Made by a program: the position numbers and the translations under genes | Assembly (NCBI RefSeq): GCF_022045235.1 | Contig: NW_027266274.1 | Coordinates: 11,842,001 to 11,906,000, forward strand | DNA from: Haliotis cracherodii | Taxonomy: Eukaryota | Length of the DNA: 64,000 bases | Reading direction: 5' to 3' | Shown: positions 1 to 64,000 of the stretch, one piece after another | Position numbering within the stretch: position 1 is the stretch's first letter | Layout of the letters: each line of letters begins with the position of its first letter | The notes under the pieces: generated by a model | Database searches by the model: none | Told to the model about the DNA's origin: nothing | The model's input: the letters and a program-made list of their open reading frames with translations, nothing else

Positions 1-12
1 GTGGTAGTTTCA

Positions 13-545
13 GTTTGTTTGTTTGATTTTCATTTGTAGCACCACTGAGCAATATTCCGGCTGTAAGACTGTGGTCTCAAAACAATGAAATCTGGAACTG
101 ACAGGTGAGGTGAGGTGAAATGGGGTTTTACGTCGCTCTAAGATTATTGCACAAATACGGCGACGTGCATGCACGTGTGTGTGTGGCTGCTTGTACTAGT
201 CCGGGTTGATGCCGATTTTATAGTACTAGCCCACTGAGATACCATGCAGGAGTTTAACATGAATGCCCCACTCAGACACTGACAGTATACCGTCTCCGAG
301 CTGACCAGTCCTTGTTTAAGCCACTAAATGCCGAGTGCCAGACAGAGTACCATTTTTTAACGTCTTTTGGTATGACGCGGCCGGGGATCGAACCCCGGAC
401 CTTTCGCTCTCCGGGCGGACGTTTTACCACGGAGGCGGTCTGAACAGACAAACCAGCGATTCATATTATGTGCAACGTCCCATTTCATCGCGCCTGATGA
501 CACGCAAACCCGCTAAGCTACCGCGCCTTACCACCTTATCCATTG
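13..545 (-). mobile_element. Diverged SINE (family of 21938-22174), interrupted by a younger SINE
   Basis: The reverse complement has an (AAAC)n tail, GGAATATTGCTCAGTG and CTGG(t)TTGTCTG(t)TCAGA, matching 21938-22174. It is split at about 104-440 by another SINE, with an imperfect duplication tctggaactgaca / tctgaacagaca on either side. Confidence 0.5.
104..440 (-). mobile_element. tRNA-derived SINE, family 1, (CACCT)n tail
   Basis: The minus strand has a B-box GGTTCGATCCCC, then GTCATACCAAAAGACGTTAAAA...GGTAC, AGGACTGGTCAGCTC and the tail TTTCACCTCACCTCACC. Homologous copies lie at 3945-4217 and 11440-11697. Confidence 0.8.
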
Positions 546-739
546 AGTTACTTCTTACAATTCTGGGGGTCAATTCAAACACGGAATACCAACGGGATTC
601 AAGCTTTTTAGAGAATTTACTTCAGAGAAAAAATCTCATGGTCCCAGTGCATTCTGAAAAGAACAAGGGCGGACACAGTTGACAGACGCTGATCCAACAC
701 ATCATGACATAAGATAGACTATAAGTCAGTCGGAGAATA

Positions 740-875
740 TGTTATTGCGCCGCTTTCAGCAGTATTTCCGCAATATCACGTAGGGGGAAACCAGATATGG
801 GCTTTACACATGATTGGAATCTAGTCCGGAACTTTGGTCTGACGAACAAACGCTTTAACCAAAAGGCCCACCATC
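740..875 (-). mobile_element. Short tRNA-derived SINE, diverged
   Basis: The minus strand reads TGGTTAAAGCGTTTG...AAGCCCATATCTGG...GTGATATTGCGGAAATACTGCTGAAAGCGGCG. Similar remnants lie at about 13195-13330 (-), 18783-18910 (+, repeated in array units 1-4) and 61930-62010 (+). Confidence 0.55.
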
Positions 876-1103
876 ACAAAGATAATAAGGCTCGTATATG
901 GTCAAAAAGTACAGTTCTGAAGTAATGTAAAGGTGTAAACAATCACGACATCATTTCTGATTTTACGTAAAAATCATAAAACACGTCCCATTATTATTCT
1001 GGGAACCCATTTGTCCAGAAACTCTCCATGCTGTGGCCAGTCTCGATCAAATGTTACAAGTTCCAACATCAGGTCTTTGAAAGGCATTTAGAAGTGATAC
1101 ACA

Positions 1104-1187
1104 TAAGGAAGAGAATATGTGGATGTGAACTTCTTTGTTATGAGGAACACAACGTTTCGGAGTATATGCTTGCTCCTTCATCAGGTG
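1104..1187 (-). ncRNA. Penelope-like element terminus with a minimal type I hammerhead ribozyme (core 1148-1187)
   Basis: The minus strand reads CAC-CTGATGA-A-GGAG(caagcatata)CTCC-GAAA-CGTT-GTG. This gives stem I CAC/GTG, an intact CUGAUGA and GAAA core, stem II GGAG/CTCC and a loopless palindromic stem III (AACGTT), as in the minimal hammerheads of Penelope-like elements. Confidence 0.8.
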
Positions 1188-1395
1188 ACTTACTTACTTA
1201 CTTACTTACTTTACTTACTTTACTTACTTTCTTACTTACTTTGGAGATTTAACGTGCGCTTTCCGACTGATGCGTATTTCGCACACGGGCCCGGCCAGGC
1301 CATTATATGTGTTTCCGAAAGGGGCGAAAGTGGTGTGTGCAACCCAAGAGGGGGCTTTAGGGGCTGCTTATATAGAATTTGGGAATTTTGAGATT
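1188..1395 (-). mobile_element. 3' terminal fragment of the I-group LINE family of 53795-57008, with (TAAG)n tail
   Basis: It is nearly identical to about 53795-53962 (TTGGAGATTTAACGTGCGCTTTCCGACTGATGCG...GGGAATTTTGAGATT) and has an expanded CTTA repeat at 1189-1240. Confidence 0.9.
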
Positions 1396-1405
1396 GTTTC
1401 AACTT

Positions 1406-2656
1406 CATTACCATGTCTGTAAAAGTTCGAGGCATTAACAAATCCCTACCCAGGGACCTTGTCGGGGTCATTCTACCCCTCTTGTCATACAAGATGGCCA
1501 GTTACATCCTCACAGCCGATCGATCAGGTGGATTAAGGAACATCCAAATCTCCTTTGACACCAACAACCCCCAAAAGCTCAAAGTTCGGACCACGTCTCT
1601 ACACTCAGAGCCTGTCAAACTACCCTCAGGTAAAGCAACCAATCAAACTCAACACCTACTCCCAGCCCTATTTACACCGGCCACCTTCATGCGGGAAAAG
1701 CAAAGGAAACATCTAAGCACCTCCACCCACCCACCCACCCCATTCGGACCGGTCAACACAGACTCAACAAATCACCCCTACTATCATACCTTCTCAAGCC
1801 CAATCCAATTAGACTCAACAAACACCAACCAATCTCCCCTCTACTAAAACAAAAAAACCTTGAATCTTCCACCTCACCTATTCAGTCCCCGGATCTGTTA
1901 ACCACCCCCACCCAAACTGACCCCATCAACTTCCACCCCATAGTAACAGAAGCACAACTAACACAAAATATTATTAAACATGCTCAGCAAATTTTCACCG
2001 TCCAATATCTCCTGCCCAAGGTTCAATCCCTTGAAACAGAACGTTTTGACCATGAAATCCTAACCCTTCAAGATCTAAATTCTTTTCTGACAGAAACTCA
2101 AAACCAGGTAACACCTCAATTCATCATGAACACCTCAGCTCACTTTATTTAAAAACAATATCACCCCCTCACTGTCTTCGACTTCAATCTGACTAGAACC
2201 CTCCTCTTCACACGGCTTATGCGCAAGCCCCATATCAATCAATACCCCAGCCCAGCCAGTTTAGACTTACTTACATTAGGCTTTTAAACCCCATATTCTA
2301 CATTGCAGCTTAACTGCAAATATATTAACCCCATTATGCTTTACCTTTTCTTCAAGTACAGCTTACAATTACTAGGATAGATTATTTAGCACTTTCTACT
2401 CTTTTCAGGCCTTAAATCCTTCATTCAAAATTTACCTCTCTTAATATATTACCATTTAACTTATCTCCTTTTATTTATAACTTAATACACTTGTTGTACA
2501 TTATAGCCGTAGTTGTATAGGATTAGGTTTATGCACCCTTTACTTACAGGTTTTTGGGGTTGGTTTTTACCTATATTAAAACATTATTTAGATATGGCGA
2601 AATTTGCAGTGGTAGAAGCGGTCGTTAAACTTCCAAGACAGAACATGGCATTCATT
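1406..2656 (+). mobile_element. LINE-related retroelement segment with an I-group-type 3' tail and a disrupted orphan ORF
   Basis: It starts CATTACC-ATG and has an A/C-rich sense strand like LINE 53795-57008. Its end GCGAAATTTGCAGTGGTAGAAGCGGTCGTTAAACTTCCAAG...CATTCATTC aligns with that LINE's end GCGAAATACGCATCAGTCGGAAAGCGCACGTTAAATCTCCAAAG. Confidence 0.6.
1413..2287 (+). pseudogene. Disrupted ORF of about 290 codons, unknown function
   Basis: ORF 1413-1847 overlaps a second frame that is open from about 1634 to 2287 except for one TAA near 2150 (...LESSTSPIQSPDLLTTPTQTDPINFHPIVTEAQLTQNIIKHAQQIFTVQYLLPKVQSLETERFDHEILTLQDLNSFL...). One frameshift joins the two. No domain recognised. Confidence 0.45.
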
Positions 2657-2739
2657 CACCTGGTAAGGAGTAAGCATATACTCACTCACTAAGTGTTCCT
2701 CATAATAAAGAGGTTGACATCCCTATATTCTCTTCCTTA
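2656..2739 (+). repeat. Degenerate inverted copy of the hammerhead terminus at 1104-1187
   Basis: TCACCTGGTAAGGAGTAAGCATATACTC...GTGTTCCTCATAATAAAGAGGTTGACATCCCTATATTCTCTTCCTTA matches the reverse complement of 1104-1188. The catalytic core is mutated (CTGGTA, GAAA lost) and an AATAAA is present. Confidence 0.85.
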
Positions 2740-2828
2740 AGTTTTTCAACATACCGATTTGGGGGTATATACTTAGGAAGAAAAAATGAAAATAAATGTT
2801 TCGAAAATTCAAAATTTATACTGTCGCA

Positions 2829-3090
2829 TATGGGCGAGAATATTTTTCTTTGCTCAAAAATCATGTTTTTATTTTGCTAATACATAAAAGTGTGTTTAGA
2901 AGCATCATAACATATAATTAAACTCCATTCAACTTTATTCAACTGATTTGTAGCGTTATTAAAATATTTCGCCCAGGGCGAAAATATTTTCCTTCGCTCA
3001 AGACTCATGTCGATGTTTTGGAAATGTGTGGGTGTGTGTCTACAAGTATCATGACACTAAGTCCATCCATTTGAAACTTAATTGAAGTTA
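2829..3090. repeat. Diverged direct duplication of about 145 bp with a central palindrome (2961-2990)
   Basis: GGGCGAGAATATTTTTCTTTGCTCAAAAATCATGT is echoed by GGGCGAAAATATTTTCCTTCGCTCAAGACTCATGT. The palindrome is AAAATATTTCGCCC-A-GGGCGAAAATATTTT. Confidence 0.55.
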
Positions 3091-3944
3091 AAGATGTGTT
3101 CATTACCGCATGAGTCTCCAAAAGACTTAAGTTTTCTGTCAACATGATGTGCTCCCTGAACCCTCCAGATTTACACACATACGCAATGCATGCTAATCAA
3201 CACTCTGTCAGTGGCAAAGGGATGGATTTAAGACTTTAAGTTAGTTTTCAATTACAGAGTCAACAAATTTTAGAAAAGACCGTTCACGTTATTAACAGGA
3301 GTTCATCCAGGGAGAATAGATCTGTTTAAAAGTGTCACTCTTCCACAAGGTTTCCTCGCCCTAAGAAATTATTTGTCAGTGTGTGAGAGTAATGTGTGTG
3401 TCAGATTAAAAAACCCTATAACTGTTCTTTAGTCTGTTTTTCAAATTAGTGCATCAAGACTAGTTACGTTATTACTCCAGAAACATAGAAAACAACGTGC
3501 AGTTTGATAAGGCAGATTTTTTTTATGTCAGATAAGACTGATTTATGTCGACACAACCTTGAATAATCCACTGGTGTATAATTGTTAAAATTCCATTGTT
3601 TTACCATCTTGGAATAACCTCCAGATGTGACGGTTGCTCTGACCCTGACCCTGAAAACCTTTCGTGATATTTCTTGAATAAGTTAGAATATACAAACTCA
3701 TGCCCCATTTTAATTTCTAGAGGTTCTTTCTTTTATCGATTTTAATTATTCTTTCAAAACACACTATTTACAATGTCCATACATGTATTATATAGAGTAT
3801 GGGATCTTGAAATATTAATGTGAATGTCAAGTATTAGAACAAAAATACTGGTAATCCAGGATATGTTGAACCAACCGTTTGAGACAATTAGGCAGCACAG
3901 AATTTGGACAAACATAATTGGTTTGTTTCAGATAGATGTGAGAT

Positions 3945-4217
3945 TAGGTGAAATGCCGTTTAACGTCGCGTCCAAGAAAATTGCACTTATATAGCGACGT
4001 GCAGCAACGTGTGTGTGTGGCTACTTGGACTAGTCCGGACACAGTATACTGACTCTGAGCTGACCCGTCCTTGTTTTACCCCCTTGATGCCGAGCGACAG
4101 ACAGGGTAACACCAAGTACCATCTTTTAACGTCTTTTGGTATGACGCGGCCGGGGATCGAACCCCGAGCATTCCGGTCTCCGGGAGGACGCACTATCACT
4201 AGCCCACGGAGGCGGTC
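3945..4217 (-). mobile_element. tRNA-derived SINE, family 1, internally deleted
   Basis: It shares TTTTGGTATGACGCGGCCGGGGATCGAACCCCG and the terminal CCACGGAGGCGGTC with 104-440. Confidence 0.8.
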
Positions 4218-5508
4218 TACAGTTAGAGAGGGTTTACGCATGTTAAGCACGTGCAGGTTACGAAGATGAAATTGACAAAGCACACGTGTTGCTCATCAGC
4301 ACGTTCTATTGTGTACTATTGAACTCGCCACAAGAACGCGTTTTTAGCTGACACAGAACACGCACATATTCATCATACCACTTGTCGCGGACCAACCGCT
4401 ACCCCTTTGTTCACAATGGTATGCGCCAGTGGGCGGACATACATTGTCATACGAGGTTACTTGTCAGATCATAATCAACTTATTGAAAACACCCATCTCC
4501 GTTACCGCCCGGATCCATTCAGCGCCCATTTGAGTGACAACGAGACACCGTTGTGGGGGGAAGTGCTGTTTTGTGTTGAAATAAATATTTCTTAAGCTTA
4601 ATGAAATATCTAACAAGCTTTCCTGTACAGACAAAACGTTTATTCATCGGAATACTGAATGCCTTAGAATAACATCATTTCCACTGACCTTGCACCTTTA
4701 AACATCTTGTAAGCAGAATGTTACATGTGTGTTTAGCGCTGCCAGACTTTTTACAAACATTTTTGTATATTATAAATCCCAACTCATTGTAATTTCAGTA
4801 GCGTCTTTGTCCACGTTTAGAAGACTTACGAAAAACACGATTCATTTTCATGTCAGTTGATATAAAATCAAAATATTCGGGCTCCACATTGGACATTATC
4901 AAAACATTTTTACCAATAAAATACTTTCACCCGTGAAAACATACCACGATTAGGGCTTTATCAAGTGTTTGTTGAATCAGGCCAAAAAACATTGTCGCGG
5001 GTTATGAAGAGACGTATGTAAATAATAGCGACAAACCTCTTACATAATAATCATAAGACATCTCTGCTTAAGTAAAGTCCATTCTACATTGTACAGATTC
5101 TCATAATTCGCCCACTTTAGGATGCGATTGTTCGCGCAATGTGTTGATCTGTGTTGCCCAAATACATCTAAGAGGAACAACCAAAATCCTTTAAACAATA
5201 GCATCGTCCAATTTATCAAGTTACGAGCTCATTTCGAATCTCAAGAACTGACGTCATGGTAGAAAAATGTTTTGTAGTGAAATAGATGATGCCTCTTTCT
5301 TCATTGTTCTTAGCGACGTATACAGTTTATATAATAACACTCTTGCCCTCGTGGTCAAACTATACCTATTTGGGGCCTAACCAACATCTCATAGAGAACA
5401 GATGATAGATCCATGTCAGTAGGGCTTTGTACATGTATGTATATGCTTTTTAACTTTGACAAAGGTAGAGGATGGTATAAAAAGACAAATTAATCTGAAC
5501 ATGTATCA

Positions 5509-5790
5509 GGGACACGGGTGGCCCAGTAGTCTAAGACGCCGCGATTCGCTGTGCAGATTGCGTCTCTTGGGCACGCCAGAAACCTATGATTGTGGGTTCG
5601 AATCCTGGTTCGCCCCGATTATGTTCCAGGTTTGTTAGCACCATACCCGTGCTCGTGGGTTTCACCGAAGCTATAAACGTCTGAGACCTGCATCACTTCG
5701 GGCTTTCCTCCCACATTAAGCTGACACGCCGTGATAATGATATAACTGGAATACTGTTAAAAGCGGCGATAAACCTTACTCACTCACTCA
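5509..5790 (+). mobile_element. tRNA-derived SINE, family 2, (ACTC)n tail
   Basis: It has an A-box TGGCCCAGTAG-TCTAAG, a B-box GGTTCGAATCC, a central GTGGGTTTCACCGAAG...CTTCGGGCTTTCCTCCCAC domain and the tail AAAAGCGGCGATAAACC-(ACTC)n. Confidence 0.85.
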
Positions 5791-5907
5791 CAAACTCATT
5801 TTCTTCCAACTTAATCACTCGAATCTGTTGATTCCGGAAGTTGGATCAATATATTCTCACCACTTCGCCATCACGTAATCCTTATCAGACTTTATATAAG
5901 TCAAGCA

Positions 5908-6431
5908 CGCTTTTTGACATGTACTTTCAAACATGGAGATCTACTGTAGATGTTTCTAGCAAATGTGAATATTATAGATATTTTAAAATGCAAATATGCG
6001 CAGAAAAATATTTAACTGATGTAAATATAAGAAAATGCAGAATATCATTAACACAATTTAGATGCAGCTCACACAGGTTAATGGTTGAAGTTGGCAGGCA
6101 CAACAAAATACCCAAATGTTTAAGATTATGTAAACAATGTTCTTTAAATGTTGTCGAAGATGAATTTCATTTTCTACTTGTATGTTGTAAATATGACAAT
6201 TTAAGGAAAAAATATATTGAACAGAAATACTATGTACATCCAAATAAATACAAGTTTATCTCTTTAATTTCACATGTGAGCAAAACGGCTATACAAAATC
6301 TCTCTCTCTTTATATATCATGCCATGTTATTAAGAAATGAATCCTTGTAACATTCCTAACCGCTTCCACATTGTCATGTATTCTGTACTATGGGCCTGTG
6401 GCCTTACAGTTATATATGAATAAACTGATTG
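5908..6431 (+). mobile_element. 5'-truncated non-LTR retrotransposon (RTE-X-like ORF2 C-terminus) with 14-bp TSD
   Basis: It encodes FRCSSHRLMVEVGRH...LCKQC...EDEFHFLLVC..Y..LRKKY, a C-terminal CCHC motif, and ends in AATAAA plus a TGAT tail. The TSD ATATAAGTCAAGCA lies at 5894-5907 and 6432-6445. The clade assignment is from motif recall. Confidence 0.85.
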
Positions 6432-8020
6432 ATATAAGTCAAGCAGGAACGAGTAGACAACTGGTTATCCGCCCACTCTGCGTGAACGCCATGCAATCAA
6501 TGCTGTGACAGATGGTGTCAAACATAAATATCACTGACACGGCAAATAAATACGGAAGTATTTAATATTGTGTAATTTTAATGAGTGTGTATATTTTGAA
6601 AATTCCAGTTTTGTCTTTGATCCATTTTGCAAGGTCGTTCCAGGCATGTTTTACAATTTCTCTCTAAAAAACATGTGCATTCAGGTTTGTTTGTCTCGTT
6701 TACAAATATAATGTATTTGCCTATGTAATCATTATGCCATCATCCTATATCACACGTGCACCTGCTATTTAGATAAAAAGCGAGAATTTCACCCGTTTCA
6801 CCGGAGCTTTTAATACCAGGATACCAGATTTAATACAACATTGTTGCCGAAACCTATGTAACAAATTGTGCAATTTATTTATCTTGACGTAGACGAGGAA
6901 TCTGTTTTTAAATTTGATCTAATTCAGTAATGAAAAGCAAACAATTCAGAATTAAGTGACAGCTCAGGTTGAGTGATGAATAGATGTTACGAAACTGATT
7001 GCCTAATAACATGAACGTTGATCAGAGAGCTTCTGTTCTAATGGATGATGTGTCACTTATCATGAAAGTATGTCCCTGAGGGCAAAAGGGCAAAGACAAA
7101 AATACAAACGAGAGGACTTATTTTCCTTTTCTAATATTATTTACTGACAGAATTAAACATATCTAGTTTAGTAGTTCAATCATTGGGATCCTTTCCATTT
7201 TGAGGTCATGTCTTTGGAAAGATAGTCTTACGCCTACAAATGGCAAAAGTTCAATTGATATTACTAAGATAGGAACGTGTACAGAATTGGCCATGTTCTA
7301 TCATGGGCACACATCTGCGCAGCTAAGTAATATTCCGTCGATTCCTTAAAATGGCCCACAAGCCGAGTTCAGAATGTTGTCTAAAGCATACATTTGACTA
7401 TATGGAATTTAATCATATACTTACCCAAATAGTTACTAGTTATATGAGTCAATAACGTATCCTCAGCTGCTTGGGTTAACCTGAGGAATACGCATGGTGT
7501 GAATCATTCATTATTTCTAGTTAATTGTTTTGGGTACCAATGGCAAAAAAGTCAAAGTCAATGCAATTCACCGTGCATCCGCTGTTTCACATAACTTGGA
7601 TGGTAAACCATTTTGAGCATACATACTATGGCTTCGGAAAGGACAGGAAGTGTGTGTTATCTACTGTATAATTAGCATGGCTTTTATTATTCACCATTCG
7701 AAACTGCTCGTTTTCTTTCAGTTTCGATATACCTTGCAGTCAATGAACCCCTCGTCCGTTCTGAGAAGAGATGGATTGTTTGTCAGATCTCGGCGGAAAA
7801 AGGTATCGAATTGGAGTTGAGGATTTACTATCATTTGCTACTTTGTTCATGGTTAGGTGTAACATAATAATAAAAAATAACAAGGCTATTTCTAGAGCGC
7901 AAAATTCCAAATCACTGAGCGGCATGGTCAATTTTCAACAGTGCATAGGTACATATATTCAACTGAGAGGGGATAAAACATGTCTACACATTCAGATGTA
8001 GCCAGAAGGTACGTTTTGAG

Positions 8021-8296
8021 TAAAACATCGTTACTAGATGCACATCTGAGGCTGAAGGGAAGACAGTTTCATACATGTGTTTTATATCGCTGTAATGAGG
8101 TCCAACATATCATGTCCCCGTTGTAGTTTGTTTAATTAGGAATGCTGTCGTTGGTTGCAAAACACATCGTTACTAGATGCACTTTTGAGGCTGAAGGGAT
8201 GAGAATGTTTTATATCGCAGTAATTTGTTCCAACGTCTCATGTCCCTGTTTTAGCTGGTATAATTATGTTTCGTTGTGCTGCCGTAGGTTGCAAAC
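8021..8296. repeat. Diverged tandem duplication of about 138 bp
   Basis: ACATCGTTACTAGATGCAC...GAGGCTGAAGGGA...TTTATATCGC...CATGTCCC occurs at about 8025 and again at about 8164. Confidence 0.7.
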
Positions 8297-9439
8297 TGTT
8301 GATTGTCAACGGATGGAACAAGGTGTCATCTCCAAAGAGCAGGGCCCAACTCCCGCACGTACAAGACGTATTGGTAACCGTAAGATTGAACAAGTGTGAC
8401 GCAGGAAGTGATTACATGTTAAAGAGAAATGCCATCTACAAAATATAAAGAAGATGTATCTCTTTAACAGTACAAGAAGAAAATAATGTTTCACATGTTT
8501 GCTTTTTGCAAGCAAGGTGATAGCTGCTCCCACTGTTTCTCTTGGTTACATTCATCATTGTACGTTCCATCGGCCATCCAAGTATGTTGTTACTCTCAAG
8601 CCAATTTCTGAAATGTAAACCAAGCACATCCGGTTCCCTTAATTGCGACGATTGCTCCACCTTTAGCATCAGTTTCCATTCTGTGTACGTCCCCTTGGAC
8701 ATGCAGCATCGTGACTGTTCCTTACCACAGATAACAATGAACATAAAAGAGATCGGTTTGGTTCTACAACAAAACCCCATTGCTGTCCATCAAAGTATAA
8801 AGTAAAGTGATAAAGTATCTTGATTTGTTTTCATGTTGAAAGGGAAAGTATAAAAATATATTAGATACTGAAACTTATAGACCTGAAACTGCGAGAAGTG
8901 TAGTCCATTGTAATAATCTTAACCATTTTCTCTCTAACATTTCACCATTTTCAATTGCTATTTGCCACCCGGACATTTACTTGTGACCCCAGTGAAAGTA
9001 ATTTGAAAGCAAAAGGGCAAGTGTCTCTTCGATCATGACAGATTAACATGAACAATGCTCTGGTAAAGGAGGTTGTGCAGTTTTGTTGAATCCGACTCGT
9101 CTTACAGGAGACACTCATTACCAGGCACAGATTTTGAAGCCTATGCAGCAGCAATGTATCATGGCGATGATAATGCGACTTGCATTGTGATTAATATGGT
9201 TGATGCTGGAAAACCAAGAGTGATTGGTTACATGAAAATGTTTCATTTAATCGGAAGGTCCATACAGTATACAATTTTAACAGACATAATGAATTGTTGA
9301 GCGGTAAAACTTCAGACTAAAATGAAAGAGTCAGTGACAATTCATTAGAAGGGGTTGATCAAGTCATTCTGATAGAAAGGGAAAGCTAGAATCAATATCT
9401 GAAAAAGAACGATTTATCAATTAGAATTTGTTATGGTTA

Positions 9440-9875
9440 TCTCCTTATGACCTCCGGAACTAGAAATGAAGAAGATCAATGCGACCGCTTCATCTGTTTC
9501 ATGTTTAGAGCTTTGCATAAAGATTCAGAGTGACAAAAACCCAATCCACAAGACGGTTGTACATGAAATGGGGGGTTGTTTCAACTTTCAAATTGCCAAC
9601 TTTCCCTTTAGGTGGAATGATATTCCTGTAGCTCCAGCCCTTGTGTGTCTACATTTCTCAACTTGTGAGGTGCTCATAACATTGAAGCCCAGTAAAGCTT
9701 TCCAAACGTGTTAGGGCAGACATGTGGAGGACAATTCCATATTTGATAAAAATGTTGTCCTACTTTATCTTGTACCACATGTTCCCGTGTTTTTTCATGT
9801 GAAGAATCGACTTGCCTTTGCATGTGTTTGTGATGGGTGCCACTGATGGGGCAGGATACGCTCACCTTTTCGCGT
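9440..9875 (+). mobile_element. Penelope-like (Naiad-type) RT C-terminal remnant and 3' end
   Basis: It translates to PPELEMKKINATASSVSCLEL...FNFQIANFPF..DIPVAPA..VYISQLVR, resembling the YPPELEIK...SASYLDL...FNF.I.NFPF.SNIP..PAYGVYISQLIR pattern. It ends with GGGTGCCACTGATGGGGCAGGATACGCTCACCTT. Confidence 0.75.
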
Positions 9876-11005
9876 CATTAACACATATGGTATAGTCGTA
9901 ATTGTACAATCGACTCTCCTTTCGGCAGAGATTTCTTATGAATATGGAAAGAGTTTTTGTCGCTCATATTTATAATAATAGATGCAATGGAGATCTTTTC
10001 ATGATGATGATGTTTGTTAGTTTTCACTCGACTTCAGGTAAGCCCTCTATGATCATGTGATGAGCTTGTGTCCGCTACGATCGTGTGAGGAGCTTGTGTC
10101 AAGATGGGAGCAATGTCTCCCGACTTGATACATAAATGATCATGTGGACATGTGCAATTGGATGAAACAAGAAAGGTTATTAACATAGGAGAAGCCTCCA
10201 TCTGAATGTCGTCAGTGCCTTTTGTTCAAAATTGCACCCGTTTTGTCTGATTCTGACATGAGTACTAAATTTCCTAAATGAGACAGTGTACAAACATGCA
10301 ATGTGCCAACAGTTTTGCCTAATGGTTACATCAACTCCAGGGCGACATAACTTATATATTCCATCAGAACGTCTAGACTGATTGATTTGATAAAATATCT
10401 GCCAATGTCAAGCCCTGGGTTATATACCATTTCTTAAGCAATGCTGCTAGTCTCAAGAAATGAATCAAAAAGATGAAATGATACATCTACCATTTCATTT
10501 TTACATGAAGCAATGCTTCTATCAAGACTGTGATATGGATACTAAGTTTGTGTGACTGTTTAAATGCTCAAGAATACGCACAAGCTTCAGGTGTGAATTT
10601 GTGTTGATCAAACATTTTCTGAAACAGACTGACTGATTGTCTGTGACTGATCGCAACGTAACACTCTATTTCGTTGAAACATTCGGACATAAACAAAATA
10701 GATTTTAACACATTATTCTATTTTGGCTTCTTCTTAAGTATTATTAATTTACTTCAATAGCCAATAAAATATTTCTAAGTGAGCTCTCCGTAAACGTTAC
10801 ACACAAATCTACCGAAAGTACCCTGACTCTTCCATGATTTGTTCCTCTCGGTTTTATAAAGTGAAGATATTTTAACTTGAGTTCATCTTGAGTTCGACAT
10901 TATCAATGGATCAGGTGGTCAGGCACAGTGACTTGGTTGATGTCACTGTGTTATCTGATCCATTAACGATATTTACAGGCCGATGTTGTACACTCATTCC
11001 TCAAG

Positions 11006-11293
11006 GGGGGCACGGGTGGCCCAGTCGTCTAAGGCGCCGCGATTCGCTGTGCAGAGTTGCGTCCCTTGGGCACGCCAGAAACCTATGATTGTGGGTTCCA
11101 ATCCCGGTTCGCCCCGATTATGTTTCTAGGTTTGTCAGCACCATACCCGTGCTCGTGGGTTTCACCGAAGTGGTAAACGTCTGAGACCTGCATCACTTCG
11201 GGCTTTCCTCCCACATTAAGCTGACACGCCGCGATATAACTGGAATACTGTTAAAAGCGGCGTTAAACCCAACTCACTCACTCATTAATAAAT
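11006..11293 (+). mobile_element. tRNA-derived SINE, family 2, full length with 10-bp TSD
   Basis: Same family as 5509-5790. The TSD ATTCCTCAAG lies at 10996-11005 and 11294-11303. Confidence 0.9.
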
Positions 11294-11439
11294 ATTCCTC
11301 AAGTTCCTACAGGAAGTGCCCATGTGTCTCGTGGAACTGAGACTCAATGCAGTTTTAATTGAACTACAGTTAAGCAAAGCAGACAGAGTAACATACGTGT
11401 ATATAGCATAAGTAAGAAAGTGGAAACAGGTTAAGTCTT

Positions 11440-11842
11440 TACCAAATGACGTTAAAAGATGGTACTTGTTGTTACCCTGTCTGGCATAAAATAGCTAAAA
11501 CAAGGACTGGTCGGCTCTGAGTCAGTAAACTGTGTTCATGTTAAACTGCGGCAAGGTATCCCAGTGTGCCAGCATTATAAATCGGCATCAGTCCGTACTA
11601 GTACAAGCAGCCACACACACACCGGCATGCACGTCGCTATATAAGTGCAATAATCTTGGACGCGACGTTAAACCCAATTTCACCTCACCTCACCTCTTAA
11701 TGAAGTGCTAGCATCTATACCGACGTATGTATCTATGCCACGTATGTACTAATACAAGCAGCCACACACACACATGCATGCACGTCGCTTTATTAATGCA
11801 ATGATCTTAAACGAGATGTTAAACCGCATCAAACCTCACCTT
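11440..11842 (+). mobile_element. 5'-truncated SINE, family 1, with a second copy of its 3' end
   Basis: It is a reverse-complement homologue of 104-440 ending in TTTCACCTCACCTCACCTC at about 11697. TACAAGCAGCCACACACAC...GCACGTCGCT...GTTAAACC recurs at 11745-11842. Confidence 0.75.
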
Positions 11843-11957
11843 AACTTATGATGAATATCTGTAATTTTGTAATTCGACCAATCTGACTTTTCTTTCCGTA
11901 GTTCAGACATTTTAGGACAAGTGCATGTATTCCAGTTGACACGCTGATATCAGACCA

Positions 11958-12125
11958 CTGGTGCAGAGGGCCCAGTCGCCTAAGGCGATGCAGTTTGCCG
12001 TGCAGAGTTGAGTTCCATAGCTTCAGAGATCACGTCTCGCTCGATAATGATCGTTTGTCTGAATCAACATATCCGTGCTCGTTGATTTCAGAGTGGTACA
12101 AACCTACATCCTGCATCACTTTGGC
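11958..12125 (+). mobile_element. Diverged family 2 SINE remnant
   Basis: It contains GGCCCAGTCGCCTAAGGCG...GTGCAGAGTTG...CCGTGCTCGT...CCTGCATCACTTTGG. Confidence 0.55.
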
Positions 12126-15015
12126 ACATGGACGAAGCCTAATGCACATAACACATGCTTTCATCTTTCACCATTCTAAACATTCTCCACAGGTGCTATG
12201 AAGTCATCGTTCGAGTCGAAAATGGTTCCGACTAGATCTTGCTTCATTCTTGGAATAGATGAAAGGGTAAGGAGAATACGGTTGGTGCTGAAGAATGTCA
12301 CAGACACACTCGTGGATTCTGGCAATGGGAAGGACACTTGACAGTTACACAAGCACGGCGCATTTTATATAAACGTTACTGTTAACATTTAATCCGTGTT
12401 GCCAGTGCTGTTTTTCGAAGCTTTGAATTATGGAAATGATAACATATTTTCTACACAGAACGTTCTTATTTCCATAGAAATCGAGACAAAGCGAATTTAA
12501 ATAATAATATATAAAAGGATATATGCAATTTGAATTTGGGATCTTATACATTAAAGATATATTTCGGATCAATGTAAAAACATTTTGTATTACTCTTTGT
12601 AAAATAAATTTGCATTATAAACATATTCAATTTATAATGTATTTGACTGAATTTAAATTGCGCATAGGAGACTGATTTTTTCAATTTTCAGTAAATCCCG
12701 TTGTGCGAGTTACGGAATACAAGCCCCGGAATTGAATAAATCATCTTTATTCCTACTTGATCTTGGGCGAAGACATTTTGAAACGTCACTGGTAGTCGAA
12801 ATGTAAGCATACGTGTCATAAAAGTGTGTTTTACACTTTGCATTAAATGAATAAAACATATCTTTGTCCATAGAAAAATTGTATTTTCATTTCAATTCAG
12901 AAGAAAAACAAACATTCAGCCTCTCGGGGAGACACGATTCTACCTAACATTCCTCTTGTATGGTTTTCATTCGTAGAAGTATACGAACATTAGGTAACGT
13001 CTACAAGTAGTGATTTTGTTGTTTACATGGCGCACAAAATTTATGACTGGAACGAAAAAGGATAGAAATATTTATATATTTGAATTTATTTCTGGCAAGT
13101 CACGAGTTATGTTTTTCCCCAGAAGTCCTCAACATGATCTTCCTGCTCAGAACATCCGGTTGTATTCTTTATTTAATGACTTTGGATTAATTTAGGCAGG
13201 GTTTTGTGCCGCTTTAACAATATTACAGCAATATCAAGGCTTTGGACACCGATATTTCATACTTGTCCCATCAAGGACTCGAATCTGTTTTGACAAGTGA
13301 CCGCATTAACCAGTAGGCAAAGACACCGCCATGGTCGTATCCAGGTGCTTGTGTTTCATGATGGAACTCTGTACTGAACCGTTCCAAGGTACTCGGCTGA
13401 CATTCACGTTGAACTTTATAGACTCTTTGGCTGAATACTTGCAACCTCATTAAACAGATGATTTACTGCTGTATGTCGCCAGCAACCAGAAATGAGGCAG
13501 CAAATTTTGAAACACTATTAGGAATCCCAGGGCATGTTCTTATGAACCGTCGTAATTTATTGGTTGATCAATTCCTGTACCACTCGAGTTGTGTCGAGGA
13601 TTGCCCCATTATATTTCAGGTTAGCACTTAAAACATTACGTTGTGCATGACCGTTTTCCAAAAGTCAATGTTCAAATGTTCTCAAAATAGTGACCATTTT
13701 CAGTTGAAGTGAACTTCTGATCAGTGCAACCGATAAGGCTGTGATATTGCCGTCGGGCCGACTCTAATGACTTCACTGGGCCTCATACAACTATTTGTCT
13801 TTTAATTTTAAAGATCGTTTCAGAATCCGTTAAATGTTAAGAGTATAGGTATTCATTTACTCGCGTAAAACTGGACGTCAAAAGAAAATAGGAAAAGATG
13901 ATTACAATCTTAGCTGTCGGTTCTATAAAGTTCCATTAAAAGACATTCATAAATCCTTATGTAATATCTTATCCCGACTTAATAGCAGGTTAAGATTTTG
14001 AATAATTATTTGACTGCTTGTTCTTTTCATAAGAACAATATATATTCTTGATATATTGAGAACTATGACTTTGAAACAGTCTAACAGTTGTTGCTGACTT
14101 TTGTTCTGAAATAAAACAAGAAAACGTTACCCAAATTATTCAAGGACATGGCCGCTTGAATACAACTTGATTTCAAGCCAATATGTAAAGTGTTGCAAGT
14201 TTTCTTAATTATCGAAGAAACGAGGATAATAATTGGCACGTGTTTTTTCACCCGATTTACATTAACAGCTGGCCAACCTCCTTACATGGTTTCCGAGAGA
14301 CACTCGAGAGAGTCGGTTCGGTGTGTTTCAATCATATATAGCAATTTCTGGAACATCCATGGATCAATTACGGTATAAACCACCCTCGACCATACAGGGG
14401 GCTTCGTAATGATGTCAAATTAGTACATCCTTACTGTTGTTGGCATGAATGGAACCTGTGGTGTGTTATAATCAGGTGAAATCATGTAGAACAAATAACA
14501 ACGATCATTGTTCTTGTGCTAGAAATAGCACAACTCTCTACCCAAATAAGCCCTGAAAAGGACTTTTTATTAATTCATTTGATAATCATTGATTGTACGG
14601 CACATATATTCAATATCGACTGAGCAATGCAAAAAATACATGTTTCTTCAAGTTCAATAAGACCCTCAGTTGAGTAAGTTATTCAATCTGTCTTCATTTG
14701 GAACGTCGACCTTTGTAAACAGTTTAAAAAAGGATATGTGGACTGTTTTATCCAGGTTTTTTCATTAAACATAATTATTATTTCATCAAAGTCAGTGTCT
14801 AATAATGATACTTGTTCGCGTCTGTGCGAGTGTGGGTGATGCGCGAGTGTTCTTTTGATGCAAGTTTATTATACCGGCATTGAAATATATCGCAGCATTT
14901 TATTCATATTTTCGGAAGATCTTCAATGCACTTTCCTTCACAAATCCGCGAATACCGTAAAACACAGAAGTTAAACATCAATGTCATTAAGGCAATGCAA
15001 CTCTTACAAGTCGTG

Positions 15016-15290
15016 TACGGGTTGTTCAGTCGTCTAAGGCGCCGCGATTCGCTGTGCAGAGTTGCGTCCCTTGGGCACGCTAGAAACCTATAATTATGGG
15101 TTCGAATCCCGGTTGGCCCCAATTATGTTCGAGGTTTGTTTGCCCCATACGCGTGCTCGTGGGTTTCACCGAAGTGGTAAACGTCTGAGACCTGCATCAC
15201 TTCGGGCTTTCCTCCTACATTAAGCTGACACGGCGTGATATAACTGGAATAGTGTTAAAGTGGCGTTAAAGCCAACTCACTCACTCACTC
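15016..15290 (+). mobile_element. Family 2 SINE at the left boundary of the array
   Basis: It is uninterrupted here. Its diagnostic variants (TATAATTATGGG, GGTTGGCCCC, CATACGCGTGC) recur at the starts of units 2-5, where it carries a DIRS insertion. Confidence 0.85.
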
Positions 15291-16629
15291 GTGCAATCAT
15301 CCGATGATCGTTTATCGATTACTAGTTTCACCCTGAATATAATTCTTGGTTTGTCAGCAATATTTTATCTGTCTAGAACCTGCATCACTTCGGGCTTTTC
15401 TCCCCCAAATTAAGCTGACACGCCTTGATATACCTCAAATACTGTTCTTGAGGCGTTAAAGCACACTCGTACTCTCTCATTAGCATTTCGTTATATTTAT
15501 CTTTGTCATTGTGTCTAGTTTGTTCGCGTATTGGATTATGTGCACCATGTACAATCATATGGCTCGATTCGCGATGGCAGTCATTCCTGATGACATTTCA
15601 TTACCTTTTAGCCTAAAATATCTGTCCATATCAAAGGGATTGAACTGTTTCTTAGATCATCGCAATTAGCACACCACATTCATCCTTTCGATTCTGTGTG
15701 AGTTCCAAAACAAATCTTGTAAATCAACTAACATTATGCCTCCACAGAAAAATTCATCTGTCACAAAGACGAACGTGTTTGATTGTCTGTTTAGGCAGAT
15801 AATTGACACTGGTTACTCTCTGGCGCTGACTTTTTCTATTTACATTATAGCACAAAACTGGGGAACCGTCTCCAGTCACCTGTATTATGGCATCACATAA
15901 ATGATCCAGTCCGACCCAGGAAATCGACAGGTTGTCACCACGACCAACGATCCAAGCCATGAGGATACCACGACACATAGGGGCAGATCATTCACTGTAA
16001 CTATCAGATCATCATTAGTCGGATCTTACCACAATCATAGCCTACAGGGAACCTAATCAACACTGGAATCCTCACGCGAAACAAGCTTAGAGAGCTCGGG
16101 ACCAATTTAGCCCTGGAATCCCCACGTGAGAAAAGCGGGGGATACTGAGTAACATTCAGCCCTGGAATCTTCACGTGGCAGTGCGGCTATCCTTTGGAGA
16201 GGCATTGTAAATGACACAACATGTTTAACTATCCTAATGCCATTCCAATTGATTACGTTTTTGAAATGCTTCAACAAAATATCACTTAGTCCTGCTGTTA
16301 GAGTGGTTTGTAAAATATGTTGACAATGTGTCTTGTCTCATTTTCATGCAAACCATCCCTGGACTTAAGAGTTTGACATGAGTGATAAATGTGCACGACT
16401 CCCATCACTTTGGGTTTCCATTCTGAAGTGCTGGATTAAGCGGCGTTATCCTATACACACTCAAGCGCCCAACACAATACAATCCAATGCAATCCAAAAA
16501 CAGACAATCGCCATATGAAAGGAAGTATTTTAAAATCTCAGAGTTGTTGTTTATCGCTTAACAAGGTTCTTTCAGAGATAGGCCAGTGAATATTTTCTTC
16601 CATTATGTAATCGTTAAGTTGAATAGTGA

Positions 16630-17120
16630 TCATACAAGGTGTTCGCGAGAAGGTGAGAGTATCCTGCTACACCTGAGGCACCCGTCACAAATACACGCAA
16701 AGGTAAGTTTATTTTCACCTGAAAGAAAAAAACCACGAGAACATATTGTACAATTAAAAGTAGGGAATTGCACTGGATATCATTTCTGTCACTGATGCGT
16801 CAAATTTGGAAATTCCCCCACGTGTCTGCCATAAAAAATGGAAGCTTTACTCAGGTCTTGAATGTTGTCAGCTTGATTAAACGACTTCTGATAGAGTTGT
16901 ATGACGCTTTAAGAAATGCAATCGGATTGTAATATTTATAACATTCACTGGGTGTGTTTTATGTTGTTTCCTTGCATGACAATACAGCAATCCAATCAAG
17001 AGCCATCTGAAGAAAATGTACATATACACAATATAAAGAATGGGTTTCCCAATACACGGTGAACCAATAAACAATCAACAGTTCAGGTGGTCATGGCGCT
17101 TTCCCTGGTTTATGTCCCCA
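16630..17120 (-). mobile_element. Penelope-like (Naiad-type) 3' end remnant, internally duplicated in units 2-5
   Basis: The minus strand encodes FYGRHVGGISKFDASVTEMISSAIPYF and carries GTGACGGGTGCCTCAGGTGTAGCAGGATACTCTCACCTT, which matches the 3' motif near 9830-9870. Units 2-5 have two copies (about 24170-24660 and 24660-25085 in unit 2). Confidence 0.65.
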
Positions 17121-18304
17121 AGGAGGTCAGTAGGTAACTGGAAACATGTACAATGGTGTTAACAAGTCTATTTCAGGAATGCCGCTCAAGTAAAATGTAT
17201 GTGTGAAAAGAATGCTATTCACATTTTAGTGCAAGTATTGTGACTGAAGCGTGATACTTGAGTGCACCATGTCAGGATCCAGACGAATAGACTGCTGTTT
17301 TATTTCCCTAGTTCATATCAACGCGCCTGCTGATGAAAGCTTCTATGGTTCTTAGTATTAGGTACAATTTATCACGTCCACTTCACGGCCCAAGTGCATT
17401 TTGATATAGACCAATGTCTTCTGCATCAGAGTTTAAATTACGAGTGTTATATCGTTGTCCTTTCTGGATCAGGGGATATGTAGACGTCTTTATTCACTCC
17501 ATGTATGAGATCATCCAAGTAACCAACTGGGCAAGGGGTCCAGCAGCAGCTAATATCACTAAATATACCAATAAAGAAGAATACTCTTTACAAATACATC
17601 AGTTAAATGGGATTGATATTGCAACAGGTTCTCACACAAATGCAATCAATACAACATTGATTAAATGTGTGAGAGAGAGATCCACACATTGTCAATTGTT
17701 ATAACAGATAATCAGAGAACGTGTACATGTGCGATTTTTAGAGCAGGCTGTGATTTAATCAAAAGATCGGAAACGTTGGTGATGCTTATACTCTGTGTGC
17801 TCTTTTCATGTGGAAACAAACTGACACCACTCAATCTTACAGCAGCAAATCCATATGCACAAAGTCAACATTATCATGAACGTACAGTGATGAAAACGGT
17901 GTCTAGACCCAGCAGTTGCCCCTGCCGTTGGTGAAACCTTGGTGAGAAAAAACTGGAGTGAGTAATGATTGCTTAAAGCCGCATCTGTCATTTTTTGCAG
18001 CTAATCTTGCAGAGGGGAGACTCGTGGTTCAAATCCGGGAAAAACGTGGGAACTTAAAGCGACTACACCCACTGCCAACGCGAGGCGGAGGATGTTTTTA
18101 TCAGGACGTGCCTTCTGTTGACTGGGTTAAATGTGGCATAAAAATGACAAAGAGAGATCCACACATTGTCAATTGTTATCACAGATAATCGGAGAACGTG
18201 TACATGTGCGATGTTTCGAGCAGGCAAGATCGGAAACGTTAGTGATGCTTATACTCTGTGTCCTCTTGTCATGTGAAAACAAATTGACACCATTCAATCT
18301 TACA

Positions 18305-18600
18305 GCAGCGTATCTTGTACCACCGTCAAATTTGGAAATGTCCCCCACACGTCTGTTATAAAACTTTTTGAAAGCATTACCGAGGCATTGAATATTGTAA
18401 CCATGATCAAACAACTTCTGAGCAAGAGTCGTATGAAACTCGTTGAATTCTTCGTTGAAAGAACAGGCTCGATTATACCGCAACAGTTATGCAATGTAGA
18501 CACCAAATGCAGGAGCTGCCAAAGATTTTTTTTCCATATACCATAGGTATACAATGGTTGACATAACTGGTGGCTATCAAGCTGAATTGAAAACACAAAT
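18305..18600 (-). mobile_element. Penelope-like (Naiad-type) RT thumb fragment, present in units 1-4
   Basis: It encodes APAFGVYIA*LLRYNRACSFNEEFNEFHTTLAQKLFDHGYNIQCLGNAFKKFYNRR, matching the PAYGVYISQLIRYARACS...KLL.QGY....L...F.KFY pattern. Confidence 0.75.
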
Positions 18601-19119
18601 GCCATTTAACCTTTGTCTGAGAAACAAGTAGATACAATTACACTGTCTAATATGTATTGGGTTGTCTGACCAAATTCCATATATTGTCTTTAGAACATCC
18701 ATGTAAGTGCTATGACGCCACGAGACCTTATGAAGCAACACAACCCACAGCGCTGTTAAACAGCATTACAATTATCTTGTCAGTGTGGGCAGCTGGGTAG
18801 TAGTTAAGTGCTCGCCCATCACTTCTGGAACTCGGGTTCGATTCCCTGCATAGTTAAAGTCACGTTTTCCCCCTGTCATTTTAATGTGAAAATTTGCTTA
18901 CGCCATTATCTAAACAGAGGTTGTTTTTCAAGATTTTACCACATCCTTGGGTACACGGTTGACCCAGTCGTTTAGTTCAGAGTTGCATCCTTTAGTTGTG
19001 TCAGAATCCTATAACATTACATCGTAAACCAGATTGTTCCTAATTTTGATTGTTGTTGTGTAATAATCAAACCATGCTTGTGGGTTATACCAAAGTGGTT
19101 ATTGTCTAATGAGATAGGT

Positions 19120-19960
19120 TATACTGCAAGCTTACCTCCAGATCCAGTTGGTAGGCATTTATGTAACCTAAACAGTGTTACAGTAATTCTGCTGCACGGA
19201 AACACTCCCTCACCAAACCCTATGCATCTTTTCCATGATGTCCATTCCATGTCATAACTTTGCCGCAGTGTAAACTGCTTGAGTGTACCGCTAGAGACAC
19301 ACATCGATTTATGCACTAGAGTCGCCCACCTATTACACCAGAAATACGAATACCAGCAGAGACCAAACAAGAAACCTCGCAATGTCGTTATCAAGTGATC
19401 ATGCACAGCGAGAGTTAGCAGCTCGTCAGGAACATGTGATTTTCTTAGTGTTCCTACTTGGTGTATGTACTTTTCTGTCAAGAATGTGTTCTTATATGAG
19501 AACTGATTTAGTCTACTTATTACCAAAATTAGCTGCAAATGTCTGTCTGAAATGTTCTCTCTTATGAGAACATATAGTACTCACAAAAGAAAATATTCCA
19601 AAATCATCATTACTCATAACGGGAAAAGAAAGTATCCTATGATTATCAATCCCGTTATGTTTATTGAGACAACTTACCAATACAAAATAACAGATCACTT
19701 GCTTGTCACGTCATAATCACCTCACCGTGAGACCTTCGGCGGATACTGTGTAGATCCATACAAGTATGTCATCAGCTGATGTAACTTGTCAACTCGTAGT
19801 GAGGAATTCGTTACTTGTGTCAGTAGCGTGGTGTCTTCGATTCAGTTAGCTGGAGGTGTTTAGTAAGAAGAAGCTGCGAGGGTCCAGTCCAAGGTCTTGA
19901 GTGACCCCAATTTTCCATCGGTCGAAGCCTTCAAATGTGAAGAATATTTGCAAATGTGGA
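19120..19960 (-). pseudogene. Heavily decayed I-group LINE ORF2 (linker to RT), probably continuing at about 17200-17340
   Basis: Degenerate motifs appear in collinear order across frames: RWKIG..DW, GIDNH, FLTSC, LVWSL and SYD..W..DIMEKMHR. At about 17230-17270 there is SVTILALK.NSI (compare GVPQGSILSVTLFALKINSI). Confidence 0.45.
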
Positions 19961-20607
19961 CATCGTTGGATTGCAATTGATCCCTGGTGTTGTTTCAATA
20001 TATCATATGATTTAATTTACTTTTGGGGAAGTTCAAGTTAGAATGGTTGAAACATTACGATTATTTGTCCATAGGGTTCTGTGCCAGGGTGTGCTGATCA
20101 CTATTTAGAATCACAATTAGACACAACATATATTGCATGGAGCATAAACATTGACTAATGTATGGTGAGGCTAAAATGGTACCAGCAGTCACCTGTGTTA
20201 ATCGATAGATTCAGTGACTTGCTTGGTTGCGCGTCAAGGATCCACGACAGCTTTTTGACAACATCGATGACAGATTTGTCTACGCTCGTCCACGTGTTGT
20301 ATGTATATTTTTTGCTTTGTCCCATTGTCGATATTATGTTGCTTTTGAAACACTTTGAGGTTGTTGTGATGGCAAAGATGTCATGGCAAAGAGGTCATGA
20401 TATATCACAAGATCACCATACCCATATCATCTCTATAATGAAAGCGTAAAAAATATGTCCACTAAATCTCTGTCCATTGTACGATTCCGACTACACCATG
20501 AACATCAAATAGTGATGATATCAGGTGTACCGCTAAAAGGTGAGCTTATCCAGCCATATCCAGTGGCATCCATGACAAAGGCATGTAAAGGCAAGCCAAT
20601 TGTTAAC

Positions 20608-20807
20608 CTGAAAAAACACGTTGATAAGACATGTGAAAATGGTATTTGAGATTAGCGTCTCATAGAACAGTATTAAGCGTAGTCTGCCTCACAGTCCCTA
20701 AACCATATTGTTTCCCTTCTGCTCAGCCCTTTCTGTAATGGAAATGCCTTAAATGAAGCAAGTCTTTTTGTTTTGGTTCAGTCTCTGTTATCTGCAAGAA
20801 AACTAAC
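20608..20807 (-). other. Candidate 200-nt spliceosomal intron in the non-TE part of the unit (possible non-coding transcript)
   Basis: The minus strand has a donor GG|GTTAGT at 20808/20807 and an acceptor TGTTTTTTCAG|G at 20608/20607. The upstream candidate exon (20808-20907) is closed in all three frames. Confidence 0.3.
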
Positions 20808-21937
20808 CCATGATCACTTCAGGGTTCGGAGTTCAGGGTAAACATATCAAACTGCCACGACAGGCTGGACCAACATCTTCACCAATGGTCAGGAATCGTC
20901 TCTGTACCTGTCAATGCTTAATTAGCAGGAACAGAGTGAAACAAGAAGCTGGTGAGGCTCGGACCAGGTCCTGCAGTATGTGTGTGAAATATGTAAGAGA
21001 CTCTTTGAACGCAGTCTAAAACGTTCGATAGGCAAGTCTAGCTATACCTATCTAGAAGTTACTCCATGGAGAAAGGCTTCTTATTAAATATATTTAGTTA
21101 ATATTAGTATATCTATCTTCAATGACTAAGCGTTAGTCCAAAATGAGCGTTGAGCAGTGATCACATCTTATAACTTTCAAAGCTCTTTGACGCTTCCTTT
21201 TACATTTTTGAGAACACTGCGACATACATTGACCTGACGTTCAAAGTCGACAACGTGTGGTCTCAAATTTACTTTAGAATTCCACTCGATAACTTAAGAA
21301 TAAGCTACTCGAAACTTGTAATAAAGTTTTAATGGTCCCTAGTGGGGAAACGCAGTTCTCCGCCTTACACTAAGTCTATTTATTCAGAACTCATCCATCG
21401 TTGTTAGTTCTTTCTCAAATTGATTGCCAAGTATGACGTCCTTTGTCAAACAGTGCTGTCCGGTACAATCTACGTACACCCTGGGAATGTTTTATATTCC
21501 AAGTGATGGATGTGCACAAGTATGTCTACACCATGGGTGTCTGGGGCAGAATGACCCTGCTTTTACAACACACCTGCTTCCCGTGAGTTTGTTAAGTGCT
21601 TAGATAGCCGAGCATTAGGTCAACCCAAACAAACGGGAATGAAAGTACGAGAGGGGTTTAAATCTTCTTCAAAAAGCTAATAAATAAATTGTAATTGATT
21701 ACATGGCATTTGGTGTCTAATTATACAATTTTTGGGGCAGGTGGGCGAGCTTGTATTATTATCAGTGTGTTGAACTGTCGCTGGTTTCAAATCGTCGTCT
21801 TTTGTGCAGATGATTGATAAGAAATCTGTGAAAGTTTTATGGTAGACCTTTCCGTTTATAACTATTGACTTCAATATATGTTTCTTCGTGTAAGGTGGCT
21901 AAAAAGTAAAAACGTTTTGGGGAAAAAATACTGCCAC

Positions 21938-22174
21938 ACCCGTGAAGATCTGGGGTAGAATAGGTCTTCAGCAACCCATGCTTGCTGTAAAAGGCGACTA
22001 ACGGGATCGGGTGGTCAGACTCGGCGACTTGGTTGGTGCATGTCATCGATCCCAATTGCGTGGATGAATGCTCATGATGTCAATCACTGGATTTTCTGGT
22101 CCAGGCTCTACTATTTACAGACCGCCGTCATATAGTTGAAATATTGCTGAGTGCGGCGTTAAACAACAAACAAC
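21938..22174 (+). mobile_element. SINE family 3 with a structured non-tRNA head and (AAAC)n tail; also at 29841, 37859 and 45889
   Basis: It reads ACCCGTGAAGATCTGGGGTAGAATAGGTCTTCAGCAACCCATGCTTG...GGCGACTAACGGGATCGGGTGGTCAG...GAAATATTGCTGAGTGCGGCGTTAAACAACAAAC, resembling an abundant abalone repeat. Confidence 0.8.
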
Positions 22175-22592
22175 ATTATGTTGATACTCAAATGACTGAA
22201 AACGAAACAGTTTTGCCTGAAAGGGGGATTATATCTGTCATTTAGAATGTCTATGGGAAAGAATAGCGCCCTGCTGACTTTTTGAGAATATACAACATGT
22301 GGTTTGAATGTTCCTTCTCCCTTGGATTATATATTAAGTATGTAGTATGATTCTGGTCTATATCTAATATTCGTCAGTTGTTCAGTTGTCTAAGGCGCCG
22401 CGATTCGCTGTGCAGAGTTGCGCCCATTGGGCACGCCAGAAACCTATAATTATGGGTTCGAGTCCCGGTTGGCCCCGATTATGTTCGAGGTTTGGTTGCA
22501 CCATACGCGTGCTCGTGGGTTTCACCGAAGTGGTAAACGTCTGAGACCTGTATCACCTCGGGCTTTCCTCCCACATTAAGCTGATACGCCTT

Positions 22593-22820
22593 GCACTCAC
22601 TCTTGTTGACAGGCCAAGGGAAATAACTGATGCCTGGAGCAAGCTATTTCAATCTGGGAATCTAAAAGCACACCCTCAGATCAAGAATCTGCGCCTTGCA
22701 GCTGTCATGGCGTCAAACGTGTCTGTGAGAACGGTGGCATCTCAACAGACGTTATCGAAGTTCTGTGGAACTCGTGGAAACCAAGTACCAGAAAGCTTAA
22801 TTCATATTGGGAAAGATGGT
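22593..22820 (+). mobile_element. DIRS fragment of about 230 bp (pol end / YR start) inside the SINE; also at about 30496, 38514 and 46544
   Basis: Overlapping frames give HPQIKNLRLAAV and GGISTDVIEVLWNSWKPSTRK..NSYWERW. The latter is homologous to GVSDRAASVILQSWRKSTRDQYSTYIKRW in the DIRS at about 58 kb. Confidence 0.7.
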
Positions 22821-25800
22821 ACATTAAGCTCCTACATTAAGCTGACACGGCGTGATATAACTGGAATACTGCTAAAGCGGCACTAAACCCAACTCACTCA
22901 CTCACTCACTCGTGCAATCATCCGATGATCGTTTATCGATTACTAGTTTCACCCTGAATATCATTCTTGGTTTGTCAGCAATATTTTATCTGTCTAGAAC
23001 CTGCATCACTTCGGGCTTTTCTCTCCCAAATTAAGCTGACACTCCGTGATATAACTCAAATACTGTTCTTGGGGCGTGAAAGCACACTCGTACTCTCTCA
23101 GTTGCATTTTGTTATATTTATCTTTGTCATTGTGTCTAGTTTGTTCGCGTACTGGAATATGTGCACCATGTACAATCATATGGCTCGATTCGGGATGGCA
23201 GTCATTCCTGATGACATTTCATTACCTTTTAGCCTAAAATATCTGTCCATAATAAAGGGATGGAACTGTTTCTTAGATCATCGCAATTAGCACACCACAT
23301 TCATCCTTTCGATTCTGTGTGAGTTCCAAAACAAATCTTGTAAATCAACTAACATTATGCCTTCACAGAAAAATTCATCTGTCACAAAGACGCGCGTGTT
23401 TGATTGTCTGTTTAGGCAGATAATTGACACTGGTTACTCTCTGGCGCTGACTTTTTCTATTTACATTATAGCACAAAACGGGGGAACCGTCTCCAGTCAC
23501 CTGTATTATGGCATCACATAAATGATCCAGTCCGACCCAGGAAATCGACAGGTTGTCACCACGACCAACGATCAAAGCCGTGAGGATACCACGACACATA
23601 GGGGCAGATCATTCACTGTAACTATCAGATCATCATTAGTCGGATCTTAACACAATCATAGCCTACAGGGGACCTAATCAGCACTGGAATCCTCACGCGA
23701 AACAAGCTTAGAGAGCTCGGGACCAATTTAGCCCTGGAATCCCCAGGTGAGAGAGCGCGGGATACTGACTGAGTACCATTCAGCCCTGGAATCTTCACGT
23801 GGCATTGCGGCTATCCTTTGGAGAGGCATTGTAAATGACGCAACATTTTTAACTATCCTAATGCCATTCCAATTGATTACGTTTTTGAAATGCTTCAACA
23901 AAATATCACTTAGTCCTGCTGTTAGAGTGGTTTGTAAAATATGTTGACAATGTGTCTTGTCTCATTTTCATGCAAACCATCCCTATACTTAAGAGTTTGA
24001 CATGAGTGATAAATGTGCACGACTCCCATCACTTTGGGTTTCCATTCTGAAGTGCTGGATTAAGCGGCGTTATCCTATACACACTCAAGCGCCCAACACA
24101 ATACAATCCAATGAAATCCAAAAACAGACAATCGCCATATGAAAGGAAGTATTTCAAAATCTCAGAGTTGTTGTTTATCGTTTAACAATGTTCTTTCAGA
24201 GATAGGCCAGTGAATATTTTCTTCCATTATGTAATCGTTAAGTTGAATAGTGATCATACAAGGTGTTCGCGAGAAGGTGAGAGTATCCTGCTACACCTGA
24301 GGCACACCCGTCACAAATACACGCAAAGGTAAGTTTATTTTCACCTGAAAGAAAAAAACCACGAGAACATGTTGTACAATTAAAAGTAGGGAATTGCACT
24401 GGATATCATTTCTGTCACTGATGCGTCAAATTTGGAAATTCCCCCACGTGTCTGCCATAAAAAATGGAAGCTTTACTCAGGTCTTGAATGTTGTCAGCTT
24501 GATTAACCAACTTCTGAAAGAGTTGTATGACGCTTTAAGAAATGCAATCGGATTGTAATATTTATGACATTCACTGGGTGTGTTTTATGTTGTTTCCTTG
24601 CATGACAATACAGCAATCCAATCAAGAGCCATCTGAAGAAAATGTACATGTACACAATATCGTTTAACAAGGTTCTTTCAGAGATAGGCCAGTGAATATT
24701 TTTTTTCCATTATGTAATCGTTAAGTTGAATAGTGATCATACAAGGTGTTCGTGAGAAGGTGAGAGTATCCTGCTGCACCTGAGGCACCCGTCACAAATA
24801 CACGCAAAGGTAAGTTAATTTTCACATGAAAAAAACAACAACCAACGAGAACATATTGTACAATTAAAAGTAGGGCATTGCATCGGATATCATTTCTGTC
24901 ACTGGTGCATCAAATTTGGAAAGAGTTGAATGACCCTCTGAGAAATGCAATCGGGTGGTAATATTTATCACATTCACTGGGTGTATTTTATGTTGTTTCC
25001 TTGCATGACAATACAGCAATCCAATCAAGAGGCATCTGAAGAAAATATAGATGGGTTTCCCAATAATCGGTGAACCAATAAACAATCAACAGTTCAGGTG
25101 GTCATGGCGCTTTCCCTGGTTTATGTCCCCAAGGAGGTCAGTAGGTAACTGGAAACATGTACAATGGTGTTAACAAGTCTATTTCAGGAATGCCGCTCAA
25201 GTAAAATGTACGTGTGAAACGAATGCTATTCACATTTTAGTGCAAGTATTGTGACTGAAGCGTGATACTTGAGTGCACCATGTCAGGATCCAGACGAATG
25301 GATTGCTGTTTTATTTCCCTAGTTCATATTACCGCGCCTGCTGATGAAAGCTTCTATGGTTCTTAGTATTAGGTACAATTTATCACGTCCACTTCACGGC
25401 CCAAGTGCATTTTGATATAGACCAATGTCTTCTGCATCAGAGTTTAAATTACGAGTGTTATATCGTTGTCCTTTCTGGACATAATGCCAATCAGGGGATA
25501 TGTAGACGTCTTTATCCACTCCATGTATGAGATCATCCAAGTAACCAACTGGGCAAGGGGTTCAGCAGCAGCTAATATCACTAAATATACCAATAAAGAA
25601 GAACAGTCTTAACAAATACATCAGTTAAATGGGATTGATATTGCAACAGGTTCTCACACAAATGCAATCAATACAACATTGATTAAATGTGTGAGAGAGA
25701 GATCCACACATTGTCAATTGTTATAACAGATAATCAGAGAACGTGTACATTTGTGATGTGTCGAACAGGCTGTGTAAATTAATCAAATGATCGGAAACGT

Positions 25801-28800
25801 TGGTGATGCTTATACTCTGTGTGCTCTTTTCATGTGGAAACAAACTGACACCACTCAATCTTACAGCAGCAAATCCATATGCACAAAGTCAACATTATCA
25901 TGAACGTACAGTGATGAAAACGGTGTCTAGACCCAGCAGTTGCCCCTGCCGTTGGTGAAACCTTGGTGAGAAAAAACTGGAGTGAGTAATGATTGCTTAA
26001 AGCCGCATCTGTCATTTTTTGCAGCTAATCTTGCAGAGGGGAGACTCGTGGTTCAAATCCGGGAAAAACATGGGAACTTAAAGCGACTACACCCACTGCC
26101 AACGCGAGGCGGAGGATGTTTTTATCAGGACGTGCCTTCTGTTGACTGGGTTAAATGTGGCATAAAAATGACAAAGAGAGATCCACACATTGTCAATTGT
26201 TATCACAGATAATCGGAGAACGTGTACATGTGCGATGTTTCGAGCAGGCTGTGATTTAATCAAAAGATCGGAAACGTTAGTGATGCTTATACTCTGTGTA
26301 CTCTTGTCATGTGAAAACAAATTGACACCATTCAATCTTACAGCAGCGTATCTTGTACCACCGTCAAATTTGGAAATGTCCCCCACACGTCTGTTATAAA
26401 ACTTTTTGAAAGCATTACCGAGGCATTGAATATTGTAACCATGATCAAACAACTTCTGAGCAAGAGTCGTATGAAACTCGTTGAATTCTTCGTTGAAAGA
26501 ACAGGCTCGATTATACCGCAACAGTTATGCAATGTAGACACCAAATGCAGGAGCTGCCAAAGATTTTTTTCCATATACCATAGGTATACAATGGTTGACA
26601 TAACTGGTGGCTATCAAGCTGAATTGAAAACACAAATGCCATTTAACCTTTGTCTGAGAAACAAGTAGATACAATTACACTGTCTAATATGTATTGGGTT
26701 GTCTGACCAAATTCCATATATTGTCTTTAGAACATCCATGTAAGTGCTATGACGCCACGAGACCTTATGAAGCAACACAACCCACAGCGCTGTTAAACAG
26801 CATTACAATTATCTTGTCAGTGTGGGCAGCTGGGTAGTAGTTAAGTGCTCGCCCATCACTTCTGGAACTCGGGTTCGATTCCCTGCATAGTTAAAGTCAC
26901 GTTTTCCCCCTGTCATTTTAATGTGAAAATTTGCTTACGCCATTATCTAAACAGAGGTTGTTTTTCAAGATTTTACCACATCCTTGGGTACACGGTTGAC
27001 CCAGTCGTTTAGTTCAGAGTTGCATCCTTTAGTTGTGTCAGAATCCTATAACATTACATCGTAAACCAGATTGTTCCTAATTTTGATTGTTGTTGTGTAA
27101 TAATCAAACCATGCTTGTGGGTTATACCAAAGTGGTTATTGTCTAATGAGATAGGTTATACTGCAAGCTTACCTCCAGATCCAGTTGGTAGGCATTTATG
27201 TAACCTAAACAGTGTTACAGTAATTCTGCTGCACGGAAACACTCCCTCACCAAACCCTATGCATCTTTTCCATGATGTCCATTCCATGTCATAACTTTGC
27301 CGCAGTGTAAACTGCTTGAGTGTACCGCTAGAGACACACATCGATTTATGCACTAGAGTCGCCCACCTATTACACCAGAAATACGAATACCAGCAGAGAC
27401 CAAACAAGAAACCTCGCAATGTCGTTATCAAGTGATCATGCACAGCGAGAGTTAGCAGCTCGTCAGGAACATGTGATTTTCTTAGTGTTCCTACTTGGTG
27501 TATGTACTTTTCTGTCAAGAATGTGTTCTTATATGAGAACTGATTTAGTCTACTTATTACCAAAATTAGCTGCAAATGTCTGTCTGAAATGTTCTCTCTT
27601 ATGAGAACATATAGTACTCACAAAAGAAAATATTCCAAAATCATCATTACTCATAACGGGAAAAGAAAGTATCCTATGATTATCAATCCCGTTATGTTTA
27701 TTGAGACAACTTACCAATACAAAATAACAGATCACTTGCTTGTCACGTCATAATCACCTCACCGTGAGACCTTCGGCGGATACTGTGTAGATCCATACAA
27801 GTATGTCATCAGCTGATGTAACTTGTCAACTCGTAGTGAGGAATTCGTTACTTGTGTCAGTAGCGTGGTGTCTTCGATTCAGTTAGCTGGAGGTGTTTAG
27901 TAAGAAGAAGCTGCGAGGGTCCAGTCCAAGGTCTTGAGTGACCCCAATTTTCCATCGGTCGAAGCCTTCAAATGTGAAGAATATTTGCAAATGTGGACAT
28001 CGTTGGATTGCAATTGATCCCTGGTGTTGTTTCAATATATCATATGATTTAATTTACTTTTGGGGAAGTTCAAGTTAGAATGGTTGAAACATTACGATTA
28101 TTTGTCCATAGGGTTCTGTGCCAGGGTGTGCTGATCACTATTTAGAATCACAATTAGACACAACATATATTGCATGGAGCATAAACATTGACTAATGTAT
28201 GGTGAGGCTAAAATGGTACCAGCAGTCACCTGTGTTAATCGATAGATTCAGTGACTTGCTTGGTTGCGCGTCAAGGATCCACGACAGCTTTTTGACAACA
28301 TCGATGACAGATTTGTCTACGCTCGTCCACGTGTTGTATGTATATTTTTTGCTTTGTCCCATTGTCGATATTATGTTGCTTTTGAAACACTTTGAGGTTG
28401 TTGTGATGGCAAAGATGTCATGGCAAAGAGGTCATGATATATCACAAGATCACCATACCCATATCATCTCTATAATGAAAGCGTAAAAAATATGTCCACT
28501 AAATCTCTGTCCATTGTACGATTCCGACTACACCATGAACATCAAATAGTGATGATATCAGGTGTACCGCTAAAAGGTGAGCTTATCCAGCCATATCCAG
28601 TGGCATCCATGACAAAGGCATGTAAAGGCAAGCCAATTGTTAACCTGAAAAAACACGTTGATAAGACATGTGAAAATGGTATTTGAGATTAGCGTCTCAT
28701 AGAACAGTATTAAGCGTAGTCTGCCTCACAGTCCCTAAACCATATTGTTTCCCTTCTGCTCAGCCCTTTCTGTAATGGAAATGCCTTAAATGAAGCAAGT

Positions 28801-31800
28801 CTTTTTGTTTTGGTTCAGTCTCTGTTATCTGCAAGAAAACTAACCCATGATCACTTCAGGGTTCGGAGTTCAGGGTAAACATATCAAACTGCCACGACAG
28901 GCTGGACCAACATCTTCACCAATGGTCAGGAATCGTCTCTGTACCTGTCAATGCTTAATTAGCAGGAACAGAGTGAAACAAGAAGCTGGTGAGGCTCGGA
29001 CCAGGTCCTGCAGTATGTGTGTGAAATATGTAAGAGACTCTTTGAACGCAGTCTAAAACGTTCGATAGGCAAGTCTAGCTATACCTATCTAGAAGTTACT
29101 CCATGGAGAAAGGCTTCTTATTAAATATATTTAGTTAATATTAGTATATCTATCTTCAATGACTAAGCGTTAGTCCAAAATGAGCGTTGAGCAGTGATCA
29201 CATCTTATAACTTTCAAAGCTCTTTGACGCTTCCTTTTACATTTTTGAGAACACTGCGACATACATTGACCTGACGTTCAAAGTCGACAACGTGTGGTCT
29301 CAAATTTACTTTAGAATTCCACTCGATAACTTAAGAATAAGCTACTCGAAACTTGTAATAAAGTTTTAATGGTCCCTAGTGGGGAAACGCAGTTCTCCGC
29401 CTTACACTAAGTCTATTTATTCAGAACTCATCCATCGTTGTTAGTTCTTTCTCAAATTGATTGCCAAGTATGACGTCCTTTGTCAAACAGTGCTGTCCGG
29501 TACAATCTACGTACACCCTGGGAATGTTTTATATTCCAAGTGATGGATGTGCACAAGTATGTCTACACCATGGGTGTCTGGGGCAGAATGACCCTGCTTT
29601 TACAACACACCTGCTTCCCGTGAGTTTGTTAAGTGCTTAGATAGCCGAGCATTAGGTCAACCCAAACAAACGGGAATGAAAGTACGGTTTCAAATCGTCG
29701 TCTTTTGTGCAGATGATTGATAAGAAATCTGTGAAAGTTTTATGGTAGACCTTTCCGTTTATAACTATTGACTTCAATATATGTTTCTTCGTGTAAGGTG
29801 GCTAAAAAGTAAAAACGTTTTGGGGAAAAAATACTGCCACACCCGTGAAGATCTGGGGTAGAATAGGTCTTCAGCAACCCATGCTTGCTGTAAAAGGCGA
29901 CTAACGGGATCGGGTGGTCAGACTCGGTGACTTGGTTGGTGCATGTCATCGATCCCAATTGCGTGGATGAATGCTCATGATGTCAATCACTGGATTTTCT
30001 GGTCCAGGCTCTACTATTTACAGACCGCCGTCATATAGTTGAAATATTGCTGAGTGCGGCGTTAAACAACAAACAACATTATGTTGATACTCAAATGACT
30101 GAAAACGAAACAGTTTTGCCTGAAAGGGGGATTATATCTGTCATTTAGAATGTCTATGGGAAAGAATAGCGCCCTGCTGACTTTTTGAGAATATACAACA
30201 TGTGGTTTGAATGTTCCTTCTCCCTTGGATTATATATTAAGTATGTAGTATGATTCTGGTCTATATCTAATATTCGTCAGTTGTTCAGTTGTCTAAGGCG
30301 CCGCGATTCGCTGTGCAGAGTTGCGCCCATTGGGCACGCCAGAAACCTATAATTATGGGTTCGAGTCCCGGTTGGCCCCGATTATGTTCGAGGTTTGGTT
30401 GCACCATACGCGTGCTCGTGGGTTTCACCGAAGTGGTAAACGTCTGAGACCTGTATCACCTCGGTATTTCCTCCCACATTAAGCTGATACGCCTTGCACT
30501 CACTCTTGTTGACAGGCCAAGGGAAATAACTGATGCCTGGAGCAAGCTATTTCAATCTGGGAATCTAAAAGCACACCCTCAGATCAAGAATCTGCGCCTT
30601 GCAGCTGTCATGGCGTCAAACGTGTCTGTGAGAACGGTGGCATCTCAACAGACGTTATCGAAGTTCTGTGGAACTCGTGGAAACCAAGTACCAGAAAGCT
30701 TAATTCATATTGGGAAAGATGGTACATTAAGCTCCTACATTAAGCTGACACGGCGTGATATAACTGGAATACTGCTAAAGCGGCACTAAACCCAACTCAC
30801 TCACTCACTCACTCGTGCAATCATCCGATGATCGTTTATCGATTACTAGTTTCACCCTGAATATCATTCTTGGTTTGTCAGCAATATTTTATCTGTCTAG
30901 AACCTGCATCACTTCGGGCTTTTCTCTCCCAAATTAAGCTGACACTCCGTGATATAACTCAAATACTGTTCTTGGGGCGTGAAAGCACACTCGTACTCTC
31001 TCAGTTGCATTTTGTTATATTTATCTTTGTCATTGTGTCTAGTTTGTTCGCGTACTGGAATATGTGCACCATGTACAATCATATGGCTCGATTCGGGATG
31101 GCAGTCATTCCTGATGACATTTCATTACCTTTTAGCCTAAAATATCTGTCCATAATAAAGGGATGGAACTGTTTCTTAGATCATCGCAATTAGCACACCA
31201 CATTCATCCTTTCGATTCTGTGTGAGTTCCAAAACAAATCTTGTAAATCAACTAACATTATGCCTTCACAGAAAAATTCATCTGTCACAAAGACGCGCGT
31301 GTTTGATTGTCTGTTTAGGCAGATAATTGACACTGGTTACTCTCTGGCGCTGACTTTTTCTATTTACATTATAGCACAAAACGGGGGAACCGTCTCCAGT
31401 CACCTGTATTATGGCATCACATAAATGATCCAGTCCGACCCAGGAAATCGACAGGTTGTCACCACGACCAACGATCAAAGCCGTGAGGATACCACGACAC
31501 ATAGGGGCAGATCATTCACTGTAACTATCAGATCATCATTAGTCGGATCTTAACACAATCATAGCCTACAGGGGACCTAATCAGCACTGGAATCCTCACG
31601 CGAAACAAGCTTAGAGAGCTCGGGACCAATTTAGCCCTGGAATCCCCAGGTGAGAGAGCGCGGGATACTGAGTACCATTCAGCCCTGGAATCTTCACGTG
31701 GCATTGCGGCTATCCTTTGGAGAGGCATTGTAAATGACGCAACATTTTTAACTATCCTAATGCCATTCCAATTGATTACGTTTTTGAAATGCTTCAACAA

Positions 31801-34800
31801 AATATCACTTAGTCCTGCTGTTAGAGTGGTTTGTAAAATATGTTGACAATGTGTCTTGTCTCATTTTCATGCAAACCATCCCTATACTTAAGAGTTTGAC
31901 ATGAGTGATAAATGTGCACGACTCCCATCACTTTGGGTTTCCATTCTGAAGTGCTGGATTAAGCGGCGTTATCCTATACACACTCAAGCGCCCAACACAA
32001 TACAATCCAATGAAATCCAAAAACAGACAATCGCCATATGAAAGGAAGTATTTCAAAATCTCAGAGTTGTTGTTTATCGTTTAACAATGTTCTTTCAGAG
32101 ATAGGCCAGTGAATATTTTCTTCCATTATGTAATCGTTAAGTTGAATAGTGATCATACAAGGTGTTCGCGAGAAGGTGAGAGTATCCTGCTACACCTGAG
32201 GCACACCCGTCACAAATACACGCAAAGGTAAGTTTATTTTCACCTGAAAGAAAAAAACCACGAGAACATGTTGTACAATTAAAAGTAGGGAATTGCACTG
32301 GATATCATTTCTGTCACTGATGCGTCAAATTTGGAAATTCCCCCACGTGTCTGCCATAAAAAATGGAAGCTTTACTCAGGTCTTGAATGTTGTCAGCTTG
32401 ATTAACCAACTTCTGAAAGAGTTGTATGACGCTTTAAGAAATGCAATCGGATTGTAATATTTATGACATTCACTGGGTGTGTTTTATGTTGTTTCCTTGC
32501 ATGACAATACAGCAATCCAATCAAGAGCCATCTGAAGAAAATGTACATGTACACAATATCGTTTAACAAGGTTCTTTCAGAGATAGGCCAGTGAATATTT
32601 TTTTCCATTATGTAATCGTTAAGTTGAATAGTGATCATACAAGGTGTTCGTGAGAAGGTGAGAGTATCCTGCTGCACCTGAGGCACCCGTCACAAATACA
32701 CGCAAAGGTAAGTTAATTTTCACATGAAAAAAACAACAACCAACGAGAACATATTGTACAATTAAAAGTAGGGCATTGCATCGGATATCATTTCTGTCAC
32801 TGGTGCATCAAATTTGGAAAGAGTTGAATGACCCTCTGAGAAATGCAATCGGGTGGTAATATTTATCACATTCACTGGGTGTATTTTATGTTGTTTCCTT
32901 GCATGACAATACAGCAATCCAATCAAGAGGCATCTGAAGAAAATATAGATGGGTTTCCCAATAATCGGTGAACCAATAAACAATCAACAGTTCAGGTGGT
33001 CATGGCGCTTTCCCTGGTTTATGTCCCCAAGGAGGTCAGTAGGTAACTGGAAACATGTACAATGGTGTTAACAAGTCTATTTCAGGAATGCCGCTCAAGT
33101 AAAATGTACGTGTGAAACGAATGCTATTCACATTTTAGTGCAAGTATTGTGACTGAAGCGTGATACTTGAGTGCACCATGTCAGGATCCAGACGAATGGA
33201 TTGCTGTTTTATTTCCCTAGTTCATATTACCGCGCCTGCTGATGAAAGCTTCTATGGTTCTTAGTATTAGGTACAATTTATCACGTCCACTTCACGGCCC
33301 AAGTGCATTTTGATATAGACCAATGTCTTCTGCATCAGAGTTTAAATTACGAGTGTTATATCGTTGTCCTTTCTGGATCAGGGGATATGTAGACGTCTTT
33401 ATTCACTCCATGTATGAGATCATCCAAGTAACCAACTGGGCAAGGGGTCCAGCAGCAGCTAATATCACTAAATATACCAATAAAGAAGAATACTCTTTAC
33501 AAATACATCAGTTAAATGGGATTGATATTGCAACAGGTTCTCACACAAATGCAATCAATACAACATTGATTAAATGTGTGAGAGAGAGATCCACACATTT
33601 TCAATTGTTATAACAGATAATCAGAGAACGTGTACATTTGTGATGTGTCGAACAGGCTGTGTAAATTAATCAAATGATCGGAAACGTTGGTGATGCTTAA
33701 ACTCTGTGTACTCTTGTCATGTGGAAACAAACTGACACCACTCAATCTTACAGCAGCAAATCCATATGCACAAAGTCAACATTATCATGAACGTACAGTG
33801 ATGAAAACGGTGTCTAGACCCAGCAGTTGCCCCTGCCGTTGGTGAAACCTTGGTGAGAAAAAACTGGAGTGAGTAATGATTGCTTAAAGCCGCATCTGTC
33901 ATTTTTTGCAGCTAATCTTGCAGAGGGGAGACTCGTGGTTCAAATCCGGGAAAAACGTGGGAACTTAAAGCGACTACACCCACTGCCAACGCGAGGCGGA
34001 GGATGTTTTTATCAGGACGTGCCTTCTGTTGACTGGGTTAAATGTGGCATAAAAATGACAAAGAGAGATCCACACATTGTCAATTGTTATCACAGATAAT
34101 CGGAGAACGTGTACATGTGCGATGTTTCGAGCAGGCTGTGATTTAATCAAAAGATCGGAAACGTTAGTGATGCTTATACTCTGTGTACTCTTGTCATGTG
34201 AAAACAAATTGACACCATTCAATCTTACAGCAGCGTATCTTGTACCACCGTCAAATTTGGAAATGTCCCCCACACGTCTGTTATAAAACTTTTTGAAAGC
34301 ATTACCGAGGCATTGAATATTGTAACCATGATCAAACAACTTCTGAGCAAGAGTCGTATGAAACTCGTTGAATTCTTCGTTGAAAGAACAGGCTCGATTA
34401 TACCGCAACAGTTATGCAATGTAGACACCAAATGCAGGAGCTGCCAAAGATTGTTTTCCATATACCATAGGTATACAATGGTTGACATAACTGGTGGCTA
34501 TCAAGCTGAATTGAAAACACAAATGCCATTTAACCTTTGTCTGAGAAACAAGTAGATACAATTACACTGTCTAATATGTATTGGGTTGTCTGACCAAATT
34601 CCATATATTGTCTTTAGAACATCCATGTAAGTGCTATGACGCCACGAGACCTTATGAAGCAACACAACCCACAGCGCTGTTAAACAGCATTACAATTATC
34701 TTGTCAGTGTGGGCAGCTGGGTAGTAGTTAAGTGCTCGCCCATCACTTCTGGAACTCGGGTTCGATTCCCTGCATAGTTAAAGTCACGTTTTCCCCCTGT

Positions 34801-37800
34801 CATTTTAATGTGAAAATTTGCTTACGCCATTATCTAAACAGAGGTTGTTTTTCAAGATTTTACCACATCCTTGGGTACACGGTTGACCCAGTCGTTTAGT
34901 TCAGAGTTGCATCCTTTAGTTGTGTCAGAATCCTATAACATTACATCGTAAACCAGATTGTTCCTAATTTTAATTGTTGTTGTGTAATAATCAAACCATG
35001 CTTGTGGGTTATACCAAAGTGGTTATTGTCTAATGAGATAGGTTATACTGCAAGCGTACCTCCAGATCCAGTTGGTAGGCATTTATGTAACCTAAACAGT
35101 GTTACAGTAATTCTGCTGCACGGAAACACTCCCTCACCAAACCCTATGCATCTTTTCCATGATGTCCATTCCATGTCATAACTTTGCCGCAGTGTAAACT
35201 GCTTGAGTGTACCGCTAGAGACACACATCGATTTATGCACTGGAGTCGCCCACCTATTACACCAGAAATACGAATACCAGCAGAGACCAAACAAGAAACC
35301 TCGCAATGTCGTTATCAAGTGATCATGCACAGCGAGAGTTAGCAGCTCGTCAGGAACATGTGATTTTCTTAGTGTTCCTACTTGGTGTATGTACTTTTCT
35401 GTCAAGAATGTGTTCTTATATGAGAACTGATTTAGTCTACTTATTACCAAAATTAGCTGCAAATGTCTGTCTGAAATGTTCTCTCTTATGAGAACATATA
35501 GTACTCACAAAAGAAAATATTCCAAAATCATCATTACTCATAACGGGAAAAGAAAGTATCCTATGATTATCAATCCCGTTATGTTTATTGAGACAACTTA
35601 CCAATACAAAATAACAGATCACTTGCTTGTCACGTCATCACCTCACCGTGAGACCTTCGGCGGATACTGTGTAGATCCATACAAGTATGTCATCAGCTGA
35701 TGTAACTTGTCAACTCGTAGTGAGGAATTCGTTACTTGTGTCAGTAGCGTGGTGTCTTCGATTCAGTTAGCTGGAGGTGTTTAGTAAGAAGAAGCTGCGA
35801 GGGTCCAGTCCAAGGTCTTGAGTGACCCCAATTTTCCATCGGTCGAAGCCTTCAAATGTGAAGAATATTTGCAAATGTGGACATCGTTGGATTGCAATTG
35901 ATCCCTGGTGTTGTTTCAATATATCATATGATTTAATTTACTTTTGGGGAAGTTCAAGTTAGAATGGTTGAAACATTACGATTATTTGTCCATAGGGTTC
36001 TGTGCCAGGGTGTGCTGATCACTATTTAGAATCACAATTAGACACAACATATATTGCATGGAGCATAAACATTGACTAATGTATGGTGAGGCTAAAATGG
36101 TACCAGCAGTCACCTGTGTTAATCGATAGATTCAGTGACTTGCTTGGTTGCGCGTCAAGGATCCACGACAGCTTTTTGACAACATCGATGACAGATTTGT
36201 CTACGCTCGTCCACGTGTTGTATGTATATTTTTTGCTTTGTCCCATTGTCGATATTATGTTGCTTTTGAAACACTTTGAGGTTGTTGTGATGGCAAAGAT
36301 GTCATGGCAAAGAGGTCATGATATATCACAAGATCACCATACCCATATCATCTCTATAATGAAAGCGTAAAAAATATGTCCACTAAATCTCTGTCCATTG
36401 TACGATTCCGACTACACCATGAACATCAAATAGTGATGATATCAGGTGTACCGCTAAAAGGTGAGCTTATCCAGCCATATCCAGTGGCATCCATGACAAA
36501 GGCATGTAAAGGCAAGCCAATTGTTAACCTGAAAAAACACGTTGATAAGACATGTGAAAATGGTATTTGAGATTAGCGTCTCATAGAACAGTATTAAGCG
36601 TAGTCTGCCTCACAGTCCCTAAACCATATTGTTTCCCTTCTGCTCAGCCCTTTCTGTAATGGAAATGCCTTAAATGAAGCAAGTCTTTTTGTTTTGGTTC
36701 AGTCTCTGTTATCTGCAAGAAAACTAACCCATGATCACTTCAGGGTTCGGAGTTCAGGGTAAACATATCAAACTGCCACGACAGGCTGGACCAACATCTT
36801 CACCAATGGTCAGGAATCGTCTCTGTACCTGTCAATGCTTAATTAGCAGGAACAGAGTGAAACAAGAAGCTGGTGAGGCTCGGACCAGGTCCTGCAGTAT
36901 GTGTGTGAAATATGTAAGAGACTCTTTGAACGCAGTCTAAAACGTTCGATAGGCAAGTCTAGCTATACCTATCTTGAAGTTACTCCATGGAGAAAGGCTT
37001 CTTATTAAATATATTTAGTTAATATTAGTATATCTATCTTCAATGACTAAGCGTTAGTCCAAAATGAGCGTTGAGCAGTGATCACATCTTATAACTTTCA
37101 AAGCTCTTTGACGCTTCCTTTTACATTTTTGAGAACACTGCGACATACATTGACCTGACGTTCAAAGTCGACAACGTGTGGTCTCAAATTTACTTTAGAA
37201 TTCCACTCGATAACTTAAGAATAAGCTACTCGAAACTTGTAATAAAGTTTTAATGGTCCCTAGTGGGGAAACGCAGTTCTCCGCCTTACACTAAGTCTAT
37301 TTATTCAGAACCCATCCATCGTTGTTAGTTCTTTCTCAAATTGATTGCCAAGTATGACGTCCTTTGTCAAACAGTGCTGTCCGGTACAATCTACGTACAC
37401 CCTGGGAATGTTTTATATTCCAAGTGATGGATGTGCACAAGTATGTCTACACCATGGGTGTCTGGGGCAGAATGACCCTGCTTTTACAACACACCTGCTT
37501 CCCGTGAGTTTGTTAAGTGCTTAGATAGCCGAGCATTAGGTCAACCCAAACAAACGGGAATGAAAGTACGAGAGGGGTTTAAATCTTCTTCAAAAAGCTA
37601 ATAAATAAATTGTAATTGATTACATGGCATTTGGTGTCTAATTATACAATTTTTGGGGCAGGTGGGCGAGCTTGTATTATTATCAGTGTGTTGAACTGTC
37701 GCTGGTTTCAAATCGTCGTCTTTTGTGCAGATGATTGATAAGAAATCTGTGAAAGTTTTATGGTAGACCTTTCCGTTTATAACTATTGACTTCAATATAT

Positions 37801-40800
37801 GTTTCTTCGTGTAAGGTGGCTAAAAAGTAAAAACGTTTTGGGGGAAAAATACTGCCACACCCGTGAAGATCTGGGGTAGAATAGGTCTTCAGCAACCCAT
37901 GCTTGCTGTAAAAGGCGACTAACGGGATCGGGTGGTCAGACTCGGTGACTTGGTTGGTGCATGTCATCGATCCCAATTGCGTGGATGAATGCTCATGATG
38001 TCAATCACTGGATTTTCTGGTCCAGGCTCTACTATTTACAGACCGCCGTCATATAGTTGAAATATTGCTGAGTGCGGCGTTAAACAACAAACAACATTAT
38101 GTTGATACTCAAATGACTGAAAACGAAACAGTTTTGCCTGAAAGGGGGATTATATCTGTCATTTAGAATGTCTATGGGAAAGAATAGCGCCCTGCTGACT
38201 TTTTGAGAATATACAACATGTGGTTTGAATGTTCCTTCTCCCTTGGATTATATATTAAGTATGTAGTATGATTCTGGTCTATATCTAATATTCGTCAGTT
38301 GTTCAGTTGTCTAAGGCGCCGCGATTCGCTGTGCAGAGTTGCGCCCATTGGGCACGCCAGAAACCTATAATTATGGGTTCGAGTCCCGGTTGGCCCCGAT
38401 TATGTTCGAGGTTTGGTTGCACCATACGCGTGCTCGTGGGTTTCACCGAAGTGGTAAACGTCTGAGACCTGTATCACCTCGGGCTTTCCTCCCACATTAA
38501 GCTGATACGCCTTGCACTCACTCTTGTTGACAGGCCAAGGGAAATAACTGATGCCTGGAGCAAGCTATTTCAATCTGGGAATCTAAAAGCACACCCTCAG
38601 ATCAAGAATCTGCGCCTTGCAGCTGTCATGGCGTCAAACGTGTCTGTGAGAACGGTGGCATCTCAACAGACGTTATCGAAGTTCTGTGGAACTCGTGGAA
38701 ACCAAGTACCAGAAAGCTTAATTCATATTGGGAAAGATGGTACATTAAGCTCCTACATTAAGCTGACACGGCGTGATATAACTGGAATACTGCTAAAGCG
38801 GCACTAAACCCAACTCACTCACTCACTCACTCGTGCAATCATCCGATGATCGTTTATCGATTACTAGTTTCACCCTGAATATCATTCTTGGTTTGTCAGC
38901 AATATTTTATCTGTCTAGAACCTGCATCACTTCGGGCTTTTCTCTCCCAAATTAAGCTGACACTCCGTGATATAACTCAAATACTGTTCTTGGGGCGTGA
39001 AAGCACACTCGTACTCTCTCAGTTGCATTTTGTTATATTTATCTTTGTCATTGTGTCTAGTTTGTTCGCGTACTGGAATATGTGCACCATGTACAATCAT
39101 ATGGCTCGATTCGGGATGGCAGTCATTCCTGATGACATTTCATTACCTTTTAGCCTAAAATATCTGTCCATAATAAAGGGATGGAACTGTTTCTTAGATC
39201 ATCGCAATTAGCACACCACATTCATCCTTTCGATTCTGTGTGAGTTCCAAAACAAATCTTGTAAATCAACTAACATTATGCCTTCACAGAAAAATTCATC
39301 TGTCACAAAGACGCGCGTGTTTGATTGTCTGTTTAGGCAGATAATTGACACTGGTTACTCTCTGGCGCTGACTTTTTCTATTTACATTATAGCACAAAAC
39401 GGGGGAACCGTCTCCAGTCACCTGTATTATGGCATCACATAAATGATCCAGTCCGACCCAGGAAATCGACAGGTTGTCACCACGACCAACGATCAAAGCC
39501 GTGAGGATACCACGACACATAGGGGCAGATCATTCACTGTAACTATCAGATCATCATTAGTCGGATCTTAACACAATCATAGCCTACAGGGGACCTAATC
39601 AGCACTGGAATCCTCACGCGAAACAAGCTTAGAGAGCTCGGGACCAATTTAGCCCTGGAATCCCCAGGTGAGAGAGCGCGGGATACTGAGTACCATTCAG
39701 CCCTGGAATCTTCACGTGGCATTGCGGCTATCCTTTGGAGAGGCATTGTAAATGACGCAACATTTTTAACTATCCTAATGCCATTCCAATTGATTACGTT
39801 TTTGAAATGCTTCAACAAAATATCACTTAGTCCTGCTGTTAGAGTGGTTTGTAAAATATGTTGACAATGTGTCTTGTCTCATTTTCATGCAAACCATCCC
39901 TATACTTAAGAGTTTGACATGAGTGATAAATGTGCACGACTCCCATCACTTTGGGTTTCCATTCTGAAGTGCTGGATTAAGCGGCGTTATCCTATACACA
40001 CTCAAGCGCCCAACACAATACAATCCAATGAAATCCAAAAACAGACAATCGCCATATGAAAGGAAGTATTTCAAAATCTCAGAGTTGTTGTTTATCGTTT
40101 AACAATGTTCTTTCAGAGATAGGCCAGTGAATATTTTCTTCCATTATGTAATCGTTAAGTTGAATAGTGATCATACAAGGTGTTCGCGAGAAGGTGAGAG
40201 TATCCTGCTACACCTGAGGCACACCCGTCACAAATACACGCAAAGGTAAGTTTATTTTCACCTGAAAGAAAAAAACCACGAGAACATGTTGTACAATTAA
40301 AAGTAGGGAATTGCACTGGATATCATTTCTGTCACTGATGCGTCAAATTTGGAAATTCCCCCACGTGTCTGCCATAAAAAATGGAAGCTTTACTCAGGTC
40401 TTGAATGTTGTCAGCTTGATTAACCAACTTCTGAAAGAGTTGTATGACGCTTTAAGAAATGCAATCGGATTGTAATATTTATGACATTCACTGGGTGTGT
40501 TTTATGTTGTTTCCTTGCATGACAATACAGCAATCCAATCAAGAGCCATCTGAAGAAAATGTACATGTACACAATATCGTTTAACAAGGTTCTTTCAGAG
40601 ATAGGCCAGTGAATATTTTTTTCCATTATGTAATCGTTAAGTTGAATAGTGATCATACAAGGTGTTCGTGAGAAGGTGAGAGTATCCTGCTGCACCTGAG
40701 GCACCCGTCACAAATACACGCAAAGGTAAGTTAATTTTCACATGAAAAAAACAACAACCAACGAGAACATATTGTACAATTAAAAGTAGGGCATTGCATC

Positions 40801-43800
40801 GGATATCATTTCTGTCACTGGTGCATCAAATTTGGAAAGAGTTGAATGACCCTCTGAGAAATGCAATCGGGTGGTAATATTTATCACATTCACTGGGTGT
40901 ATTTTATGTTGTTTCCTTGCATGACAATACAGCAATCCAATCAAGAGGCATCTGAAGAAAATATAGATGGGTTTCCCAATAATCGGTGAACCAATAAACA
41001 ATCAACAGTTCAGGTGGTCATGGCGCTTTCCCTGGTTTATGTCCCCAAGGAGGTCAGTAGGTAACTGGAAACATGTACAATGGTGTTAACAAGTCTATTT
41101 CAGGAATGCCGCTCAAGTAAAATGTACGTGTGAAACGAATGCTATTCACATTTTAGTGCAAGTATTGTGACTGAAGCGTGATACTTGAGTGCACCATGTC
41201 AGGATCCAGACGAATGGATTGCTGTTTTATTTCCCTAGTTCATATTACCGCGCCTGCTGATGAAAGCTTCTATGGTTCTTAGTATTAGGTACAATTTATC
41301 ACGTCCACTTCACGGCCCAAGTGCATTTTGATATAGACCAATGTCTTCTGCATCAGAGTTTAAATTACGAGTGTTATATCGTTGTCCTTTCTGGACATAA
41401 TGCCAATCAGGGGATATGTAGACGTCTTTATCCACTCCATGTATGAGATCATCCAAGTAACCAACTGGGCAAGGGGTCTAGCAGCAGCTAATATCACTAA
41501 ATATACCAATAAAGAAGAATACTCTTTACAAATACATCAGTTAAATGGGATTGATATTGCAACAGGTTCTCACACAAATGCAATCAATACAACATTGATT
41601 AAATGTGTGAGAGAGAGATCCACACATTGTCAATTGTTATAACAGATAATCAGAGAACGTGTACATGTGCGATTTTTAGAGCAGGCTGTGATTTAATCAA
41701 AAGATCGGAAACGTTGGTGATGCTTATACTCTGTGTACTCTTGTCATGTGGAAACAAACTGACACCACTCAATCTTACAGCAGCAAATCCATATGCACAA
41801 AGTCAACATTATCATGAACGTACAGTGATGAAAACGGTGTCTAGACCCAGCAGTTGCCCCTGCCGTTGGTGAAACCTTGGTGACAAAAAACTGGAGTGAG
41901 TAATGATTGCTTAAAGCCGCATCTGTCATTTTTTGCAGCTAATCTTGCAGAGGGGAGACTCGTGGTTCAAATCCGGGAAAAACGTGGGAACTTAAAGCGA
42001 CTACACCCACTGCCAACGCGAGGCGGAGGATGTTTTTATCAGGACGTGCCTTCTGTTGACTGGGTTAAATGTGGCATAAAAATGACAAAGAGAGATCCAC
42101 ACATTGTCAGTTGTTATCACAGATAATCGGAGAACGTGTACATGTGCGATGTTTCGAGCAGGCTGTGATTTAATCAAAAGATCGGAAACGTTAGTGATGC
42201 TTATACTCTGTGTACTCTTGTCATGTGAAAACAAATTGACACCATTCAATCTTACAGCAGCGTATCTTGTACCACCGTCAAATTTGGAAATGTCCCCCAC
42301 ACGTCTGTTATAAAACTTTTTGAAAGCATTACCGAGGCATTGAATATTGTAACCATGATCAAACAACTTCTGAGCAAGAGTCGTATGAAACTCGTTGAAT
42401 TCTTCGTTGAAAGAACAGGCTCGATTATACCGCAACAGTTATGCAATGTAGACACCAAATGCAGGAGCTGCCAAAGATTTTTTTCCATATACCATAGGTA
42501 TACAATGGTTGACATAACTGGTGGCTATCAAGCTGAATTGAAAACACAAATGCCATTTAACCTTTGTCTGAGAAACAAGTAGATACAATTACACTGTCTA
42601 ATATGTATTGGGTTGTCTGACCAAATTCCATATATTGTCTTTAGAACATCCATGTAAGTGCTATGACGCCACGAGACCTTATGAAGCAACACAACCCACA
42701 GCGCTGTTAAACAGCATTACAATTAACTTGTCAGTGTGGGCAGCTGGGTAGTAGTTAAGTGCTCGCCCATCACTTCTGGAACTCGGGTTCGATTCCCTGC
42801 ATAGTTAAAGTCACGTTTTCCCCCTGTCATTTTAATGTGAAAATTTGCTTACGCCATTATCTAAACAGAGGTTGTTTTTCAAGATTTTACCACATCCTTG
42901 GGTACACGGTTGACCCAGTCGTTTAGTTCAGAGTTGCATCCTTTAGTTGTGTCAGAATCCTATAACATTACATCGTAAACCAGATTGTTCCTAATTTTGA
43001 TTGTTGTTGTGTAATAATCAAACCATGCTTGTGGGTTATACCAAAGTGGTTATTGTCTAATGAGATAGGTTATACTGCAAGCTTACCTCCAGATCCAGTT
43101 GGTAGGCATTTATGTAACCTAAACAGTGTTACAGTAATTCTGCTGCACGGAAACACTCCCTCACCAAACCCTATGCATCTTTTCCATGATGTCCATTCCA
43201 TGTCATAACTTTGCCGCAGTGTAAACTGCTTGAGTGTACCGCTAGAGACACACATCGATTTATGCACTAGAGTCGCCCACCTATTACACCAGAAATACGA
43301 ATACCAGCAGAGACCAAACAAGAAACCTCGCAATGTCGTTATCAAGTGATCATGCACAGCGAGAGTTAGCAGCTCGTCAGGAACATGTGATTTTCTTAGT
43401 GTTCCTACTTGGTGTATGTACTTTTCTGTCAAGAATGTGTTCTTATATGAGAACTGATTTAGTCTACTTATTACCAAAATTAGCTGCAAATGTCTGTCTG
43501 AAATGTTCTCTCTTATGAGAACATATAGTACTCACAAAAGAAAATATTCCAAAATCATCATTACTCATAACGGGAAAAGAAAGTATCCTATGATTATCAA
43601 TCCCGTTATGTTTATTGAGACAACTTACCAATACAAAATAACAGATCACTTGCTTGTCACGTCATAATCACCTCACCGTGAGACCTTCGGCGGATACTGT
43701 GTAGATCCATACAAGTATGTCATCAGCTGATGTAACTTGTCAACTCGTAGTGAGGAATTCGTTACTTGTGTCAGTAGCGTGGTGTCTTCGATTCAGTTAG

Positions 43801-46800
43801 CTGGAGGTGTTTAGTAAGAAGAAGCTGCGAGGGTCCAGTCCAAGGTCTTGAGTGACCCCAATTTTCCATCGGTCGAAGCCTTCAAATTTGAAGAATATTT
43901 GCAAATGTGGACATCGTTGGATTGCAATTGATCCCTGGTGTTGTTTCAATATATCATATGATTTAATTTACTTTTGGGGAAGTTCAAGTTAGAATGGTTG
44001 AAACATTACGATTATTTGTCCATAGGGTTCTGTGCCAGGGTGTGCTGATCACTATTTAGAATCACAATTAGACACAACATATATTGCATGGAGCATAAAC
44101 ATTGACTAATGTATGGTGAGGCTAAAATGGTACCAGCAGTCACCTGTGTTAATCGATAGATTCAGTGACTTGCTTGGTTGCGCGTCAAGGATCCACGACA
44201 GCTTTTTGACAACATCGATGACAGATTTGTCTACGCTCGTCCACGTGTTGTATGTATATTTTTTGCTTTGTCCCATTGTCGATATTATGTTGCTTTTGAA
44301 ACACTTTGAGGTTGTTGTGATGGCAAAGATGTCATGGCAAAGAGGTCATGATATATCACAAGATCACCATACCCATATCATCTCTATAATGAAAGCGTAA
44401 AAAATATGTCCACTAAATCTCTGTCCATTGTACGATTCCGACTACACCATGAACATCAAATAGTGATGATATCAGGTGTACCGCTAAAAGGTGAGCTTAT
44501 CCAGCCATATCCAGTGGCATCCATGACAAAGGCATGTAAAGGCAAGCCAATTGTTAACCTGAAAAAACACGTTGATAAGACATGTGAAAATGGTATTTGA
44601 GATTAGCGTCTCATAGAACAGTATTAAGCGTAGTCTGCCTCACAGTCCCTAAACCATATTGTTTCCCTTCTGCTCAGCCCTTTCTGTAATGGAAATGCCT
44701 TAAATGAAGCAAGTCTTTTTGTTTTGGTTCAGTCTCTGTTATCTGCAAGAAAACTAACCCATGATCACTTCAGGGTTCGGAGTTCAGGGTAAACATATCA
44801 AACTGCCACGACAGGCTGGACCAACATCTTCACCAATGGTCAGGAATCGTCTCTGTACCTGTCAATGCTTAATTAGCAGGAACAGAGTGAAACAAGAAGC
44901 TGGTGAGGCTCGGACCAGGTCCTGCAGTATGTGTGTGAAATATGTAAGAGACTCTTTGAACGCAGTCTAAAACGTTCGATAGGCAAGTCTAGCTATACCT
45001 ATCTAGAAGTTACTCCATGGAGAAAGGCTTCTTATTAAATATATTTAGTTAATATTAGTATATCTATCTTCAATGACTAAGCGTTAGTCCAAAATGAGCG
45101 TTGAGCAGTGATCACATCTTATAACTTTCAAAGCTCTTTGACGCTTCCTTTTACATTTTTGAGAACACTGCGACATACATTGACCTGACGTTCAAAGTCG
45201 ACAACGTGTGGTCTCAAATTTACTTTAGAATTCCACTCGATAACTTAAGAATAAGCTACTCGAAACTTGTAATAAAGTTTTAATGGTCCCTAGTGGGGAA
45301 ACGCAGTTCTCCGCCTTACACTAAGTCTATTTATTCAGAACTCATCCATCGTTGTTAGTTCTTTCTCAAATTGATTGCCAAGTATGACGTCCTTTGTCAA
45401 ACAGTGCTGTCCGGTACAATCTACGTACACCCTGGGAATGTTTTATATTCCAAGTGATGGATGTGCACAAGTATGTCTACACCATGGGTGTCTGGGGCAG
45501 AATGACCCTGCTTTTACAACACACCTGCTTCCCGTGAGTTTGTTAAGTGCTTAGATAGCCGAGCATTAGGTCAACCCAAACAAACGGGAATGAAAGTACG
45601 AGAGGGGTTTAAATCTTCTTCAAAAAGCTAATAAATAAATTGTAATTGATTACATGGCATTTGGTGTCTAATTATACAATTTTTGGGGCAGGTGGGCGAG
45701 CTTGTATTATTATCAGTGTGTTGAACTGTCGCTGGTTTCAAATCGTCGTCTTTTGTGCAGATGATTGATAAGAAATCTGTGAAAGTTTTATGGTAGGCCT
45801 TTCCGTTTATAACTATTGACTTCAATATATGTTTCTTCGTGTAAGGTGGCTAAAAAGTAAAAACGTTTTGGGGAAAAAATACTGCCACACCCGTGAAGAT
45901 CTGGGGTAGAATAGGTCTTCAGCAACCCATGCTTGCTGTAAAAGGCGACTAACGGGATCGGGTGGTCAGACTCGGTGACTTGGTTGGTGCATGTCATCGA
46001 TCCCAATTGCGTGGATGAATGCTCATGATGTCAATCACTGGATTTTCTGGTCCAGGCTCTACTATTTACAGACCGCCGTCATATAGTTGAAATATTGCTG
46101 AGTGCGGCGTTAAACAACAAACAACATTATGTTGATACTCAAATGACTGAAAACGAAACAGTTTTGCCTGAAAGGGGGATTATATCTGTCATTTAGAATG
46201 TCTATGGGAAAGAATAGCGCCCTGCTGACTTTTTGAGAATATACAACATGTGGTTTGAATGTTCCTTCTCCCTTGGATTATATATTAAGTATGTAGTATG
46301 ATTCTGGTCTATATCTAATATTCGTCAGTTGTTCAGTTGTCTAAGGCGCCGCGATTCGCTGTGCAGAGTTGCGCCCATTGGGCACGCCAGAAACCTATAA
46401 TTATGGGTTCGAGTCCCGGTTGGCCCCGATTATGTTCGAGGTTTGGTTGCACCATACGCGTGCTCGTGGGTTTCACCGAAGTGGTAAACGTCTGAGACCT
46501 GTATCACCTCGGGCTTTCCTCCCACATTAAGCTGATACGCCTTGCACTCACTCTTGTTGACAGGCCAAGGGAAATAACTGATGCCTGGAGCAAGCTATTT
46601 CAATCTGGGAATCTAAAAGCACACCCTCAGATCAAGAATCTGCGCCTTGCAGCTGTCATGGCGTCAAACGTGTCTGTGAGAACGGTGGCATCTCAACAGA
46701 CGTTATCGAAGTTCTGTGGAACTCGTGGAAACCAAGTACCAGAAAGCTTAATTCATATTGGGAAAGATGGTACATTAAGCTCCTACATTAAGCTGACACG

Positions 46801-49800
46801 GCGTGATATAACTGGAATACTGCTAAAGCGGCACTAAACCCAACTCACTCACTCACTCACTCGTGCAATCATCCGATGATCGTTTATCGATTACTAGTTT
46901 CACCCTGAATATCATTCTTGGTTTGTCAGCAATATTTTATCTGTCTAGAACCTGCATCACTTCGGGCTTTTCTCTCCCAAATTAAGCTGACACTCCGTGA
47001 TATAACTCAAATACTGTTCTTGGGGCGTGAAAGCACACTCGTACTCTCTCAGTTGCATTTTGTTATATTTATCTTTGTCATTGTGTCTAGTTTGTTCGCG
47101 TACTGGAATATGTGCACCATGTACAATCATATGGCTCGATTCGGGATGGCAGTCATTCCTGATGACATTTCATTACCTTTTAGCCTAAAATATCTGTCCA
47201 TAATAAAGGGATGGAACTGTTTCTTAGATCATCGCAATTAGCACACCACATTCATCCTTTCGATTCTGTGTGAGTTCCAAAACAAATCTTGTAAATCAAC
47301 TAACATTATGCCTTCACAGAAAAATTCATCTGTCACAAAGACGCGCGTGTTTGGCAGATAATTGACACTGGTTACTCTCTGGCGCTGACTTTTTCTATTT
47401 ACATTATAGCACAAAACGGGGGAACCGTCTCCAGTCACCTGTATTATGGCATCACATAAATGATCCAGTCCGACCCAGGAAATCGACAGGTTGTCACCAC
47501 GACCAACGATCAAAGCCGTGAGGATACCACGACACATAGGGGCAGATCATTCACTGTAACTATCAGATCATCATTAGTCGGATCTTAACACAATCATAGC
47601 CTACAGGGGACCTAATCAGCACTGGAATCCTCACGCGAAACAAGCTTAGAGAGCTCGGGACCAATTTAGCCCTGGAATCCCCAGGTGAGAGAGCGCGGGA
47701 TACTGAGTACCATTCAGCCCTGGAATCTTCACGTGGCATTGCGGCTATCCTTTGGAGAGGCATTGTAAATGACGCAACATTTTTAACTATCCTAATGCCA
47801 TTCCAATTGATTACGTTTTTGAAATGCTTCAACAAAATATCACTTAGTCCTGCTGTTAGAGTGGTTTGTAAAATATGTTGACAATGTGTCTTGTCTCATT
47901 TTCATGCAAACCATCCCTATACTTAAGAGTTTGACATGAGTGATAAATGTGCACGACTCCCATCACTTTGGGTTTCCATTCTGAAGTGCTGGATTAAGCG
48001 GCGTTATCCTATACACACTCAAGCGCCCAACACAATACAATCCAATGAAATCCAAAAACAGACAATCGCCATATGAAAGGAAGTATTTCAAAATCTCAGA
48101 GTTGTTGTTTATCGTTTAACAATGTTCTTTCAGAGATAGGCCAGTGAATATTTTCTTCCATTATGTAATCGTTAAGTTGAATAGTGATCATACAAGGTGT
48201 TCGCGAGAAGGTGAGAGTATCCTGCTACACCTGAGGCACACCCGTCACAAATACACGCAAAGGTAAGTTTATTTTCACCTGAAAGAAAAAAACCACGAGA
48301 ACATGTTGTACAATTAAAAGTAGGGAATTGCACTGGATATCATTTCTGTCACTGATGCGTCAAATTTGGAAATTCCCCCACGTGTCTGTCATAAAAAATG
48401 GAAGCTTTACTCAGGTCTTGAATGTTGTCAGCTTGATTAACCAACTTCTGAAAGAGTTGTATGACGCTTTAAGAAATGAAATCGGATTGTAATATTTATG
48501 ACATTCACTGGGTGTGTTTTATGTTGTTTCCTTGCATGACAATACAGCAATCCAATCAAGAGCCATCTGAAGAAAATGTACATGTTCACAATATCGTTTA
48601 ACAAGGTTCTTTCAGAGATAGGCCAGTGAATATTTTTTTCCATTATGTAATCGTTAAGTTGAATAGTGATCATACAAGGTGTTCGTGAGAAGGTGAGAGT
48701 ATCCTGCTGCACCTGAGGCACCCGTCACAAATACACGCAAAGGTAAGTTAATTTTCACATGAAAAAAACAACAACCAACGAGAACATATTGTACAATTAA
48801 AAGTAGGGCATTGCATCGGATATCATTTCTGTCACTGGTGCATCAAATTTGGAAAGAGTTGAATGACCCTCTGAGAAATGCAATCGGGTGGTAATATTTA
48901 TCACATTCACTGGGTGTATTTTATGTTGTTTCCTTGCATGACAATACAGCAATCCAATCAAGAGGCATCTGAAGAAAATATAGATGGGTTTCCCAATAAT
49001 CGGTGAACCAATAAACAATCAACAGTTCAGGTGGTCATGGCGCTTTCCCTGGTTTATGTCCCCAAGGAGGTCAGTAGGTAACTGGAAACATGTACAATGG
49101 TGTTAACAAGTCTATTTCAGGAATGCCGCTCAAGTAAAATGTACGTGTGAAACGAATGCTATTCACATTTTAGTGCAAGTATTGTGACTGAAGCGTGATA
49201 CTTGAGTGCACCATGTCAGGATCCAGACGAATGGATTGCTGTTTTATTTCCCTAGTTCATATTACCGCGCCTGCTGATGAAAGCTTCTATGGTTCTTAGT
49301 ATTAGGTACAATTTATCACGTCCACTTCACGGCCCAAGTGCATTTTGATATAGACCAATGTCTTCTGCATCAGAGTTTAAATTACGAGTGTTATATCGTT
49401 GTCCTTTCTGGATCAGGGGTTATGTAGACGTCTTTATTCACTCCATGTATGAGATCATCCAAGTAACCAACTGGGCAAGGGGTCCAGCAGCAGCTAATAT
49501 CACTAAATATACCAATAAAGAAGAATACTCTTTACAAATACATCAGTTAAATGGGATTGATATTGCAACAGGTTCTCACACAAATGCAATCAATACAACA
49601 TTGATTAAATGTGTGAGAGAGAGATCCACACATTGTCAATTGTTATAACAGATAATCAGAGAACGTGTACATGTGCGATTTTTAGAGCAGGCTGTGATTT
49701 AATCAAAAGATCGGAAACGTTGGTGATGCTTATACTCTGTGTGCTCTTTTCATGTGGAAACAAACTGACACCACTCAATCTTACAGCAGCAAACCCATAT

Positions 49801-50442
49801 GCACAAAGTCAACATTATCATGAACGTACAGTGATGAAAACGGTGTCTAGACCCAGCAGTTGCCCCTGCCGTTGGTGAAACCTTGGTGAGAAAAAACTGG
49901 AGTGAGTAATGATTGCTTAAAGCCGCATCTGTCATTTTTTGCAGCTAATCTTGCAGAGGGGAGACTCGTGGTTCAAATCCGGGAAAAACGTGGGAACTTA
50001 TAGCGACTACACCCACTGCCAACGCGAGGCGGAGGATGTTTTTATCAGGACGTGCCTTCTGTTGACTGGGTTAAATGTGGCATAAAAATGACAAAGAGAT
50101 CATACCATGCTTGTGGGTTATACCAAAGTGGTTATTGTCTAAGGAGACGAGGTTTTACTGCAAGCTTACCTCCAGATCCAGTTGGTAGGCATTTGTGTAA
50201 CCTAAACAGTGTTACAGTAATTCTACTGCACGGAAACACTCCCTCACCAAACCCTATGCATCTTTTCCATGATGTTCATTCCATGTCACAACTTTGCCGC
50301 AGTGTAACCTGCTTGAGTGTACCGCTAGAGACACACATCGATTTATGCACTAGAGTCGCCCACCTATTACATCAGAAATACGAATACCAGCAGAGACCAA
50401 ACAAGAAACCTCGCAATGTCGTTATCAAGTGATCATGCACAG

Positions 50443-52139
50443 TTTAATCTTAGAATATGATCTAGACACGAGTGTCCCTTCCTGAAGCCACTTTGGTCAG
50501 GTTTTATGTGATTGCCAGTTTCAAGATGATGCATGAGCCTTTTTGTAACCATGGCTTCCATGGCTTTGCACATGTTTGAGGTGAGTGAAATCGGTCGATA
50601 AGAGTTTGGTAGGGTTTCTTCTTTCCCTTGCTTTAGCAGCGGGATAACCGCAGCATGTTTCCATGCTTTTGGGACTTCTCCTTTGGACCATATCGTGTTA
50701 TACAACTCAGTGAGTAAGCCTTTGGTTTGATCAGGTAGGTTTTTCAATATCTCGTAGCTGGTTGTGTCAAGACCAGGTGCTGTGCCGTTTCTATGTTGTA
50801 TCGCATCATCAAACTCTGTCACAGTAAATGGTATATTGTATACCAGATGCTTGCTTTGAGGCCGTTTTGAGATCTTAGGCATAAGCATTTTTTCCTGTTT
50901 GAATTCTTCGCTGCAATTTGTGTTGCTGCTGACAGATGAGAAGTGCTCAGCTAGAATGTTGGCCTTTTCTTTGACTGTATGGGCGTTGGCTAACTTGGGA
51001 ATTTTTGTGGGTTTCCGCTTACCCCTGATTGCGTGTATTTTGCTCCAGACTGTTTTAGCATTTGTTTTCTCATTAAGGGATTTGCAGAAGGTCTGCCATG
51101 ACTCTTTTTTAGAATCGTCTATGAGTTGTCTTACTTTCGTCCTGGCTGCTCGGACTTGGGCAAAGGCTGATTTATCCCTTTTTGACCTATTTAGGGCTTT
51201 CTTTCTCACTCTCCTAGCTTTTGCTATTTCCCTGTTCCACCATGGTACCGGCGTTTTGCCAGTTTTGTGGTCTTTTTTGGGAATTGATTTTTCAGCTGCG
51301 GCAATAATTGCTGAGGTGAGATTTTGGCAAAAAAGATCAGGATCATCCGAGACAATTTCTGAGGACTTGAATGATATACATTCCTTCCTGCATTTAGGCC
51401 AGTCAGCCTTTGCATAGTCCCCTGTGGGCTGAGGATCGGGCTGTTCCTCTAATTGTGGTGGGCTACCTATGTAGGTGAGTATAGGAAGGTGATCGCTTCC
51501 CCAAGTGTCGTCATGGACTTGCCATTGGCAATGTGAGGCGAGGTGTTTGGTGGCAATTGTAAGATCAATTGAACTCCACGTGTTGTGGACTTGGTCATAA
51601 CGTGTGTGACTGCCGTTGTTCAGAGTTATGAGATTGTCGTCCTCAACCCATTTCTCTACCATTTTGCCGTATTTGCATGAATCATTCCTGTCTTCCCAAA
51701 GAGGGCTGTGGGCATTAAAGTCACCAAGGATTATCCCATTTTTGCCTACTATTTGAGCTAGTCTTGTTAGCTCTTCCATGTTCGTTTCATGGGTAACCCT
51801 GTGATATATGTTAGCTATGCGTAATTCGTTGCCATTTGCCAGTTTTAGGGAGATTACTTGGGTTTCAAGGTTTCCTACGTTTGCTTCAATATTCTTGGAG
51901 GTACAGCTGTCGTGGACAAGGGTGATTAGTCCTCCTCCCTTGTTGCCAGGCATAAGTCTTTTTCTGTCTTTTCTATGTTGGGTGTACCCAGGTAGTGTGA
52001 ATTTGGCTTTTTCACTGAGTTTAGTCTCCTGTATTAGAATGACATGAGGCTTGATCACCTTTTTTTTGACGAGTGCAGTCAGTTCATTGCCGTGGCTCTT
52101 AAGGCCATTTGCGTTCCACTGTAGTAAAAGCAAGTCCAT
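50443..52139 (-). CDS. LINE A ORF2: AP-like endonuclease plus start of reverse transcriptase (truncated)
   Basis: Endonuclease motifs are QWNANGL, ILIQET, GGGLITLV, IANIY, ILGDFNAH, LNNGSHT, SSIDLTI and GSDHLPI. Linker and RT motifs are PWW, APGLD, YRPISLTS and QSGFRKG. The ORF-track stop at 50433 lies in array sequence. Confidence 0.93.
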
Positions 52140-52159
52140 GATAATTTACAGATGAGCGC

Positions 52160-53666
52160 TTATTGAGTTTTAGGGCATACCCTATTTAGGAACTGTTTCT
52201 TTGTTCCTTTGTATTTCATTATTTTGGAAGCCAGTTTGAGGATGCAGGTGGCTTTGGCTTTGACACTCATTTTTCTTCTTGTAATTTGGATCAATGCCGT
52301 TGCAATGAACTCTACAACTTTGTTTGTGTTCTGAGCCTTTTGTTTACCATGAGCTGGTGTTTTCTTTGCCTGACTGATTCGTTTGCTGTGTTCCTCAGTT
52401 TGAGGATTAGAAGGCATGGGGTTTGATTGGGGAGCTTGGGTCTTTTTCCCCTTGCGTTTTGCAGTGGCTTTGTGCCTGTGAGCAGGCGGATCAGTGCTCA
52501 CAGATTCGATTGTGTGCTCAGTGCTCACAGATTCGATTGTTTGCTCAGTAGAGTGATCAGTAGTCGCTTGGGTTTTTTCGACCTCATTGGGTTGAATAGA
52601 TTTGGATTCAGATTGCTGAGTAGGTATTTTATTTATACGTTTGCTGATGAGCAAGCGTTTAGGACATTTCGGCGCCAAGGATGAATGACCCTCTTTCCTG
52701 CAGTTTGTACACCATGTGTTGCAGTTTTCTTTGCAAGAAACTCGGGAACAGTTTTTGCACTTGGGTGGCTGGTTACATGATGTTTTTGTATGTCCATAGA
52801 GCATACAGTTTGTGCATTGGGTTGGCCTTTTCCTGTATGGCATGGTTTCTATGTCCTTACCACCTAGATTAAGGTGGCCGGGGACTGACTGTCCAAGTAA
52901 TGTGAGTGTGTTGTTTGTGCCCATTGATTTAATCCTGAATTCCGACAGGATTGTAGGTTGGGTGTCTTTCTTTTGAGCTTGACAGACAATTTGATAAAGC
53001 TCGTCGTCATTAATTTTTTTGTCTAGATGTACCGCACATCTGACATTGCTAAGCCACTTTGGGGTATCCCATTTTAGTTTGATCCCGTTTATGCTTTTGG
53101 GCATATCAATTGACTCTGTGAGGTTGTCCCCGACAACAACATACCCTCTTCCACACTTATTTATTCGATTAATATTTTTGTGCTTCAGCTCTTTGGCAAT
53201 ATCTTGAGCTGTTAGGATCTTATTAAGATCTTGGGAGAAGTCTGCGCTAAAGACTACTTTTTCCCATTTGGTTTGTGGTCTTCTATTTTGTTGTGTCTTT
53301 GATTCTGATGAGACCATTTTTTGTCTTTTCTGTACCATTTTAGCCTTAGGTGGGCTAGATTGAGGCTGTTTGCGTTTAAGCATGCCTTGAGCCCATAGGG
53401 CACTATAATCGATATTTTCTTTGTTTTTAGTTCCTGAGAACGTGAATCTGTCCTGAAAACGGTCAGGGACATTTAGCGCGGCTTGACTATAAGTCAAGTT
53501 GGCTGTTTTTTTTGGCAGTTTTTCTGGTGACAAGAGTGAAGGGATTCCCTTCATTTGGGTTGGGCTGACCCTTTCGAGAACTGGGCTGGTTCTCTTGAGA
53601 GTTGGGCGAACTCTCAACAATTGTAATTTCTGGACATAAGTCCGCCATCTCCATTTCCAAGTTCAT
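52160..53666 (-). CDS. LINE A ORF1 (gag-like, CCHC knuckles) with one frameshift near the N-terminus
   Basis: Knuckles are CTNCMLYGHTKTSC, CKNC..SC..NC and CTNCRKEGH....PKC. The ATG at 53666 gives MNLEMEMADLC...NPFTLVTRKTAKK and joins the long frame across an A8 run at 53506-53513. Confidence 0.85.
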
Positions 53667-53794
53667 ATTTGTCAGTCCCAGGGGCCTGGGTGATTGACAA
53701 CCGTGCAGTTTAAGCTGGTGAGCGAACCGAGCTTGGTAGGCACGGAGGGTTGTGTACAGTACGGGACCTGTTACACAACTGAATGATCTTGTAC

Positions 53795-56700
53795 TTACTT
53801 ACTTACTTTGGAGATTTAACGTGCGCTTTCCGACTGATGCGTATTTCGCACACGGGCCCGGCCAGGCCATTTAATGTGTTTCCGAAAGGGGCGAGGGTGG
53901 TCTGTGCAACCCAAGAGGGGGCTTTAGGGGTTGCTTATATAGAATTTGGGAATTTTGAGATTTGGAATAGATGCCGATGGGGTTGGGGAGGAGAACTAAG
54001 GGAGCTGGGTATGGTGGATGATTGTTTGTTTATGTGATTTTGATTTGGTAGGTTATTATGGTTTTAGATGCGTTTTATTAGTTCCGTTTTTATTAAGAAT
54101 ACGCCTAAGGCCTTGAAGTTTTCTAGTTTATTTTGTGGGTTTAGTATTGCTTCTAGAGTGAGAGCCTTGTTTAGATTGAGGGTGGTTTGTAATGCGGTTC
54201 GATGTGTTAGGTAGTGCGTGTTCTGGGGTTTCTGGTTGTTTGCAGTGTGGGCAGTTACCTGTAGTGTGTTTTTTAATTTTTTTTAGGTGGTTATTTAGGT
54301 TGGTGTGTCCTGTTTGGAGTTTAGTGATTACTCTGTCGATTTTTTTTGATGGATGGAGAATTTTTGGTTTGGTTAGTGGTTTGCTGAGCACTCTTTTGAT
54401 TTGGCTATTTGAGTTTAGATATAGGTTATGCCATTTTTTTGTGATTTTTTGTTTGTTTACACTTTTAATTTCTGATTTTGAGATGGGTAAGTTTAAGCTT
54501 ATTTCTGGGATTTTGAGGGATAGTTTAGCTGCTTTATCGGCGTTTTCATTACCGTATATTCCTACGTGGGCGGGTATCCACAAGAAGGTTATTTGTTTGC
54601 CTGCTTTTGTTAGGTCGTTGGAGCTTTTAAGTATTTGATTTATTAATTTAGGTCGGTTTTTGGTATTTTTGTTTTGGAGGGCTTGTAGTCCACTTAGGGA
54701 GTCAGTAAGTATTAGGATTTTTTGGTTGTTTTGGATTCTTGATTGTGGAGGGCTGAGGCCATGCCCATTAGTTCGGCCGTGAATATTGATTGGTTATTTG
54801 GGAGTCGGAAGGATTGTGTGGTTTTAGTTGGTTGTGTGGTATGGACTCCGAAACCCGTGTGTTTGGAGGTCGGATCTGAGGATCCGTCCGTGTAAATGTG
54901 ACACCAATTTGGCCAATTTTTGTGTATATATGCTAGTGTGGTAGTTTTAGCTATGTTTGGGTCGGTTTGTTTATTTATTTGGCTAGCTAGTGTTGTGTCT
55001 ATTTTGGGTATTTTAAGTTTAGGGGTGAAGATATTTGATTGTTTGCAGTTTTATTTAAGATTTTTAATTTGGTGTTCATTTAGGTAGTTTGTTATTCTTT
55101 GGGATATTGGGGTAAGTAAGGGGTGTTTACGAGCTAGAGCTTGGTTTTTAGGGCTGATGTTTTGGTTTATTAAGTTTTGGATGAGAGGGTTTGATTGGGA
55201 CGCGGCCCAGAAATTTAAGCTTAGCTGTTCCCTGCGTAGACTTAGTGGCATTTCTCCTGTTAAGGCCTGAAGTGAGGTGTAGGAGGTGCCATGTTGGGTG
55301 CGTGTAATGAGTTTGAGAGCCTGATATTGTATTGAGTCAAGTTTTTTAGATAGAGAGTTGTTTAGGGTGTTGTATATGGCGCAGCCGTAGTCTAGTTTTG
55401 ATCTAATTAGGCATATGTAGAGAGAGAGGAGAGTATCTTTGGAGGCTCCCCAGTTAGAGCCAGTTAGGCATCTTAGGGTGTTTAGGTCTTTACTGCATTT
55501 AGTTGTTAGGTTTTGGATGTGAGCATCCCAGGTGAGATGTTCATCGAAAATAAGTCCTAAGAATTTGGTTTGTTTTTGAAATTTGATTGTTTGATTGTTT
55601 AGCTGGAGGATTGGGGAGGCGGGTTTCATGTTTTTATGTTTGAATACTATTCCTGTTGTTTTTTCTGAGTTAAGGGAGAAGCCCCATTTGTCAGCCCATT
55701 GTTGTATTTTATTAAGAGATTTTTGGAGTAGATTTTTGGCCATTTTCATGCTTTTTGTGCGGATCCAGATGGCTCCATCATCCGCGAATTTTGATGTGTT
55801 TACTTTAGGGGATAGACCCTCGAATAGATCGTTTATCATTATATTGAAGAGGGTGGGGCTGAGGATACTGCCCTGTGGAGTGCCATTTTCTAGGGGACAT
55901 TGGTCCGATAGAGTTTGGTCTATACACACGGTTATTTTACGATTGTTTAGGAAGTCCTGGATGTAGTTTATTATCTGACCTTTGAGTCCTATTTTTTTAA
56001 GTTTTTGTATTAGCCCATCGTGCCATACCATGTCGAAAGCTTTAGAGAAGTCTAAGAAGATGCCTGTGGTATATTGTTTATTTAGTTGTCCTGTCTTAAT
56101 ATCTTGTTCTAGTCGGGCGAGGTTATCTAGGGTTGAGCGGCCAGGAGTGAAACCGCTTTGATCTGGGTTTATGGTGTTATTTTGGGTTAAGTAATGTTGT
56201 AATCTATTTTTAGCCATTGATTCCATTACTTTACATAAGTTTGAAGTTAGGGATATTGGTCTATATGAGTTAGCTTGATTAGCTGGTTTATTAGGTTTAG
56301 GGATTGGTATGACTAGGGCCTGTTTCCAGGGAGTAGGAACCTGTCCGTTTAGGTAGATGAGATTGTATAGTTTGAGTAGTGCCTGGAGCAGTTTTAGGGG
56401 GAGTTTTTTAATTATTTGGTAAGAGGTTAGGTCTAATCCTGGGGCTGTGCCCTTTTTCCTGTTTTGGATTACGTAGAGGAGCTCCTCCATTGTGTAGGGT
56501 TGATTTATTTCTAGATTGTTATTGTTTGGTTCTTTTGTGGGTTTGTTTTCTGTTTTAAGTTTATCTTGGAATTTTTGGCTGAAGTTGCTGTTACTGCTAA
56601 CGGCCGAAAAGTGGTTGGCGAGATTATTTGCTTTTTGGGCGGGGTTGGTTGAGTTGTTAATGTTAGTTTTTTTTTTTATGTCGTCTTAAGCCTCTAATGG

Positions 56701-57008
56701 CGTGGATTTTGCGCCAGACCGTTCTGGCATCTGTACGGTTATTTATACCTTCGCAGAATTTTTTCCAGTCTCTACTTTTGGCTATTTGGACTAGTTTTTT
56801 GAACCTGGTGGTTTAGTTCGTGGGCTATGTTTAAATATTTGTAGTCGCGTTTTGCTTTATTGAAGGCTGATTTACGTTTTCGTCTAGTCTGTTCTATTTC
56901 CTCATTCCACCATGGTACCGTCGGTTTGCCTGTCTTAGATGTTTTGAAGGGGATGGAGGTTTTGGCTGCGTTTATTATATAGTCTGTTAGGTTTTTACAA
57001 TAGGTTTT
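53795..57008 (-). mobile_element. LINE B: 5'-truncated I-group LINE with RT, RNase H, CCHC, (TAAG)n tail and 11-bp TSD
   Basis: The TSD TGATCTTGTAC lies at 53784-53794 and 57009-57019. RT motifs are FLDFSKAFDMV, GTPQGSILSP and FADD. RNase H motifs are IYTDGS, SIFTAEL, LTDSLS and WIPAHVGIYGNENAD. The C-terminus is LQTGH...CPHC...ETPEH. Confidence 0.95.
54128..57008 (-). pseudogene. LINE B ORF2, disrupted
   Basis: A 479-aa RT ORF (55051-56490) is followed by an in-frame TAA at 55051, RNase H in the same frame and a frameshift near 54740. Upstream frameshifts lie at 56.6-56.9 kb. The linker GKPTVPWWNEEI is homologous to LINE A GKTPVPWWNREI. Confidence 0.9.
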
Positions 57009-57197
57009 TGATCTTGTACATATAAAAATCTTATATACTTCTAACTTGGGTTTCAGAACAAAGAGACATCCAACTCACAATTCAAACAACTTTTGCGTTA
57101 ATGTCGCATCTTCTCAATACAAGATATAGTAGTAGAGATTAACTGATTCCCGCGTGTTGTTATAGTTTCATCGTTTTTTTACTAGATTACTTAATCT

Positions 57198-57435
57198 GAG
57201 TTCAATGGAAGTTAGTAATCACATTCTCTGAGTTCAATTTTAACAATTTTAGTAGATTATCTCTTTCTTTATTTTTCCATCTCACGAGTTCAATGGAAGT
57301 TAGTAATCACATTCTCTGAGTTCAATTTGTTTTATCTCTTTCTTTATTTTTCCGTCTCACGAGTTCAATGGAAGTTAGTAATCACATTCTCTGAGTTCAA
57401 TTTGTTTGATCTCTTTCTTCACTTTTCCGTCTCAC
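57198..57435. repeat. Minisatellite, 3 copies of 75-88 bp
   Basis: GAGTTCAATGGAAGTTAGTAATCACATTCTCTGAGTTCAATTT occurs at 57198, 57286 and 57361. Confidence 0.9.
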
Positions 57436-57589
57436 AACACCCCAGTGTCCTCAATGTATAAGTGTCCGTTGTATACATAACGAGGGTACACATCACTGAT
57501 CTTTTCATTCGCCTTCCCGGTCCCCAGTCCCTTACCCCTCCATTCGCCTTTCCGGTACTACTGGTAAATAGATTTTCGACTTCCCGGGC

Positions 57590-58170
57590 CGACACCTGAT
57601 CAGGCTACCAACTCTGAACTTACAACAACTACTGAACAAGCTAATATCTCTAACATCTAATAGATGAACAGTTTGCAGTCTCTGCCCTGACAATAGCGCA
57701 ATCAAAGTCACAGTTTTAAGTGTCAAATCTTTCAACGACAGTTCCTTCAAGGCATCAATGTTTTCAGATAACTTAGAACAACACTGGTATCCCACCTCAC
57801 GGAGTTTCTGGGCAGTGAGGGGCGAGTCTGAAAAACTCCCTTCATGAAGCGGTTAATGAGAGGATGAGATCCAATGGTGACGTTATCTGCTGATGTAACA
57901 CAGGACAGAGCGGATCTGGCTGTGGTAAGTGCACTGTAACCAAGGTTGTGTAACTCATAGAGTTCCGTCAGAAAATCTAACACCTCGGTCACAGATGGAC
58001 ACAGCGTATCAATTCCCCTTTGATTACAAAACGCAACCCATCTCTTGATGTATGTGGAGTACTGGTCTCTAGTGGATTTGCGCCAGGATTGGAGGATAAC
58101 ACTGGCAGCTCTGTCCGAAACTCCTCTCCGTGTAAGAGATTGCCTGATAAGGGAAACACTGCAAGTTTCA
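57590..58170 (-). pseudogene. DIRS tyrosine recombinase, N-terminal half
   Basis: It contains SWRKSTRDQYSTYIKRW, FLTEL, YSALTTARSALS, HPLINRFMKGVF..RPSLP and LTLKTVTLIALLSGQR (first catalytic Arg). The C-terminal HxxR and Tyr are absent. Confidence 0.88.
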
Positions 58171-59904
58171 TTCTGTCGAGAGAGTGTCTCGCCTCCTTGT
58201 TGTGTGGAAGGCGTAGGATCTGAGAGACTGGTGGTAGTATGACGGTAGTATGGTGGATGGATGAGGAGTCTGAAGAGTCGGGAGAACCATGGTTGTGTGG
58301 GCCACACTGGGGCCACTAGTAGTCCTCTTGCTTGGTCTTCTTCCACTTTCTTTATCACTGCATTGAGCATGCTGAAAGGCGGGAAAGCGTAGAAGTAAGT
58401 ATTCCATGCAAACGTAAAAGAGTCAATGGCACATGCATCTGGGTCTGGCTTCCAAGAAGCATATTTCTCAAGTCTAGTATTAAGTCTTGAGGCAAACAAA
58501 TCTATGTCAGGTTTTCCAAGTACCCTACATATTTCACTGAACACTTCATCAACGATGTACCACTCAGTATTGTCTTTCATTATTCTAGATTCTCGATCCG
58601 CAATCACATTGTCTTTACCCGGAACATGGCAAGCACTTAACCACAAGTTTCGATGCAGACCCCATAGCCAAGCGTATTTCGCACACGGAAGCCGCAAGTA
58701 ACTCAAGGTAGTTTAAATGTTTAACGGTTTCATCACGTGACCACCGGCCGCCGGTGGACTGTTTCCCGCGGGCCCCACCCCACCCGGTGTCTGACGCGTC
58801 AGAGGTCAGGGTAATTACCGGAGGTGTGACACTTATCGGCTTGCTACTTGTACACACATTATCTACCCACCATTGTAGATCAGCCGTTTGATCTGTGGTG
58901 ACTTCCAATACCTTGTCAAAATTGCCTTTCGCGTTTCGAAGAGCCGTTGTCAAGGCGACGGAAGTTAAGGGGACCTAATCGAACTCCGGGAAAGCACGCT
59001 ACCATGTAACCAATCACCTCGGCTAGTTCCCGGATCGAACACAACTGTTTCTTGAGTAATGCTTCACAGGCTTGTTTCACGAACTGAGCTTTAGATGGAA
59101 CTGGAAAACGGTCATTGATGACGAGTTGATTACAAAACCAAGAAAAGTGATTTCCTGTGTAGGTGACAGTGCCGATTTTTCAGGGTGTAAAACAAAGCCT
59201 AGTTTGGTGAACAAGACAGCAGTTTCCGAAACAAACGTTGAACATTCTTTCTTATCATCACCAACGATGAACGAATCATCAATGTATCCGACATTAGTGT
59301 GTCCCCGTGTTCTCAGAAATGAAAACGGCACTCTGAGTAATTTTGTGAAGTATCTAGGAGCACAACTAAGTCCATTTGGCAGAACAGTAAACTGGTAAAG
59401 CTGACCTTGCCAGAAGAATTTAAGGTATTTCTGATGATTTGGATGAACAGGCACAGTGTAGTAGGCATCTTTCAAATCTATCGATGCCATGTAACAGTCC
59501 TTACGCACTAATGAGAGGGCAGTTGTAAGGCTCTCCATCTTGAAATGGACATAGTCTACACTTCCATTTAGTTGCTTCAGATTCAGGATAAGTCTGCATG
59601 TCCCGTTTTTCTTAAGTCTAATGAAGATTGTGGATATGTATTAACCATGTTCACGACGTGATGGAACGATAACTCCCTTAGCTAAAAGTTTAGCAATTTC
59701 TCCACCTATGATGAAATGTTCTTGGGGTGAGAAGCTAATTTCTTTGGGAATATGCAACTGGATGGGCAACGAAGTAAAGTCTATGTAAGAACCAGTTACA
59801 GTCTGCAAGATAAACGGGTCTGAAGATAGTTCTTGCCAGCTCTGAACGTGAAATCGTAGTCTACCCGCAACAAATACATTGTTTGGTATATTGCAAGTGC
59901 TCAC
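58170..59904 (-). pseudogene. DIRS pol: RT, RNase H and N6-adenine methyltransferase-like domain
   Basis: RT motifs are AGRLR...W, SIDLKDAYYTVP, YQFTVLPNGLSCAPRYFTK and GYIDD. RNase H motifs are TSDASDTGWG, HLNYLELLA and HVPGKDNVIADRESR. Methyltransferase-like motifs are IDLFASRLN, WKPDP and YAFPPFS. Confidence 0.9.
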
Positions 59905-59921
59905 CTCTCTTGGGGTACCAG

Positions 59922-61199
59922 TTAGTGCCTCCCCCCTTCGAATTTCCTCTTGTGGAAGGGGCGACTCCTGTCTAAAAAAACCCTTGCTCTCACCGGGTTG
60001 CCATGGTTACGGCTGGTTGCATAAGAGGGAGTCTTGTATGCAGTAAACGGCTTGTGGTAGGGCGCCGGGCGCTGCTGACTGTAGGTGAGTTGTTGAGCCA
60101 ATCTGTTGGTCATACTCATTGACGTGATCGTTTCCGCCAAGTTGTCTCCAAACAGCAGGGTAGACATAGGCGTCTGAGGTGAACACAACTGCTGGAATTG
60201 CTTATTGAGATGTGGTCTGATCATTTCCCGTCGGCGGTAGTTTAGCTCTGTGTTCACGTGAGCGAGCAGACTAATGGCATCAGTGGCCTGTTTCGCCAGT
60301 TGTTTGATGTCTAATTGCTGCACTGACATTTCCTTGTTCTAACTTTTAGCAGGTCGCTGGCCAGGTGTAGCAATGGCACAGCTGCCCTAAGGACAGGAGC
60401 TTGGAGTTTCTGCATCTTTATGTCATTTGACCGTTCTTGTGATTTGAGCTTAGTCCAGATTTCTGGGTTGACTTTGCTCGTTTTCACCAACTCACAGTTG
60501 TGGGGAGACTTGTAAACTGAAAGTTTCTCTTTCAACTTTTCTTCAGGCATTTTCTTGAACATCATATTGTTCATTGCCTCTGCCAACTTTGGTTGTATGG
60601 GGGGGCCTAAGAGATCTCCGTTGGTATAATCCTGAAGCGGGGAGTCTAAGAGATCACTACTCTCATCCATTTGCGTGGAGTCATCCGCTGTTCCCAGAGC
60701 ACCTGCAGCCTCTTCAGCTGCCACCGCGCTAGAGTCGGCATCATCAAAGAGGTCTTCCATGGCGCCGTTCCCGCAATGGTCAGAGAGCTCGTCGCTAGAC
60801 TCATGGCCCATGGCGCTCCCACCCCTCCCCTCTTTCATCATATGGAGGACGGGTCACAGTTGCACTGGCAAGGCTGAGGGGTGGCGTCTGATTCACAAAT
60901 GAAGCTATAGTGTCTCCAAGTTTGGAAATAGATGATGTCATACTGGATATCAGCTGCTGAGTGTTCTTATTCTGTTGCATGACTTGGGCTAGGAGCCAGT
61001 CTTGACTCTCATTAGAGGGTGTAGTCGTAGACTTGCCGTTGGAGGCCTGGTTATCTGCCGAGTTACTAACCTCTTTGGCTTGTTTGGAACTGGATTTGGG
61101 TTGTTCCTTAGATGCCAGGGAGCGCTTTTTAGCGCATTTAGGACGTGGCTTTGGACATCCTTCTCCACCTTTAGATGATGAAGCATTCATGTCATCCAA
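59922..61199 (-). pseudogene. DIRS gag-like ORF1 in three frameshifted pieces
   Basis: It contains SPHNCELVKTSKVNPEIW...SNDIKMQKLQ and LNYRRREMIRPHLN..FQQLCS...LLFGDNL, typical of DIRS1 ORF1. Confidence 0.8.
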
Positions 61200-61409
61200 G
61201 ATTTGGCAACAATGCAGTTTCCCGGGCGCAGCCCGAGCTCTACCATCCGCTCAATTGCCGCGCTATAGTGCCACCGCTGTCTCGTTATACCGTTACCGTG
61301 CCTCACGCTCTGGTCTTTTACGATCCAAAACCCCATTTCGGTCATTAGGGTCAGCTGGCTTTGGGCAAGGGTTAGCCATAAATTCTTACCTTTTTTAAGC
61401 GTTAATCCA

Positions 61410-61530
61410 GTTAATCCGATTGGTCGGTCAACTGCGGGTGTGGTTTCAAGAAAAGATGAATGGGAGAGCGGGCAGTGACGTCACACGCATGCGCAATTCA
61501 TTGTTTACTGAATTACGCATGCATGTCAAT
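61410..61530. promoter_or_regulatory. Pol II promoter-like motif cluster upstream of DIRS gag
   Basis: There is an ATTGG (CCAAT box) at 61419-61423, a CRE palindrome GTGACGTCAC at 61475-61484 and an NRF1-like CGCATGCGCA at 61486-61495. A minus-strand splice donor AG|GTAAG lies at about 61390. Confidence 0.5.
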
Positions 61531-61575
61531 GGGGATTCTAATGACCTGTTAAACGAGCACTGATTACATGTGATA

Positions 61576-61670
61576 GCGCCTGTGGTCCAGTGGTAGAGCG
61601 TCGGCTAATTAACCCATTAATTAGCAGAGCCGGTGAGCCGTCGAAGCGCGTTCGAGCCCTCACAGCGCTA
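61576..61670 (+). ncRNA. tRNA-like Pol III cassette, not a canonical tRNA
   Basis: It has an acceptor-like GCGCCTG/CAGCGC pair, an A-box TGGTCCAGTGG at position 8 (61583-61593) followed by TAGAGCG, and a B-box GTTCGAGCC (61650-61658). The anticodon arm is replaced by CGGCT...AGCCG enclosing the hairpin GCTAATTAA-CCCA-TTAATTAGC. Confidence 0.6.
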
Positions 61671-61786
61671 ATTGGATCTGAAAAAGTGCGCCCGGTAAAG
61701 TGCACTACTGACTATATAACGATATGTAGTAGTGCACTTTACCGGGCGCACTTTTTCAGATCCAATTAGCGCTGTGAGGGCTCGAA
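61651..61786. repeat. Perfect 59-bp inverted repeat with an 18-nt loop
   Basis: 61651-61709 is the exact reverse complement of 61728-61786. The loop is GACTATATAACGATATGT. Confidence 0.97.
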
Positions 61787-62237
61787 GTCACTGAATTGTC
61801 AGAGCATAATCACACTTGTCTTCTTCCTGCAAGGTTCGTTAACGCACTGACGCCTGGCTCGCTCTCGCTATCTTACGTGATCACGATCTACGTCGTGATT
61901 GGTTGAAATATAATTAACTTGTTTTGCTGAAGGGTCTGTGTTCTGGGTTCAAAGTGAGGTCCATTTCTGGCGTTCGCTCCATTGTGAGATAAGGCCCACG
62001 CTCTAATTCACTAGTCTACATGCCCTCTTTTTTGTTTGTTGTTGTTGTTGTTGTTTGTTATTGTTGTTATGATGAACACTGAGGGAATATGTAGACATAC
62101 GAGATTAATTAAGGATCATAAAGATTATTGTGCATCCGGCAAATTTATAGTAAACTATACATGTATCATTGATTACCTCCCTTTGCAACCAATATGTCAA
62201 GATATCAGTACCAATGTACTCATTTTTTTATTCCCAG

Positions 62238-62304
62238 GGTATCCAAGTGGGCTGTGTCCTGCCACATTCAGGAAATTTGAGGTGCAACCCTTGTAGGAAA
62301 TCAG
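62238..62304 (+). other. Candidate 67-nt exon of a host transcript
   Basis: It has an acceptor TTTTTTATTCCCAG|G and a donor CAG|GTATGT. It lies downstream of a CpG-containing segment with ATTGG at 61898-61902. Confidence 0.35.
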
Positions 62305-64000
62305 GTATGTTGTATTCTACACCTATACATGTTGGGAATTTATATTATTATACTAAGGCTAATTTACTGTTGTATAGATTTAGCACAAGCTAAGCACAGG
62401 TGCTGTGAACATTTATATTTATGCAGTGCCACCATGATAAAGTCAGGGATAACAATAGAGGAATCATCATACATCAAATTAAATCATGGATGTCATGATA
62501 TGAAAAAACACATTTGTAGTATTATCGGTACCTCATTATAGTCTTTCCTCACTGGATCATCAGCTGAAACACTGTAATATTACTGAAACACTGTTCTCAG
62601 TTGCATTAAGCCAACTCAACCATTCACTATGCAAACTCGCTGACCTGATTATGGCAATTGTGAAAGTATTACTTTCCCTCAGACCTTAGGACATTTATTA
62701 AGTTATGAGGTGTGAGTTGGTATACTGTAATCAAACTACAGGCTATCATGAATACAGGAATATCCAATTTGAAGTCAAATGAGCTTATGTCAGGGTGCAT
62801 TATCTGTCATCTGTCCATAACTAACATGTACACTTTCAAAACCTCCTCTGAATCTACAAGGCCTATGAAACTGAAATCTCAGCAATGATATTCTAAAACA
62901 TGAGGCCATTTACAAAATATCGCTTTTGCATATTACACAGCCATTTCAGATGTGGTATTATGAAACTTGATATGTGTTATGGGGTTTACATTGGTGTATT
63001 TTTTGCTTGATCTGGGAGGAACATCTTAGATATTTACCACTTGATGAGACCCACCAGCGTGGAAATGGTGCTGACAAACCAAGGAAAATAATCATGGTAA
63101 TTATGGGATTTGAACCCATTGTCATAGATTTCTGGCATATGAAAGGGATGCAGCTTAGTATCTGAAAATGTAAAATATTGATAGAAACATTTTATATTCA
63201 TTTTTTGTTTAAAAGTAGACCCAGTGAGATGGGCTGGGCGGAAGGGAAAATAATATGGTTCAAGGACTGTGAGACAGACAGGGATGCAACTCTGCCCAGC
63301 AAATTGAGGTGGCTTCTTGGATGACTGTATTACCTGTGCCTTCTATGGCCTTAAAATTTCACATACCTTATGAAGTTTGTTTGTGTTTTCAATATCTTCT
63401 CTGAAAATCATATTTTCAATAAGCTGAGATTTTGTGTATTTGATCCCACTAGCATGATGCCAATACAACTTCAAGCTGTCAAGACATGGCAACTATATTG
63501 AACATATACTTTTCACCCTTTAGAAAGCCACTTTTGCATTTACGTTATCCAATTTGATATACAGTAATTATTTGCTAAACCCAACAACAGGGTCATATTT
63601 TGCAAGTTTTTCTTATATTTGGAACTGCAACATTTTGTCTTCATGCGCTGCTGCAGCAGTCATGATGAATGTGTTCTTTGACTCGTTTCATTACCAATTA
63701 TTATCCCCCACAACATGTTTTGCGGGGGTATTAAAATGGACATGGTCAGTCCTTGCATTCATACTTCTGTGTAAGATTTTGAAAAAACTTTTACTATTTT
63801 CTTCACCAATCATGGTACATGGATAGGCCTAGTGGTGACTTGGTGCCAGTTGATAGTTTTGGATTTTTGTAAAATGTATCTTTTTAGTTTCCATGGCAAC
63901 AACTTTGACTGAAATAGGAGGGTAGTGATCGTTCTTGGAACATACCTTAAAAATCTACAATATTTCTTCACCAAACTTGACACACAGATCGGTCTAGTGG

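Follow-up and report, generated by a model that had tools for sequence, protein, structure and literature searches.

Frequent insertion of a LINE family behind TATA boxes, and a head-to-head LINE-Penelope cassette as its rare by-product

How do the 3' ends of two different retroposons come to lie head-to-head, each running into the terminus of a Penelope-like element? Such a unit occupies positions 1070-2738 of the window, the 64,000-nucleotide stretch of Haliotis cracherodii DNA analysed here. In the reading that we prefer, with a probability of about 0.6, one of the two retroposons, LINE-B, targets TATA promoters through the Pol II start complex, and the cassette was most likely built by Penelope reverse transcriptase (RT) from LINE-Penelope RNAs. 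The cassette is a rare by-product, and the targeting rule behind it is the main finding. Its parts, with the flanking target-site duplication (TSD), are as follows.

1058..1069, plus strand: left copy of the decayed outer TSD; word single-copy in 19/24 paralogues of the flanking repeat
1070..1187, minus strand: Penelope-like terminus, long form with tail, intact candidate minimal hammerhead core at 1184-1155; 96% to nearest copies
1188..1241, minus strand: LINE-B (TAAG)n tail, 13 units, irregular, 54 nt (TRF); same tail on 1814 exact LINE-B ends
1242..1395, minus strand: LINE-B 3' end, 154 nt (APE-RT-RNase H, I group); 98% to many copies
1396..2643, plus strand: element C, low-copy retroposon with a LINE-B-like 3' motif and a short (ACAG)-like tail, 5' end slightly clipped; relatives 72-91% alike
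2644..2738, plus strand: Penelope-like terminus, short form, hammerhead core decayed, starting with native CATGGCATTCATTCAC
2739..2752, plus strand: right copy of the decayed outer TSD; same paralogue comparison as for the left copy

A preliminary description of this locus had reported two LINE 3' ends fused head-to-head, each followed at the same position by a Penelope hammerhead terminus, with no TSD. The head-to-head layout was borne out (the inverted arms are 81% alike), as were the LINE-B 3' end (1242-1395, minus strand) with its 54-nt (TAAG)n tail (1188-1241), which abuts TCAC-CTGATGA, and the meeting point of the two halves, which join at 1395/1396. Several other parts of the description had to be revised. 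The supposed (CATT)n tail on the right is Penelope's own sequence, with GGCATTCATTCAC standing before the core in 282 exact copies (control 0), and therefore the two junctions do not lie at the same base: the left tail ends 4 nt, and the tail of element C 13-16 nt, before the core. A hammerhead had been assigned to both ends; the left core is intact, and the right one is broken (CTGGT-AAG, with GAAAC replaced). The left Penelope end extends to about 1070 rather than 1104, the extra stretch being the 30-40-nt 'tail' of Penelope-like elements, and a decayed 12-14-bp TSD, in the copies AAGTTCCAACAT (1058-1069) and AAGTTTTTCAACAT (2739-2752), flanks the whole unit (1070-2738). The right-hand element had been taken for a LINE, and no ORF2 domain was found in it.

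The hammerhead-bearing end appears, from its coding neighbours, to belong to a Penelope-like family. It lies 101-192 nt 3' of ORFs (L302 and L303) that carry a YQIP...YIGET motif, which we take to be of the GIY-YIG type; these ORFs are 47-49% identical to the C-terminal part of the L312/L313 ORFs, which have Pfam RVT_1, and Pfam returned no GIY-YIG match in the motif-bearing ORFs. Minimal hammerheads consist of a CUGANGA core, stem II, GAAAC, a palindromic stem III and a short stem I. Read from the sequence, the left arm offers CUGAUGA, GGAG/CUCC, GAAACGUU and CAC/GUG as a candidate minimal hammerhead, and the same pattern was absent from the right arm. An Rfam scan gave no hammerhead match at E<=1, and the minimum-energy structure of the single strand differs from the hammerhead fold (z -0.68); such misses are expected for hammerheads that need dimers or protein help. 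Tandem arrays with 73-nt and 57-nt periods and the 12-mer core pattern were also seen elsewhere (G000:C1:7437176-7438428 and C1:28702192-28703003, respectively), and are possibly retrozyme-like or possibly unrelated.

The outer frame of the cassette is one Penelope insertion. Both flanks are one repeat, and 19 of the 24 paralogues examined pass through the site uninterrupted, with the TSD word in single copy. An inverted arm within 1.5 kb was present in 8 of 30 Penelope loci, every one of which pairs one long with one short end (L056 was counted as having a long end, by its letters); the TSD was 11-13 nt in five of these, 7-8 nt in two and absent in one. Like these plain inverted insertions, the cassette has a long end on one side, a short one on the other and a TSD of about 12 nt around both, and therefore the frame stems from a single Penelope insertion. 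According to the accessible parts of the literature on EN+ Penelope-like elements, their units have inverted pLTRs, a 30-40-nt tail at one end and a TSD, with a putative TATA box and Inr in the pLTR, and two RT start sites are described (PMC3846280, PMC8557442, PMC11167929). The same partial texts describe that pLTRs can carry unrelated sequence between them (PMC3846280), and that Penelope RT starts inside its own RNA and extends both strands, independent of hammerhead cleavage (PMC11167929). The cassette resembles such units in its inverted pLTRs, single tailed end, TSD and captured sequence, and differs in its cargo, which is made up of 3' ends from LINE-type elements whose target is the pLTR promoter; such a cargo goes unmentioned in those parts of the papers (PMC3846280, PMC8557442, PMC11167929).

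LINE-B is a young family with 1814 exact 3' ends genome-wide. A full-length copy (L197) measures 6551 nt and has frames of 582 and 1260 aa, with Pfam matches to Exo_endo_phos_2, RVT_1 and RNase_H. ORF1, an ORF2 with APE, RT and RNase H, a short tandem-repeat tail and TSDs of 7-14 nt place it among the I-group LINEs, where it may be Nimb-like. The left segment was also considered as a DIRS/Ngaro terminal repeat, which was dropped, the segment being a LINE 3' end. Many LINE-B copies are only 45-50 nt long, cut at a shared position immediately 5' of the terminal stem-loop, which suggests a fixed RT stop (L082, L086, L091, L094, L102, L171, L176, L185, L194, L218, L221 and L224). At L182/L183 and L255, LINE-B 3' ends lie head-to-head with the Penelope frame absent on one or both sides, and at L182 the tail is followed by LINE-B's own 5' end.

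Element C shares with LINE-B only the 3' motif. Judging from its sequence, it is likely a non-autonomous element of about 1.3 kb with an I-type 3' end; its two longest frames gave no Pfam domain indicative of ORF2 remnants. Its (ACAG)-like tail (L032) ends at about 2643. In contigs of related organisms, the element continues at least 30 nt 5' of 1398, and organism B contains C-like pieces about 94% alike, with orthology unproven.

Tail-to-hammerhead junctions, whose genome-wide enrichment the preliminary description had proposed to examine, were defined as a (TAAG) tail at most 20 nt before a hammerhead core and were counted in the 1.18-Gb genome. The 70 rows obtained represent 50 distinct sites among 3457 cores (control 90), compared with 0.056 expected under random placement; the enrichment is about 900-fold, or 326-fold if 5000 LINE-B ends are taken. 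LINE-B sequence lies upstream of the tail in all 50 junctions. When LINE-B ends were taken in genome order (rows 1-93, with 3 rows skipped and 5 duplicates removed), nine of the 85 distinct ones had a hammerhead after them, and three Penelope families are involved. Read by eye, 35 of the 50 junctions have the LINE within an intact Penelope end, with the TATA region and the duplicated target directly 5' of it; of the rest, one is an unresolved tandem and 14, including the window's, are without the promoter. Tails end 8-19 nt before the core, the window's left junction (-4) being the only one of the 50 below 8 nt. Mostly, then, LINE-B used its own mechanism to insert into Penelope DNA that was already in place.

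The sites chosen by LINE-B were characterised by rebuilding 57 empty sites from 119 LINE-B ends, after exclusion of 27 ends with no 5' end in reach, 28 with no TSD, 3 duplicates and 4 tandem or same-site copies. TSDs at the 57 sites are 7-14 nt long, mostly 10-12 nt. TATAWA starts at -36 to -24 from the TSD end at 26 of these sites, compared with a single mirror-strand case and 0-3 cases in each of four other intervals, and the same interval gives 18/48 for non-Penelope sites (mirror 0). In a scan with a rough TATA matrix, the best-scoring word begins at -31 or -30 in 18/48 and at -34 to -27 in 29/48 (7 expected). The spacing was first seen in a discovery set, and 60 further copies fetched afterwards formed a held-out set, in which TATAWA was found at 12/34 sites versus 0 on the mirror strand (p=1.5e-4); the held-out non-Penelope sites (7/29, p=0.01) gave a weaker signal than those of the discovery set (11/19). 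A control SINE from the same loci, put through the same test, had the TATA spacing in 0/9 cases. The first LINE-B nick falls 18-22 nt past the first T of TATA and the second cut about 30-31 nt past that T; A/T content peaks 24-30 nt before the TSD end, the 3' side of the peak being A-rich. Unrelated non-Penelope sites and three Penelope families of different sequence have the same TATA spacing.

LINE-B thus often targets TATA boxes, in sense orientation and about 20 nt behind them, with strict TATAWA present in fewer than half of the sites (26/57). Penelope ends carry a TATA just before the hammerhead, and therefore LINE tails accumulate there. The preliminary description had considered that the LINEs might target the hammerhead sequence; a preference for the spot stood, and the target proved to be a TATA box about 34 nt upstream of the hammerhead instead. 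The window holds an independent example of the rule, which lies outside the 57-site statistics:

53792..57010, minus strand: second LINE-B copy in the window; 98.8% to L197, 10-nt TSD, TATATAA 19 nt upstream

The sequence 3' of the tail of this copy recurs after LINE-B tails at L184, L188 and L199, as another reused target. Six of the 85 LINE-B ends also lie immediately upstream of the ATG in a single family of ORFs, and Pfam assigned FLYWCH to both of the two ORFs tested. The start codon of FLYWCH ORFs, probably of a transposon, recurrently has LINE-B and a C relative on its 5' side (L100, L101, L167, L176, L186, L219, L318-L320 and L040). The TATA rule was not established for the element C family: two genome searches for more ends gave 2 and 5 matches, too few for the test, and one member (L039) has a hammerhead junction and no TATA at its possible 5' TSD. 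Only L294, from another related family, has the full TATA signature.

What guides the LINE to these sites can be judged from the geometry of the cuts and from their one-sidedness. A TATA box lies about 30 nt before the transcription start site; therefore, the second cut would be +1 and the TSD would span the stretch opened at initiation. Guidance by host factors, namely the Pol II start complex, is in our judgement probable. TBP/TFIIB or the opened promoter would position the LINE-B endonuclease, and the second cut would mark the start of transcription. More tentatively, the LINE may be tethered to an oriented Pol II start complex and cut at both borders of the stretch opened at initiation, at about -11 and +1, leaving even 5'-truncated copies at the +1 of active promoters; a LINE tethered in this way would parasitise promoters of host genes, of Penelope and of further transposons, and Penelope RT would re-mobilise the LINE-Penelope read-through RNAs in the form of head-to-head cassettes. 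The Penelope TATA lies in a palindrome, CATATATATG, and insertions are confined to its transcribed side (13 versus 0). No antisense LINE-B junction occurs among 467 copies of the upstream 14-mer, which is present in 13 of 28 sense sites checked, and a looser antisense search gave 36 distinct sites with no Penelope among them. This one-sidedness could stem from a better nick sequence on the transcribed side.

Three other accounts of the junctions were weighed. The LINE-B protein itself might read an A/T-rich, TATA-like word and cut about two helical turns away without any host factor, which is possible, if somewhat improbable. The RTE elements provide a precedent with an upstream T-stretch, as far as the available portion of the source goes (PMC6007223). 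An Inr-like word behind the targeted TATAs is not significantly enriched (3/23 versus 86/1590, p=0.13), and decayed Penelope copies (L008 and L190) are targeted too, both of which suit direct reading; however, a symmetric word such as CATATATATG should serve both directions, and the second cut falls at the would-be start site, where Penelope cDNAs stop. Recognition of the hammerhead sequence or structure by the LINEs would agree with three hammerhead families being hit at similar offsets, but is highly improbable, given that 76 of the 85 LINE-B ends have no hammerhead after them and that copies with dead cores are also targeted; it is refuted by the non-Penelope sites with the same TATA spacing. 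The other option of the preliminary description, that Penelope RT copied about 85 nt of terminus and then jumped onto LINE RNAs, is very unlikely as the general cause. The absence of the promoter from 14 of the 50 junctions speaks for it, as does the window's left junction (-4), which falls within the range where Penelope cDNAs end: among 22 Penelope ends without a LINE-B tail, not selected by prefix, 11 lack the promoter, and in 6 of these the break falls 4-9 nt before the core, where transcription is predicted to start. Because promoter and duplicated target are kept at the LINE 5' end in 35/50 junctions, such jumping nevertheless cannot explain the majority; the other junctions, 8-19 nt before the core, lie off the predicted RNA 5' end, and non-Penelope sites have identical spacing. 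Jumping is refuted as the general cause and remains a candidate for the left arm of the cassette.

For the cassette itself, we give even odds to assembly by Penelope RT copying LINE-Penelope RNAs. Transcription of an inserted LINE copy would begin at the captured promoter and run on through the hammerhead, and Penelope RT, starting downstream in the tail, would copy back into the LINE. The right arm would derive from a C-Penelope read-through RNA. For the left arm, the template would be a LINE-B-Penelope RNA, or else the RT would have reached the 5' end of Penelope RNA and jumped onto LINE-B RNA. In one precedent (L315, G000:C1:38443800-38447300), two LINE-B ends lie head-to-head with a short Penelope end on one side, a long one on the other and a TSD of 14 nt that has one mismatch. 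The arms of L315 are 97% alike and have the same junction and three rare variants in common, whereas at least three were shared in 7 of 1128 other pairs; they look as expected if Penelope RT had copied one chimeric RNA twice. At three further loci (L236, L250 and L253), LINE-B is joined to one internal Penelope position upstream of the promoter, where plain copies (L070 and L303) join too. This recurring join hints at Penelope-made products, and the position is perhaps a preferred template-switch or RNA end.

A stepwise origin under the same targeting is quite possible: an inverted Penelope would have received element C in its right promoter and LINE-B in its left, and lost its middle then or later. 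At L238 (G000:C34:38157864-38165403), LINE-B occupies both promoters of an inverted Penelope whose middle is retained, with four short LINE-B ends stacked at one of the promoters; this would be the undeleted intermediate, and loss of its middle would give the layout of the cassette. Insertion in place is also the majority route (35/50), and by its identity to nearest copies LINE-B seems a little younger than the arms of Penelope (98% versus 96%); however, this age gap is not significant (4/154 versus 11/170), and the ages of the parts do not separate the two routes (p=0.12), nor do the contigs from related organisms. The left junction at -4 fits run-off from the 5' end of Penelope RNA and equally the second cut of LINE-B, whose position it would be if the overhang was trimmed. 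Against the stepwise origin stand the need for two rare hits plus a deletion removing both promoters and both 5' TSDs, and the seemingly Penelope-made precedent for the exact head-to-head architecture (L315). That four independent pieces became nested by chance, or that the assembly is in error, is barely credible. No single contig in the runs examined spans the whole cassette, but contigs from two studies of the same organism hold the interior of element C and bridge the joins between C, Penelope and the right flank (2500-2858); the roughly 900-fold enrichment and the single outer TSD also argue against this account. For the junction class, chance nesting is refuted.

TATA targeting by LINE-B can be compared with known systems. 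Within the available text, TRE5-A of Dictyostelium (L1 clade) and Ty3 of yeast are placed by TFIIIB/TBP at Pol III genes, TRE5-A being an APE-type non-LTR element whose ORF1p binds TBP, Brf1 and Bdp1 (PMC5911963). As is characteristic of promoter-tethered elements, LINE-B keeps both its distance from a promoter element and its orientation to it constant, and is like these two in its fixed distance from the promoter and little sequence preference at the cut; it is unlike what the text describes in its Pol II-type TATA boxes, its downstream and sense insertion and its RNase H (I group), and for LINE-B contact with a protein is a prediction (PMC5911963). The RTE Tn-TA signature, as given in the consulted sections, is a T-stretch about 10 nt before a TSD starting with T (PMC6007223, PMC13295347). 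LINE-B shares with this partly available account a split signature, in which the cut keeps a fixed distance from an A/T word on its upstream side (PMC6007223, PMC13295347), but has no T-stretch near the TSD start; its TATA(W)A, used one-sidedly at the palindrome, precedes the TSD by about 20 nt, and the first base of that TSD is not fixed. Tx1-Mar and SINEU prefer a site in another transposon, Mariner-N4_AMi, form tandem stacks and may borrow the flanking promoter, on the portion of the source consulted, and LINE-B behaves likewise in all three respects (PMC4494074). In that source, Tx1-Mar belongs to the Tx1 clade and has one target family, whereas about 10% of LINE-B copies lie in Penelope as a by-product of a general TATA rule; the 9/85 LINE-B ends in Penelope ends of all families fall below the >20% of copies in one target that marks Tx1/R1-type elements there (PMC4494074). 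The Drosophila I element, of the same broad group, likewise favours promoter-related sites, with a moderate enrichment and, in the text available, a broad preference about 100-200 bp upstream of start sites without strand bias; the word 'TATA' is absent from that text (PMC10018349).

Our literature search, with subscription papers and Repbase entries outside its scope, turned up no LINE described as inserting behind Pol II TATA boxes at a fixed distance from them. The upstream motif of trypanosome ingi is a possible parallel to the TATA spacing of LINE-B. TATA targeting is absent from the accessible parts of bioRxiv 10.64898/2026.07.22.740005, PMC4758252 and PMC11203168. As the sections at hand describe it, site specificity among APE-type LINEs is credited to the Tx1 and R1 clades (PMC6007223), and base-precise promoter tethering to Pol III genes (PMC5911963). 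Placement of a LINE to within a few bases relative to Pol II TATA boxes would be a targeting mode new to this list, and would let truncated, promoter-less LINE copies be transcribed. LINE-B would be a selective mutagen of TATA promoters in host genes and rival transposons, and its insertion sites would map germline TATA promoters. That a palindromic TATA is used on one side only provides a direct test of tethering versus DNA reading, and chimeric cassettes bear on how inverted Penelope ends are built and on whether two RNAs serve one insertion.

Another short element occurs twice in the window:

104-441 and about 3938-4218, minus strand for both: (CACCT)n-tailed SINE

The copy at 104-441 fits the Haliotis MESC SINEs as described in the available part of the source (PMC4758252). 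At copies of this SINE elsewhere, CTATA often lies inside the duplication. By their motifs, the open frames at 57749-60853 (minus strand) are presumably gag, RT and RNase H/recombinase of a DIRS-like element. Between about 20300 and 46900, the same small tandem repeats occur four times at a spacing of about 8 kb, which suggests a tandem array of a unit of about 8 kb.
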